From an uncultured Gemmataceae bacterium (GTDB lineage: Bacteria; Planctomycetota; Planctomycetia; Gemmatales; Gemmataceae), in assembly GCA_963750165.1 (NCBI GenBank), contig CAVVPN010000011.1:512001-576000 (forward strand): DNA of 64,000 nucleotides. Reading direction: 5' to 3'. The translations under genes were made by a program, and so were the position numbers. Positions 1 through 64,000 of this stretch are shown here, piece by piece (position 1 is the stretch's first letter; the number at the start of each line of letters is the position of its first letter). The notes beneath the pieces are model-generated. The model was not told the origin of the DNA. It worked only from the letters and a program-made list of their open reading frames with translations, and did no database searches.

Positions 1-1289
1 TGACCGTATAGGGCACGCGCGTGCGGACCACCTCGTTGACGTAGGTCGTCACCGGCACGCGCTCGGTAATCATCTGCGGCCCCGCGGCCGGGCCCGCGTT
101 GCAGGTGTCACAGCAGCCGCCCGCGCCGCCGCCGAACATACGACCGCCGAACAAGCCACCGCCACCGAAGAGGCCGCCGAAGAGGCCGCCGCCGTGACCG
201 TGACCGCCGCTGCTGCCGCAGCAGGTGTCGTTGCAGCCGGTGTTGCAACCGGTATTGCAGCCGGTGTCGCAGCAGTCCGTCGTGTTGTGGTGCCGCTGGA
301 ACAGCCGGCGGAACGGCCGATTGTTGCCCTGGCGCACGGGTCACACGGATCGCAGGACGTATAGCAGCAGTTGCCGGCCGGCGGGCAGGCGGACGGGCAG
401 CAGTTGCTCTGCGGGCAACAGTTGCTCTGCGGGCAGGCCGGAGCACACGGCGCGGCCGGGCGCACGGGGCACACGGCGCCGGGCGGCAGACGGTCTTGTA
501 GGTCGTCACCGGCCGGCAGACGGTGTTGCAGACTTCCTTGTAGCACGTTTCACAGACGGTCTTGTAGCAGGTGGTGCAGACGTTCTTGTAGCACGTCTCG
601 CACACCGGCCGGCAGACCGTGCAGCAGACGTTCTTGTAGCACGTCGTGTAGCAGGGCTTGCAGACGTTGACGTGGCAATTCTTGTAGCACGTCTCGCAGA
701 ACTGCTTGCACACCTGATGGCAGGCGATATGGCAGTGCTGTTCATAGCACGGCTTGCAGACCGTGTACGGGCACTCCTTGTAGCAGCACACCGGCACCTT
801 CTTGCAGACCTGGTAAGTGCATTCCTTCCAGCAGGTCTCATAGCACGGCTTGCAGACCGTGTAGGTGCAGTCCTTGTAACAGGTGGTGTAGCACGGCTTG
901 CAGACCGTGTACGGGCAGTCCTTGTAGCAGGTCGTGTAGCACGGTTTCGTGCAGCATTCCTGCACGGTCTTCATGACGGTGCACTGCACGCTCTTCATGC
1001 AGGTGCGGCACTCGTTGCGGTAGCAGGTCTTCTGGACCTGCTGCATGACGGTTTCGTTGACCTGCTTGTAGCAGGTCTGCCAGCGTTTCTCCAGGACGGT
1101 GTCGTACACCAGCTTGTAGCCGGTGCGGCACTGGTTCTGGGCGGAACTGAAACAACACTGTGCGTCGCAACTGGATTGCGGACAACACGAATACGTGGTG
1201 GCACCGCAGTTCTGGGCGTTCGCGGACTGGATAGCCCCAAACAGGGCAACCAGCGCGACGACCAGCGGCGCTCCCAGGCGCATCCTCAT
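1..1289 (-). CDS. Secreted cysteine-rich repeat protein (planctomycete type); frameshifted, 3' end runs off the window
   Basis: Signal peptide (MRMRLGAPLVVALVALFGAIQSANA) followed by 16-aa repeats such as CYTTCYKDCPYTVCKP. Cys-rich coding continues in other frames (CPQSNCCPQSNCC..., then GCNTGCNDTCC...QMITERVPVTTYVNEVVRTRVPYTV) to position 1, implying at least two indels near 480 and 310. Confidence 0.8.
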
Positions 1290-1664
1290 GACTTGGCCTC
1301 CTCATCGGCAACGAGCAAAGGCGAAGGGCCGTGGCCGGGCAATACCCCTTGTGGTGCCCGGCGTGGGCCGCGTTCCCCCTTCTCAACACGATTGACATCC
1401 GTAGACAGTCGGGTCGGGCGGGGTACGGTTGGACTCCGGCAGGTTGGACCCGGTGGGGGGCCGGCGGGGTTGCCTGGCCGCCCCAGTTCGGCGCGATGGC
1501 GTGGTTGACCGCGTCAACGAATTCCACCGCGCCTGGCAATGCTGTTTATCGGCCGGCCCTTATCCGCTCGATCATCGACTGGCGTTTTTACGGCTCTTAC
1601 CGGGTCTGCGCCTCTTCGGGAAACGCCTGGCGTGAGGGGGGTGCGGACTGGGCAAGATGAAGGG

Positions 1665-1725
1665 GTCCGAGCCCGAGCGCCAGCGCGGGGCACGCTTGGC
1701 CCCGCGCTGGCGCTCGGGCTCGGAC
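1665..1725. repeat. REP-like hairpin
   Basis: Perfect 26-bp arms GTCCGAGCCCGAGCGCCAGCGCGGGG / CCCCGCGCTGGCGCTCGGGCTCGGAC, intergenic. Confidence 0.8.
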
Positions 1726-1857
1726 CACGGACAAAAAGACAGACCGGCGGCCTTGCGGGGCCGCCGGTCCAGGGGTAGGTGCGGGGGAATTGGGTCGGGG
1801 TAGGCGACCGCCTGGGGGAAGGCGGCCGTGCGATGAGCTACGGGGAAAAAGGCTCCT

Positions 1858-2055
1858 TTATACCAGTTGCGGAGTGGCACTGCGGCGGTGCAGGTTCTCG
1901 CACAGGCGCCGGCAGCAGTCCAGGTCACGCAGCATGGCTGCCGTCACCAGACGGATCGTTTCGGGATCTTCGGACCATTCCAGCTGTTGTTGACAGGTGC
2001 TCAGATGCTCCAGCATATCTTTGAGCCACAGAAGATTGGAATCGCGTTGGCTCAT
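1858..2055 (-). CDS. Small helical hypothetical protein (65 aa)
   Basis: MSQRDSNLLWLKDMLEHL...; ATG at 2055 preceded by AAGGTGG and an AT-rich upstream region. Confidence 0.65.
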   Translation of the reverse strand: MSQRDSNLLWLKDMLEHLSTCQQQLEWSEDPETIRLVTAAMLRDLDCCRRLCENLHRRSATPQLV

Positions 2056-2288
2056 GGTAATATCCACCTTCTTTTTTTTCGTTGTAGACCTTGCGGTGGT
2101 GGGAGAAGGTAATTGCACGCCGCGTGCCAGTGGCCGGTGAAAAACCACTGCAGCGCCGCAAGTCATTTATCACAGAATGGTTGAGAAATGATTGTCTTTG
2201 GAAGCAAGCGGCGCCGCGGCGTTGTAAAAGTTGCAAGGGGCCAGGAAAAATACCGCGCTCGTGGATCGATTGTATTTTTTTCACACAG

Positions 2289-3983
2289 TCAGGCCCCGTC
2301 TTCCACACCCAACCAGCGCAGCGCCATGTTCAGGTAATACTGGGAGCCCCACTCCAGCAGCGCGGTGACCCCCAGGCCCAGGCCGACCATCGCGGCCATC
2401 GCCGGCCAGTCGTGCCACATCTGGTACTGCCACGGCTCGTGCAGCCGGGCCAGCGCACCGGCGATCAGACCGCCGCCCAGCAGGCAAAGCAGCAGGGCCA
2501 TCAGCATGCCCAGCATCATCGTCCCCAGCAGCGCCCGCCAGGAACTGCGCGAACGACTGGAGTAATACACGCCCAGCGCCGCCGCCCAGCGCACCGTGAT
2601 CCATGCTTGCAACAGTCGCGTCACCATCCACGCCACTTCCGTCACGCCCGTCGTCGCTGCCAGCAGCAGCGCCGGCGTTCCGTAGGCCACCAGCCAGACC
2701 AGGCCGGCACGGTGGACGCCCTGGAACTTTTGCCGCAAGATTTCGGTCACCGTCAACGGCGTCAGCCGCAGCGCCTCCCAGGTGCCGCGCTCGTGCTCGA
2801 CGGTGATGAGGCCGGAACTGCGCACGCCGACGACGAACACCGCCACGACCACCAGCGCGAAGGTGTAGACCAGCTCGCGGCCGATCTGCCAGCCCACCGA
2901 GCCGACGCCCGCGCCCGTCCCAAACCAGACGCCGACGCCGACGCCCAGCAGCGCCAGCAGCGTCAGCTCCACCCAGCGCGGCAGCCGGCGCAGCAGCGGC
3001 GGCGCCAGGCCGGCGGTGTACTGCTCCTTCCAGCACACCGGCCGCTCCGTCACCGGCGGATGGCGGCGCAGATACCAGGCGTCACCGCCCCGGCCCGCCT
3101 GTTCGAGTTGTTTCGCATACGCCGGCCGCAGTCGCCAGACTGCCAGCAGCAGGAACAGCGTGCCGAGACCGCCGTACAGCAGCGCCACCCTGGGAAACAG
3201 CGCCGGCACTTCGAGCCGCTCCACCTCGCTCCAGTACGTTGGCAACAGGGCTGTCGGCCACAGCGCGTCCAGCCACGGGTCCACGACGGTCAGCGTCCGC
3301 CGGGCCGCGTCGGCGACGGCCGGCGGCATTTCTGGTCGGGTCAGGTTGTCGAGTTCCTGGCGCAGCGTCACCAGGACCACGACCGTCAGCAGCACCACCG
3401 CGTACAGGCCGAGGATGGCGGTACGGGTGTTGCGGCTCCAGACGGACGCGAGCAGTGCGGCGGCACTCAGGGCGTAGACCCACAGCACCAGCACCGCCAG
3501 CTGGGCCAGGATGTAGGTCGGCCGGAACGACAGCCACGCTGCCGCGAAGCAGTAGAGCGGCACCCCCGCCAGCAGAATCGCGAGCAGTTGCAGGCCACGG
3601 CCCAGTAGCTTGCCCAGGATGATGTGCCCGGACCAGAACGGCGTCGTGAACAGGTGCTGCAAGGTGCCGCGCGACTTCTCGTCGGTGATGTCGCCGGCGA
3701 CGAACGGCACGCTCACCAGGAACAGCAGCAGATATTGCTGCCACAGCCAGGCGCGGACGAACGTCTGGCTGCCGACGAACCAGTGCTCCTCGGCCCGCTT
3801 CCAGATGGCGGTGGCGCTGAGGTGCGGCTTGGTCGGGTCCTCCTTCTCATGCGTCGCCAGGCCCGGCGAGCAGAGGAAGTAAAAGAGCACGAGCAGCCAC
3901 AGGCCGTAGCCGTAGCGCAGCAGGAGCAGCCAGTGCCGCCGGGTGCCGCGCAGCGTCGCCTGATACCAGATGGGGCCCAGCAT
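2289..3983 (-). CDS. ABC-2 type transporter permease (duplicated permease module)
   Basis: Many TM segments; two related motifs ITDEKSRGTLQHLFTTP and ITVEHERGTWEALRLTP. Confidence 0.8.
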   Translation of the reverse strand: MLGPIWYQATLRGTRRHWLLLLRYGYGLWLLVLFYFLCSPGLATHEKEDPTKPHLSATAIWKRAEEHWFVGSQTFVRAWLWQQYLLLFLVSVPFVAGDITDEKSRGTLQHLFTTPFWSGHIILGKLLGRGLQLLAILLAGVPLYCFAAAWLSFRPTYILAQLAVLVLWVYALSAAALLASVWSRNTRTAILGLYAVVLLTVVVLVTLRQELDNLTRPEMPPAVADAARRTLTVVDPWLDALWPTALLPTYWSEVERLEVPALFPRVALLYGGLGTLFLLLAVWRLRPAYAKQLEQAGRGGDAWYLRRHPPVTERPVCWKEQYTAGLAPPLLRRLPRWVELTLLALLGVGVGVWFGTGAGVGSVGWQIGRELVYTFALVVVAVFVVGVRSSGLITVEHERGTWEALRLTPLTVTEILRQKFQGVHRAGLVWLVAYGTPALLLAATTGVTEVAWMVTRLLQAWITVRWAAALGVYYSSRSRSSWRALLGTMMLGMLMALLLCLLGGGLIAGALARLHEPWQYQMWHDWPAMAAMVGLGLGVTALLEWGSQYYLNMALRWLGVEDGA

Positions 3984-3987
3984 ACGT

Positions 3988-4455
3988 CTAATGATCCTCC
4001 CACCCGGGCAATAGCCTCTGCGGCACCCGCTCGCTGGCGGCTACCCAGATGATGGTCGTTTTCCGCTGCTCCCAGCCAAGGGCTTCCAGGACGAGGGACG
4101 CCACCGCCGTGCCCAGCAACAGGGGCACCAGTAACCATGTCCCCTGCAGATGGGACATGAGGATGTGGTGAAGGGAACCGAACGCCCCGCTGGCAAAGCC
4201 CACAATGATCCCAAACCCCGTCACGCCCAGCGTTTTGACCAGGCTGCGAAAGCTGCTCTGCGCCCACGCCGAACTGTTGAGGCCGGCGAAGATGGCCCAG
4301 CGCTGCACAAACCACAGGAACACGGCCAGCAACACCAGGGCCCCTTGCCAGAACGGCTCGGCACCGGTGAGCAGGGCGGCCGCGACCGGCGGCATCGTGG
4401 CGGCGAGCAGCAGCGGCAGGCAGGCCGCCTGGATGCCCTGGGCCTGTTGTAGCAC
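3988..4455 (-). pseudogene. C-terminal fragment of a paralogous ABC-2 permease
   Basis: Hydrophobic ORF resembling the last third of the downstream permease; its 5' end falls inside a REP palindrome at 4449-4474. Confidence 0.5.
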
Positions 4456-4567
4456 GGTATCCTTACCGTGCTACTCCCCATGACTGAAGGTCTCCTCTTC
4501 GGGCGCCTGAAACTCGGAGGAGACCTTCGGTCGGACCCGTGGCTTGGTCCGGAGACCAAGCCACAAC
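4449..4567. repeat. Composite REP element (three palindromes, GGAGACC family)
   Basis: Reverse-complement homolog of 37928-38044; GTAGCACGGTA-tcct-TACCGTGCTAC, GAAGGTCTCCT...AGGAGACCTTC, GTGGCTTGGTC..GACCAAGCCAC. Confidence 0.8.
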
Positions 4568-4639
4568 ACCGTGAGCCACAACACCGTGACCAAGCCACAA
4601 CGAGAACACCGAACACCGAACACCATTCCGGAGGAATCC

Positions 4640-5265
4640 ATGCCGACCCAGGCCGTCATCGCCACCTGGCCGTTTGGCCAGACGGCGGCGCGCGTGGCGC
4701 TGCCGATGCTGCAAAAAGGCCAACCCGCGCTCGACGCCGCCATCGCCGGCGCCCAGGCCGTCGAGGACGATCCGCGCGTCAACTCGGTCGGCTACGGCGG
4801 CCTGGCCAACGCCATCGGTCACGACACGGTGACGGTGCTGACGCTGGACCAGAAGGGCAACCTCGGCGGCGTCTGTACCACGTCGGGGCCGGCGCACAAG
4901 CTGCCGGGCCGCGTTGGTGATTCGCCGTTGATCGGCTTGGGGCTGTACGTGGACAACATGGCGGGCGCCGCTGGCGCAACCGGCGTGGGCGAGGAGATCA
5001 TCCGCATTAACGGCAGCTTTTTCGTGGTGGAGCACATGCGGGCGGGACGGACGCCGCAGCAGGCGTGCGAGTTGGCGGTGCGCAAGGTCAATGCGGTGGC
5101 AGCGCGGCGCGGCGTCCACCCGGCGCGGGTGGCCTTCCTGGCGCTGAACGTCAAGGGCGAGCTGGGCGCCGCCAGCACGGTGCAGACGAACTTCCAGTAC
5201 GCGGTCAGCGTTGGCGACAAGGTGGAGTTGCGCAGGCGCCAGAAATCCCAGCGGGAAAGCAGTAA
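4640..5265 (+). pseudogene. Glycosylasparaginase / isoaspartyl peptidase (Ntn hydrolase) with internal deletion
   Basis: Motifs SVGYGG, HDT (nucleophile Thr), GRVGDSP and ATGxGE are present, but SVGYGGLANAIG runs straight into HDT. Probable indel near 5230 with the natural stop at 5265. Confidence 0.7.
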
Positions 5266-5270
5266 CACTG

Positions 5271-5343
5271 CCTCCCCGCGGCTCCCGTTTACGGTTCGCG
5301 TGGACTCGGCCCGCGCGAACCGTAAACGGGGACAGCGGGGAGG
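5271..5343. repeat. REP-like hairpin between convergent genes (possible terminator role)
   Basis: Arms CCCGTTTACGGTTCGCGTGG / CCGCGCGAACCGTAAACGGG plus outer CCTCCCCGC / GCGGGGAGG. Confidence 0.75.
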
Positions 5344-5349
5344 CCAGCG

Positions 5350-8300
5350 TCAGTCAAGCACACTGAGGTGCAGCACGACGCCGGTGTCGCGGCGTGGGTT
5401 GTAGCTGGTCAGCGTCGGGGTGTTCCACGGTCCCGGGTGGCCCTGGTAGCGAATGATCTCCCCGGCCGCGTGCGTGTGCCGGAAGACCGCGGTTAGCTGC
5501 GTCGGGGTGGCCGCGTTGTTCACCGCGGTCACCACCACCACCTCCTCGTTGGCGGCGCCCTGGTTGACCACCAGCCGCGAGCCGACCTCCAGTTTGATCC
5601 GGTTGCCGCTCACCGTGAACAACGGCTGCGCATTGTTGAGGGTAATCGTCGTGGTCACCGGCACACCGTTGGTTACGGTGATGTTGTTCACCAGACTGAT
5701 GGTGGCCGACGTGAACGTGGTGCCATTCATGGCGTAGAACGAGTTGTCCACGCCCGTGCGGTCGATGATGGCGAAGAAGCGGTGGCGGAGGTGGCGGTTC
5801 TCGTTACGGTACAGCTCGGCTCCCAGTGTCGCCGGCCTGACCGTCTCGTTGGTCACCTCGAAGAAGCCGACCGTCACCCACACCGCGAAGACGTTGCTGC
5901 GCGTCGTCACGTTGTTGAACAGCTTCGTCAGCAGGGCGTTCTGCTGGTAGGGGTGCGCCGCGCCCGGCACGCTGAGCAGCGGCGTACCGCCGGGGCCCGC
6001 CGCGCCCGCCGTCAACAGTGTGTTGTTGAGACCGATGTTATTCGGATACTGACTGCCGGCCGCGCCGGTCGTGAACCCGACGCTGAACGGGTTGAAGGGC
6101 CGGTCCACCTTGTTGGCGGCCGTGTCCGCCTGGTGGTGCCAGGTCGGGCCGATGGTCCCCGACGTCAGGTTCTGGCTGCGCCAGCCGATCATGTTGCTGT
6201 ACAGCGCCGGCGCCTGTGCCGGGTTGTCGAGCAGGGCGTAAAACACCTCCGGCTCCCAGATGGTGTTGACGTTCACCTTGCCTGGCAGGCGGAAGCGGCT
6301 GGCCGTGGTGTAACCGGCGGCGTTGCTGCCCGTGGTGATGCTGTTGCCGGCGCCGCGGTCGTGCGTCTTGACGAACTCCAGGAAGCGGTAAATGCGGCTG
6401 GCCTGCGTGAACCACGGGGCATAGTGCCCCGAGGGCGGCGCGACGCCAAACTTCTCCGTCAGGCGGTGCGGCGGATAGGCGGAGACGTACAGCAGTTCCA
6501 GCGGGCTGATGAGCGGCCGGTCCAGGTGCGTCAGCCAGTTGAACGGCATCGTCAGGGTGGCGTTGGCAGTCTTGGGCGCCGTGACGGTGGTGCCGTTGAG
6601 ACGGAAGAAGGTGTTCTGCGGCTGGTTTTTCAGCGGCGGGTTGGGAGCCTGCGGCACCAGCTGGGCGGCGTTACTGACGTTGCCGGCGTACGGCTGGCGG
6701 CGGCCCACCGTGCTCCAGGACGAAGGCGGCAGCGGATTAAGGATTTGGCCGGCGACGCCAGTGTACACGTGGGCGTTATTCACCGGCACGTTGGCCAGGA
6801 CATCGACCGTGATATACGGGTTGTAATACGGCATCTGCGGGTTGGGCTGGGAGGGCATGTTCGGGCAGGTCAGCCGTTGCAGCAGCATCGTGACCGTCGG
6901 CGGCAAGATGTTCAGACTCTGTTGCAGCGACAGCGTCTGGGTGCTGATGGTCACGGGCAGGTTCGGATTGCGGCCGGGCAGGAAGTTGGCCTGGGGCCCG
7001 ACCACGTAAAAGCCCGTCTCGCCGCCCGACGGCCCGCTGTAGTTCCCGTTGGCCGGCAGGATGCGTTTCTGGGCGTTGGTGGTACCCCAGCGGTTGAGCG
7101 TGATGAGCATCTGGGCGCCGGTCGGCTGGCCGGTCGTATTGCTGGGGGTGATGATGGTGTTGTTGGCGGCTTGCAAGGCCACCAACAGCTGGTACGGCAC
7201 CTGGATCTGGCCGCCCGGCGGGGTCGTCGGGTATTGCAGCTGCGCGGTGCCGCCGTTGAGCGGGAACGTGCTGCCGGCCGGCGTCGTCTTGAAGGGGTTG
7301 TGCAGCTCCGCCCAGACGTTGAGTTGGTAATGGGTCGCCTTCTTCAGGTTCGCGTTGCCGTTCAGAATCCCGGCGTCGGTGGAGTCGTTGTCTTGCTGGG
7401 CGTAGCCCTCGCTGAGCAGCACGCGCGGCAACTCCGTGCCATAGACCCACTCGCTCTGACCGTTGCGGTTGAACCAGTTGAACGGCGTCATGTAGTCGTC
7501 GTCGTCGAGGTAATCGACGATGTTGACGGCCAGCTGCGCCAGCCAGCGGGCGGCCTGGAAGTCGGTCGGGGCATTTGCCAGGTTGAAGCCGGCCGGAACG
7601 GTCCATTGCGGGTTGTTCGGGTCGCGGGCGCCGGTGGTCTGGATCAGGATGGTGTAAAGGTCCTGGGCCAGCTGTTGCCGCGTCGTCTGGGCGAGGTTGA
7701 ACTGGGCGAGGTTGGCTTTGGCGATCAAGCCCGTGTTGGCGTTAAACGTCGGGTAATCGACCAGTTGGCGGCTGAGGTCGAGGCGGTTCAGGGCGGCGCT
7801 GACGGCACGCCAGGTGTTCCCGTCGAACTCACTGCCGGCCTGCGTGTTGCCGCGCTGGGCGGTGGTGGGGAAGGCGATCGCCGGGCCGGTCGGGAAGGCG
7901 CCATTGGCGACATAGTTGTAAGTCGGGTCGGTGTAGGGGTTGTTCCACACCCAGGGCGTCACGCCGGGCAGTTCGTAGTCAGAGCTGTCGGTGGTCAGCA
8001 GATAGCGCAACTTCTCGTGGTTGGCGAGGAAATTCTGCGGCAGCAGTCGCAGCAACTCGGAGGTCAGGGCGGGGGCGCCCCGGTCGCCGCGGCGCAGCAG
8101 CGCCTCCTGGTTGCTGGTGGGGAACTTGCGGTCAGGGGTCAGCGGGGCGAAGAAGCTGAAGTTCGAGGGGTGGTTGGCTGGCACGAGCGTGGCGTTGTTG
8201 TAGCCCGTGAAGGTCGGGAAGGTGAGGAACTGGCCGGTGGTCGGCAGCACGGGCGGGGTGCCGCTGCCGATGATGTCCACCGGTGCATACCAGGGGCCGA

Positions 8301-9452
8301 GGGCGCCGGCGTCGGCGCCGTGCCGTGCGGGGCGGTGTTGTTCAGGCCGTAGAGGCCGACCTGCGGCAGAGCATTGTTGCCCTGGAAGACGTTATTGAAC
8401 TCGGTCGGCACAGTGCCGAGCCGCGTCAGGTTCATTTCCCAGCGGCCCCAGCCCTGGTTCGACCGGGCCAACATGCTACCGGCGATGTTCAGGTTGATGC
8501 GGTTGTCCAGGTCGATGATGAGCGGCGCGAACAGCATCTTGTAGCGCCGGCCGTCGGGCGCCGTCATGATGGGGGCGTCCAGGTCGATCCAGAGGCTGTC
8601 GTTGCCGCCGACGCCGTAGGCACCGAGGCCGAAGGGGAGGTTGCGCACGTCGCCGCCACGGTCCTCGGGGTAGGGGAAGCCGGGGTTGCCGTTGATGCCG
8701 GCGTTGTCCACCGGCCGCGGCCGCAGCGTCTTGTACTTGCCGCTGGTGTTGAGCCAGTTGCTGGCGGCGGTTGCCTGCTGAGCCAGGCTGCCAAACAGGT
8801 ATTCGCGGTGGAACGATGGCGTCAACACGGTGCCGTCGGAGCGGATCGCCGCCAGGAAGAAGTTGTGCAGGTCGGGGTAGGTGTACGGCACGTTGACGCC
8901 GAAGGTTTGCGTACTCAGCGCCGACGCCAGGTTGGCGCGGAAGCCGATGCGTTCCGGGTCGCGCAGGGGACCACCCAGGCCCTGGAAGAAGGTGTAGTTG
9001 ATGGCCTCGTAGTCATCGATGCCGGTGAGGGCGCCGGCGCCCATGGCGGCGGTGAGGGAGTAGTGCAGCCGGCCGGTGCCGCTGAACGGGGCGCTGCGGC
9101 AGTGCATAATCATCTGCGGCGGGCTGACGGTGGTGTCGAAATCGTAGTCCATGCCGTAGACGGTGCGCAGCAGGGAGTGGCCGCGCAGCGCCGAGTAGGC
9201 GCCACCGGTGTCGTCGCGTTCGTCGTAGATGAGTTTGCCGAGGAAGAAGCCCATGGCCGCTTCGGGATCGATGTCCGGGACGCGCAGGTCCACTGCCTCA
9301 CGGGCGGAGCCGGAGGCGGTCGCCTCGGACTCGGCGTAGGTGACGAAGGCGATACCGGTGATCGCGAACAGCGTCAGCATGGTGATGACGATGAGCAGCA
9401 CCATGCCCGGCCGGCGGCCAGCGGTCGGCGAAAACGGCGGTTGCATTATCAT
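5350..9452 (-). CDS. Giant GspK/PilX-like minor pilin (~1365 aa), split by one frameshift near 8285
   Basis: N-terminal RRPGMVLLIVITMLTLF hydrophobic leader; GspK-like motifs RINLN, IVDYLDDDD, GKVNVNT; ORFs 8139-9458 and 5350-8280 overlap in different frames; last gene of the pilin run. Confidence 0.75.
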
Positions 9453-9468
9453 GGCCAAAGCTCCCTGG

Positions 9469-9572
9469 AGTCATTAGTCATTAGTCATTAGTCGCCAGTT
9501 CCTGGTTTTCAGTCATCAGTCCCTGGTCATTAAATGCTGTCCTGATGACTAATGACTAATGACTAATGACTA
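9469..9572. repeat. Inverted heptamer tandem repeat (AGTCATT)n...(AATGACT)n
   Basis: 3 copies facing about 4 reverse-complement copies, filling an intergenic gap. Confidence 0.85.
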
Positions 9573-10646
9573 TTACAGATCCTGCACCACGCTCGCCTGC
9601 TGCGTCAGGCCGGTCTTCTGATCCCAGATGCGGAGGCAGACTTCCAGGCCCTTGATGACGTACGCGGTGGTCGTGGCCATCTGGCTGCTGTCGAAACTAA
9701 AATCCTCGAAATCGGTCTTGGCCACGGGGGCGCACACCGTGCTGCCCAGCGACGTGGACTTCAGCACGCGCACATCGAACGAGATGACGTTGCTGAGCAC
9801 CAGCGTGGCGCCGCCGAACGAGCCGGCGTTGGCCTGCGTCAGCGCGCCGAAACCGGTCACGTTTCGGGTGGCCGGGTTGAGCCGCCGGTTGGCCTGCGTC
9901 ACCAGATCGCCGGGGTTGTTGAAGACAAGGTTTTTACCGGCCACACGGAAGCTGACGCCAGGATACAGGCTGCGCCGGGCGCTGGGGATCGGGTTGGTCG
10001 CGTTGACCCGAGTGCTGTCGGTCGTCACCAGGAATTGCACCCGGTAGAGCGCGAACAGCGGCGTGCCGGTGGCCACAGTGGGGTCGTTCGGCGCCGTGGT
10101 CGTGCCGGTCTGGACCAGCACGTAAGCCACCTCCGCCCAGGGCGTGGCGAAGGTCGTCGCCTGGTCCTGGAAGCGGGCATCGATGGCCTCGTTGAAGAAC
10201 GTCGTCTGGGCGGCCAGCAGCGTCGAACCGGCCGGCACCGTCGTGTAAAAGACACTGTCCCGGGTGTTGCCGCGCAACTTCACCGACAAGTGCAGGGCGT
10301 GGACACCGACGGCCCGCCAGCAGCCCGGCTGCGTGGTGTTCAGCGCCCCGAACTCGTCCACGGAGCTGGCAGCCTGATAGACGCGGAAAAAGCCCTCGCG
10401 CGCCGGCAAGCTCCAGATATTGGGGTCGCTCAGGCGGCGCTTGCCCTCGAAGTGATCGGCGCTGAGGTCGCGGCGCAACAGGTTGGACGCGCCGCGCAGT
10501 TCCTGCTCCATGTCGCCGTACGCCTTCAGGTCGCGGAACACGTCCAGCCCAGCCGAGAACGCCTGCGACAGAACGACCATGATGAACAGGGTCAGGGCGA
10601 TGACCACCATCATTTCGAGCAAGGTGAACGCACTGCGGTTTCGCAT
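9573..10646 (-). CDS. Prepilin-type N-terminal cleavage protein (PilW/GspJ-like)
   Basis: MRNRSA-FTLLEMMVVIAL type III signal with E5. Confidence 0.85.
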   Translation of the reverse strand: MRNRSAFTLLEMMVVIALTLFIMVVLSQAFSAGLDVFRDLKAYGDMEQELRGASNLLRRDLSADHFEGKRRLSDPNIWSLPAREGFFRVYQAASSVDEFGALNTTQPGCWRAVGVHALHLSVKLRGNTRDSVFYTTVPAGSTLLAAQTTFFNEAIDARFQDQATTFATPWAEVAYVLVQTGTTTAPNDPTVATGTPLFALYRVQFLVTTDSTRVNATNPIPSARRSLYPGVSFRVAGKNLVFNNPGDLVTQANRRLNPATRNVTGFGALTQANAGSFGGATLVLSNVISFDVRVLKSTSLGSTVCAPVAKTDFEDFSFDSSQMATTTAYVIKGLEVCLRIWDQKTGLTQQASVVQDL

Positions 10647-10708
10647 GGCCGGAAATCCTGTGATTCGCGGAAAAGGGTTCGCCTCCAGGAACGGACACGG
10701 GGCTCCGC

Positions 10709-11626
10709 TTACTGTCCCGCCCAACCGGTCCCCTTCTCGAACACCTCAATGACGCCCTGGAGCACGACGACGGTGCCCGCGTTGTTGCCGGTCACCATGT
10801 TGCGGATCGGCATGGTGACATCCACAGTCAGGGTGTTGTTGCCATTCTGGGTGACATCGACGACACGATAGAAATAGCTGTTGGGGATACCGTTCGCCCC
10901 CAGCGAGGCGTCGAGGAGCCAGTCCCCCGGACGCAGCGGCGGCACCACCTGGCCAGCGTAATTAAGCACCACCGTTTTGCTGTTGGCGGTGAACGTGGCG
11001 CTGTACGGAAACTCGGGGGCCTGCAGGTTGGTGGCGAGCGTGGGCCGGTCCTTGTACACCACCACGGCCAGCTCCACCAGGGGCTGGTCGAGGCGCGGCT
11101 TGCGGAACATGTAGGCCCAGGTGTATTTGCCCTCGCGGACGCCGCCGCCCGTCAGCAGGCCGTTGTTGCCGAACTGGTCATCGTCCAGCATCATGAACCA
11201 GCGTTCCGTCAAGCCGATGCCCGCGTTGAGCGGCGGCCGCGAAATGCGGATGGCCTGGTTGCCGCCCACCCAGTTCTGCCCCACCCCGCCGTAGCTTGAC
11301 CGGCCGATGTAATCGAGGTACACCGGATACCCTGGCCCGTATTGCGTGGCTGTACTGGTCAGCAGATTGGGCAGCGGGTTGGCAACCTGATTGACGGCGG
11401 CCGAGGGGTTGTAGAACGCCTGAGTGATGTTGGCGTCATGGCGGAAGTCGCGGACAATGGCACTGGCGGTGGCGGTGGCGCCGGACTCGGCGGCGCGTTC
11501 GTCCTGGATCGCCTGCGCCATGCGCAGCGCCCCCAGCGGGAACAGCGTCAGCAGCGCCATCAGGCCAATGCCCATGATGAAGATGGCGACCAGCACTTCC
11601 ACAAGCGTCACGGCGTCACGGCGCAC
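10709..11626 (-). CDS. Prepilin-type protein (PilV/GspI-like)
   Basis: GTG start after AAGGAG; RRDA-VTLVEVLVAIFIMGIGLMAL. Confidence 0.8.
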   Translation of the reverse strand: MRRDAVTLVEVLVAIFIMGIGLMALLTLFPLGALRMAQAIQDERAAESGATATASAIVRDFRHDANITQAFYNPSAAVNQVANPLPNLLTSTATQYGPGYPVYLDYIGRSSYGGVGQNWVGGNQAIRISRPPLNAGIGLTERWFMMLDDDQFGNNGLLTGGGVREGKYTWAYMFRKPRLDQPLVELAVVVYKDRPTLATNLQAPEFPYSATFTANSKTVVLNYAGQVVPPLRPGDWLLDASLGANGIPNSYFYRVVDVTQNGNNTLTVDVTMPIRNMVTGNNAGTVVVLQGVIEVFEKGTGWAGQ

Positions 11627-11643
11627 GGCGGTCTCCTTTTGGC

Positions 11644-12579
11644 TTACTGGGCGGACGAACGGCCGTCCCGAGCGTAGCTGTACGGGTCGGTGCCAGCGGG
11701 GTTGGCGGGGTGGGCGGCGGTCAGTCCGGTGCGCGGGTAGACCGCGAGGAGCGTGTCGTCGCCGTTGAACAGCGTCTTGGTGCCGTCGCGCACCCACAGG
11801 AAAATGGGCGTTTCGGTGACGCCCGCGCCGATCACCGCCCCGGACGGCGCGAACAGCACGTCGATGCAGTTGTCGGTGAGGTTGACCGGCAACGGGGCCG
11901 GGATGCCGAGGCCGGTGTACGTCGTGTTGGTTTGCAGATCGACGATGATGTCGGTCGGCAACAGGATCGGCTCCTCGCCGATGACGCGCGGCTGGCGGAT
12001 GATGCGAAACTGGTTCGGCACCGGGCCGGTGGCCGGCACCGGCGACTGGGCGGTGGCGAATGGGAACGGCGTGTTCACCAGCACCTGATTGCAGACGCCG
12101 CCGTTGTTGACCAGCGCGGTGATGCGCCGCACCTGGCCGGCGTTGCGCAGCTCGATGTAGTCGCCGACCTGGACCGGGTTGCGCGGGTCGTTCGGGCCGA
12201 AGCCGCCGTACAGGTCGATGGTGGTTTCCAGGAAGGTCACCGAGGACAGGTTGGTCGCCGGGACGTACGCGCGGCCGCCGAAAAAGTCCGCCGGCTGCTG
12301 GATGTACTGCATTTCCGTGACCTGCGTGGGGTTAGACGGGTCGCGCAGGAAGCGGACGCCGTAGGGCCGTCCGCTGCGCAGGGCTTCGCTGCGGGCGACC
12401 TGCAGCGTGTTCTGCACGACGCTGGCGCCCGCGGCGGCGTTGGCGCCCGAACTGTTGAACGCCGTCAGGAAGGCGACGGTGATCCCGGCCAGCACCGCGA
12501 TGATGGTAATCACCACGACCAGTTCGATCAGCGTGTAGGCCGGGCGGCGGGCGAACGTACCGGCGGCGGCGCGCGTCAT
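11644..12579 (-). CDS. Prepilin-type protein (FimT/GspH-like)
   Basis: RRPA-YTLIELVVVITII; ARSEA motif and LFAPSG typical of the GspH/FimT class. Confidence 0.85.
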   Translation of the reverse strand: MTRAAAGTFARRPAYTLIELVVVITIIAVLAGITVAFLTAFNSSGANAAAGASVVQNTLQVARSEALRSGRPYGVRFLRDPSNPTQVTEMQYIQQPADFFGGRAYVPATNLSSVTFLETTIDLYGGFGPNDPRNPVQVGDYIELRNAGQVRRITALVNNGGVCNQVLVNTPFPFATAQSPVPATGPVPNQFRIIRQPRVIGEEPILLPTDIIVDLQTNTTYTGLGIPAPLPVNLTDNCIDVLFAPSGAVIGAGVTETPIFLWVRDGTKTLFNGDDTLLAVYPRTGLTAAHPANPAGTDPYSYARDGRSSAQ

Positions 12580-12612
12580 TGTGGTTTCCCCGAACGGTGC
12601 CTGCTCCGCGGT

Positions 12613-13539
12613 TCAGCGGAGCGTGTAACTGTAAATGTTGTCATTGATGTTGGTGTTGTTCGCGGGGCTGGTGGTCAGCGTCGTGGGGTCCAGGCCCAGC
12701 ACGCCATCGCGGCCGCCCGAGGCGATCACCGGGATGATGAAGGCGCCGTTGGCGCCGCCGCCGACCGCCGTGGCCGGCTTGATGATGTGGCACAGCGCCT
12801 CAAACTGTTGGCGCTGGGCCGTGTTGTACCAGACCGGATTCAACAGCGTGCCGTCGGGATCGAGCGGATCACGCGACCTGTAATCGCGCGAGTTGACCGT
12901 CGCCGGATTGCTGGCGTCCACCGCGGCGCTGCCGGTCGGCCAGCGGCAGAACAGCACGGGGTTGCCCCAACTATCGATGATCTCCTTGAAGCCGTCGTTA
13001 TCGGTGTCGAGGACGTTATTGGCGCCGAGATCGTCTTCGCTCATCGCCTTGCCGCCGCGGTTCCGTTTCAGCGACAACAGCAGCAGGGCCGCCGACGCGC
13101 TGTTGGCGTTGAGGTTCTGGATGTTGGGCACCGTCGTATAGAGCGGATTCAAATCGGTGACGCCCGCCAGGCTCGCGACAATGGTGGAGGGGTGCAGCGT
13201 GGCCTCGGCGAGGGTCTCCGGGAATTCCTGACGGAGCCGGAGTTTCTTCCAGATGACGCGGGCCCGGTTCATGTCATTGCCGGCCAGGGTCACCACCGCT
13301 GTCGGGATGGACTCGTCGTCCGTCTTCTTGAGCACGAGCTTGACCTGGCGGTCAAGTTCCTTCTTGACCTTCTGGATGGTCGCCTCGGTGGTCTGCTGTT
13401 TGCCGGTGTCGATCCAGCGCAGCACCGCCACGCTCGTCAGGCTGGCGAGCACCGCGATGATGGCGAGCACGACCAGGATTTCGACGAGGGTAAAGCCCGG
13501 CCTGCCGCGCCGTCGGGCTCCCCGTGGCTGAGTCATCAT
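12613..13539 (-). CDS. Prepilin-type protein (GspG-like)
   Basis: RPG-FTLVEILVVLAII; DSWGNP and SGGRDG motifs. Confidence 0.85.
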   Translation of the reverse strand: MMTQPRGARRRGRPGFTLVEILVVLAIIAVLASLTSVAVLRWIDTGKQQTTEATIQKVKKELDRQVKLVLKKTDDESIPTAVVTLAGNDMNRARVIWKKLRLRQEFPETLAEATLHPSTIVASLAGVTDLNPLYTTVPNIQNLNANSASAALLLLSLKRNRGGKAMSEDDLGANNVLDTDNDGFKEIIDSWGNPVLFCRWPTGSAAVDASNPATVNSRDYRSRDPLDPDGTLLNPVWYNTAQRQQFEALCHIIKPATAVGGGANGAFIIPVIASGGRDGVLGLDPTTLTTSPANNTNINDNIYSYTLR

Positions 13540-13552
13540 GCTGGCTCTCCTC

Positions 13553-14395
13553 TTACTGGGTCGCGCCCATCACCAGGGGATAGAAGTTCGTCATATCGTC
13601 CTTGCCGTTGATCCCGGCGTTCGTCGTCGCGGTTGCCGGCGCCCACAGGCCGCCCGTGCCGAACACCTGGTCCGCTCCGGCCGTGATGATCTGATAGGTT
13701 TCCGGGTTGTAATACTGGCCGACGTTGTTGACATTGTTCAGGTACGGCTGCACGCTCAGGGCGCTGCAGTCGCTGGCGCCATAGCGGTTGTAGCCGTTGG
13801 GCGTGTTGTAACAGCTGAAGTAGGCGAAGGGCTGCTTGCCCCACGGGTCGATGTAGATCTGGAACTTGGCGTTCACGGTGCTGGCCTGCAGGCGGCCCGG
13901 CTGGAAGGTGTAGAACGGCCCCAGTCTGTTGTTGCCCAGGCCGGTCTGCCCGATGGTCGTGTCGAAGCCCGCCCCCCTCGGCCCTTGCAGGAAATACACC
14001 AGGCACTCCTGGCCCTGCAGGATGTAGGTGGCACCGGTCGCGGGGACGCCGGCCCAGTTGAAGGTGGCCCCGGCGACGAAGTTGCCGCGCGGGAACATCT
14101 TCCGCAGGAACGCCTGGGAATCCTGGTCGAGCTGGGTGTTGCCGTAATTGCTCCAGTTCTCGCACAGCTTGATCTGGCTGGGCGGGTAGGCGCCGACCTT
14201 GCTGTAGAACGACTTCAGCGCGACATCGAGATTCGTGATGTCGGAGCGTGCCTGGACCTCGGGGCCTCTGCTGAGGAACTTCATCACTGCCGCCAGGGTC
14301 AGCCCGGCGAGGATGGTGATAATGGCGATGACGACCAGCAGCTCGATCAGCGTGAACGCCTGCCGCCCGCTGCGCCGGGGGGGTGCTAACCTCAT
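13553..14395 (-). CDS. Prepilin-type protein (GspG-like)
   Basis: RQA-FTLIELLVVIAII; DPWG and TAGADQ motifs. Confidence 0.85.
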   Translation of the reverse strand: MRLAPPRRSGRQAFTLIELLVVIAIITILAGLTLAAVMKFLSRGPEVQARSDITNLDVALKSFYSKVGAYPPSQIKLCENWSNYGNTQLDQDSQAFLRKMFPRGNFVAGATFNWAGVPATGATYILQGQECLVYFLQGPRGAGFDTTIGQTGLGNNRLGPFYTFQPGRLQASTVNAKFQIYIDPWGKQPFAYFSCYNTPNGYNRYGASDCSALSVQPYLNNVNNVGQYYNPETYQIITAGADQVFGTGGLWAPATATTNAGINGKDDMTNFYPLVMGATQ

Positions 14396-14411
14396 GGCTT
14401 CGATCTCCCTT

Positions 14412-14505
14412 GGTCAGAGGTCAGAGTTCAGGGGTCAGAAAGAGCGCTAAGCCGCTTGCGGCAGAAAAGACAGTCTGACCTCTGAGCTCTGACCTCTGAC
14501 CTCTG
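14412..14505. repeat. Inverted heptamer tandem repeat (GGTCAGA)n...(TCTGACC)n
   Basis: About 4 degenerate copies facing 4-5 reverse-complement copies between pilC and the first prepilin. Confidence 0.8.
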
Positions 14506-15759
14506 CTATTTCTTGCCGCCGCCCAGGCCCTCCAGCAGGCCCAGCAGCGGCATGAACAGTGCGATGACGATGGTGCCGACGATGCCGCCCAGGATGACGA
14601 TCATGATTGGCTCGAGCAGGCTGATCAGCGCCTCGACGAGCACGTCCACTTCCTCGTCGTACACGTCGGCGACCTTGTTGAGCATGCTGTCGAGGTCGCC
14701 GGTCTCCTCGCCGACGTCGATCATGTTGACAACCATGTCGTCCACCAGGTGGCTCTTCTTGAGCGGCACCGCGATGGTCTCGCCCTCGCGGATCGACTCG
14801 TAGACGCGCTGGTACATATCCTCGAAGACCGCGTTCATGCACGTTTCGCGGACAATGGCCAGCGCCTCCAGGATCGGCACGCCGGAACTGATGAGCGTGC
14901 CCAGCGTGCGCATGGTGCGGGCGACGATGGTCTTTTCGATGAGGTTGCCCATGATGGGCACGTACAAGAATAGCTTATCCAGGATCCAGTTGCCGGTTTT
15001 GTTCAGGCGGACGAGTTTGATCATCAGCCACCAGGCCAGCGGGAACAGCGGCAGCACATACCAGTACTTCACGAACCAGCGCGACGTGTCGATCAGCGCC
15101 TGCGTCAGGAACGGCAACTTGAGGCGGAAGTCCGCGAAGATCTTCTCGAACTTCGGGATGATAAAGATCATGATGCCGGTGAGGATCAGCACGGCCACGG
15201 TGATGACCACGGCCGGGTAGACCATGGCGCCGGTGATGCGGCGCTTGAGGCTCTGCGCCTTCTCCTTGAAGTCGGCCAGGCGCTTGAGAATGATTTCCAA
15301 CGCGCCGCCGGCCTCACCGGCCCGGACCATGTTCACGTACAGCCGGTCGAAGCACTTGGGGTGCTTGCCGAACGCCTCGCTGAGCGTGCTGCCGGATTCC
15401 ACATCATCAACCACGTCGATGAGTGAGTTCTTGAGCACGCCCGGCTTCATTTGATGTTCGAGAATTTTCAGGCTGCGCAGCACCGGCAGGCCGGCGTCCT
15501 GCAACGTCGAGAACTGGCGCGTGAACTGCACCAGCGCCTTGGCGTTGACGCCGCCAATGGTGAAGACCTTGCCCTTCTTCTTTTTGCCGACCTTCTTGGT
15601 CTTGTCGCGGGTCTTCTTGCCGGCCACCTCCGTGATCTTGGTCACGAAGTAGCCCATCTGGCGGATCTTCTGCTGGGCTTCCTCTTCGCTCATGGCATCG
15701 ACGGAGTCCTTGACTTCTCCGCCGGTCGTGTCCATGGCCTCGAACTTGAACGTTGGCAT
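14506..15759 (-). CDS. pilC: Type IV pilus / T2SS platform protein PilC/GspF
   Basis: FTRQFSTLQDAGLP, NMVRAGEAGG, VGEETGDLD and LLEP motifs; 417 aa. Confidence 0.92.
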   Translation of the reverse strand: MPTFKFEAMDTTGGEVKDSVDAMSEEEAQQKIRQMGYFVTKITEVAGKKTRDKTKKVGKKKKGKVFTIGGVNAKALVQFTRQFSTLQDAGLPVLRSLKILEHQMKPGVLKNSLIDVVDDVESGSTLSEAFGKHPKCFDRLYVNMVRAGEAGGALEIILKRLADFKEKAQSLKRRITGAMVYPAVVITVAVLILTGIMIFIIPKFEKIFADFRLKLPFLTQALIDTSRWFVKYWYVLPLFPLAWWLMIKLVRLNKTGNWILDKLFLYVPIMGNLIEKTIVARTMRTLGTLISSGVPILEALAIVRETCMNAVFEDMYQRVYESIREGETIAVPLKKSHLVDDMVVNMIDVGEETGDLDSMLNKVADVYDEEVDVLVEALISLLEPIMIVILGGIVGTIVIALFMPLLGLLEGLGGGKK

Positions 15760-15778
15760 GGTGAAACCTCAGGGTCTG

Positions 15779-15839
15779 TCGTAGTGCAGGCGGCCCGCCT
15801 GCACAGGCAGGAAGTGCAGGCGGGCCGCCTGCACTACGA
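15779..15839. repeat. GTAG-type REP doublet
   Basis: TCGTAGTGCAGGCGGCCCGCCTGCAC and its exact reverse complement. Confidence 0.85.
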
Positions 15840-15847
15840 GTTCGCCG

Positions 15848-17941
15848 TTACATTTCGTCTTCCAGCACGGTCTCGCGCACCACCTCCTCAATGGTGGTGA
15901 CGCCATTGAAGATCGCCCGCAGGCCAGACTCGCGCAGCGTCGTCATCCCCTGCTTGCGGCAGGCGACGCGCAGCTGGTCCGTGGACGCGCCCGCCGAAAT
16001 CATGTCGCGCAGTTCGTCATTCATCAGCACCAGTTCGTGGATGCCGGTGCGGCCGCGGTGGCCGGTGTTGTTGCAGCGCTCGCAACCCTTGCCGTAGAAG
16101 CACTTCTTGCCCTTGATGTCGTCCGGCCGCAGTTGCAGTTCCATCAGCAGTTCCGAACTCGGCTCGTACTCGGTGCGGCAATCCTCGCAGATTTTGCGCA
16201 CCAGCCGCTGCGCCAGAATGCTCTCGACCGTCGCCGTAATCAGGTACGACTCCAGTCCCATGTCGCGCAAGCGCGTGATGGTGCCGGGCGCGTCGTTGGT
16301 ATGCAACGTGCTGAAGACCATGTGCCCCGTCAACGCCGCCTGCACGGCGATCTGCGCCGTCTCCAGGTCGCGGATTTCGCCCACCAGAATCTTGTCGGGG
16401 TCCTGCCGCAAAATGCTGCGCAGCGCCGCGGCGAACGTCATGCCGATCTCCGAGTTGATTGGCACCTGAATGATGCCGTCAATGTCGTACTCCACGGGGT
16501 CTTCCGTGGTGATGATCTTCTCGGTGATCTCGTTCAATTCGTTGAGCGCCGAGTACAACGTGGTGGTCTTGCCCGAACCGGTTGGCCCGGTCACCAGCAC
16601 GATGCCGTTGGGCTTGTGGATCATCTCGCGGAACTGGGCGATCGTCTCGGCGTTCATGCCGACCTTGTTGAGGTCGAGCGACACGACCGTGCGGTCCAGC
16701 ACGCGGATGACGGCGCTCTCGCCGAACATGGTCGGCAGAATGCTGACGCGCATGTCCACCTGGTTGCCGCCGACGTTCAACTCGATGCGGCCGTCCTGCG
16801 GCATGCGCCGCTCGGCGATGTCGAGGTTGGCCATGACCTTGATGCGGCTGGAGATGGCCGCGGCCAGATGGCGCGGCGGCGGCACCATCTCATACAGCAC
16901 GCCATCGCAGCGCATGCGAATCTTGTACTCGTCCTCGAACGGCTCGAAGTGGATGTCGCTGGCGTGATCCTTGATGCCCAGCAGCATCACCATGTTGAGC
17001 AACTTGCGGACGGGAGCGGCGTCCTGAATTTCCATCAGGCTGGCCAGATCGACGCTGGTTTCGTTCTTGCGGACGTGCAGGCCGGGGTCGTCTTCCAGGG
17101 CCTTGATGATGTCCATGATGGACTCTTCCTTGCCCGCGTAGGCCCTGGTGATGGCCTCGGCGAGCAGCACCTGCGGCGCGAGCAGGGCCTGCACTTCCTT
17201 GACACCGCTCAGGAAGCCGCGCATGTCGTCCAGGCCCTGGATGCTGGCGGGATCGCCGATGACCACGGTCAGCACGCCGTCCTTGAACGACAGCGGCAGA
17301 ATCTTGTAGACGCCGGCCATCGTCTCGGTGACGAGCGTCACGGCCTCGGGCGTCGGCTTGACCTCGGCGAGGTTGGCGACCTTCAGGCCGTGCTGCTCGG
17401 CCAGTGCCTGCAACAGTTGCTCCTCGGTAATCAGGCCGCGGGCCTGGGCAACCTGGCCGGTCAGGACGCCAGTGTTCTTGGCCTCGTCGAGAATTTCCCA
17501 CAGCTGGGCGTCGTCGATGAAGCCGAGATCGACGAGCACCTGGCCGATCTTGCGACCGCCGCCGTCGCGGTCGCTTTTGGTGGCCTTGGTCGGCTTGGTC
17601 ACCTTGGACAGGTCCTTCTTGGCGGGCGGCTTGCCCGCGGGGGTCTTGCCGGTGGGCGCTGGCGGCTGCTTGGCCGCGGGGGCGCTGCCGTTAGCCGGTT
17701 TTACGGCGGGCTTGTCGGTCGCCGGCGGTTGCTTGGCGGCCGGGGTCGGCGGCTTGGCGGTGGGCTTGTCGCCGCTGCTGACCAACTTGCCCGGCAGCGG
17801 CGCCTTACCCGGGACGGGCGGTTGGGCCGGCTTCGGCGCCGGCTGCTTGGCGGCGTCAGCGGGCGGCTTGCCCGCGGCGGGTTGGGCCGGCGGCTGTCCC
17901 TGCGGTTTCCGGGGCTGATTCGGGTCGTTTGGTGTGGCCAT
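15848..17941 (-). CDS. pilB: PilB/GspE assembly ATPase with Pro/Ala/Lys-rich N-terminal extension
   Basis: Walker A GPTGSGKT, RQDPD, STLHTND, tetra-Cys CxxC..CxxC. Confidence 0.9.
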   Translation of the reverse strand: MATPNDPNQPRKPQGQPPAQPAAGKPPADAAKQPAPKPAQPPVPGKAPLPGKLVSSGDKPTAKPPTPAAKQPPATDKPAVKPANGSAPAAKQPPAPTGKTPAGKPPAKKDLSKVTKPTKATKSDRDGGGRKIGQVLVDLGFIDDAQLWEILDEAKNTGVLTGQVAQARGLITEEQLLQALAEQHGLKVANLAEVKPTPEAVTLVTETMAGVYKILPLSFKDGVLTVVIGDPASIQGLDDMRGFLSGVKEVQALLAPQVLLAEAITRAYAGKEESIMDIIKALEDDPGLHVRKNETSVDLASLMEIQDAAPVRKLLNMVMLLGIKDHASDIHFEPFEDEYKIRMRCDGVLYEMVPPPRHLAAAISSRIKVMANLDIAERRMPQDGRIELNVGGNQVDMRVSILPTMFGESAVIRVLDRTVVSLDLNKVGMNAETIAQFREMIHKPNGIVLVTGPTGSGKTTTLYSALNELNEITEKIITTEDPVEYDIDGIIQVPINSEIGMTFAAALRSILRQDPDKILVGEIRDLETAQIAVQAALTGHMVFSTLHTNDAPGTITRLRDMGLESYLITATVESILAQRLVRKICEDCRTEYEPSSELLMELQLRPDDIKGKKCFYGKGCERCNNTGHRGRTGIHELVLMNDELRDMISAGASTDQLRVACRKQGMTTLRESGLRAIFNGVTTIEEVVRETVLEDEM

Positions 17942-18002
17942 GCTCTACTCGTATCGCTTGTACGGATTGTTCTTTTTGCGCCGAGAATGTTTCCATTAGC
18001 CT

Positions 18003-18035
18003 GGCGAGCGGGGGGATTGACGTCCCCCGCTCGCC
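18003..18035. repeat. Short REP-like hairpin
   Basis: GGCGAGCGGGGG...CCCCCGCTCGCC; resembles the ends of 25111-25170. Confidence 0.65.
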
Positions 18036-18043
18036 TTTGCGGG

Positions 18044-19228
18044 TCAATCGTCGTCGTCATCATCATCGTCGTCATCGTCATCCCGACGACCGCGGCGGCG
18101 CGGACGATCATCATCGTCGTCATCGTCATCATCATCGTCATCGTCGTCATCCGCTTCGCCGCGTTCGGCGTGGAGGATGCGTGACGCCAGTTCCTGCGGT
18201 TTTTGCGCCTTGAGCAGTGCTTCTTCCTTGTCCACCAGGCCGTTGCGCCACAGGCGGAACAGGCTGTCGTCCAGCAGGAACATACCGTCCTTGGCGCCGG
18301 TCTGGATGCTGGAGTCGATGCGGTAGGTCTTGTTTTCGCGCATCAAGTTCTGGATGGCCGGCGTGACCACCATCATCTCGTAGGCGGCGATGACGCCCTC
18401 GGGCTTCTTGGGCAACAGCGTCTGCGACAACACGCCGATCAACGCCGTGGACAGCTGCGTGCGCACCTGGTCCTGCTGGTCCTTGGGGAACACGTCGATG
18501 ATACGGTTGACGGTGCTGGCTGCCCCGGAGGTGTGCAGGGTGCCGAAGACGACGTGACCGGTTTCGGCCGCCTCGATGGCCGCGTGGATCGTGGCCAGAT
18601 CGCGCATTTCGCCGACGAGGATGATGTCGGGGTCCATACGCAGGGCACGGCGGATGCCTTCCTTGAAGTCCGGCACGTCCACGCCGATCTCGCGCTGGTT
18701 GACCGTACACTTCTCGTGTTTGTGGTAATACTCGATCGGGTCTTCCAGCGTGATGATGTGACGGTCGTAGTTGTGGTTGAGGAAGTTAATCATGCTGGCC
18801 AGACTGGTGGTCTTGCCGGAACCGGTCGGCCCGGTGACCAGCAGCAGCCCGCGCGGCCGGACAATAAGGCGCTTGATGGCCTCGGGCATGCCGACCTGTT
18901 CAAAGCTCAAAAATTGACTGGGAATGCGTCGCAGCACCAAACCGATGTTGCCGCGCTGCTTGAAGACGGCCACGCGGAAGCGGTAGCCCTGCGTGAACTC
19001 GATGGCGAAGTCGGAGCCGCCTTTTTCTTGCAGTTCCTGCTGACAGCGGTCCGGCGTGATGGACTTCATCAGTGCGGTGGCGTCGTCGTTTTCGAGCACC
19101 TTGGTGGCCAGCCGGCGCATGCGGCCCTGATGGCGCACAACGGGGGGCTGGCCGACGCTGATGTGCAGATCGCTCGCCTTCAGGTCGATGACGGTCTGCA
19201 ACAGTTTTTCCATGAGAACGGAACTCAT
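18044..19228 (-). CDS. pilT: Type IV pilus retraction ATPase PilT with poly-Asp tail
   Basis: GPTGSGKTT, QREIG, ALRMDPD, AAETGH, AIQNLMRE (AIRNLIRE-like). Confidence 0.92.
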   Translation of the reverse strand: MSSVLMEKLLQTVIDLKASDLHISVGQPPVVRHQGRMRRLATKVLENDDATALMKSITPDRCQQELQEKGGSDFAIEFTQGYRFRVAVFKQRGNIGLVLRRIPSQFLSFEQVGMPEAIKRLIVRPRGLLLVTGPTGSGKTTSLASMINFLNHNYDRHIITLEDPIEYYHKHEKCTVNQREIGVDVPDFKEGIRRALRMDPDIILVGEMRDLATIHAAIEAAETGHVVFGTLHTSGAASTVNRIIDVFPKDQQDQVRTQLSTALIGVLSQTLLPKKPEGVIAAYEMMVVTPAIQNLMRENKTYRIDSSIQTGAKDGMFLLDDSLFRLWRNGLVDKEEALLKAQKPQELASRILHAERGEADDDDDDDDDDDDDDDRPRRRGRRDDDDDDDDDDDD

Positions 19229-19684
19229 TGCGTCCGCGCGTCCTTTTCCGTAAAGCTGGAATCCGTCGGGGACGGGAAAGACCCCGGGCACTCAACGGAC
19301 GGCCTTCCGGGAACAAGAGGGGCCCCGGGTGAGCGGCGCAGTCCGTTCAAGAATGGGCAAGCTGTCCTTGTTGATAGATTATCGCGCCCGTTTGGGGACA
19401 ATCAACGGTTTCTTGCAAAATTGGCAAAATCGCCCCGGCTTTCAAACGAAATACCTGTTTCGCCTTTACACCTCCCGTCTTGTTAACTCCCGGGAAACCG
19501 GTTCTACCCGTCGGCTCCGCGGGGCCAACTTCTGAGGCTTCCCGCCTCAACTGAGCCAGGGATGGACGGCCACCCCAGCCCCGCATTGTCGTCGAGCAGG
19601 TTCGGCAACCCCAGGGAGGGCGGGCCGGCGCGATCCAGTCAGCCGCCGCACCAGCCCGCTCGCTTTCCCTGGAACGATGAGCGC

Positions 19685-21397
19685 TCAATTCGATTCGCCT
19701 ACGTGGTGGCAAATGCTGAGCACCTCGTCGAGGGTGGTGATCCCCGCAACCGATTTGGCAACACCATCTTCCAGCAACGTGCGCATGCCCATGAGGCGAG
19801 CCTGGCGACGGATGGCCTGGGTCGGTTCGCGGTTGAAGGTCATGTCGCGCATGGCGGAGTTCATGCGCAGCATCTCGAAGATGCCCTTGCGGCCGCGAAA
19901 GCCGGTGTGGTTGCAGTGGGCACAGCCACGGCCGCGCATGAACGTGGCCTGCTGCGCCTGCTGCGGACTGAGACCGGCGGCCCGAATTTCGTCGGCAGGC
20001 GGCTTGTCCGGCTCCTTGCATTTGGGGCACACGAGCCGCACCAACCGCTGCGCCATGATGGCGATGACTGAACTGGCGACCAGGAAGGGTTGCACACCGA
20101 TGTCGCCCAGGCGCGTAATAGCGCTGGGCGCATCGTTCGTGTGCAGCGTACTGAAAACCAGGTGTCCCGTCAAACTGGCCTGGACGGCGATCTCGGCGGT
20201 CTCCTTGTCGCGGATTTCGCCCACGAGGATGATGTTGGGAGCCTGCCGCAGCATAGCGCGGATGATGCGGGCGAAATCCAGACCGATGTGGTGCCGGACC
20301 TCCACCTGGTTGACGCCCGGCAGGTAATACTCCACCGGATCTTCCGCGGTGATGATCTTGCGATCAGGCCTGTTCAATTCGTTCAGTGCGGCGTACAGCG
20401 TGGTAGTTTTGCCGGAGCCGGTCGGGCCGGTCACCAGGAAGATGCCGTTGGGCCGCTTGATGATGTTCTGGAAGCGCTTGAAATCGTCCTCGCCGAAACC
20501 CATGTCCTTGATGGACAGTTGAATATTACTGCGGTCGAGGATACGCATGACCACTGACTGACCGTGGTTGGTCGGCAGCACACTGACGCGCAGGTCGAAG
20601 TGCTTGTTCTGGATCGTCACCTTGATACGGCCGTCCTGCGGGCGGCGCTTTTCGGAGATGTCGATCCGCGCCATGATCTTGATGCGGGAGACCATTGACG
20701 CCTGGAGGCGTTTGGGCGGGCTGTCGCGTTCGACGAGCACGCCGTCGATGCGGTAGCGAATGCGGACGCGGTCGGCAAAGGGCTCGATGTGGATGTCGCT
20801 GGCGCGCAGTGACACCGCCTCCTGGATCATGAGGTTGACGAGCTTGACGACGGGTGCGTCGCTCTCGTCGGCACCTTCGAGGCTGGCAGTCGCCTCGGTT
20901 TCGGTGAAGTCGATCTGGGTGTCGGTAAATTCTTGCAACATCGAGTCCACGGATTCCGTTTCGGACTGGCCGTAGTGGCTGTTGATGGCCTCGATGATCT
21001 GCTCGCGCGCGGCGAGCACGGGCTGGATGTCCTTGTTCAGGATGAACTGGAGTTTCGTCAGCGTGTCGTAGTCGGATGGATCGCTGAGGAGGATTTTGAG
21101 GGCGCCGTTTTCCTGCGCCAGCGGCAGCACAAAGTTTTCGCGGGCCACCGACTCGGGCACGAGTTCGATGACCGAGGGCGGGATGGTCATGCCGGCGAGA
21201 TCGACGAACTGCATGCCGTGAAACTCGGCGACGGCGCTCATGATCTCCTGGTCAGTGGCGTAGTCGAGTTTGCGCAGCGCCTCCTGCATCTTGACGCCCA
21301 TCTGTTGCATGAGGTTGCGGGCCTCGGTGAGCTGGTCGGCGCTGAGCACCCCTCGCTTCACCAGGATGTCAGTGAAATCGCCGCGGGACTTGGCCAT
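19685..21397 (-). CDS. pilB: Second PilB/GspE ATPase
   Basis: GPTGSGKTT, RQAPN, STLHTND, CPKC..CAHC. Confidence 0.9.
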   Translation of the reverse strand: MAKSRGDFTDILVKRGVLSADQLTEARNLMQQMGVKMQEALRKLDYATDQEIMSAVAEFHGMQFVDLAGMTIPPSVIELVPESVARENFVLPLAQENGALKILLSDPSDYDTLTKLQFILNKDIQPVLAAREQIIEAINSHYGQSETESVDSMLQEFTDTQIDFTETEATASLEGADESDAPVVKLVNLMIQEAVSLRASDIHIEPFADRVRIRYRIDGVLVERDSPPKRLQASMVSRIKIMARIDISEKRRPQDGRIKVTIQNKHFDLRVSVLPTNHGQSVVMRILDRSNIQLSIKDMGFGEDDFKRFQNIIKRPNGIFLVTGPTGSGKTTTLYAALNELNRPDRKIITAEDPVEYYLPGVNQVEVRHHIGLDFARIIRAMLRQAPNIILVGEIRDKETAEIAVQASLTGHLVFSTLHTNDAPSAITRLGDIGVQPFLVASSVIAIMAQRLVRLVCPKCKEPDKPPADEIRAAGLSPQQAQQATFMRGRGCAHCNHTGFRGRKGIFEMLRMNSAMRDMTFNREPTQAIRRQARLMGMRTLLEDGVAKSVAGITTLDEVLSICHHVGESN

Positions 21398-21860
21398 GAG
21401 AGGTTCTCCGATCGGGGGGAGTGCCGTGATGGTTCGCAGCAACGAAATGGGCGGTCCTGAATCGCGAGCCGGCGCCAAACGTCTTGAATGGTTGTGCGGT
21501 GCGGCGACGGCTTGCTATAATAAGGGTGAGCGACAACCGTAAAGTCCGACCATTTCAGAGTAACACCCGGGGAGGGACAGGCAAGAGAAAAATGGCCGTG
21601 GGCATGACTTTTGCCCTGAAAAGCCATTTCGGCCCCTTGCGTGACATGGGGCAGCGCGACGCCGGCGTCAGGAGTGCGTGCGGATCGGAGTATTCAGCGC
21701 ACCCGGACCACGGCGGCCGGCGCATCAGGAAAATCCCTGGAAGCAGCGACACCGGAGCCAGCGGATCGCAAAACGTGTGCGACAGATTACTGGTCACCAG
21801 GGTAACCTGGTGATCTCCCCACACTCGCAAACGCGCAAGCGCTCGAGGGGGCGAAAAACC

Positions 21861-23453
21861 ATGACACGCACTCTGCTCCGCTCCGCAATTGCCGCCATCC
21901 TGGCGCCGGCTCTGTGCCTGTGTACCGCCGCCGTGCCGCGAGCCCAGGGCCCGGCCGTGGTGGACATCAAGAACAACGCCATTGAGATTCGGACGAGTGG
22001 CCCCGTTCACGAGGCCTTCGCCCAACCGATCGTCAACCAGACCGATCCCGGCCCGCTCATCAACCAGCAACCGCCGCCGTCAGTGCCCGAACAGCCGCCG
22101 CCGCAACAGCCCGAGGGGGCCAACGTGAAGTGGATCGACGGCTACTGGGCCTGGGACGCCCAGCGCAACGAGTTCGTCTGGGTGACCGGCACCTACCGCA
22201 ACATGCCGCCGGGCATGCGCTTCGTCGCCGGCTACTGGCAGCAGACATCCGACGGCTGGCGCTGGGTGCCGGGCTTCTACGTGCCGGACGGCCAGCAGCA
22301 AGTGCCGGTGGTGCCACCGCCGCCGGTGTCGCTGGAGACTGGCCCGACCGGGCCGCCGCCGACCAACAACTCGATCTACGTCCCCGGCTACTGGAACCCC
22401 GCCAACGGCTACGCCTGGGTGCCGGGCTTCTACACCGCGGCACAACCCGGCCTGGTGTGGTGTCCGCCGCGCTTCCTGTGGACGCCGGGCGGCTGCCTGT
22501 TCATCAAGGGCTACTGGGATTACCCGCTGGGCAACCGCGGCCTGCTGTTCGCGCCCGTGGCGTTCAACCAGCCGCTGTGGAACAACCCGGGTTGGAACTA
22601 CCAACCGAATTACGTGGTCGGCATGCAGCCGTTGCTGGCGTCGCTGTTTGTGCAGCCGCGGCTGGGCCAGTACTATTTCGGCAACTACTACGGCAACAAC
22701 TACGCCCGAACTGGTTACCAGCCGTGGCAAACTTTTGGCGCGAACCGCTACGATCCGCTGTACAGCTATTACCGCTGGCAGAACCGCAACAACCCGCAGT
22801 GGGCGACGGGACTGACGCAAACGTACCAGGCTCGCGTCGCGGGCCGGCTGCCGCTGCCGCCGCGGACGCTGGCGCAGCAGAACGCCGTGGTGAACGCCGG
22901 TCATAAGACGCTGCGTATGGTCAACACGCTGAACAGTCAAAACCTGCGGCTGCAAACGGCGTCGCAGCTGGCCGCGCAGCGGACGCAGGCGCAGCGGACG
23001 CAGGCGCTGGCGCAGGTGCGCCGCCAGCAGGAGTTGGCGGCGGCGAAGGCGCTCAAGGGCGGCGGCCAGGGCATGCCGCGGTCGCTGAACCTGGCGCACG
23101 CCAACACCATCCACGCGCCGATGGTGAACCAGTACACGCTGCCGAAGACCGCGATTCACCAGCCGGCGTATGTGCCGAAAGCTGTGGTGCATCAGCCGGT
23201 GGTTCGCACGGTCGCGTCGCCCAACACGTTCCAGTCGCGCGGACTGGCGCACACCACGGTGCAACCGCACGCGGGCAACATCAGCGGTGTGCGGCCGTTC
23301 TCGGCGACGACCGCGAATTACCACGCGCCGGCGGTGTATCACGCGCCGGCGGTGCATCATGCGCCAACCATGCACGCGCCGGTAGTGCATCACGCGCCGG
23401 CCGTGCATCATGCGGCGCCGGCGCATCACGGGGGTGGAGGACACCACCGCTGA
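21861..23453 (+). CDS. Secreted WXXGXW/YXWGXW-repeat protein with His-rich tail
   Basis: Signal peptide; repeats WIDGYW, FVAGYW, WVPGFY, YVPGYW, FIKGYW; C-terminal (V/Y)HAPAV repeats. Confidence 0.85.
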   Translation: MTRTLLRSAIAAILAPALCLCTAAVPRAQGPAVVDIKNNAIEIRTSGPVHEAFAQPIVNQTDPGPLINQQPPPSVPEQPPPQQPEGANVKWIDGYWAWDAQRNEFVWVTGTYRNMPPGMRFVAGYWQQTSDGWRWVPGFYVPDGQQQVPVVPPPPVSLETGPTGPPPTNNSIYVPGYWNPANGYAWVPGFYTAAQPGLVWCPPRFLWTPGGCLFIKGYWDYPLGNRGLLFAPVAFNQPLWNNPGWNYQPNYVVGMQPLLASLFVQPRLGQYYFGNYYGNNYARTGYQPWQTFGANRYDPLYSYYRWQNRNNPQWATGLTQTYQARVAGRLPLPPRTLAQQNAVVNAGHKTLRMVNTLNSQNLRLQTASQLAAQRTQAQRTQALAQVRRQQELAAAKALKGGGQGMPRSLNLAHANTIHAPMVNQYTLPKTAIHQPAYVPKAVVHQPVVRTVASPNTFQSRGLAHTTVQPHAGNISGVRPFSATTANYHAPAVYHAPAVHHAPTMHAPVVHHAPAVHHAAPAHHGGGGHHR

Positions 23454-23488
23454 TCGGATAAAATTCTACTGTGTGAGGTGAGAATTGG

Positions 23489-23561
23489 AGGAGGTGTGGG
23501 ACGGCTCTCCAGAGCCGTCGCTGCCGAAGCGACGGCTCTGGAGAGCCGTCCCACACCTCCT
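23489..23561. repeat. REP doublet (GACGGCTCTCCAGAGCCGTC family)
   Basis: 34-bp inverted arms; same unit at 35675-35733. Confidence 0.9.
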
Positions 23562-23731
23562 CTCCGAACCGCGTCATTGCTTCGGGCGCGGGGCCGGACG
23601 CCGCAGCGGTTTGGGACTGGCGTATTTCTTGAGGATTTCCAGGGATCGGGCGGGTGAACTGGACCGTTACCTTGGCTTTGTCATTTGGCTTCCTGGTGTC
23701 CTCGGATGATGACATTATGGTTCCGTGATTT

Positions 23732-25006
23732 CTACGCGCTCACATACGGCAGCACATACGGCCCCTTCGGGATCACCGCCACGCGTGCCGCCGGGCCGTA
23801 CTCGCGCAGGCTGTCCGCGACTGCCTGCTCCACCGTCGCCGCCGGCTCGACGTAGCAGCGACGCAGTTCCTCCGGCGAGATACCGTCGCTGACCACTTTC
23901 ACCTTGCAGCGCTCGTTGACTTTCGCCTGTTCTTCCAACTGCCACTGGTCCATGACGAAATAATCCTTGCCCAGAATCCGCTTTTTAAATTCCTTCAGGT
24001 CGGGATTGTCGCGCATGATCTGCTGGAACTCGGGACTGCCGAGCCCTTCGCTCAGGCTGACCGCCAGCACGATGGTGCCGCCCTGCTTGACGATCGGCAG
24101 CGCCCCCGTCAGGCCCTTGATGGCCTGATACCACGTCGTATCCAGCGGATAGCCGGCGCCGCTGGTCAGTACCACGTCGAACGGTTCCGGCACCGGCACG
24201 CGCACCACCTGCTCAACGAACTTGACGCCCGCTGCCCACGCCCGCTCCATGTGGCCGGCGCCCACCCAGGTGACGCGCCGCTTCTCGTCCAGGCACACGT
24301 TCACGATGAAATCGCAGCCCGCCATCTTGGCGATGCGCGTGTTCTCCTCGTGGACGGGGTTGCCCTCCACGAAGCCGCAGTCCGCCTTCGGGTGCTCCAG
24401 GAATTTCGGCCCGTGCCAGACCTTGACCGTCTCCAGCGCCGCGATGCCGGGGCAGATGACCTTGCGACCGCCGCTGTAGCCCGCCATCAGATGCGGCTCG
24501 ATCAGGCCCGTTGTGATCTTCAGGTCGGCGCGCACGTAACGGCTGTCGAGGTGGACCGGTACACCGTTTGGGGTGACGCCGAGGAAGTCGTGTTCGGCGA
24601 GCGCCTTGCCGTGGTGGTTCTCGACACGGTAGTTGGCGGCGATGTCCGGGCCGAGCATCTCGACCAGTTCGGCGCCCTCGTTGGGCCGGTGCAGGCCGGT
24701 GGCGACCAGGATGAGGATGTCGAGGCGAGCAATGCCCTGCGCCTCCAGGGTGCGCAACAGCGGCGGCAGGATCAGGCGGTTCGGCACCGGCCGCGTGATG
24801 TCGCACACCAGAATGCAGGCGTTCTTGCGACCGCGGGCGACTTCCGCAAGCGGCGGACAGCCGATGGGCTGGGCGAGCGCGGCGGCGATGGCCTGTTCGG
24901 GGTCGGGCAGCGGTGCCGCGGGGCGGATCGCCAACGGGCCGACGACGCGGTCGTCGGGCAGGTCCACGGGCAGTCCGGTGCGGCCGTAATCGAGGGTGAT
25001 GCGCAT
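23732..25006 (-). CDS. larA: Nickel-pincer-dependent lactate racemase family protein
   Basis: [36 protein letters not shown] motifs. Substrate not assignable from sequence alone. Confidence 0.85.
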
Positions 25007-25110
25007 GGGAGTGTCACAGTTGAGGTTGAAGCGCGGCGGTCCCGGGGCGTATAAAACATTATCGCCGTTGCGCCGCGGTTTTCCAATTCTCAGACTTCAA
25101 AACCACCCGC

Positions 25111-25170
25111 CGAGCGGGGTCGCGTCAGCGCCCCGTGCGTCATCACGGGGCGCTGACGCGACCCCGCTCG
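25111..25170. repeat. REP doublet
   Basis: Perfect 27-bp arms CGAGCGGGGTCGCGTCAGCGCCCCGTG. Confidence 0.85.
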
Positions 25171-25189
25171 CCGGAGAAAGTTGAATCAC

Positions 25190-26341
25190 ATGACCGCTGT
25201 TGCCAGCCCGCTGACGCTGCCCGAGACGCCGCCCGAGGTCAAGCGCTATCAGTGGCAAAAGCTGGTCGCCCAGCTGGCGTCCGCCGGTCTCGTCCTGGCG
25301 TTCCTGATCGGCATGGCCGGCTGGGGGGCACCCGCGCTTGATCCGTGGCTGCGCGGCTGGCTCGGCGACGGGCCGTGGTTGCGGCTGCTGGCGCTGGCCG
25401 TGGTGCTCGGCGTCGGCCTCGAACTGCTGACGTTGCCGCTGTCGTTCTACTCCAGCTTCATCCTCGAACACCGTTACCAGCTGAGCAACCAGAGCCTGGC
25501 GGCGTGGGCGTGGCGACAGATCAAGGGCTACCTCGTCGGCGGCGTGCTGGGGCTGGTGCTGCTCTACGGGTTTTACGCGCTGCTGCTGTTCACGCAACCG
25601 TGGTGGTTGTGGGCGGCGCTGGCGTGGCTGGTGGTGTCGCTGGTGCTGGGCCAGCTGCTGCCGGTGGTTGTGCTGCCGCTGTTTTTCAAGGTGACGCGCC
25701 TGCAGGACGACGCGCTGCAACAACGGCTGGCGCGACTGGCGGAGGGCACCGGGTTGACGCTGGAAGGGGTCTACCGCCTGGACCTGAGCGCCGACACGCG
25801 CAAGGCCAACGCGGCGCTGGCGGGTCTGGGCCGGACGCGGCGCGTGCTGCTCGGCGACACGCTGCTGAACAACTTTTCGCCGGAGGAAATCGAGGTCGTG
25901 TTTGCCCACGAGGTCGGCCATCATGTGCATCGCCACATTCCGAAGCTGGTGGTGCTGAGCGTGGTGCTGGCGCTGGCGGGCTTCTGGCTGGTGGATCTGA
26001 TCGGCGGAGCGCTGGCGATGCGCCTGGGGTACACGTCGTTCACGGACCCAGCGGCGCTGCCGCTGGTGCTGGTAGTGCTGTCGCTGTTCGGACTGCTGCT
26101 CAGTCCGTTGCAAAACGCGATCAGCCGGCACTTCGAGCGGCAGTGCGACCGCTATGCGCTGGAGCGCACCAGGCTGAGCGACGCGTACCGGGCCGCGTTC
26201 ATTAAACTGGCACAGCTGAACAAGTCCGACCCGGACCCGCACCCGCTGGCGGTGTGGCTATTCCATGACCATCCGCCCATTCGTGAGCGCGTGGCGATGG
26301 CAGACATTGTTCAGTGTTCGGGGCCTCTCATGAGCCTTTAA
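25190..26341 (+). CDS. M48 family zinc metalloprotease (Ste24-like)
   Basis: TM segments, KANA, HEVGH, ERQCD, HPPIRER. Confidence 0.9.
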   Translation: MTAVASPLTLPETPPEVKRYQWQKLVAQLASAGLVLAFLIGMAGWGAPALDPWLRGWLGDGPWLRLLALAVVLGVGLELLTLPLSFYSSFILEHRYQLSNQSLAAWAWRQIKGYLVGGVLGLVLLYGFYALLLFTQPWWLWAALAWLVVSLVLGQLLPVVVLPLFFKVTRLQDDALQQRLARLAEGTGLTLEGVYRLDLSADTRKANAALAGLGRTRRVLLGDTLLNNFSPEEIEVVFAHEVGHHVHRHIPKLVVLSVVLALAGFWLVDLIGGALAMRLGYTSFTDPAALPLVLVVLSLFGLLLSPLQNAISRHFERQCDRYALERTRLSDAYRAAFIKLAQLNKSDPDPHPLAVWLFHDHPPIRERVAMADIVQCSGPLMSL

Positions 26342-26510
26342 TACCAACCGTGCTAGGCTTCTCTTCATAATGCCCAGAATTTAAGAATTCCAGGAGCCCG
26401 CGAGAGTCCGTGGTTGGTGTTTTGTCGGTACCCCAGCACTGCCATGGCTCTCGCGATTCCTCCGCACGGTGAGCATACACACCAATGATCGTCCGGAAAA
26501 GGGGGCGCAC

Positions 26511-27191
26511 GTGCGGGTTCTGCTAATTGAAGACCATAAGCCCATGCTCCGGGCCCTGCGACAGGGGCTCGAGGAGGAGGGTTTTGCCGTCGATGTGGCC
26601 GTTGACGGCGAGGAAGGGGACTTCAAGGCCCGCACCGCCAACTACGATGTCATCATCCTCGATCTGATGCTGCCCAAGATCGACGGTCTGACGCTGCTGC
26701 AGAACTGGCGGCGCTCGGGTCTCAACACCCACGTGCTCTTGCTGACCGCCCGCGACACCCTCGACGATAAGGTCAAGGGCCTCGACCTGGGTGCCGACGA
26801 CTACCTGACCAAGCCGCCTCAGCTTGAGGAGCTGTTCGCCCGCCTGCGGGCCCTCATCCGCCGCGGCCATCAGGTGAAAGACCCCATCCTGCGCGTCTGC
26901 GACCTGGAGATCGACACGGCCGCGCGCACCGTCAAGCGCGCCGGCCAACCCATCCACCTGACGCCGCGCGAGTACGCCCTGCTCCAGTTCCTGGCGTTCC
27001 ATCGCGGCAAGGTCGTCAGTCGCTCCATGATCTGGGAGCACCTGTACGACGAGCATGACGAGAACACTTCCAACGTCGTGGACGTTTACATTCGCTACCT
27101 ACGCACCAAGATCGACAAGGGCTTCAACCCGCCGCTGATCCTGACGCGCTGGGGCGAAGGCTACCTCCTGCGCGGGGACGACCCTTCATGA
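26511..27191 (+). CDS. OmpR-family response regulator
   Basis: LIED, DLMLP, GADDY, LTPREY, SNVVDVYIRYLR. Confidence 0.92.
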   Translation: MRVLLIEDHKPMLRALRQGLEEEGFAVDVAVDGEEGDFKARTANYDVIILDLMLPKIDGLTLLQNWRRSGLNTHVLLLTARDTLDDKVKGLDLGADDYLTKPPQLEELFARLRALIRRGHQVKDPILRVCDLEIDTAARTVKRAGQPIHLTPREYALLQFLAFHRGKVVSRSMIWEHLYDEHDENTSNVVDVYIRYLRTKIDKGFNPPLILTRWGEGYLLRGDDPS

Positions 27192-29113
27192 AGTCCATTC
27201 GAGTCTCGCTCATCGTCTATTTCCTGCTGCTGCTCGCCGTCGCCCTCGGCGCGGTCTCGTATTTCTATTACGAAAGCACCTCGCAGGCGCTGCGCGACAA
27301 GGAAGCCACCAAGAAAAAGTTGCTGGACGAGCAGTACCATGCCGCCTGCGTCGCCGTGCGCGCGGACCTGGACCAAAAGCTGCAGCGCAGCGCGGAGGCG
27401 CTGGCGGGCCAGGCGTGCGGCTACCGCCGGGGCTGGGAGCATGCGTATCCGGCCGACCTGATCGCGCTGGCCGCCAACCCGTCCACGCGCCTGGCCGCCG
27501 GCCTCTGGGTGCCGGAGGTCCGCTCCGCGGACGGGCCGAACTCCTTCCCCAACATGGCCAACGCCAAGCGCGTGCTCAGCCGCACCCCGCCGCACCACCC
27601 CATCGTCCACCTGGAAGACGCCGAGGACGTGATCGACAAGGTGCGCGACCTGAAGACCCAGGTCTTCTTCCAGAGCTTCACCAAGGACGGCTGGACGATG
27701 GAGAAGTCCGAGTCGCTCGGCACGGACAGCTTTGTCCTGGATGACAAGGTGCGCCACGAATTGAGCCTCTTCAAGGAAAAGTTCGACGACGTGACGCTGA
27801 AGTCGGGGCTGAAACTCCGCCGCGTCACTTACAAAGTGCCGGTGCCACGGTTCAACTTCACCTACGCCCCCGGCACCATCCCGCAGGCGCCGCCGCAGCG
27901 AGTGGGATGGTTGAGCAGGTACATGCCCAAGGGCGGCCCGCCCAAGGGCGGGCCGCCCCCCAAAGGCGAAGACCGTCGGCCGCCGTTCGCCAAGGGCAGC
28001 CGCAGCCTCACCATCTTCATCCAGTACGCCAGCGACGTGGACAAACGCGACCGGAACATCGCCGCCCTCCGCGCCGAGCGCGACCAGGCTTTGGCCGACC
28101 TGGCCGAGCAATCGCGCGAGGCGCTGGTGACCCTGCAGCAGTACATGCTCTGGGTGGGCCTGACCACCTTCGCGGCGCTGTTCCTGGGCGGCTACCTGCT
28201 CGTCTGGCTCGGCCTGCTGCCGCTGCACCGCCTCTCCGACGCCGTCAGCCGTGTCTCCGCCCGCGACTTCCGCCTGGAGATCGACGACCGGAAAATGCCC
28301 GGCGAACTACAGCCCATCGTTGAACGCCTCAAGCACACGCTGGAACTGCTCAAGCGCGCCTTCGCCCGCGAAAAGCAGGCGGCTGCCGACATCTCGCACG
28401 AGCTACGCACCCCACTCGCGGCCCTGATGACCACGCTCGAAGTCGGCCTGCGCAAGTCGCGCAGCGCCGAGGAGTATCGCGAGATGCTGGAGGATTGTCG
28501 CGAGAGCGGTTTGCAGATGAACCAGCTGGTCGAGCGGTTGCTCAAGCTGGCCCGCCTTGACGCCGGCGCCGACCTGGTGCGGCCGCGTGAGGTGGACGTG
28601 GCCGCGCTCGCCGATCAGTGCGCCACGCTGGTGCGGCCGCTGGTCGAGGCCCGCGGCCTGACGCTGCGCGTCCACCACGACGGCCCGGCCCTGCTCATGG
28701 CCGACCCCGACAAGCTCCGCGAGGTGGTCACCAACCTGCTGCACAACGCCATCCAGTACAACCGCCCTGACGGCGCGATCGACATTGCGGTCGGCAGCCG
28801 CGACGGCGAGTTGCGGATCGAGGTGCGCGACACCGGCGTCGGCATCAGCGCGGAGGCCCGGCAGCGCATTTTCGAGCGCTTCTACCGCGAGGATCCGTCG
28901 CGGCACGCCGAGGGGTTGCACGCCGGCCTGGGGCTGGCTATCGTTAAGGGTTACGTGGATTTAATGGGCGGCGGCATTGAGGTTGAGAGCCAGGTGGGCG
29001 CGGGCACGACCTTTCGCGTGTGCCTGCCGGTGCGGCCGGCGGTGACGCGCTCGGTGACCCTGACTGGCGCCAACCCTGCGTTCGCCATTCAGCCGGCCCA
29101 GCCCGGAGTGTGA
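27188..29113 (+). CDS. Sensor histidine kinase (HAMP-HisKA-HATPase)
   Basis: Two TM segments, SHELRTPL, NAIQY, DTGVG, GLGL; 4-bp overlap with the regulator. Confidence 0.92.
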   Translation: MKSIRVSLIVYFLLLLAVALGAVSYFYYESTSQALRDKEATKKKLLDEQYHAACVAVRADLDQKLQRSAEALAGQACGYRRGWEHAYPADLIALAANPSTRLAAGLWVPEVRSADGPNSFPNMANAKRVLSRTPPHHPIVHLEDAEDVIDKVRDLKTQVFFQSFTKDGWTMEKSESLGTDSFVLDDKVRHELSLFKEKFDDVTLKSGLKLRRVTYKVPVPRFNFTYAPGTIPQAPPQRVGWLSRYMPKGGPPKGGPPPKGEDRRPPFAKGSRSLTIFIQYASDVDKRDRNIAALRAERDQALADLAEQSREALVTLQQYMLWVGLTTFAALFLGGYLLVWLGLLPLHRLSDAVSRVSARDFRLEIDDRKMPGELQPIVERLKHTLELLKRAFAREKQAAADISHELRTPLAALMTTLEVGLRKSRSAEEYREMLEDCRESGLQMNQLVERLLKLARLDAGADLVRPREVDVAALADQCATLVRPLVEARGLTLRVHHDGPALLMADPDKLREVVTNLLHNAIQYNRPDGAIDIAVGSRDGELRIEVRDTGVGISAEARQRIFERFYREDPSRHAEGLHAGLGLAIVKGYVDLMGGGIEVESQVGAGTTFRVCLPVRPAVTRSVTLTGANPAFAIQPAQPGV

Positions 29114-29116
29114 AGT

Positions 29117-29749
29117 ATGCGACCCGTCACCGCGACCAAGAAACCCGCTGCCACGTCGCCCGTCTCGGTGCCCGTGGACGACCCCGAAGTGTGCCTGATG
29201 CTGCGCGTGCAGCGCGACGAGCCGGGCGCCTTCGCGGAGCTGGTCGAGGCCTACTGGCCGCGCGTCTTCGGCCGCTTTTGTCGCGCCCTGCACGACCGCC
29301 AGGAAGCGGAGGATCTGGCCCAGGAGGTGTTCCTGCGGCTGTACCGCTCGCGCAAGCGCTACCAGCCGCGGGCGCGGTTCACGACCTGGCTGTTCCACAT
29401 CAGCCAGAACGTGGCGCGCAACGCGCTGCGGGCGCGGCGGCGGCACGAGTGCCTCAAACTCGGTGCGCTGCTGTGCTCGCAGGAGGAACTGCCGGCGCTG
29501 CGGCGGCGCGGCGAGGAAGCGGACCCGCCGTCACGGCCGCTGGAACGCTCGGAACTGGCTGGGGCGGTGCGACGGGCGGTGTCGGGCCTGGCCGGCCGCC
29601 AGCGGCTGGCGCTGGAACTGCACCAGTTCGAGGACCATAGCTACGCCGAGGTCGCCAGCGCCATGGCCATGACGCCCAAGGCCGCCAAGAGCCTGCTGTA
29701 TCGGGCGCGCAACCAGCTGCGGGCGACGCTGGTCAAGTTCATGGAATAA
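29117..29749 (+). CDS. ECF sigma-70 factor
   Basis: AEDLAQEVF, FTTWLF, SYAEVA...KSLLYRAR. Confidence 0.9.
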   Translation: MRPVTATKKPAATSPVSVPVDDPEVCLMLRVQRDEPGAFAELVEAYWPRVFGRFCRALHDRQEAEDLAQEVFLRLYRSRKRYQPRARFTTWLFHISQNVARNALRARRRHECLKLGALLCSQEELPALRRRGEEADPPSRPLERSELAGAVRRAVSGLAGRQRLALELHQFEDHSYAEVASAMAMTPKAAKSLLYRARNQLRATLVKFME

Positions 29750-29751
29750 GC

Positions 29752-29827
29752 AAGTTGCACCACAAAGACACAAAGGAAAAGACAAAGAAATCTCTGTCTT
29801 TTCCTTTGTGTCTTTGTGGTGCAACTT
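29752..29827. repeat. CACAAAG-type palindromic element between convergent genes
   Basis: Perfect 33-bp arms AAGTTGCACCACAAAGACACAAAGGAAAAGACA. Confidence 0.88.
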
Positions 29828-29830
29828 TCT

Positions 29831-30343
29831 TTATTTCGCCTGACTCTTCCGCATGAAAGCGCCGCGTTCCGGTTCCTCATGGTACTGGCCCGCCTCCAGC
29901 GCCTTGACGAAGTCCTCCAGCCACGCCTTCAGCGACGGGGCAATCGCCTTGTGCTCGGTGTTGGCCAGGTAGTACGCCCGCACGGGCGCCGGCCTCCTGG
30001 TCGTGTCCAGGCAGAGGTAATCGCCCTCGTCGTCATCGAGGAACGGCACCCACTGCGGGCTCCAGCCGGTCTCCTCCGCCCCCTCGTCCAGGTCGGCCCT
30101 GGCCGCGGCGATGCGCTCGGCGCTCATCAGCAGCCAGTTCTCCTCGAAGCGGCCCGCGGACGCCGATGTCTGGCCGTCGTGCCAGGTCAACAAGGTCCGC
30201 AACTCGTCCGGCAACGGTGTGCCGAGGGCCTTCTCCAGTTTCGCCAGCAGCGCCTCCGAGGCGCCGCGCCGCAGCCCTTTGGTGAAGAAACGCTTGCGGT
30301 GCGCGGCAAGCCAGCGCTCCAGGCGTTGCAATATCTCGTCCAT
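29831..30343 (-). CDS. SMI1/KNR4 family protein
   Basis: GASE..LAKLEKALGTPLPDEL..HDGQ, WVPF..GDYLCLD. Confidence 0.85.
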   Translation of the reverse strand: MDEILQRLERWLAAHRKRFFTKGLRRGASEALLAKLEKALGTPLPDELRTLLTWHDGQTSASAGRFEENWLLMSAERIAAARADLDEGAEETGWSPQWVPFLDDDEGDYLCLDTTRRPAPVRAYYLANTEHKAIAPSLKAWLEDFVKALEAGQYHEEPERGAFMRKSQAK

Positions 30344-30364
30344 GTGTCCGCTCCTTCCCTCACG

Positions 30365-31299
30365 TCAAGGCAGCTGGCCCCACGACGGCTGGCGCGGCGG
30401 CGTGCGCGGCTCCTTGACCCACTCGCCCGTTTCCGGGTCGAAGGTGAACACGGAGATGGTCGGCTGCAGCCCGAACAATGGCGGCTGCACCGGCTCCGGC
30501 GCTGCCCCTGCCGGCCGTAGCGGCGCCAGCGGAATCACCGGCACCGGGCCCGTCGCCGGCCGCACCGAGATTACCGGCACCGGCTCCTCGTCCAGGTAGT
30601 GCCGCCGCTGCCGCTCGCGCTCCAGCGCCTTGACGGCCATCAATTCCTGCTGGCCCGCCATGAACACGAACAACGCCAGCACCAGCAGCATCAGCCTGTC
30701 CGGACAGAATGCCCCAGACGGCGAACAGCACGAGGACGCCGAGACCGACGCCCACCGCCGTGCGCGTGGCCCGCACCATGCCCAGCGACGGCACCAGCAG
30801 CGAACGCAGAATCCGGCCGCCGTCCATGGGGAACGCCGGCAGCACGTTGAACAGCACCAGCCCGACGTTGATCAGGCACAGGCGGATCACAAACGCAGCC
30901 GCGAAATCGTCCGGCAACCGGGGGCCAGCCAGCGCGCGGGTTCGCCAGGAACAGCAGCACCGACGGCACGAGCAGCAGCGTCGCGATGACCACGTTGACG
31001 GCCGGGCCCGCCGCGGTGATCCAGAACTCCTTCCACCAGCGGTCGCCCATGCCGTCCAGCCGGGCGACGCCACCGATCGGGTACAGGGTGATGTCGCGCG
31101 TGGCGATGCCAAAGCCGCGCGCCGCCAGGGCGTGGCCGAACTCGTGCAGCAGGATGCAGCCGAACGCGCCGAAGACAACGACCACGTTCAACAGCGTTTC
31201 CGGGCCCGGCCTGAGCGCCACGAAGATCGGCAGTAGCCAGAAGGTCCAGTGAATGAACACGTCAATTTTGAAGTAGCGACCGATCCAAAGCGATCCCAT
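30365..31299 (-). CDS. Site-2 protease (M50 family), two apparent frameshifts
   Basis: HEFGH, AGPAVN and FNVLPAFPMDGGR fall in successive frames (breaks near 30935 and 30695). Confidence 0.8.
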
Positions 31300-31559
31300 G
31301 AAGTCACCTGTCAGTTCAAGGTCGGGCGTGTGGGTGGGGCCGAAAACGCCGGCCTTGCCACATTCCCCCTTGATTAGAGGGTGCGAGCCGCGCAAGGGAT
31401 GCGGCCCGCGAGCGCTCATTCCACGAGAGGCACGGCGGCCGCCCACGGCGGAGGGTGGGCTGAACCTTTAGGCAGCCCTCGGCCCTCTATATATGGTAGC
31501 GGAGAAATGACCTCCAGGGAAACACCCCGATGGCGCTTGTCACGCCGAGGAGAAGTAAC

Positions 31560-32027
31560 ATGAAGCGGCAAAACAAGAAAAGCGAGAAAAGCGGACGGCG
31601 GATTCATCTGTGGTCGTTCGCCCAGGCCCAGGCGGCGGTGCCGTTGCTGCGGTCGATTGTCCAAACCTTACGCGATACCTGGCTCGAAGCGCTCACCCAC
31701 CATCACCGTGCTGAACGCCTGGCCGACAAGCCCGGCCGGCCCAACCGGGCCGCCCTCACCGCCCTCGACGACGAACGCCAGACGGCCGCGCGGGCCGAGT
31801 CGCAGTTCCACGTCACCCTGGACGAGCTGGAAGACCTCGACGTTTTTTGTGCGGACCCCCTCAACGGCCTGGCCGTCATCCCATTCCGGCAACACGATCA
31901 ACTCGCCTGGTTCGTCTTCGACCTGTTCGACGACGCCGGCCTTACCGCGTGGCGCTACGACGCCGACCCGTTGGAGACGCGGCACCCGCTGTCCGAGGTG
32001 GACGGGGCGCGGGCGCTGGTGGCGTGA
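31560..32027 (+). CDS. DUF2203-like hypothetical protein
   Basis: WSFAQAQAAVPLLRSIV, coiled helix, DPLNGLAVIPF pattern; AGGAG RBS. Confidence 0.65.
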   Translation: MKRQNKKSEKSGRRIHLWSFAQAQAAVPLLRSIVQTLRDTWLEALTHHHRAERLADKPGRPNRAALTALDDERQTAARAESQFHVTLDELEDLDVFCADPLNGLAVIPFRQHDQLAWFVFDLFDDAGLTAWRYDADPLETRHPLSEVDGARALVA

Positions 32028-32050
32028 ATCGTGCTCCGGATTGGACCGGA

Positions 32051-32110
32051 GAGAACCCCGATTATGTTTCGCGCGGATCGCAAGCCGCGCGAAACATAAT
32101 CGGGGTTCTC
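32051..32110. repeat. REP-like hairpin
   Basis: Perfect 26-bp arms GAGAACCCCGATTATGTTTCGCGCGG; core TTCGCGYGG..CCGCGCGAA shared with 5284-5330. Confidence 0.85.
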
Positions 32111-32199
32111 CGTTGACGGGGCTCTACGCTTCGCCTTCCACCCAACGTCCGGATGCGTTACACTTCGCCGAAGACCCTGACCCGTGGAGGGATTTTCGC

Positions 32200-33064
32200 A
32201 TGTCGAGCACGAAGCCCCGCGCCCTGCTGCGCATCGAGTACGAGGAGGCCGCGGAGGCTTACCTGCGCAGCCTGCCAGCGGAGCACCACATGGAAGCGTT
32301 CGCTCAGTCCACCCAGCGCAAGATCACGACCACGAGCATGGACACCGTCCGCGTTCATCGTCCCGAAGTTCAGACCTTCAGCGAACTGTTGGTGCAGTAC
32401 CCGCTGCCGGGCGTCCCGCGGCCCCATCAGGTGGTGCCCGACAACATGGTCGTGCTGTGGCCCGAACCGATCCGGGTGAGCGGCAGTTTCGACTTGCCCT
32501 TCCAGCCGGCCCCGCCGTTCCTGATGCTGGAGTATGTGTCCAAGGGCAGCAAGCGCAAGGACTACGAGGAGAATCTCGTCAAGTACGAGCGCGACCTGCA
32601 GGTGCCCTACTACCTGATCTTCTACCCCGACGCCCAGGACTTGACACTGTATCACCTCAGCGAAGGCCGGTACGAGAGTGTCAAGCCCAACGACCAGGGC
32701 CGGCTTCCCCTGCCGAAACTGGAGCTGGAGGTGGCGCTGCTGGACGGCTGGATGCGGTACTGGTTCCGCGGGGAATTGCTGTCGCTTACCGACGAACTGA
32801 TTCGCGAGATGAAGGAGTTGCGCCGGATTGCGCAGGAAGAACGGCAGCGCGCCGACCGGGAAGCCCAGCGCGCCGACCAGGAGTGCCGGCGCGGAGCAGG
32901 CAGAGCAGGCCCGAGCGCAGGCGGAGCAGGCCCGAGCGCAGGCGGAGCAGGCCCAAGCGCTGGCGGAGCAGGTCCGGATTCAGGAGCAGTTGGCTCGGCT
33001 GCAAGCCGAGCAGGAGGTGGCTCGCCTCCGTGCCCTGCTGGAGCAACTCGGTACGCCGCCGGGT

Positions 33065-33070
<6 letters not shown>
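32200..33070 (+). CDS. Uma2 family (PD-(D/E)XK) putative endonuclease with coiled-coil tail; frameshift near 32890
   Basis: VPDNMV, LEYVS, DYEE..KYE..VPYYLIF; AEQARAQ heptad repeats in the alternate frame ending at 33070. Confidence 0.8.
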
Positions 33071-35605
<2,535 letters not shown>

Positions 35606-35674
35606 CTAACATCATTCCGCCTGCAGAGATCGTCCAGCGCTCAGAGCGGTTCGCAAGCGCGTGGACCACCCCCC

Positions 35675-35733
35675 GTAGGACGGCTCTCCAGAGCCGTCTC
35701 CGAGACAAGGACGGCTCTGGAGAGCCGTCCCAC
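35675..35733. repeat. REP doublet (same family as 23489-23561)
   Basis: GTAGGACGGCTCTCCAGAGCCGTC ... GACGGCTCTGGAGAGCCGTCCCAC. Confidence 0.88.
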
Positions 35734-35852
35734 AGGCTGTGCGCAAACCAAGTGTGAACCACTGCTCTGTAAATAGGCCGCATTCCTGATGGTACGTTCA
35801 GTGGTTGCGGCCATTTTCATGAACTCTGGGTGAACCCCAGTTCATGACGACT

Positions 35853-36881
35853 CTAACCCGGCACTCCCTCGATGACACTCACCTCGGTCGCCGTCGGCAC
35901 AATGCGCGTCAGGCGGAAGCCCGCCTTCTCGTACAGTTCGCGGTACTCCTGCTCCGTGCGCTCCTGGCCGCCGGGAATCACGAGCATGTTCACGTCCAGC
36001 CACTTGCCGAAGAACGGCTCGTTGCCCGGCGGGATGACGCACTCGACCAGCAGCAACTTCGCGGTCGCGGCCATCGCCTTGCGGCAGTGGCGCAGAATCG
36101 TCAGCGCCTGCTCGTCGTTCCAGTCGTGGATGATGTGCCGCATCAGGTAGGCGTCACGGCCGGGCGGCAGGTGGTCGAAGAAGCTGCCGGCGACGAGGGT
36201 GCAGCGCTGATCCAGGCCGGCGGCCTTCAGGTCCGCGCGCACGCGCTCCACCACGTCGGGCCGGTCGAACAGGACGCCCTCCAGGTTCGGGTGCCGCTCC
36301 AGCACCGCGGCCAGCAAACTGCCGTTGCCACCGCCCACGTCCACCAGAGTGCCGAACGCCGCGAAGTCGTAGGCGTCCAGCATGGCCTGCGTCTCGACGT
36401 TGTGGACACCCGTCATGGCGGCGTCAAAAATTTTGGCGGCGGTGGGATGCCGGGCCAGGTACGCGAAAATCGGCTGGCTGAACACCTTGTCGAACGCCGG
36501 CTGGCCGGTTTCCAGGCTGTAGAGCAACGCGCCCCAGGCACGGTAGTGCTCTTCGCCCATCATGATCGCCACGGGCCGCTGCGAGCCCGGCACGTCGCTG
36601 AGCAGGCAGGTCGCCAGCGGCGTCAGTCCGAAGGTGCCATCGGCGTGCTCGGTGAACACGTCCACGCTGGCCAGGGCGCGCAGCAAGCGGTACAGCGCCC
36701 GGGGATTGGTCCTCGTCGCCTCGGCCAGCTGGGCCGGCGTGCGCGGGCCGTTCTCGAGCTGGTCGGCGAGGCCGAGCAGGGCCGCCGCGTACAGGCCCTG
36801 GGCGACCCAGACGCCCGTCAACAGGTGCATCATTTGCTGCTGCGGCGGCGGCGTGACGGGGGTGTGCGCGGAGGTGGTCAT
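35853..36881 (-). CDS. SAM-dependent O-methyltransferase (Methyltransf_2 with dimerisation domain)
   Basis: VDVGGGNG, GSFF, HIIHDW, GGQERT. Confidence 0.9.
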   Translation of the reverse strand: MTTSAHTPVTPPPQQQMMHLLTGVWVAQGLYAAALLGLADQLENGPRTPAQLAEATRTNPRALYRLLRALASVDVFTEHADGTFGLTPLATCLLSDVPGSQRPVAIMMGEEHYRAWGALLYSLETGQPAFDKVFSQPIFAYLARHPTAAKIFDAAMTGVHNVETQAMLDAYDFAAFGTLVDVGGGNGSLLAAVLERHPNLEGVLFDRPDVVERVRADLKAAGLDQRCTLVAGSFFDHLPPGRDAYLMRHIIHDWNDEQALTILRHCRKAMAATAKLLLVECVIPPGNEPFFGKWLDVNMLVIPGGQERTEQEYRELYEKAGFRLTRIVPTATEVSVIEGVPG

Positions 36882-36972
36882 GGTGCGTCTTCTCCTGTCG
36901 GTGCGGGCGGCTTGACATCGCCGCCCTGTTTGCCAGGATAGCAAGCGGGCCGATCATCTGCGAGGGCTGACC

Positions 36973-37866
36973 ATGAGCGCGGCGCTACTCGGGGCTTTGT
37001 GGTTATTGCTGACGCCGGAACCCGGCACGTGGGGCAGACATTCCTGTTTGCCGAACGCCTGGCAGACAGGAATGTCTGCCCCACGATTGCAAGCGGCGGA
37101 AAAAGATCAGCCGCGCTCGCACCCACGGCTGCCGAAGGAGCGGCCCGACGGCCGGCGCGAAAAGCTGTCGCTGGGCACGCTGTTCCTGCCGAAAGCGCTG
37201 CCGCTCAAGGGCGCGGTGCCGCTGCTGATCCACTTCCACGGCGGCGACTGGCTGGCGGAGGTGGCGGCGGCGCGGCAGGGCATGGCGGTGCTGACGGTGC
37301 AGCTCGGCAGCGGCTCCGCGGTCTACGGCAAGCCGTTCGCGGACCCGAAGCGCTTCGGCGAACTGCTGCGCGAGATCGAGACGAAGGCGAACCTTCGCGT
37401 CGGTGCCGTGACGCTGAGCGGCTGGAGCGCCGGCTATGGCGCCGTCCGAGCCATTCTGAAAACGCCGGACGGGTTCGCGCGCGTGCAGGGGGTGGTGCTG
37501 CTCGACGGCATGCACGCGGGCTACGCTGACAAGGACAAGAAACAGGTCGTCGCGGAGCACGTGGAGGTGTTTGTAAAGTTCGCGAAGGAAGCGGCGGCCG
37601 GCAAGAAGCGCATGCTCATCTCGCACAGCGAAATCGTGCCCGGCGCCTACGCCAGCACGACGGAGACGGCCGATTACCTGCTCGCGCAACTGGAACTGCC
37701 GCGCCAGGCCAGCCGGCACGTCGGGCCGGTGCGGATGCAGCAGCGCAGCGAAGCGCGGCGCGGCCGTCTGCTCGTCCTGGGCTTCGTCGGCGACGCTGCG
37801 CCGGATCACGTCGATCACCTGTACGCGCTGCCGGACTACTTGAAAACGTTGGCCCAACTCCCATAG
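36973..37866 (+). CDS. Secreted alpha/beta-hydrolase-like protein with in-frame REP insert
   Basis: Hydrophobic leader, HFHG, GWSAG nucleophile elbow, LLDGMH. Confidence 0.7.
   Translation: MSAALLGALWLLLTPEPGTWGRHSCLPNAWQTGMSAPRLQAAEKDQPRSHPRLPKERPDGRREKLSLGTLFLPKALPLKGAVPLLIHFHGGDWLAEVAAARQGMAVLTVQLGSGSAVYGKPFADPKRFGELLREIETKANLRVGAVTLSGWSAGYGAVRAILKTPDGFARVQGVVLLDGMHAGYADKDKKQVVAEHVEVFVKFAKEAAAGKKRMLISHSEIVPGAYASTTETADYLLAQLELPRQASRHVGPVRMQQRSEARRGRLLVLGFVGDAAPDHVDHLYALPDYLKTLAQLP
37028..37085. repeat. GTGG-type REP doublet inside a CDS
   Basis: CGTGGGGCAGACATTCCTGTTTGCC / GGCAGACAGGAATGTCTGCCCCACG, 25-bp arms with 1 mismatch. Confidence 0.85.
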
Positions 37867-37883
37867 CAATAGCGGAGGGCTTC

Positions 37884-38095
37884 CTTCTTCGACGATGGCA
37901 CGCGGAACAGGGAGAACGCTACACTCTGTTGTGGCCTGGTCTCCGGACCAGGCCACGGGTTTGGACCGAAGGTCTCCCGAGTGCCAGGCGCAGGAAGAGG
38001 AGACCTTCGGTCGCAGAGGTGGCACGGTCGGGAGACCGGGCCACAAAGCGGGGGATTGCTTCTTCGACGATGGCACGCGGAACAGGGAGAACGCT
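37884..38095. repeat. Composite REP (37928-38044) flanked by perfect 37-bp direct repeats
   Basis: CTTCTTCGACGATGGCACGCGGAACAGGGAGAACGCT at 37884-37920 and 38059-38095. Confidence 0.88.
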
Positions 38096-38096
38096 T

Positions 38097-40109
38097 GTGG
38101 GCCCGATCACGATGGTTTTCGGAGCAGTGCTGATCGCCCTCGGGGGCGTGGGCTTCGTCTCGACCGGGATGGAGCATCCGACGGCGTTGATCCCGGCGTA
38201 CTTCGGCCTGGCGCTGGCGCTGCTGGGCGGCCTGGCGCTGAAGGACCACCTGCGCAAGCACGCCATGCACCTGGCGGCAATGGTCGGCCTCGTCGGCTGT
38301 ATCGGCGGCCTGGTCATGGTCGTGCTGACGTTGACGAAGGGCGCGATCGAGCGGCCGGTGGCGTTCGGCATGCAGATCGGCATGGCTATCCTGTGCGCCG
38401 CGTTCGTCGGCCTGTGCGTCAAGTCGTTCATCGACGCCCGCCGCGCCCGCAAGCGCCGCGCGGCGGACTCCGCGGCCGAAACGCCGGCGCCGACGCCTGA
38501 CCCCACGGCCGCGGAAGCACCCATGAGCGACCAGCCGCCAGCCGTCAGCCGTCTGCCACCCGTCCCCAACGGCACCTCTGTCGTGTTCCTCCTGCTGCTG
38601 GCGTACAACTATTACGTCCCGTTCGCCGACCTCGATTACGCCTGGCAAATCCGCACCGGCGCCGAGATCGTCCGCAGCGGCGACCTGCGTCCAGCCGACA
38701 CGCTGACGTACACCATCGCAGGCACCCGGCCGCACGACTTCTGCTGGCTGTACGAGGTCGTCCTCTGGGCCGTCTGGAACGTCTTCGGCTACGGCGGCCT
38801 GAAACTGCTGAAAACGCTGCTGGTGCTGGCGCCGCTGCTGGTCGTGGTCTGGCACCTGCGCCGCCAGGGGGTGCGCTGGCACGGCCTTGCGCTGACCCTG
38901 GGCGTCGCGGTCGCGGCGCTGAGCAACCTCTGGAACCTGCGGCCGTTCTACTGCTCGACCGTTTGTCTGCTGCTGACCACCGCCTGGCTGCACGACCACT
39001 GCACCGGCCGCCGGCCGCTGCCGTGGCTGCTGGTGCCGCTGCTGGCGCTGGGCGCCAACTGTCACCCCAGTGTCATCATGAGCCAGGGGTTGCTCGTCGG
39101 GGCGGTCGGCTGGGAGTGGCTCAACGCCCGCCTGCGCTTGAACCCACCGCTGCCGCGGTCGGCCCTGTGGCGGTTGACCATGGTCGGCGTCCTCGGCGTG
39201 GCGGCGGGGTTTCTGAGCCCTGACCCGCTGGACCGCCTGCTGTACCCGTTCCGACCGGAGGTGCGCCACCCGATCATGCGCATCTTCACCGAAATGCAGC
39301 CGCTTTATCGATTCGCCGACACCCCCTGGGCGGTCGTGACCTACGCGGTGGCGGCCGTGACGGCGTTGACGGTCGTGCTGCGCTTCCGTCAGTATCGGCT
39401 CTGGGAAGTGGCCCTGCTCGTGGTCCTGGCGGTGCTGGCCAACACCGCCGTGCGCGCCCTGCAGGACTGGCTGCTGACCATGCTGCTGCTGAGCGTGCCG
39501 CATCTGGTGCTGCTGCTGCGTCGGGCGGCGGAGTATCGGCGGCGATCCCGTTTCGCCGCGCTGCTGCTGCGTGGCGATTGTCTGTGCAAGCGCGTCTGCC
39601 ACAGCCCGCTGTTCCGCTTCCAGCCGTTCTGGCCGCTGGCGGGCCTGGCGGTGCTGGCCGTGGTGTCGCTGACGCCGCCGTGGTGCTGGCGGGTGGAGCG
39701 GCAGGAGGGCGCTGAGCACCCGGCCGGGGCGGTCGCGTTCATCCAGGAGCGCGGCTATTTCGGCCGTTATTTCGCGCCGCCGAACTTCGGGGCCTATCTG
39801 TCGTGGAAGCTCGGCGACCGGGTCAAGGTATACGTGGACACGCGCGGCTTTTACTTCCCGCCGCAGTTGCTGGAGGACAGCGTTTACCTGCCGGCGCTGC
39901 ACGGCGACTGGCGCGAACGGCTCGACCGTGTGCTCGACACCTATCACACGGACTTTTTTTTCCTGGAGACGGACGGGGAACGCGGCAAACTGTGGTTGCT
40001 GCTCAAGCCCCACGTTCGCCACCCATTGTTCCTGGAAAAGGGCGAGAAGGTGGTGCTGCTCAGCCAGGAACAGGTGCGTGCGGCCGTGCGGATGTTGGAG
40101 CGGCGCTGA
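38097..40109 (+). CDS. Small 4-TM protein read in frame into a polytopic membrane protein (second start probably 38523; GT-C-like architecture)
   Basis: First ~125 aa form a 4-TM unit, then an Ala/Pro linker, then DLDYAWQIRTG..WLYEV multi-TM domain with a periplasmic tail (GAYLSW..VYVDTR). Confidence 0.65.
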   Translation: MGPITMVFGAVLIALGGVGFVSTGMEHPTALIPAYFGLALALLGGLALKDHLRKHAMHLAAMVGLVGCIGGLVMVVLTLTKGAIERPVAFGMQIGMAILCAAFVGLCVKSFIDARRARKRRAADSAAETPAPTPDPTAAEAPMSDQPPAVSRLPPVPNGTSVVFLLLLAYNYYVPFADLDYAWQIRTGAEIVRSGDLRPADTLTYTIAGTRPHDFCWLYEVVLWAVWNVFGYGGLKLLKTLLVLAPLLVVVWHLRRQGVRWHGLALTLGVAVAALSNLWNLRPFYCSTVCLLLTTAWLHDHCTGRRPLPWLLVPLLALGANCHPSVIMSQGLLVGAVGWEWLNARLRLNPPLPRSALWRLTMVGVLGVAAGFLSPDPLDRLLYPFRPEVRHPIMRIFTEMQPLYRFADTPWAVVTYAVAAVTALTVVLRFRQYRLWEVALLVVLAVLANTAVRALQDWLLTMLLLSVPHLVLLLRRAAEYRRRSRFAALLLRGDCLCKRVCHSPLFRFQPFWPLAGLAVLAVVSLTPPWCWRVERQEGAEHPAGAVAFIQERGYFGRYFAPPNFGAYLSWKLGDRVKVYVDTRGFYFPPQLLEDSVYLPALHGDWRERLDRVLDTYHTDFFFLETDGERGKLWLLLKPHVRHPLFLEKGEKVVLLSQEQVRAAVRMLERR

Positions 40110-40133
40110 CGCACGGGGCAGCAGTCTCCCACG

Positions 40134-40215
40134 GGCGGGTAGGGAATCCGCGCGTCCCCTGGGGCAATCAGGGGGGTCTGTGAAATGAAATGAAATGAAA
40201 CCATCCCTGGCCACC
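40134..40215 (-). ncRNA. Candidate small structured RNA, copy A
   Basis: Follows TTCCCC-17-TACAAT; homologous to 53680-53759; ends can pair; (UUUCA)x4 loop. Confidence 0.5.
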
Positions 40216-40221
40216 TTCTTT

Positions 40222-40250
40222 ATTGTACCGCTCAGCCCGCTCCCGGGGAA
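40222..40250 (-). promoter_or_regulatory. Sigma70-like promoter of candidate RNA A
   Basis: TTCCCC (40250-40245), 17-bp spacer, TACAAT (40227-40222). Confidence 0.55.
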
Positions 40251-40372
40251 CTGCCCTGTGCCCGCGGCCAGGCCGTTCGGGGTGCCCCCACCGGGGCTGG
40301 GAGGAAGAAGCAAACGCCCCTGAGCCCCAGACGCCGGCGCGGGCGGCCCTGCGCTGACTCCTGGGGCTGGGA

Positions 40373-43300
40373 TCAGGATGCGTCGCTCAGCGGTTCCTCC
40401 ACCTCACCGCCGAACACCTCCCGGAAGCCGCGCAGGTGCTCGGCAAGCAACTGCTTCAACTTCACACCCTGCACCTGCTCCTGATGCTGGAAGCGCAGCC
40501 GCAGCAGATCGCCCTGGCTGTGCGGCTTGATCTCCGGCCCAACGCCGAGCTTGTCCACCGCGCTCAGGTTGAACTGACCGCGTTTTCCCAGGAATCGACA
40601 ATCGAGGCTGTGCGGATCCTTGGTGCGCCACTGCGCCCAGCTGCGGCCGACGCCCGGCACCTTGATGGTGATGCTGTCGCGCGTCTCCCAGCGCACGGTC
40701 AGGCCCGGTTCGACCTCGCGCAGCACCTGGAGCAGGCTCGCCAGGACGCCGCGGTCCCAGTACACCTTGCGGCCGGGCGGGAAGCCCTTGTCGCCGAGGT
40801 GCCAGCGCTCACCGTTGACCTTCCACGGCATCACATCTTCTGGCTTCGTCCGCAGCCGCTTGAGGTTGTCGTTGAACTTCTGCACCGCTTCCTTGAGGAA
40901 TTGCTTGAACGCCGGCGTGTCGATCTCGCTGAGGCGGTGGACGAGCACGGCGACCTCCTGCCACGGCCCGCGGCGGTTGGCGACCTGCACGCGCGGCTCG
41001 CTGCCGTAGACCTCCAGGCCGGGCGTGTCGTTCAGTGGCGGGATGCCCAGGCTGCTGTTGAGTTCGTCCTGTTTGAAGCCGTTCTTGCCGACGCGGAACA
41101 CCAGCCGCACCAGCCATTCGCGGCCGGTCATGGCGTGCAGGAACCAGCCCTGCGTCTTCTGGGCCGCGGCGATCTCGATGACGGTGCGGTGGTTCCAGTT
41201 TGTCGCGCTGAAGGTGCCGAGCGCGTGGACCTGCTGGTCAATCCAGTCGATCAGCTGGCCCTCCCAGCGGGCCGGCTTGCCGTCGCTGGTGACGCGCAGT
41301 TCCGTGTGCCAGCGGCGACCGTCAGTCTCCCACGGCATCTTCGCGTCCTTGCCGACCGCCTCCAGCGGCACGTCGTCCTGTCGCTCCGCCGCCGCCCGGT
41401 GCGGGTCGAACTTGACGCGCTCCTGGTGCGGCCCCGCCTGCAAGATTTCCGCGAGGATGACGCCCGTATGCGACGCCGCGACCTGCGCCACCGTCTCCGG
41501 CGTCCCCTCGGCGACGATCCGGCCGCCGGCCGCACCGGCTTCGGGGCCGAGGTCGATCAGCCAGTCGGCTGTCTTGATCACGTCCAGGTTGTGCTCCACC
41601 ACGATGACGGTGTTGCCAAGATCGACCAGCCGGTTGAGCACGTCGAGCAGCTTGCGGATGTCGTCGAAGTGCAGGCCAGTGGTCGGCTCGTCGAGCAGGT
41701 AGACGGTGCGGCCGGTGTTGGGCCGGGCCAGTTCCGCCGCCAGCTTCACGCGCTGCGCCTCACCGCCCGACAGCGTCGGCGCCGCCTGCCCCAGCGCCAG
41801 GTAATCGAGGCCCACGTCGGCCAATGTCTGGAGCACGCGGCGAATCTTCGGGATGTTGCCGAATAACTCCAGCGCCTCGCGGACGCGCATGGTCAGCACG
41901 TCGGCGATGGTCTTGCCCTTGTAGCGCACCAGCAGCGTTTCGGGGTTGTAGCGCTGCCCCTGGCAGATGTCGCACTCCACCCACACATCCGGGAGGAAGT
42001 GCATCTCAATTTTTTTCTGACCGTTGCCCTCACACGCCTCGCAGCGGCCGCCGGGGGCGTTGAAGCTGAAGCGCTTGGCCTGGTAGCCGCGCACCTTCGA
42101 CTCCGGCAACTGGGCGAACAACTGGCGGATCAGGTCGAAAACGCCGGTGTAGGTCGCGGGGTTGGAACTCGGTGAGTTGCCGATGGGATCCTGATCGACG
42201 TTGATGACCTTGTCGATTTTTTCCAACCCGAGGATGGCGTCATGAGCGCCGACGAGCGTGCGCGCCCGGTGCAGTTTACGGGCGAGGCTGCTGTAGAGAA
42301 TCTCATGGACCAGCGACGACTTGCCCGAACCGCTGACGCCCGTGACGGCGATGAACGAGCCCAGCGGAAAGGCCACGTCAATGTCCTTGAGGTTGTTCTG
42401 CCGCGCCCCCTTGACGATCAGGGAATTAGCCACAGAGGACACAGAGGGCACAGAGGAAGAAGAGGAATTGGTTTTGTCTCCTTTGGTTTTTCTCTCTGTG
42501 TCCTCTGTGGCTAAGATTCGGCGATTGGTCGGCACCGGGATGGCCTTTTTGCCAGAGAGGTACTGGCCGGTCAGCGACGCCCTGGCGCGCTGCACCTGCT
42601 TCGGCGTGCCGGCCGCGGTGATCTCGCCGCCCTGGTCGCCGGCTCCTGGCCCGAAGTCCAGCAAATAATCCGCCGCGGCGATGACCTCGCGGTCGTGCTC
42701 CACCAGCAGCAGCGTGTTGCCAAGGTCGCGCAGGTGCGTCAGCGCTTTGAGCAAACGGCGGTTGTCACGCGGGTGCAGGCCGATGGTCGGCTCGTCCAGC
42801 ACGTAGAGCACGCCGGTCAGGCCGCTGCCGATCTGACTCGCCAGGCGGATGCGCTGCGACTCGCCGCCCGAGAGCGTCGGTGTCGGTCGGCTCAGCGTCA
42901 GGTAATCCAGGCCAACATCGACCAGGAACTGCGTGCGATTCGTGATCTCGCGCAGCAGCTCTCCCGCCACCTGCCGTTGCTCCTTCGACAGCTTGAGCGC
43001 CTTGAAAAGTTGCAGCGTTTGACCGAGCGGCAGGTCGCACAACTGGCCGAGCGTCTGGCCCTGGAAGCGGCACGCCGCCGCGTCGTCGCGCAACCGTGAG
43101 CCCTGGCAGGCGGAGCAGGGCACTTCGCTAACGACCTGATCGAGCTGGCTGCGGTATACGAAACTGACACGCGACGCCTCATCGACCGCCGGCAGCAGGC
43201 CCTTGTACTGGAACTTGACGGTCGGCCTGCCCTGGCTCGCGGCCGCCGGGTCGAGCGCAATCCACGCCTCACCGGTGCCGTGCAGGATGGCCCGCTGCTG

Positions 43301-46300
43301 GGCCGGCTCCAGCCGCTCATACGGCGTGTCCAGCGACAGCCCGAGGTGCTGGGCGAGGGCGGCGGCGAAGCGCAGGAAGGTGGTGTCCTCACTCAACGAC
43401 GGCCAGGCGGCAATGGCCCCGTCGCGCAGCGAGCGTTGCGGGTCGCGCAGCAGCGCCGCGGGGTTGGCGCCCTTCTGCACGCCAAGGCCCTCACAGGTCG
43501 GGCACCAACCGAGGGCGTTGTTGAACGAGAAATGGTGCGGGCTCAGCGGCTCGAAGCTGCGGCCGCAACGGTCGCAGGCGAAATGCTGGCTGAAGCGCTC
43601 AACCTTCCACTGTGACTCCTCGCGGTTGTTGTCCACGTGGGCGACGTGCATCACGCCCTTGCCGAGGTCCAGCGCCGCCTCGACCGCATCGGCGAGCCGG
43701 CTGCGCTGGCTGTGGCGGACGATGATGCGGTCCACGACGACCTCGACCTGGTGCTTGCGGCGGTGGTCGATGGCCGGCGGCTCCTCGACGTTGTACGACT
43801 TGCCGTCCACGCGCATGCGCAGGAAACCGGTGCGACGGATCTCGTCCCACAGCGCCTCATACGAGCCCTGGCCCTTACGCTCGACCGGTGCCAGCAGGTA
43901 GAGCCGTGTGCCTTCCGGCAGTGACATGATCTTGTCAATGATCTCGTCGGCGGTCTGGGTGCCGATGGGCGTCTGGCAGGCGGGGCAGTGTGGCTGGCCG
44001 AGCCGCGCAAACAGAATGCGCAGGTAGTCGTAGATTTCAGTGACGGTGCCGACGGTCGAACGTGGGCTCTTGCTGGTGGTCTTCTGTTCGATGCTGATGG
44101 CCGGTGACAGGCCGCTGACGTGTTCGACGCGCGGCTTTTGCAGCTGGCCCAAAAACTGGCGAGCGTAGCTGGACAGCGACTCGACGTAGCGGCGCTGGCC
44201 TTCCGCGTAAATGGTGTCCATCGCCAGCGACGACTTGCCGGAACCGCTGGGACCGCAGCAAACGCTCATCTGCTCGCGCGGCAGCGTGACGTTGACGTTC
44301 TTAAGGTTATGTTGCTGCGCCCCCTGAACGGTCAGATGGGTGATGATTTCCCCGCCTTCCTTCCCATTCCGCCGAGCTTTTCCCTTCGTTGCAACTTGCT
44401 TCGCGTTTCGCGGCGCCAGCGGCCCGGTCAGCAGTGCTTGCCCCGTGTGGGAACGCTCACACTTCGCCACGTCTTCGGGTGTGCCGACACAGACGACCTC
44501 TCCGCCACCGCTGCCGCCCTCTGGCCCGAGGTCGATGACCCAATCGGCGGTTTTGATCACGTCCAGGTTGTGCTCGATGACCACGACTGTATTGCCGCCC
44601 GCGACGAAGCTGTGCAGCACCTGCAACAGCTTGTGAATGTCCTCGAAATGCAGCCCGGTCGTCGGTTCGTCGAGGATGTACAGCGTGCGCCCGGTGCTGC
44701 GCCGGCACAGTTCGCGGGCCAGCTTGATGCGCTGCGCCTCGCCGCCGGACAGGGTAGGGGAGGGCTGCCCGAGTTTGAGGTAATCCAGGCCCACGTCGTG
44801 CAGCGTTTGCAGCATGGCCCGGACCCGTGGCACGTTCGTGAAATGCTCCAGCGCCTCCTGCACGTCCATCTCCAGCACGTCATGAATGTTCTTGTCCTTG
44901 AAGCGGATTTGCAGTGTCTCGCGGTTGAAGCGGCGGCCCTCGCATACCGGACACGTCACCCACACATCCGCGAGAAAGTCCATCTCCAGCCGGTTGGAGC
45001 CGTTGCCCTCGCACGCCTCGCAGCGGCCACCGGGACGGTTGAAACTGAAGCGCCCCGGTTTGTAACCGCGGATTTTGGCCTCCGCCATCAGCGCGTACAG
45101 CGACCGGATCTCGTCGAAGACCTTGATGTAGGTGGCCGGGTTGGAACGCGGTGTGCGGCCAATGGGGGACTGGTCGATGTCAATCACCTTGTCGATGTGC
45201 TCAGCCCCGACAATGCGATCGTGTGCCCCGACCTGTCGGCCGCGGCTCGACCCGACTTCTTCCTCATCTTCGTCAGCGCCGGCGCTGACGCCGAAGCCCT
45301 GAAGCAAGCCTTCCTTCAAGATGTCATTGATGAGCGACGACTTGCCCGAGCCGCTGACTCCCGTCACGCACACGAACTGACCCAAGGGAATATCGACCGT
45401 GACGTTTTTCAGGTTGTTGTGCCGCGCCCCGACGATTTGCAATTTGCGCTCGGTCTGCGGCCGGCGCTGCTCCGGAATGGCGATCTGCTTGCGGCCGCTC
45501 AGGTACTGGGCCGTCAGGCTCGTCTTGTGGCCGAGCACGTCCGCGTAGGAGCCCGCGGCCACCACCTCGCCGCCGCGCACCCCCGGACCGGGGCCGAAGT
45601 CCACGAGGTAGTCCGCGGCGCGCATCGTGTCCTCGTCGTGCTCCACGACGACCACGGTGTTGCCCATGTCGCGCAGCCGCTCCAGGCTGCGTAGCAGCCG
45701 CTCATTGTCACGCGGGTGCAGACCAATGCTCGGCTCGTCGAGGATGTAGAGCACGCCCACCAGGCCACAGCCGATCTGGCCCGCCAGGCGGATGCGCTGG
45801 GCCTCACCGCCGCTCAGTGTCGGGGCGGTGCGGTCGAGCGTCAAATAATGTAGGCCGACGTTGAGCAGGAAGCCGAGACGGCCGCGAATCTCCTTCAGCA
45901 CCTCCCCGGCGATGACGCCCTGCGTCGGCGTCAGCGTTTGCTTCAAGGTGCCGCGCTCCGGATCGAACCACAGGGCCAGGTCGCCGATGGGCATGGCCTC
46001 CAGTTCGATCAGCGTTTTGCCAGCGACGCGGCAGGCGCGGGCCTGCGGGTTGAGGCGCTGGCCCTGGCAGCTCGGGCAGCGCAGCACACGCATGTACTTT
46101 TCCAGCTGCATCCGCCGTGGCCCGGCAGCGGTCTTCTTGAAACTGCTGAGCAGCTGCGGGATGACGCCCTCCCACTTGCCGCCGTGCTTCCAGACGAAGC
46201 CGCCGCGTTTCTTCCACTCGAACGTGATGTGCCGGTCGCCGGTGCCGTGCAGCAGGGCGTCCTGGTGCTCCCGCGGCAGTTGCGCCCACGGCTTTTTCAG

Positions 46301-47341
46301 GTCGATGCCGAGCGTGGCGGCGACGCCCTCGAAAATGTGCCGTCGCCACCGGCCCATGCCGCGCAACGGGCCGACCAGCGGAATCGCGCCGTCAAAGAAG
46401 CTCACGTACGGATCGGGGATGAGCAGGTCCGGGGCGAAGGTGTACTGTGCGCCGAGGCCGTCGCAATCGGGGCACATGCCGTGCGGGCTGTTGAAGCTGA
46501 ACAGCTGCGGGCTCGGCGGCTCATAACTGCGGTCGCAGTGCGTGCAGGCGTAGTGCGCCGACAGCAGCAAGTCCTCTGTTGCCGGTTCCTCCGCTTCCTG
46601 CTTGGCCGCGGGCTCTGCCGCGCGCTCGACGGCGATGATGATGGCGCCTTCCGCAAGGTTGAGCGCCTGATCGACCGCCTCGGCCAGCCGCGGCCGCACC
46701 TTGCTGTCGCTCTTCAATCGGTCGATAACCACTTCGATGTGATGCTTGATGCGCTTGTCGAGTTTCAGGTCGTCGGTCAGGCGCACGACCTGGCCGTCCA
46801 CGCGCGCCCGCATGAAGCCGCGGCGCAGCAGGTCTTCAAACAGGTCTTTGTACTCGCCTTTCTGGCCGCGGATGACCGGCGCCAGCACCAGAAAGCGCGA
46901 GCCCTCGGGCAGCGCCAGGATGCGCGCGATGATCTGCTCGCGCGACTGGGCGGTGATGGGCCGGCCGCACTGCGGGCAGTGGCCCTGGCCGATGCGCGCG
47001 AACAGCACGCGCAGGTAATCGTGAATCTCGGTGATGGTGCCGACCGTCGAGCGTGGGTTGCGGCCGGCCGTCTTCTGCTGGATGCTGATGGCCGGCGACA
47101 GGCCCGCGAGGTAATCGACATCGGGTTTTTGCAGCTGGCCTAAAAATTGGCGGGCGTAGCTGGACAGCGACTCGACGTAACGGCGCTGGCCCTCCGCGTA
47201 GAGCGTGTCGAAAGCCAGCGATGATTTACCGGAGCCGCTAACGCCGGTGAAGACGACGAGCCGGTTGCGCGGCAGGTCGAGATCGACGTTGCGGAGGTTG
47301 TGTTCGCGGGCGCCGCGGATGACGATCGTTTGGTTATCCAT
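40373..47341 (-). CDS. uvrA: Tandem-fused (double) excinuclease ABC subunit A with C-terminal extension
   Basis: Two complete UvrA modules: 4 Walker A GxSGSGKS, 4 LSGGE signatures, Zn fingers; about 2320 aa. Confidence 0.95.
42426..42514. repeat. CACAGAG-type palindromic element inside uvrA
   Basis: Perfect 21-bp arms TTAGCCACAGAGGACACAGAG around an AT-rich spacer; reading frame intact. Confidence 0.88.
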
Positions 47342-47349
47342 AACGCTGT

Positions 47350-47916
47350 TCAATCCTCAAAGAAGGCCCGCACGGGGCAGCGGAATCCGGCCAACACTTC
47401 GTCGTCTGTCAGTTCCTGGTCCTCGGTCAGCAGGAAGCATTCATTGATTTTGCAGAAGACGTAGACGGTGCGCGTCTCCGGGAAGACAAGCCACCACTGG
47501 CGCGTGCCCGCGCGGAAAAAGTCCAGCCGCTTCACTTCCAGGGCCAACGCCTCGTCGCTGGGGGATACCACCTCAATGGCCAGGTCCGGGGCGATCCGGC
47601 AGTGGCCCGGCGGATTGCCACCTTTCGGCAGCCGCGCCCGGGCGATGAAGCTCACGTCCGCGTAACGGACCTTGTTGGCCTCGGGGAAAATCTGAAAGCC
47701 CAGATCGGGGGTAAACACTCTCCCCAATTTATTAGTGTGCGCGTGGAGTCCGATGACCCTGAGAATATTGGCGGCCACCTCGCAGGAATCCATGCCCATG
47801 TTGCGCTCCACCAAGTGGCCATCGATCAATTCCCAGCGATGTCCACCATCCTCCAGCAGTTCTTCCGGCGTGTGCGTTGTCGCGCCGGTTCCCTCTGTGG
47901 TTTGCTCCTCCAGCAT
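47350..47916 (-). CDS. Uma2 family putative endonuclease
   Basis: WELIDG, RYADVSF, PDLAIEVVSP, AGTRQWWLV. Confidence 0.88.
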   Translation of the reverse strand: MLEEQTTEGTGATTHTPEELLEDGGHRWELIDGHLVERNMGMDSCEVAANILRVIGLHAHTNKLGRVFTPDLGFQIFPEANKVRYADVSFIARARLPKGGNPPGHCRIAPDLAIEVVSPSDEALALEVKRLDFFRAGTRQWWLVFPETRTVYVFCKINECFLLTEDQELTDDEVLAGFRCPVRAFFED

Positions 47917-47935
47917 GGTCGCCCTCCTTTCGGCT

Positions 47936-48613
47936 TCAAATCCCAATCAGCCCGCGCACCGTCGGCACCGACACCTGCTCCAGCGTCGGCACCACCAGGT
48001 CCGCCCCCGCGGCGCGAAGCCGATCCTCCGCGTGATGGCCGACGAACGTCACCGCGATGCAGCGCATGCCCGCCGCCTTCGCCGCCTCCACGCCGGCCAC
48101 CGCGTCCTCCAGCACCAGCGACCGCGCCGGCGGTACGCCCAACTTCTGCGCCGCCACCAGGAACACTTCCGGGTCCGGCTTGCCACGCTGGGTGTCTTCC
48201 ATTGCTACAATGGCTTCCAGGTAGGGCGTGATGCCGGTTAGTTGTAGAATCAGGTCGAGGTTGCCGCGCGGAGCGCTGGAGCCAATCGCCTGCCGGAAGC
48301 CGGCCGCGTGCAGCGCCTCAAGCAGCGGCCGCACCCCCGGCAACAGCTCCACCCCTTGCTGGGCCGCCGCGCGGTAGAAATGCTCCTTGCGCTCGCCCAG
48401 GTCCGCTACCTCCGATTCGGTCAGGTGTTCGCCGAACAGGTAGCGCAGGATTTCCGGATTGCGACGGCCGAAGGTGGCGGCGAAGTCGGCGCGGGTGAAG
48501 GGGCGGTCCAGTTCCTGGGCCAGGCGGACCCAGGCGGCGAAGTGCAGGTCGGCCGTGTCCACCAGGGTGCCGTCCATGTCCCACACGACCGCTCCAGGAG
48601 GCGTCAGTGCCAT
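47936..48613 (-). CDS. HAD-family phosphatase (beta-phosphoglucomutase-like)
   Basis: DMDGTLVD, GKPDPEVF, EDAVAG. Confidence 0.9.
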   Translation of the reverse strand: MALTPPGAVVWDMDGTLVDTADLHFAAWVRLAQELDRPFTRADFAATFGRRNPEILRYLFGEHLTESEVADLGERKEHFYRAAAQQGVELLPGVRPLLEALHAAGFRQAIGSSAPRGNLDLILQLTGITPYLEAIVAMEDTQRGKPDPEVFLVAAQKLGVPPARSLVLEDAVAGVEAAKAAGMRCIAVTFVGHHAEDRLRAAGADLVVPTLEQVSVPTVRGLIGI

Positions 48614-48982
48614 CGGTGTCCTTTCGCGTTGACGGGAAGTGCGCCCGGCATTCCGGGATTCTTCCCTTTCTCTACGGTTGTCATGTATGTTTGGACAGCT
48701 AGGTTTATTATACCGCGGCGAGCCAGATACACGAGGCCAGCCGCGACGACGGTTCCGATCAACCCCAATACAACGCTCCATCTTCCGAGATTGCGCATCG
48801 GGTCAGAGTGCCGCCGAATTCCGCACGGCGGTTCTCCGGCGCGAAAACCAGGAAGGTTTTGACAACGCACTCCGGGTTTGGCATCATAAACAGCAGTATC
48901 GGTGAAGGTTACGAAAACGCCCGTCGGCAGCCGTTTTGGGAACTATTGCCGAGACCCCTACGTCAAAGAGTGTAAGAACGCC

Positions 48983-49564
48983 GTGAGCGCCGACGACCAC
49001 CGGTTGATAGCGGACTGCTTGCGAGGCCAAACAGAGGCTTTCGGCGAGTTGGTCCGCACCTACCAGGACCGTCTGTACAACACGGTGTATCGGCTGCTGG
49101 ACAATGCGGAAGATGCCCAGGACGTGGTGCAGGACGCCTTCCTGAATGCGTACCAGTCCCTGGACAACTTCAAGGGAGACTCGCTGTTCTTCACCTGGCT
49201 GTACCGCATTGCCATCAACACCGCCATCAGTTTCAAGCGCAAGCAGCGGGCGGTGGTCAGCATGAACGCGGCGGGCGAACACGGGCCGGCCCTGGACCCG
49301 ATGGACCCGTCCGAGTTCAGCCAGCCGGGACACGCTCTGGAACAGCGTGAAGAGGAGCGCCGGATTCAGGCTGCCTTGAACCGACTCTCCCCCGAGCACC
49401 GGATGGTGCTCATCATGAAGGACATGGAAGGCCAGAAGTACGAGACCATGGCCGAGGTGCTGGGCGTGCCAATTGGCACCATCCGCAGTCGGCTTCATCG
49501 CGCCCGCATGGAACTCCGTGAGATATTGCAACAGGACGAAGAGGCCCAGCCCCGCGGGCCGTGA
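48983..49564 (+). CDS. ECF sigma-70 factor
   Basis: AQDVVQDAF, FFTWLYRIAIN, PIGTIRSRLHRAR. Confidence 0.92.
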   Translation: MSADDHRLIADCLRGQTEAFGELVRTYQDRLYNTVYRLLDNAEDAQDVVQDAFLNAYQSLDNFKGDSLFFTWLYRIAINTAISFKRKQRAVVSMNAAGEHGPALDPMDPSEFSQPGHALEQREEERRIQAALNRLSPEHRMVLIMKDMEGQKYETMAEVLGVPIGTIRSRLHRARMELREILQQDEEAQPRGP

Positions 49565-49671
49565 CCCCTCGGGACTGTGGAAGCGTTGTCGCATTTTGAA
49601 GGGCAGCTGGATCCGTCCCATCCGGGCATCCGCGGTGGACGCCCGGCGGAACCGCGATCCCTGAGACCGCC

Positions 49672-50838
49672 ATGCTTTCGGAACGCCAGTGCGAACTGAT
49701 CTCGGCTTTCCTGGACGGTGAGGTGACTCCCCGCCAGCGCCAGGTCGTTCTCCGGCTGCTGCGCCAGTCGAGCGAGGCTCGCGCTCTGCTGCAGCGGCTC
49801 CAGGAGAACGCCTTCTCGCTTCACCAACTGTCCCCCCGTAAACTGCCGGATGACTTCGCGCAAAAAGTGCTCGGCGTCATCCAGGCGCGCGGCCTGCAAC
49901 CCGCGCAGCCGGCCACGCTGCCATTCCGCCCGAAGTCCATCCCGGCCTGGCTGGGCACCGCCGCGGCTGCCGCCGTGCTCCTGCTGGTGGCCGCCGGTTC
50001 CTACATCTTCTTCACCGAACTGACCGGCAGCCCCAACCCGCCGGATGACGGCTTCGTCCAACAGCCGGCGGACGAACGGCCCCAGCCCGCGCCGCCCGAG
50101 AAACTGCCGGAGCCCAAACCGGAACCGCCGCCGCTGGCCACGAAATTGGCCCTGGGGGCGCTGGCCCAGTTCGCCGAGCCGATTGAAATCAAGCTCACCT
50201 GGGAGCACGTCGGCAAACCGGAGGCGAAGACCCGGGTGGTGCAGGAGTTGAAGCAGGACACGTCCTATCATGTCAAGGTGTCCGTGCCGCACCACGGCCG
50301 GGCGCTGGCATCGCTGAAGACGGCCATGGAGCGGCGCGGCATCAAGGTCTTCACGGACCCCGCCGCCGACAAAATCATCAAGAATCGGCAGCCGCACCCG
50401 AAAACCACCTTCGTGCTCTACACGGAAAACCTGGAACCGGAAGAGGTGGCTGGCCTGCTCGAGCATCTCGGCAAGGACAAGAACATCGCGCCGGTCACTG
50501 CGAAGAATCGTGGCGGCTTGCTGCTCGCGCCGATGGACACCGACCAGCGCAAGGAGATGTCCAGGCTCCTCGGCTTGAAGGGCAAACAGCAGCTGGAAAA
50601 ACCGGTCCAGGGGCGATTGCTGGATTTGCCGATGGCGGTGCTCAACGATCAGAAGCTCGTGAAGACGAACTCCAAAACCGCGCAGCCCGCCCGGGAGCGC
50701 TTTGCCGTGGTGCTGGCGGTCACTCCGGGGGCCGCGTTCAATCCCGCCGCCAACCCCGCCATCCGGGATTTCTTGAACCGCCGCAAGCACGCGGCGCCGG
50801 GCAACTTGCAGGTGATGGTCGTGCTCGACGCGGTGTGA
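49672..50838 (+). CDS. Putative membrane-anchored anti-sigma factor
   Basis: ELISAFLDGEV anti-sigma-like N-terminus (no ZAS Cys/His motif), one TM helix, Pro-rich linker; directly after the ECF gene. Confidence 0.7.
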   Translation: MLSERQCELISAFLDGEVTPRQRQVVLRLLRQSSEARALLQRLQENAFSLHQLSPRKLPDDFAQKVLGVIQARGLQPAQPATLPFRPKSIPAWLGTAAAAAVLLLVAAGSYIFFTELTGSPNPPDDGFVQQPADERPQPAPPEKLPEPKPEPPPLATKLALGALAQFAEPIEIKLTWEHVGKPEAKTRVVQELKQDTSYHVKVSVPHHGRALASLKTAMERRGIKVFTDPAADKIIKNRQPHPKTTFVLYTENLEPEEVAGLLEHLGKDKNIAPVTAKNRGGLLLAPMDTDQRKEMSRLLGLKGKQQLEKPVQGRLLDLPMAVLNDQKLVKTNSKTAQPARERFAVVLAVTPGAAFNPAANPAIRDFLNRRKHAAPGNLQVMVVLDAV

Positions 50839-50856
50839 CGAGATCGGGGTGGAAGC

Positions 50857-50904
50857 GAAAAAACCCCGCGCCGGCCTCTTCGGCTGGCGCGGGGTTGCGG
50901 TTTT
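50857..50904. terminator. Bidirectional intrinsic terminator
   Basis: AAAAAACCCCGCGCCGGC-loop-GCTGGCGCGGGGTT between convergent genes. Confidence 0.7.
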
Positions 50905-50911
50905 CACCGAC

Positions 50912-53442
50912 TCACCGGAACAGGCGATCAATTTCCCCATCGCTCAGGGTTTCGCAGCCCTCACCCGGGTCGATGACCAGGGCCTTGCCCGAGGGCGTCA
51001 CCCAGAGGACGCGGTTGCCCAGCTGGAACACCTCGGCCAGTTCCGGGTGCCGCTCCAGCATGCGGAAGTACGCCGCGCTCAGCGCCTTGACGGTGACGCG
51101 CTTCATTTCGGTCTTGAAGCCCTCGTCGGTCCAGACGCCGTTGACCTCACGACAGGAGCGGCCCGCCACCTGGCGCACCGTGGCGGCGGTCACCTGGCTC
51201 TGGGTGCGCAGCTCGTTCAGCTGGACCGACTGATCGACGCCGGCGCGGCCAGCCTGGGCGTAACCCTGGAAACCAAGGCCGCCGACCCCCGCCGGAATTC
51301 CTGTGGTCGGGGTTCCAAAGTCCACAGCGGCAATGCCTCCGGTGGCCAGCGGCTTATTCGGAACCGCCCACGTCATTTGCGGAGCGACCTGCACCGGGGC
51401 GAACTGAATTCTCCCTCCCGGCAGGGCAGGGGGGGCGGAGGACGGCAAGGAGCCGGTGCTGTTGATGTTGAAGCCCGGCGCGATCATGGAGGAACCGTTC
51501 GTCGTGTTACTCAGGTCGATCGTACCCTGTCCGTGAATGTTGTAGTTCTGATAAGTGCCGCCCGAGGGGGCCGCAGCGGTCGGTCCCGAAATGAACCGCA
51601 GCGTGTTGGTCTTGGTTGGCGGGGCGGCAGGCAGTGGCCGGTTCAGCGCCACACCCGGCGCAGCATCCGGCAGCACCAGGTAGCTGGTGTACGGTGTCGT
51701 AATGCCGTGCTTCTTCGCCAGCGCCACCACCTCGTCCTTCAACTCTGTCGTCTCGCCGTTGACGCGAATCTGGTCGAGCAGATAGCCGACCTTGCGCCGC
51801 GCCCACAAATCCTCCACGAACGCCTTGTCCTTGCCGGTCTGGCCAGGAAAGCGAGTTTCGTAGACGAATTCCTTGCTGTCGCCGTCCACGGTGCCGCTCA
51901 GGGTGATGGTCGCCGAACCCGTGCCTTTGAAGCGGCCGAGCACCACCAGCTGGCTGCCGTGGAACAGGTCCGGCAGCTGCGGCGGATAGATTTCGGAGAC
52001 CGAAGCCTGCCACATTTTTTTGACGTATGGCGAACTGCCGCCCTTGGGCGGCCCCCACGGCTGGCCCTTGACCGTCAGCTTCAGGTTCGTCAGCACCGGG
52101 TTGCTGATCTTGCTGTACAATCCGCTGACCTTGGCCTCGATGTCCTCGTGCTCGCGGACATAGGTGGACACGGAGCGCGTCTTCTCGGCCAGCTGGTCGA
52201 GGAGCACGGCGTTCACGTCGTCGCCGACGCCGAAGGTGAAGATGCGCGTGCTGGTGGTATTGCGGCCCATCACGTTCTTGACGATGGCCTCGGTGTTCGA
52301 TTCGCCGACGTTCGCCTGGCCATCGGTGAAGAACACCATTGTGAAGCAGCGGTGCGGATCCTGCGAACGCATGTCGAGCGCGGCGAGCAGGGCGTCGTTG
52401 ATGTTGGTGCCGCCGTTCGCCTGCAACTCCTCGACCCACTGACGGGCGTCGTTGAGGTTCTTCGGCGTGGCGCTGGTGAGGTTGTCGCGGTATTTGGTGA
52501 CGCTCGTGGCGAAGTGGAGGATGCCGAAACGGTCCTTCGGGCCGAGGTTACGCAGGCAGAATTGTAGCGCTTTCTTCGCCTGGTCGATGCGCTGCCCCTG
52601 CATGCTGCCGGAGGTGTCGAGCACAAACACCATGTCGCGCGGCACCTGCTGCGTGTGCGACAGCTCCGCCCGCGGCGAAATCAGCATCATGAAATGGCCA
52701 TCGCTGCCGGACTGCGGCCGGTGCATCAGCGTCGTCAGGCCGACATCCCTGTTGGCGGTCGTGTAGTAGAGCTGCAAATCCTTGTCGAGCCGGGTCTGAC
52801 CGCACTGGAAGTGGACGCGAGCGTGCCGGTCACTGACGCGCTCAACGGTGACCTTGTGCGACGGGCTGTAAATGTTCTGGATGGGGTGTTGCGCCTTGAT
52901 GGTGGCGTCGAACGAGAACTGCGCCAGCGTTTTCGCGGTGTTGGCGTCCGCCTTCAGCGGGTAGACGTACTCGACCAGGCCCGCGTCGCTGCTGGCGATG
53001 GACGTGAAGCTGATGGCCAGCTTCTGGTCGCCGTTGGCCGGCACCGGGAAGACGCGGACGCGCAGCAGGTTGTTGCCGAGGTACTCCAGCAGCCCCGGAT
53101 CCTTCATGCGGCGGACGACATCGGTGTAGACCTGCCGGGCCTGCTCGGCCTGCACCAGTTCGCCGGGCACTTCCTTGCCGTCCACCCACATGACGAACTT
53201 CTTGACGCTGGCGCCCTTGGGCACCGGGAAGACGTAATCGGCTTCGAGTTGCTGGCTGGTGTGGTTGTGGAAGGTCTGCACCACCTTGGTGACGGCAACC
53301 TGGTCCTCGACGGTGACGTTGACCTGATGGCGGACGAGCTGCAACGGCGTGACGCCCGGGTCGGTGGGCATCAGGTGGCCCTGGGCGCGGCGCTGCCGGC
53401 GCCGGCCAACAGGGCCAGCAGGACGGAGAGCATACGTCGCAT
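50912..53442 (-). CDS. Secreted VIT + vWA domain protein; frameshift near 53375
   Basis: VIT domain (LEADYVFPVP), vWA MIDAS DTSGSM, GGTNI, FTDG, ITTPYTSYLV; signal peptide MRRMLSVLLALLAG in the adjacent frame. Confidence 0.88.
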
Positions 53443-53643
53443 GAGCAATCCTTTCCTCGCGGAGACGTGGGGGTCAGGGATGTCGGTACGGGAAGGGGGT
53501 CGTGTCGAAATGCCGGCCGGGGGTGTACCGTGAGGGGTGCGGAAGTGCAAGGGCAAAAGCTCAGTGTCCCAGGGCCGTTCGCTTTTTCCTCCTGCCCGGA
53601 GAAGGAATTCACCCGAGCCGTCCTGGCCGCGGGCGCAGGACGG

Positions 53644-53673
53644 TTCCCCCGGAAGCGGACTGGGCGGTATAAT
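53644..53673 (+). promoter_or_regulatory. Sigma70-like promoter of candidate RNA B
   Basis: TTCCCC (53644-49), 18-bp spacer, TATAAT (53668-73). Confidence 0.6.
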
Positions 53674-53679
53674 AAAGAA

Positions 53680-53759
53680 GGTGGCCAGGGATAGTTTCGT
53701 CTCGTTTCATTTCACAGACCCCCTGCCATCTCTGGGGGCTGCGCCCGCTCCCTACCCGC
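53680..53759 (+). ncRNA. Candidate small structured RNA, copy B
   Basis: Homolog of 40134-40215; faces the 3' end of the DUF4058 gene. Confidence 0.5.
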
Positions 53760-53853
53760 AACCCCAAACCGTGCGCCGTCCGGAGAGTCCCAGCAAACGG
53801 GAAGGAAGCAGCGATCTACCCTGTTACCGCCTACGTATGACGATAGGCCGCTT

Positions 53854-54573
53854 CTAACTGAGGTACGCTGCCGCCGCAGCGCGACCGTAAGTTTGCTCCA
53901 GGTCCACGAACATCGCATCCTGCAGCGACAGTGATAACCGCATCCGCGGCAGCGGCGCGCCCACCGTCAAGGACCGGCGCCAGATGGCCAGGAACCGTCC
54001 GCCGTTGGGGGCGGGCTCTCCAACACGGTAACTGACGGCGCACGGCACCGGACAGGCCGGCTGCTCCACGCGCAGTTCCTCGGCGATCCGATCCGCGAAG
54101 GAAAAACGCAATGGTCGGCGGTGAACGTCCACGAGCAGTAGGTGGACGCCCTTGAGGAGGAAAGCGGCATAGGTGCTCGCATACGCGGCACACGCCGACG
54201 GCCGATCCTTGTTGCGTGGCGACACCAACTCGACAGCGGCGATGAGTCGGCCCTGATTCTCGACGAGCAGCGCCGGCTCGCCGGACAGCGTGCTGACGGC
54301 GATTTCCTGGTCCGGCTCCTCGTCAGGCTCGCCCGGCGCGGCGGTACTCGACTCGGCCTCTGACAATGACGACCCATTTCCCTGGGGCACGGCGCGCACC
54401 CCCACGTCGGGCCGCTCCTCTCCCGGGGCGCCGATCGCAAACGTGGGAGTCATGCCGATGTAGGCGCGATACCCGTCCGGCAAGCGCGGCTTGATCCAGT
54501 AAAGCAATTCCACGATCCATACTTGATGGACGCCCTCCCAACCAGAAAGCGTGGCCCAGTCGTGCAGCGGCAT
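53854..54573 (-). CDS. DUF4058 family protein (PD-(D/E)XK-like)
   Basis: MPLHDW..H..WI, RPDVGV, AVELVSPRNK, GVHLLLVD. Confidence 0.8.
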   Translation of the reverse strand: MPLHDWATLSGWEGVHQVWIVELLYWIKPRLPDGYRAYIGMTPTFAIGAPGEERPDVGVRAVPQGNGSSLSEAESSTAAPGEPDEEPDQEIAVSTLSGEPALLVENQGRLIAAVELVSPRNKDRPSACAAYASTYAAFLLKGVHLLLVDVHRRPLRFSFADRIAEELRVEQPACPVPCAVSYRVGEPAPNGGRFLAIWRRSLTVGAPLPRMRLSLSLQDAMFVDLEQTYGRAAAAAYLS

Positions 54574-54750
54574 GGCTCGTTTCCTTTCCGATGGCAGCTG
54601 AGGATCGGACTCTCACACGTCGAGTGCAACGCCCACTCGTGCCAGTATACCGAACGAGCGCGGGGAGGGGGCGCTTGACACGCCAGCCGCGACGTGTTAC
54701 CCCAGGATGTAACCCCGTGTTGCCACTGCCCCTTTCAGGAGAAGCCACCG

Positions 54751-55646
54751 ATGCACCTCTCGACCGACCGCGGCCCGAGTCGCCGCGCCTTCCTGCAAAC
54801 CGCTGGCGTTACCGCCCTCGGGCTGACCCCGCTGGCCGGCGCCCTGGCCGCCCCCGTGCCCCAGGGAGGCGGCCAGAAGCCCGACCCATTCGGTGGCTTC
54901 ACCGTCGGCATCCAGAGTTACAGCTTTCGCAATTTCAAGCTCGAACAGGCCCTGGAGCGCACCCGCGCCCTGGGGCTGCGCTACGTCGAGTTGTCCCGCG
55001 GTCACGTGCCGCTCACCAGCACCGCCGCGCAGATCAAGGCGGTCCTCGGTCTGTGCAAGCAGTACAACATCACGCCGGTCGCTTTCGGCGTCGAACGGTT
55101 CACCAAGAACCACAACGAAAACCGTCAGAAGTTCGAGTTCGCCCGCAGCCTCGGCCTCCGCTCGCTGACCGCGGACCCGGACCCGGACAGCTTCGCTAGC
55201 CTGGACAAGCTGGTCGCGGAGTTCAACATCAGCATCGCCATTCACCCGCACGGCCCGTCCGGCAAGAACCTGCACCGCTGGTACAACGCCGAGACGATTT
55301 TGACCGCGGTGCAGAAACATCACCGTCTGATCGGCACCTGCCTGGACACCGGCCACCTGATTCGCGCCGCCCAGGCGCCGTTCAACCGCAAAATCGACCC
55401 GGCCCAGCAAATCCGCCACATGGGAGCGCGCAACTTCGGCCTGCACCTGAAGGACCACGACAACGCCAAGCGCACGGACGTGATTTTCGGCAAGGGGGTA
55501 CTGAACGTGCGGCAGGTGATCGCGGCGCTTGCGCGGTCAAGTTCACGGGCTTCATCAGCATCGAATACGAGGCCAACCCCAACAACCCGTCGCCGGACAT
55601 TCGCGCCTGCCTGGATGTGTTCCGCGAGGCGGTGCGGCCCGGTTGA
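54751..55646 (+). CDS. Tat-exported sugar phosphate isomerase/epimerase (TIM barrel); frameshift near 55535
   Basis: SRRAFLQ Tat motif, QSYSFR, IHPHG, DTGH, HLKD; SIEYE in the shifted frame. Confidence 0.85.
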
Positions 55647-55852
55647 GCGCGTTCCTGATGGCGAGCCGGAACGTCAGTGACCGACTCGCCTCCATCTGGT
55701 TGGTCTTGCTCCGCCGGCTGAATCCCGTTACCAAAAAGCTGTATCATGACCGTATGAGTTCGCCGGCGGACGACAGGGCAGGGGAGGGGAGGGCGAGCAC
55801 ACCTGTTCGCCCCGAGGCACGGTGGCATTCCCAAACCCCACGAGATCGAGCC

Positions 55853-56785
55853 ATGACTGACGATCGGGCCCGCGAGTTGCGGCAGAAGAAGTACAACGCG
55901 ACGGTGGTTGCGCTGCAGAAACCGCAGTCCGAATTGATGATCGTTCGCGTTCGCCCGGACTTCCCGCGGCCGATTCACAAGCCGGGTCAATATTGCACGC
56001 TCGGCCTGGGCTTCTGGGAACCGCGCGTACCCGACTGTCAGCCAGAGATCGTTTCCGCCGCCCAGCAGGAGCAACTCGTCCGCCGCGCGTACTCGATCAG
56101 TTGCAGCGTCCTGGACGAGAACCACCGACTGCTGGATGTCGCCGCCACGGACTGGCTGGAGTTCTACATCGTGCTGATGCGGCAGTCCGGCACGGAGGAG
56201 GCGCCGGCGCTGACGCCGCGGTTGTTCATGCTTCAGGAAAGCGACCGCCTGTACATGGGCGAGAAGATCACCGGCCACTACACGAGCGCTCCGGTGCGGC
56301 CGGGTGACTCGGTGCTGCTGCTGTCCACTGGCACCGGTGAGGCGCCGCACAATTATCTGGTGTGGGATCTGCTGCACCGCGGCCACCAGGGCAAGATCTT
56401 CTCGGCCTGCTGCGTCCGCTACCGCCGCGACCTGGGTTACCTGCCGATCCACGATGCGTTGATGGCCCAGTACCCCAACTATCGGTACATCGCCCTGACG
56501 ACGCGCGAGGCGGACACGATTCATCAAAAAGTCTACATTCAGGATCTCATCACCAGCGGCCAGCTGGAGCAGCATCTGGGCGAGTCGCTGGAGCCGGCGC
56601 GGACGCACGTGTACCTGTGCGGCAATCCAAAGATGATCGGCGTGCCGGTGAAGGACCGGGTGACAGGGGAGCGGACCTACCCGCAGCCGGAGGGCGTGGT
56701 GGAGATTTTGGAGAAGCGCGGTTTTCAACTCGACCAGCCCGCGGCCAAAAAAGTGGGCAACATTCACGTCGAGGAATACTGGTGA
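55853..56785 (+). CDS. fpr: Ferredoxin-NADP reductase family
   Basis: GQY, RRAYSI, TGTGEAP, YLCGNPKMI, C-terminal EEYW. Confidence 0.88.
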   Translation: MTDDRARELRQKKYNATVVALQKPQSELMIVRVRPDFPRPIHKPGQYCTLGLGFWEPRVPDCQPEIVSAAQQEQLVRRAYSISCSVLDENHRLLDVAATDWLEFYIVLMRQSGTEEAPALTPRLFMLQESDRLYMGEKITGHYTSAPVRPGDSVLLLSTGTGEAPHNYLVWDLLHRGHQGKIFSACCVRYRRDLGYLPIHDALMAQYPNYRYIALTTREADTIHQKVYIQDLITSGQLEQHLGESLEPARTHVYLCGNPKMIGVPVKDRVTGERTYPQPEGVVEILEKRGFQLDQPAAKKVGNIHVEEYW

Positions 56786-56798
56786 ACGGGGAAGGGTC

Positions 56799-57663
56799 AT
56801 GGCCGAGGAAATCATTGGCGGGTACAAGCTGCAAAGCTTGTTGATGACGGGACAGAACAGTCAGGTCTGGGAGGTGGTCGAGATCACCAGCCAGCGCCAC
56901 TTCGCCATGAAGTTGTTGCTGCCGGAGAAGATGGAGGGCGAGCCGCGGCGGCTGCTGATCCACGAGGCCGAGGTCGGCCAGAAGCTTGCCCACCCAAACA
57001 TTATCCGCATTGTCCACGTCGAAAAGAGCTCCAAGCAGCCGTTCTTCGTGATGGAGTTTTTCCCATCGGGCAGTTTGAAACTGCGCATCGCTGCGCAAGC
57101 AATTCGACTGGATCAAGGAGCGGGCGCACGGCATCTTCAAGCAGGCGGCGACCGGCCTGGCATACATGAACGCCAGCGGCTGGGTGCATCGCGACATCAA
57201 GCCGGACAACCTCCTGGTGAACAGCGCCGGCGAGGTGCGCATCATCGACTTTGCCATCGCCATGCGCATCCAGAAGCCGAGCTTTTTCGCGCGGCTGTTC
57301 AAGATCAAGCAGCAGGCGCAGGGGACACGGACGTACATGTCGCCGGAGCAGATCCGCGGCGAGTACCTGGACGGTCGGGCCGACATTTACAGCTTCGGCG
57401 CCAGCGCTTACGAAATCGTCACGGGTCGGCCGCCGTTCCGCGCGGCGAGCAACCACGACCTGCTGGTCAAGCAGATCGTGGAAAAGCCGACATCGCCGCA
57501 GGCCCACAACCCGGACGTGAGCGACGAATTCGCCAAGCTGATCCTGCACTGCCTGGGCAAGAAACGCGAGGATCGGCCGCGCGACTTCCACGAGGTGCTG
57601 ATGCGGCTCAAGCAGATCAAGATTTTCAAAAGCGACGCCCCGCTCAAGCGCGACCAGGGGTGA
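56799..57663 (+). CDS. Ser/Thr protein kinase; frameshift near 57095
   Basis: AMK, HPNII, then HRDIKPDN, DFA, YMSPEQ, DIYSFG in a second frame. Confidence 0.85.
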
Positions 57664-57669
57664 AGGCTC

Positions 57670-58665
57670 ATGCCACCGAAAAGCTCGCTGCCGTTTGAAA
57701 AAGAAATCCACGCCATGGAAGAACTGCTGGCCCAGCTGGAGGCCAACGCCGGCGACCAGCTGGGCGGCAGTGCCGAGGTGCGCCGCATGCGCCGGGAGTT
57801 GGCCCAGTTGAAACACCGCATTTACAGCAACCTGACGCCCTGGCAAACCATCCAGGTGGCCCGACACCGTGAGCGGCCACAGACGACGGATTACCTTGAT
57901 CTGATCTTTGACGAGTTCGTGGAGTTGCACGGCGACCGCGCCATCGGCGACGACCGCGCGATTCGTACCGGCTTTGCCCGGCTGGGCGATTATCGCATTC
58001 TGCTGGTCGGCCATCAGAAGGGGCACAACCTCAAGGAGAACAGCGAGTGTCTGTGGGGGTGTGCCCACCCGGAGGGGTATCGCAAGGCCCTGAACAAAAT
58101 GCGCCTGGCGGCGAAGTTTCGGCTGCCGATCATTTGCCTGATCGACACGCCGGGGGCATACCCGGGCATCGGGGCGGAGGAGCGCGGCCAGGCGCAGTTG
58201 ATCGCGACGAACCTGCTGGAGATGTCACGGCTGCCGACGCCGATCATTTGCGTGGTGATCGGGGAAGGGGGGTCCGGCGGAGCGCTGGGCATTGGCATTG
58301 GTGACCGGGTGAGCATGCTGGAGCATGCTTACTATTCGGTGATCAGTCCGGAGGGTTGCGCCGGCATTCTGTGGAAGGTTGCCACGGAGGAAACGCGGCC
58401 CCTGGCTGCGGAGGCGCTGAAGCTCACCGCCCGCGACCTGCATCGGCTGCGGGTCATCGACGACATCATTGCCGAGCCGCTCGGCGGGGCCCACCGCGAT
58501 CACCGCGAGATGGGCAACATTCTGAAAGCCTACCTGCTGCGCTATCTGCGCGACCTCCGCAACCTACCGACGGAGGAACTGCTGGAGAAGCGCTACCAGA
58601 AGTTCCGCCGCATGGGCGTCTTCGACGATGGACTGCAACTCGGCGGGGCCACCGACGAGGCGTAA
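57670..58665 (+). CDS. accA: Acetyl-CoA carboxylase carboxyltransferase alpha subunit
   Basis: ELHGDR, PEGYRKA, IDTPGAYPG, GEGGSGGAL, YSVISPEG. Confidence 0.96.
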   Translation: MPPKSSLPFEKEIHAMEELLAQLEANAGDQLGGSAEVRRMRRELAQLKHRIYSNLTPWQTIQVARHRERPQTTDYLDLIFDEFVELHGDRAIGDDRAIRTGFARLGDYRILLVGHQKGHNLKENSECLWGCAHPEGYRKALNKMRLAAKFRLPIICLIDTPGAYPGIGAEERGQAQLIATNLLEMSRLPTPIICVVIGEGGSGGALGIGIGDRVSMLEHAYYSVISPEGCAGILWKVATEETRPLAAEALKLTARDLHRLRVIDDIIAEPLGGAHRDHREMGNILKAYLLRYLRDLRNLPTEELLEKRYQKFRRMGVFDDGLQLGGATDEA

Positions 58666-58749
58666 CCCCGACCCGCCGCGCACATTTCGCTGCAAAGCCA
58701 TCGATTGCACCTAAACCCAAGTTATACTTTAACTTGCGGCAAATGCATA

Positions 58750-58777
58750 ACTGAACATAAGATACATTATCGGACCT
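58750..58777 (-). other. dif-like XerC/XerD site 1
   Basis: Minus strand AGGTCCGATAA-TGTATC-TTATGTTCAGT (11-6-11 layout). Confidence 0.7.
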
Positions 58778-58836
58778 TTCTGTTCCTCCGCTTGCGACTT
58801 GGCGGACAAACTGCATCCGCAAAGAGACAGCAGTTA

Positions 58837-58864
58837 ACGTCCGATAATCAATATTATGTTAAAA
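58837..58864 (+). other. dif-like XerC/XerD site 2
   Basis: ACGTCCGATAA-TCAATA-TTATGTTAAAA; XerD arm matches E. coli TTATGTTAAAT at 10 of 11 positions. Confidence 0.78.
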
Positions 58865-59076
58865 TACTTTTCAGCCGTTCCATCGCATGGACGGCTTTCC
58901 AGACCGGTCTTTTTCAGCAGACCCCGTTGCTAACGGTGTCTATATCCTTACAGTAGGTCGGTGCCAGTCACGGAAGGCGTTCCCACCGCAACGGTCGTTT
59001 CAACCGGACGGGACATAGCGATCGTCGGGAAGACAGCGTTTCCTGTGGGTTCTTAACTCTGTGAACGGAGGACAAC

Positions 59077-59535
59077 ATGACGACGCGGAATTGGCGGTTG
59101 GGCCTGGTGGCCTTGGTGGGGTTCGCCGGCGCCCTGTTGCTCGGCGCCACCACCACCCAGGCAGTCCAGGGCGACAAGGTGTACGAGGTCCGCAACGACG
59201 GCCTCAAGATCGACGGCAAGCTAGACGCCAACGACAAGCGCGACGACGTCCGCAAGGGGTCGTACGCCAAGGTGTACCTGGTCAAATTGCAGAAGGACAA
59301 GACTTACACGATCCGGCTGAACAGCCCCGACACCAAGGCCCTCGATCCCTACCTGCGCGTCGAGGACGCCGGCAAAAAGCAACTGGCGTCCAACGACGAC
59401 GACCCGGACGGGATGGGCGATCTGAATTCCAGGCTGGACTTCACGGCGCCCCAGGACGGCACCTACCGGATCATCGCCACCACATTCGGGTCCAATCAGA
59501 CTGGCGACTTCGCGCTGCTCATCAAGGCCAAATGA
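59077..59535 (+). CDS. Secreted PPC-domain (pre-peptidase C-terminal) protein
   Basis: Signal peptide; DPYLRVED, ASNDD, NSRLDF..DGTYRIIATT. Confidence 0.82.
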   Translation: MTTRNWRLGLVALVGFAGALLLGATTTQAVQGDKVYEVRNDGLKIDGKLDANDKRDDVRKGSYAKVYLVKLQKDKTYTIRLNSPDTKALDPYLRVEDAGKKQLASNDDDPDGMGDLNSRLDFTAPQDGTYRIIATTFGSNQTGDFALLIKAK

Positions 59536-59582
59536 GTCTCGTTCCTCGTTCTTCGCGACCATTTTTGACGACGGAGGAAGAC

Positions 59583-60047
59583 ATGACCAAATACGGTTGG
59601 TGCGTGGGCCTGCTGGCAGTGGCGTTCGGCTGCTCGGCCCTGTCCGCGGCCGCCACGCCCCAGGCCGCGCAGAAGCAGAAGGACAAGATCCACGAGGTTC
59701 GCGTCAAGGATGGCCTGACCGTCAAGGACAAACTCGACGTCGGCGATGACCGGGACAAGAAGTTCAAGGACAGTTACTGCAAGGTCCATCTTGTCCGCAT
59801 GACCGCAGGCAAGACCTACGTCATCCGCATGAACGCCGAGGACGAGGACAAGATTGATTCGGTGCTGCGCGTCGAAGACGCCAAGGGCAAGGAACTCGCC
59901 TGGAACGATGACGCTCCGGGAGAGATGACCCTCAATTTGCGCATCGACTTCAAGTGCGCCAAAGACGGCGTCTACCGCATCAGCGCCACGAGTTTGAACG
60001 ACAACGAAACCGGCAACTTCACCCTGACCGTCAAGCTCGCCGAATAA
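59583..60047 (+). CDS. Secreted PPC-domain protein, tandem paralog
   Basis: Signal peptide; DSVLRVED, AWNDD, DGVYRISATS. Confidence 0.82.
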   Translation: MTKYGWCVGLLAVAFGCSALSAAATPQAAQKQKDKIHEVRVKDGLTVKDKLDVGDDRDKKFKDSYCKVHLVRMTAGKTYVIRMNAEDEDKIDSVLRVEDAKGKELAWNDDAPGEMTLNLRIDFKCAKDGVYRISATSLNDNETGNFTLTVKLAE

Positions 60048-60062
60048 CCCCACCCAGTCATT

Positions 60063-60093
60063 GCGGCACCGCCCCAGAACGGGGCGGTGCCGC
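60063..60093 (+). terminator. GC-rich hairpin after the PPC pair
   Basis: GCGGCACCGCCCC-agaac-GGGGCGGTGCCGC; no clear U tract. Confidence 0.45.
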
Positions 60094-60195
60094 CGCTGCC
60101 GCACGCAAATCCAGTTCCGGCGAATTGCCGCGCGACAAATGCGCACCTAGACTTGGGTGGCAAAATCGCCGTCGGAACCAGGCCAGGTGCGTGCC

Positions 60196-61557
60196 ATGAA
60201 CGCCGGGAAGACTGCGCCGCGGGGGGAAATTTATTTGGGCCGCTATGAGGCCCTGCGCCAGATCGGCCGGGGCGGCATGGGCACCGTGTTTCTCGGCCGT
60301 CAACTCGACCAGCCGCGGCCCGTCGTCATCAAGGTCATGCACCCCGAAATCGCTGACAACCCGCGCTTCCGTCAGAACTTCGCCCGTGAAATACGCCTCA
60401 TGGCGTCCTTCCAGCACCCGCACGCCGTCACCCTCTTTGACGCCTCGGTGGACGACCCCGTCAAGCCCTGCATCATCATGGAGTACGTCCCCGGCATCTC
60501 CGTCGCCGACCTGCTCCAGCGTCACCGCCGCCTCACCCCGCACCACGTCGGCCGGCTGCTGGCGCAACTGTGCAAGGTCCTGCAGGCCGCCCATGACGCC
60601 GGCATCCTGCACCGCGACCTCACGCCGCACAACCTGATGGTCATGCACCCCTGCACGCCGCAGGAAACCCTCAAGGTCCTCGACTTCGGCCTGGCCCGCA
60701 TGGGCGCCGCCCCGTACATCGCCCTGGAAAAACTGACCGGCAGCGGCGACAGCATCGGCGGCGGCACCCCCGATTACCTCTGCCCTGAACAAATCCGCCG
60801 CGAGGAGGTCGATCACCGCGGCGATCTGTACAGCGTCGGCGTCCTCCTCTTTCAGATGCTCAGCGGCCGCCTGCCCTTCGACGCCGGCACCGACGTGGCC
60901 GACATCCTCCTGGCCCACCTGGACAAACCGCCTCTTACCTTCGCCGCTGCCGGCGTCGGCCCGCTCGTCACGCCCGACATTGAGGAGGTCGTGCAGGCGT
61001 GTTTGATGAAGTATCCGCGCGAACGGCCGCAGTGTGCCCGCGACCTGGCCAAACGGTTTGAAAAGGCCCTCGGCAAAAAACTGCTCACCGACAGCGAGGC
61101 CGACAAACCCGCCGTGCAGCTGCCGCCCACGCCCCGGAACCACGACCGGCCACACATCAAAGCGCACGAATTGATGGACTGCCTCGAAGCCTGGATGCCC
61201 GAGCAGATCGCCGTGGTCAAGTTGCGCGGCTTCGTCAGCGACCTGGGCGGGGAGGTGATCGAAAGCGAACCCGGTCTGATCCGCGTCCGCCTGCCCGGGC
61301 CCGAGGAGGCGGCCACGGAAGCCCCCCCACAGGGCGGCCTCATGGGCTGGTTTGGCCTGGGGACGCGCGTGAAGGTGCTCCCGACAGTGCTGATGGAACT
61401 GCACCTGGAAAAGAAGCTGGCCAACGGACGCAACCAGCTGCAAATCACCGTGGCCATGCGTCCCGAGCAGGACGAGCACCTCGGCCATCAACCGACGTGG
61501 CGCCCCTGGTGTCAGGGCATCTGCCGCGATCTCCGCGCCTACCTCATCAGCGGCTGA
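60196..61557 (+). CDS. Cytoplasmic Ser/Thr protein kinase with C-terminal domain of unknown function
   Basis: GRGGMG, VIK, HRDLTPHN, DFG, GTPDY. Confidence 0.9.
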   Translation: MNAGKTAPRGEIYLGRYEALRQIGRGGMGTVFLGRQLDQPRPVVIKVMHPEIADNPRFRQNFAREIRLMASFQHPHAVTLFDASVDDPVKPCIIMEYVPGISVADLLQRHRRLTPHHVGRLLAQLCKVLQAAHDAGILHRDLTPHNLMVMHPCTPQETLKVLDFGLARMGAAPYIALEKLTGSGDSIGGGTPDYLCPEQIRREEVDHRGDLYSVGVLLFQMLSGRLPFDAGTDVADILLAHLDKPPLTFAAAGVGPLVTPDIEEVVQACLMKYPRERPQCARDLAKRFEKALGKKLLTDSEADKPAVQLPPTPRNHDRPHIKAHELMDCLEAWMPEQIAVVKLRGFVSDLGGEVIESEPGLIRVRLPGPEEAATEAPPQGGLMGWFGLGTRVKVLPTVLMELHLEKKLANGRNQLQITVAMRPEQDEHLGHQPTWRPWCQGICRDLRAYLISG

Positions 61558-61748
61558 CCATCTCCGAGTTTTCCGCAACTGACCTTGATTCTTTCCTTCC
61601 AATCAGGGATTTTCCTTTCACCTTGAACGACGGTACAGTTCACATGCTCATCATCCGATAGAAAGGGTGCCCAATCTCGGTTGAGAAGCGCGGTCTGCCA
61701 ACGGGCGGCGGCAGCCATCGTCCGCCCAACACTTGAAGGAGGATCCCA

Positions 61749-62231
61749 ATGAGTTCGAAGAACGGCGTCAAACGCATCCCCGACCACATGCACACGCTCA
61801 GCCCGCATCTGGTGATCAAAAACGCCCCCCAGGCCATCGACTTTTACAAGAAGGCGTTCGGGGCCGTCGAGCAGCACACCAGCACGATGCCGGACGGCCG
61901 GCTGCTGCACGCCAGCTTGAAGATTGGCGATTCCGTGCTGTTCCTGGCAGAAGAGTTCCCCGAATGGGGCAGTAAGGGACCGCTCACCCTGGGCGGCACT
62001 CCGGTGACGCTGCACCTGTGCGTCGAGGACGCCGACGCCGCCTTCCAGCAGGCCGTCACCGCCGGCGCCACCGTCAAGATGCCGCCGATGGACATGTTCT
62101 GGGGCGACCGCTACGCCCGCATCATCGACCCGTTCGGTCATGAATGGGCGATCTCGCACCGCATTGAGGATCTGACCCCCGCACAGATGAACGACCGCGC
62201 CCAGCAGTTCTGCGCCAAGATGGGCAAGTAA
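61749..62231 (+). CDS. VOC/PhnB-like glyoxalase family protein
   Basis: AIDFYKKAFGA, MFWGDRY..DPFGH; GGAGG RBS. Confidence 0.9.
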   Translation: MSSKNGVKRIPDHMHTLSPHLVIKNAPQAIDFYKKAFGAVEQHTSTMPDGRLLHASLKIGDSVLFLAEEFPEWGSKGPLTLGGTPVTLHLCVEDADAAFQQAVTAGATVKMPPMDMFWGDRYARIIDPFGHEWAISHRIEDLTPAQMNDRAQQFCAKMGK

Positions 62232-62342
62232 CCGTCCTTGCCGTGGTGCAGGTGGCCCGCCGCGGAACCGGAGGACAGGCGAGCCGCCTGCACCACGGCA
62301 GTACCTGTTCACTTGCTGTCGGCGGGTGATTATGATGGGGCC

Positions 62343-63635
62343 ATGAGCACTCCCGCGAACCTGGAACGCCATTCCCTCCGTGCCGGCATGGTCGGCACGG
62401 GCATGATCTTCGACGACACCTACCGGCCGCTATTCGAGCAACTGTACCGCAGCGGCCTCTACCGCCGCGACTTCGGCCTGGTGGACGTGGACCTGATCGC
62501 CGTTGCCAGCCGCACCGGCTCCCGGGCGGCGCGCTACCAACAAACCGCCCACGGTCGCATCGGCGATTTCGTCAACTGCTCCGGCCCCGGCGCCGTCGCG
62601 GACCTGCTCCGCCAGCGGCCGGATGTCGTCTGCGTCGCCACGCCGGACGACCGCCACTTCGACGCCGCCCGCCTCGCCCTGGAAGCGGGCAAGCACGTCC
62701 TTATCGAAAAACCCTCAGTGCTGCGGTTGCAGGAACTCGACACGCTCACTGCGCTGGCCGGGCGGCACAACGTTTTGGCCAAGATCGTGTACCACAAACT
62801 GGCCGACCCCGATCACAAGAAATTGCGGACGCACGTGGTCGATGGCGTGCTGCGGCACGTCAACAATGGCTACTGCTCGCTGCTGGAACCGCGGCAAATC
62901 AGCGGCAGTCAGTTCGCCGAGTGGATCAGCGGCCGGAACCCGGGCACCTATGTCGCCGTCCATTACATCAAGCTCATCGACTTCACCTTCGGCCCCGATT
63001 GGCGGCTGACGCGCGTCGCCGCCACGGGGCAGCGCGGCCTGGTCGGGCCGGCGACCGGGCCGACGTGGGACTCCGTGCAGTTGCAACTGGTCTACACGCA
63101 CCCGGACAACCGCGAAGCTGCGTTCGACATCCACACCAGCTGGGTGACGCCGGACAATTTCCCCGGCTACGTTGAGCAGGAGGTGCAGTTCCGCTTCGAC
63201 AACGGCGTCTGGAACGCCCACCAGCGCAAGCGCGGCGTCGAGGTCACGGTCGAGGGCCGCAGCCCGCACGAGATCAAGAACACGCCGAACCACCATTACA
63301 ACGGCACCTTTATCGAGCCGTGGGGCGAGCGCTCACAGCGCGGCTATGGCATCGAGATTTTGCAGCGGTTTCTGGAGGAGGTGGCGTTGGTCGAATACGG
63401 CGGCCCCCCTGCCCTGCGGGCCGAACGTCTGGAGCAGATGCGCTGTCTGTCGTACAACGACCTGACGGCGGATCGCCCCACGGTGGCGGCGGTCCAGGCG
63501 CTGGAGGCGTTGCTCCAGGCCCACGCGGACGGCTATCCGGGCAGCAGCGTGCTCGTCAACGGCCGCGACGGCGGCCTGGTGCTGCGCCGGCCGGGACAGG
63601 TCGAGCCCATCGTCCTGTACCCGGATGTGGTTTGA
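62343..63635 (+). CDS. Gfo/Idh/MocA family oxidoreductase
   Basis: GMVGTG, VATPD..H, HVLIEKP. Confidence 0.88.
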   Translation: MSTPANLERHSLRAGMVGTGMIFDDTYRPLFEQLYRSGLYRRDFGLVDVDLIAVASRTGSRAARYQQTAHGRIGDFVNCSGPGAVADLLRQRPDVVCVATPDDRHFDAARLALEAGKHVLIEKPSVLRLQELDTLTALAGRHNVLAKIVYHKLADPDHKKLRTHVVDGVLRHVNNGYCSLLEPRQISGSQFAEWISGRNPGTYVAVHYIKLIDFTFGPDWRLTRVAATGQRGLVGPATGPTWDSVQLQLVYTHPDNREAAFDIHTSWVTPDNFPGYVEQEVQFRFDNGVWNAHQRKRGVEVTVEGRSPHEIKNTPNHHYNGTFIEPWGERSQRGYGIEILQRFLEEVALVEYGGPPALRAERLEQMRCLSYNDLTADRPTVAAVQALEALLQAHADGYPGSSVLVNGRDGGLVLRRPGQVEPIVLYPDVV

Positions 63636-63638
63636 AAC

Positions 63639-64000
63639 ATGGACAGCGCACAAGTGATCAAGATCAGCAAATACCTGAGCAAACACCTGCGGCACCAGCC
63701 CGAACGGCTCGGCCTGGAGCTGGACGCCGGCGGCTGGGTGGCCGTGGACGTTTTGCTGCAGGCGTGCGCCCGCCAGCGCTTCCCGATCACCCGACAGCAG
63801 CTCGACGAGGTGGTGGCGACCAACGATAAGCAACGATTTGCCTTCGACGAGACCGGCTCCAAAATCCGCGCCAACCAGGGGCATAGCGTCGAGGTCGATT
63901 TGCAACTCGAACCCCTGGATCCCCCTGCCCTGCTCTACCACGGCGCGCCCGAGGGCATCGTCCCACTGCTGCTGACGGACGGCCTGGCAAAAATGTCTCG
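63639..64000 (+). CDS. kptA: RNA 2'-phosphotransferase (Tpt1/KptA), partial at window end
   Basis: Read from DNA: SKYLSKHLRH, KQRF, IRANQGHS, LYHG. Confidence 0.9.
   Translation, partial: MDSAQVIKISKYLSKHLRHQPERLGLELDAGGWVAVDVLLQACARQRFPITRQQLDEVVATNDKQRFAFDETGSKIRANQGHSVEVDLQLEPLDPPALLYHGAPEGIVPLLLTDGLAKMS

What the first reader, a model, noticed from the sequence alone, without database searches (positions are those of the whole stretch)
40134..53759. Two-copy orphan promoter plus ~80-nt structured RNA with a (UUUCA)n loop: candidate new small RNA family
Seen: 40134-40325 (minus) and 53568-53759 (plus) are diverged homologs. Each has TTCCCC-17/18-TAYAAT, then AAAGAA, then GGTGGCCAGGGAT-(TTTCA-like pentamer)x4-CAGACCCCC-hairpin-TCCCTACCCGC. 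The 5' GGUGG..AGGGA can pair with the 3' UCCCU..CCGC. The inner C-run/G-run hairpin is kept despite different loop sequences. The pentamers vary only as UUUCA/UUUCG/UCUCG. Each copy points at the 3' end of a convergent gene, so neither is a leader for a downstream CDS. Inference: an independently transcribed RNA with a closing stem and a pyrimidine-rich single-stranded loop, possibly a protein-titrating or base-pairing regulator. I do not recognise it as a named family.
Basis: partly seen in the sequence, partly recalled or inferred. Interest (0 to 1): 0.8.

Follow-up and report, generated by a model that had tools for sequence, protein, structure and literature searches.

The report
Orphaned leader of a wandering helicase
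The two look-alike stretches belong to about 50 scattered copies of a promoter plus 5' leader that, in a related genome, sits in front of a multicopy helicase-like gene which this genome lacks; they look like gene-less offspring of an undescribed mobile unit that are still kept intact.

Summary
Both copies are real, but the family has 52 hits genome-wide, not two, and no Rfam match. The -10 box shows a sigma-70 pattern, and the T-x-T-C-R repeat is strictly kept (0 of 402 deviant cells at nine columns). The proposed closing stem has no covariation; only the inner hairpin does. In genome G108 a collinear element is the promoter and leader of a multicopy AAA_25 (RepA/SF4-like helicase plus predicted winged helix) gene at 4 of 5 loci, and 10 of 11 gene-less copies there also carry the promoter. 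That gene occurs in 104 of 252 family genomes but not in this one. Best reading: gene-less derivatives of a lone-helicase mobile unit, the repeats being its DNA-binding sites (inferred). A CsrA-type ANGGAX hairpin (48 of 50 copies, this genome only) allows domestication as a small RNA, but folding buries the GGA. No RNA data exist.

The parts
40135..40258 (-). Copy A: promoter + leader unit (family A)
40245..40250 (-). Copy A -35-like hexamer TTCCCC (weak; 17-nt spacer)
40222..40227 (-). Copy A -10 box TACAAT; start inferred near 40215
   Evidence: start site is inference
40200..40215 (-). Copy A 5' segment with C-AGGGAU-G (CsrA-type ANGGAX loop); an insertion relative to the G108 gene leaders
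   Evidence: consensus from PMC4005645 passages
40180..40200 (-). Copy A (T-N-T-C-R)n-C repeat tract, followed by the AGACCCC/ACACCC motif shared with AAA_25 leaders
40156..40174 (-). Copy A C-run/G-run hairpin, the only helix with covariation support
40135..40153 (-). Copy A GCGC..TCCCT segment, matching the 3' part of the G108 AAA_25 leaders
40268..40322 (-). Extra ~55-nt module with imperfect inverted ends upstream of copy A; seen before a few other copies
53636..53823 (+). Copy B: promoter + leader + 3' tail ending in a decayed GAACGRCCCTG-type motif
53644..53649 (+). Copy B -35-like hexamer (18-nt spacer)
53668..53673 (+). Copy B -10 box TATAAT; start inferred near 53680
   Evidence: start site is inference
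53680..53692 (+). Copy B 5' segment; AGGGAU loop present but closing G replaced by A (one of the 2 of 50 that fail the CsrA pattern)
53695..53715 (+). Copy B repeat tract
53720..53738 (+). Copy B C-run/G-run hairpin
53749..53759 (+). Copy B 3' TCCCTACCCGC
53570..53626 (+). Extra ~55-nt module with imperfect inverted ends upstream of copy B
40373..47341 (-). Flank: double-length uvrA, ends about 115 nt upstream of copy A
38127..40109 (+). Flank: convergent gene with no Pfam family, downstream of copy A
50912..53371 (-). Flank: VIT-vWA gene divergent from copy B
53854..54513 (-). Flank: DUF4058 gene convergent with copy B

Best explanation
The element is the gene-less front end (about 40 bp upstream of the -10 box, promoter, 5' leader) of a dispersed one-gene unit found in this bacterial family. 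The full unit is promoter + leader + a ~370-aa AAA_25 protein (RecA-fold, RepA/SF4 helicase-like core with a predicted C-terminal winged helix) and ends near the stop codon. SHOWN: collinear homology with the leaders of that gene in G108; gene-linked and gene-less copies side by side in G108; no such gene in this assembly; lineage-specific copy groups; strong constraint on the -10 box and on T-x-T-C-A. INFERRED: the short direct and inverted repeats are double-stranded DNA sites for the unit's own winged helix (operator or iteron-like), and transcription opens the site for the helicase. Gene-less copies were then copied in trans, as MITEs are, and this lineage later lost the enzyme. The copies very likely still make a short RNA; what now maintains them is open.
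For: Alignment A6 is collinear from the -35 to GCGC..ATTCCCT; 35, 29 and 37 of 50 copies score above the 95th percentile of shuffles against three G108 gene leaders. 4 of the 5 G108 subfamily loci fetched show the element 100-190 nt before the ATG; the fifth is cut by the contig end. 10 of 11 gene-less G108 copies have the same -10 at 35-48 nt (background 5.8%). Across the family, ACACCC lies upstream of 22 of 53 gene copies against 0 of 50 downstream and 0 of 53 on the other strand, and 44 of 50 family-A copies carry it or AGACCCC. The two-unit repeat is upstream in 11 of 54 against 1 of 50. 16 of 53 leaders carry a private 6-mer at least four times against 4 of 50, and repeat types partly follow protein clades. 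In sister family B (17 copies here) the same motif is an 11-4-11 palindrome with G-U 8 against A-C 7 mismatches, as for a double-stranded site. The gene is patchy and multicopy: 104 of 252 family genomes, some copies with stops, 3 of 201 elsewhere in the phylum. Its fold matches phage replicative helicase modules and RSF1010 RepA. Neighbours are unrelated (67 and 33 proteins), and one copy sits antisense between an NADHdh gene and a 4Fe-4S gene (read as nuoH-nuoI).
Against: Full-length homology to a gene leader rests on one genome (G108). The family-A profile gives only 5 weak hits (7-10 bits) among 54 leaders, one of them a repeat of a G108 locus. Only 4 of 23 AAA-like loci had the strict two-unit motif, and 10 of 26 ACACCC leaders had a -10-like hexamer. 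No empty site, target duplication or end signature was found, so mobility is inferred from patchiness and copy number. The protein has no known nuclease or recombinase domain. Winged-helix identity rests on the model's topology and weak MarR/IclR-like features (0.75-0.76). The tree is star-like (7.57 of 9.59 substitutions/site on terminal branches, closest pair 89%), yet the nine columns never change, which mobility alone does not explain once the enzyme is gone. Only 1 of 15 copies with the 3' tail has ATG at the place where a start might have been. G123 has 28 core copies and no gene hit (69% complete).
Confidence: 0.62

Rival explanations
1. Domesticated small RNA family: whatever its origin, each copy is now kept because its ~85-nt transcript titrates CsrA through the 5' ANGGAX hairpin, or another RNA-binding protein (RRM, KH) through the UCAY repeats. 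Compatible with the leader origin.
For: C-A(N)GGAN-G in 48 of 50, varying only at N and X or losing N, the positions PMC4005645 calls variable (passages). The stem arms pair in 132 of 135 cells (6 of 5000 permutations). The genome has 7 CsrA and 5 RRM genes. The hairpin is an insertion relative to the G108 leaders. Constraint persists without the helicase gene. Precedent: 14 FopS sRNAs bound by RbpB (PMC11697453 passages).
Against: The hairpin has probability above 0.5 in only 2 of 45 full-length folds, and GGA is mostly paired. There is one site per RNA. Stem covariation rests on one or two events. The 11 G108 copies lack it. CsrA and RRM genes are just as many in genomes without the element. 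The same letters also occur as a ribosome-binding site.
Confidence: 0.2
2. One reading: a free-standing small RNA with a 5'/3' closing stem that presents a pyrimidine loop for base pairing, for example to AUG/GUG start regions, with no link to a mobile gene.
For: The tract is single-stranded in 43 of 45 folds and the closing stem exceeds 0.5 in 23 of 45. UUUCAU/UCAC is complementary to start codons (sequence). G-U outnumbers A-C on the transcribed strand (22 against 8 in the inner hairpin).
Against: No covariation in the closing stem (2912 of 5000 permutations). Perfect 10-nt complements occur in 14 of 6420 start windows against 41 of 32100 internal windows. Homology to gene leaders. The core lacks a promoter in G115 (0 of 13), G123 (0 of 19), G024 (1 of 10) and G056/G007/G049 (1 of 16).
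Confidence: 0.07
3. Classical MITE moved by a DDE transposase through 11-bp terminal inverted repeats (CAGGGYCGTTC ... GAACGRCCCTG), carrying a promoter as Correia elements do.
For: The 5' motif is at -37 in 21 of 50 and the 3' motif downstream in 15 of 50 (background 7%), both in 12 of 50, giving a ~180-190 bp unit. MITEs can carry promoters (PMC3184786 passages).
Against: No target duplication longer than 3 nt. The ends are the most decayed part and the inside the best kept. No insertion sequence with such ends among the repeats printed or among facing motif pairs. The 3' motif may be old coding start.
Confidence: 0.06
4. Host regulatory module: the repeats bind a host transcription factor or the promoter serves neighbouring genes, especially the divergent upstream gene.
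For: The upstream gene is divergent in 40 of 51 against 58% expected (p=0.003).
Against: Neighbours share no function, distances range from -12 to over 300 nt, and the core is multicopy (10 or more) in only 6 of 252 family genomes.
Confidence: 0.05

Closest known systems
Bacterial MITEs with promoters (Correia/CREE, RUP, ERIC) and the transcribed repeat bcr1 (PMC3184786, passages read)
   Same: Short, dispersed, intergenic, non-coding, multicopy, lineage-restricted; carries a promoter; derived from a larger mobile unit.
   Different: No target duplication, decayed ends and conserved interior. The parent encodes a helicase-like ATPase, not a transposase, and the promoter reads into the element.
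RSF1010 RepA / SF4 helicases and phage primase-helicase modules (Pfam AAA_25, PF13481)
   Same: The linked protein has the AAA_25 family (12 of 12), weak sequence and clear fold likeness to RepA, T7 gp4, RadA and phage replicative helicases. Origin-binding winged helices with iterons in such systems are recalled, not from a call.
   Different: Stand-alone ~370-aa gene without a primase domain, in several dispersed chromosomal copies, each with its own promoter and leader.
CsrB/RsmY/RsmZ CsrA-sponge RNAs
   Same: ANGGAX loop on a C-G-closed stem, with N and X variable; own promoter; several copies; host has CsrA.
   Different: One site instead of many, predicted mostly buried, no intrinsic terminator, absent from the G108 relatives.
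FopS paralogous sRNAs of Bacteroides (PMC11697453, passages read)
   Same: Dispersed multicopy family with housekeeping promoters, of similar size; host has RRM proteins.
   Different: About 50 rather than 14 copies, patchy rather than conserved across the family, no evidence of start-codon targeting here, traceable to a gene leader.
Rhodopirellula-1 motif (PMC2864571, table and supplement passages)
   Same: Multicopy candidate RNA motif reported for Planctomycetes.
   Different: The alignment rows seen in the supplement share no visible sequence with this element (compared by eye).

Membership tests
Any Rfam 15 family | Covariance-model score at or near gathering threshold | tested here: not met
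   0 hits in the window; none on the element in 13 loci at E<=10
MITE (DDE type) | Terminal inverted repeats | tested here: inconclusive
   Imperfect 11-bp pair in 12 of 50
MITE (DDE type) | Target-site duplication | tested here: not met
   0-3 nt in all pairs
MITE (DDE type) | Autonomous IS with the same ends | tested here: not met
   None among printed repeats or facing motif pairs
REP/REPIN (RAYT, Y1 transposase) | Element flanks its Y1 transposase gene | tested here: not met
   Motif in 2 of 30 Y1 loci, one being a family-B copy beside a fragment
Tyrosine-recombinase site module (dif/att-like) | Linked recombinase gene | tested here: not met
   Nearest of 36 recombinase hits is 21.6 kb from any A or B copy
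CsrB/Rsm sponge RNA | ANGGAX in a stem-loop | tested here: met
   48 of 50 by sequence
CsrB/Rsm sponge RNA | GGA exposed in the folded RNA | tested here: not met
   Unpaired above 0.5 in 4 of 45 (prediction only)
CsrB/Rsm sponge RNA | Multiple GGA sites and intrinsic terminator | tested here: not met
   One conserved site; no terminator at the two window copies
CsrB/Rsm sponge RNA | Binds CsrA and relieves repression | not testable with these tools
   Needs CLIP or gel shift
Small RNA gene (generic) | Discrete transcript with mapped ends | not testable with these tools
   No RNA holder listed
Small RNA gene (generic) | Covariation-supported structure | tested here: inconclusive
   Inner hairpin 3 of 5000 and 2 of 1000; closing stem 2912 of 5000; related copies inflate such tests
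Leader of the AAA_25-wHTH unit | Collinear homology to gene-linked leaders | tested here: met
Leader of the AAA_25-wHTH unit | Gene or remnant downstream in this genome | tested here: not met
   No hit downstream of 68 A and B copies; best genome-wide hit 20 bits, another clade
Mobile element | Empty-site allele or recent identical copies | tested here: inconclusive
   No close relative held; no joint across a copy among those shown; closest pair 89%

The most novel reading that the evidence does not exclude
A class of selfish unit that spreads with a lone SF4/RecA-fold helicase-winged-helix protein and no transposase or integrase, each lineage co-evolving its own short repeat code in a transcribed leader. 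Gene-less leaders are its MITE-like satellites, and in this genome about 50 of them outlived the enzyme, gained a CsrA-binding hairpin and became a small RNA family: a traceable birth of a multicopy bacterial small RNA from a mobile element's leader.
Probability: 0.27. Interest if true: 0.88.

Novelty: new variant of a known kind. Interest (0 to 1): 0.62.

Why it matters
It ties an anonymous intergenic repeat to a protein family and points to an unstudied, patchy, multicopy helicase-like gene in 104 of 252 genomes of one bacterial family, with a testable protein-DNA code (each clade's winged helix against its own repeat). If that gene moves itself, it would be a route of transposition without a known transposase. 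The orphan copies, kept under selection after loss of the gene, are a clean case for how mobile leaders turn into regulatory RNAs. Searches that did not turn up a description (listings only); most subscription journals are not in that library.

Tried and rejected
Expression: no RNA holder listed; this says nothing either way. Laying three DNA runs showed one identical contig and no empty-site joint among the rows shown. Rfam: none. BLASTN in 40 relatives: one weak coding hit. The covariance model R1 had only 4 pairs because RNAalifold chose a minor helix; it found weak hits in 2 of 150 family genomes, with 29 candidates scored per genome. Viral contigs, plasmids and phages: no match. The metagenome pattern gave 11 hits; none had the promoter form and two looked like inverted-repeat relatives. 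Small protein: the forward frame is broken by 5-nt and 1-nt indels, and minus-strand ATG frames are inconsistent. Start-codon base pairing: no real enrichment. Alternative helices (5' with C-run; G-run with 3' end): no covariation. In G108, pairing of the 5' end with the post-repeat segment was not significant (767 of 5000). Y1/RAYT and tyrosine-recombinase links were rejected. The dynamin-cassette note e1-7688124 was followed, but the one dynamin-like locus found held no motif and may not be that locus. Y RNA, 6S-like RNA, TnpB right end, parS, dif, rut site and P4-type iterons were recalled from memory as resemblances and not tested beyond the above. Rows dropped: 1 of 52 hits had no -10; 50 of 51 were used for promoter counts; 45 of 51 were aligned (6 truncated or degenerate, some of which break the 'invariant' columns). 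For AAA leaders, 11 duplicates and short flanks were removed. Gene calls are from my own dicodon model. Scripts 73, 81 and 86 stopped part-way; only their printed parts are used. Supplement S1 and S3 of PMC2864571 could not be read.
Full report
Observation. Both stretches are as described, to the base, each facing the 3' end of a convergent gene. They are not a pair: blastn gives 40 matches in the genome, and an iterated profile gives 52 at E<=1e-3 on 7 of the 12 contigs. 51 could be anchored on a -10-like box, 50 were used for promoter counts, and 45 full-length copies were aligned (A2). Mean identity is 72%, the closest pair is 89% and the two window copies are 74%. There is no Rfam match. 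The Rhodopirellula-1 motif looks different by eye (PMC2864571, table and supplement passages).

Promoter. The -10 hexamer keeps T, A and the last T in 49, 48 and 47 of 50 copies, against 38, 41 and 44 in the middle; TTC of the -35 is kept in 44 of 50. That TT lies on the TT peak of ordinary intergenic -10 sites in this genome, whose commonest -35 is TTGAC. The generic scanner scores neither window copy, and finds no terminator. So the promoter is supported by its mutation pattern, not by consensus strength, and transcription was not observed.

What is conserved. The repeat unit is T-N-T-C-R. Nine T, T and C columns show 0 deviant cells of 402, against 41 of 134 at N and 581 of 3511 overall; parsimony gives 0 changes against 6-11. 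Some of the six dropped copies do break these columns. Only the C-run/G-run hairpin is supported (3 of 5000 and 2 of 1000), and relatedness inflates those tests. Two alternative folds both leave the tract open (43 of 45).

Context. By my own gene calls, the downstream gene is on the same strand in 30 of 51 (chance) and the upstream gene is divergent in 40 of 51 (p=0.003). 67 neighbours of 34 copies share no family. A sister family B (17 copies) has the same core behind an 11-4-11 palindrome instead of a promoter; its mismatches show no strand bias, which suits a double-stranded DNA site. A and B together explain 85 of 111 motif sites in the genome.

Relatives. The three-unit core occurs in 28 of 252 family genomes, with 10 or more copies in six (G000 40, G123 28, G115 20, G024 18, G108 11, G056 10); the reversed control hits 3 genomes once each. 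300 genomes from the rest of the phylum have at most 3. Named records with the core are titled Gemmataceae or Planctomycetales. Only G108 has the promoter form (10 of 11); the others mostly carry inverted-repeat forms.

The link to a gene. Of 10 low-copy loci examined, 2 lay directly before an AAA_25 gene. Following this up, 4 of 5 G108 loci of one AAA_25 subfamily carry the whole element as promoter and leader, 100-190 nt before the ATG; the fifth is cut off. These leaders align collinearly with family A from the -35 to the 3' GCGC..ATTCCCT, family A having an extra 9-11 nt at the 5' end; 29-37 of 50 copies beat the shuffle 95th percentile. The subfamily (A5) occurs in 104 of 252 family genomes with 1-7 scored copies, some with stops, and in 3 of 201 others. 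It is absent from this 93%-complete assembly even as a remnant. Its leaders share ACACCC on the coding strand (22 of 53 against 0 of 50) and often carry their own repeated 6-mers (16 of 53 against 4 of 50). Repeat types partly follow protein clades, the four G108 copies form one clade, four of five G044 copies another, and similarity between G108 copies with complete genes stops near the promoter and near the stop codon, without target duplication. The model (pLDDT 75) has a RecA-type core and a helix-helix-helix-wing C-terminus. The best matches are Rad51/RadA/RepA in the PDB and phage replicative helicase modules in BFVD.

How it most likely works. Shown: family A is the promoter-leader of this one-gene unit without its gene. 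Inferred: the winged helix binds the repeats just downstream of the promoter, as operator or origin; transcription and the helicase open the DNA; copies, with or without the gene, land at new intergenic sites by an unknown step; this lineage then lost the gene. Weak points: one genome carries the full homology, the family-A profile barely detects other leaders, no empty site or end signature was found, and no cutting or joining enzyme is in sight.

What remains unexplained. Most divergence lies on terminal branches (7.57 of 9.59), yet the -10 and the repeat columns are intact, so something still selects on each copy, or copying was error-prone except at needed sites. The G000-specific 5' insert forms C-A(N)GGAN-G in 48 of 50, matching the CsrA/RsmE loop described in PMC4005645 (passages), and the genome has 7 CsrA genes; CsrA is common in this phylum (PMC13443453 passages). 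Against a sponge: one site, predicted buried, absent in G108, and CsrA is as frequent where the element is missing. Start-codon pairing found no support. A classical MITE fails on target duplication and on a parent IS.

Novelty and verdict. No description was found in nine literature searches (listings only) or in the scan's notes. In kind it works like a promoter-bearing MITE (PMC3184786 passages) but fails that membership test, and its parent is a helicase-like gene. Verdict: a real feature, first reading partly right; new variant of a known kind; interest 0.62, rising to about 0.88 if the lone helicase proves to mobilise these units.

Noticed in passing
G000, 17 sites, e.g. C12:523167 (L314), C3:744561 (L312): Sister repeat family B: 11-4-11 palindrome of the same motif, a second palindrome, the core and a GC-rich tail; no promoter; also seen in G108 (L298-L300).
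   Followed up: partly
window 40373-47341 (minus): uvrA is about 2320 aa, a tandem double UvrA (two interaction and two DNA-binding domains).
   Followed up: no
G000 (L203, L211, L213, L218 and three more): Seven CsrA paralogues; 5-7 in each of five family genomes tested. One lies 1.6 kb from a family-B copy, and one has a ribosome-binding region identical to the element's 5' hairpin.
   Followed up: partly
L019 (G000:C12:482400-482545): A family-A copy with an intact promoter sits antisense in the junction of an NADHdh gene and a 4Fe-4S gene (read as nuoH-nuoI).
   Followed up: partly
L318:2190-2435: 82-aa Y1/IS200-like transposase fragment facing a family-B copy, next to a low-GC HEAT-like region.
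   Followed up: partly
L323:3-1718: SpvB-domain plus FG-GAP gene (looks like a toxin-complex B component) divergent from a family-B copy.
   Followed up: no
L420/L426 (G000:C12:313367-314008) and L411 (C4:1200092-1200904): Two AAA_25 genes of another clade, both apparently broken; one lies directly after a tyrosine recombinase gene.
   Followed up: partly
G123 copies (L379-L390): Very uniform repeat: core, ACCCC, a TCTCA-A-TGAGA palindrome and a CAA-N6-TTA segment that recalls a Xer-type site (recalled, untested).
   Followed up: no
L367 / L400 (G130:C358): Single copy with a strong -10 and the core followed within 25 nt by an ATG of a nucleotidyltransferase-like reading frame.
   Followed up: partly
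G115:C9:358437-362325 (L336, L344, L349): Three Y1 transposase genes in tandem; 16 Y1 hits in that genome.
   Followed up: no
G000:C1:494094-503962: Long 144-bp-period coding tandem repeat region.
   Followed up: no
G307, G333, G300: The AAA_25 subfamily occurs outside the family in longer frames (414-815 aa), possibly fused to a primase.
   Followed up: no
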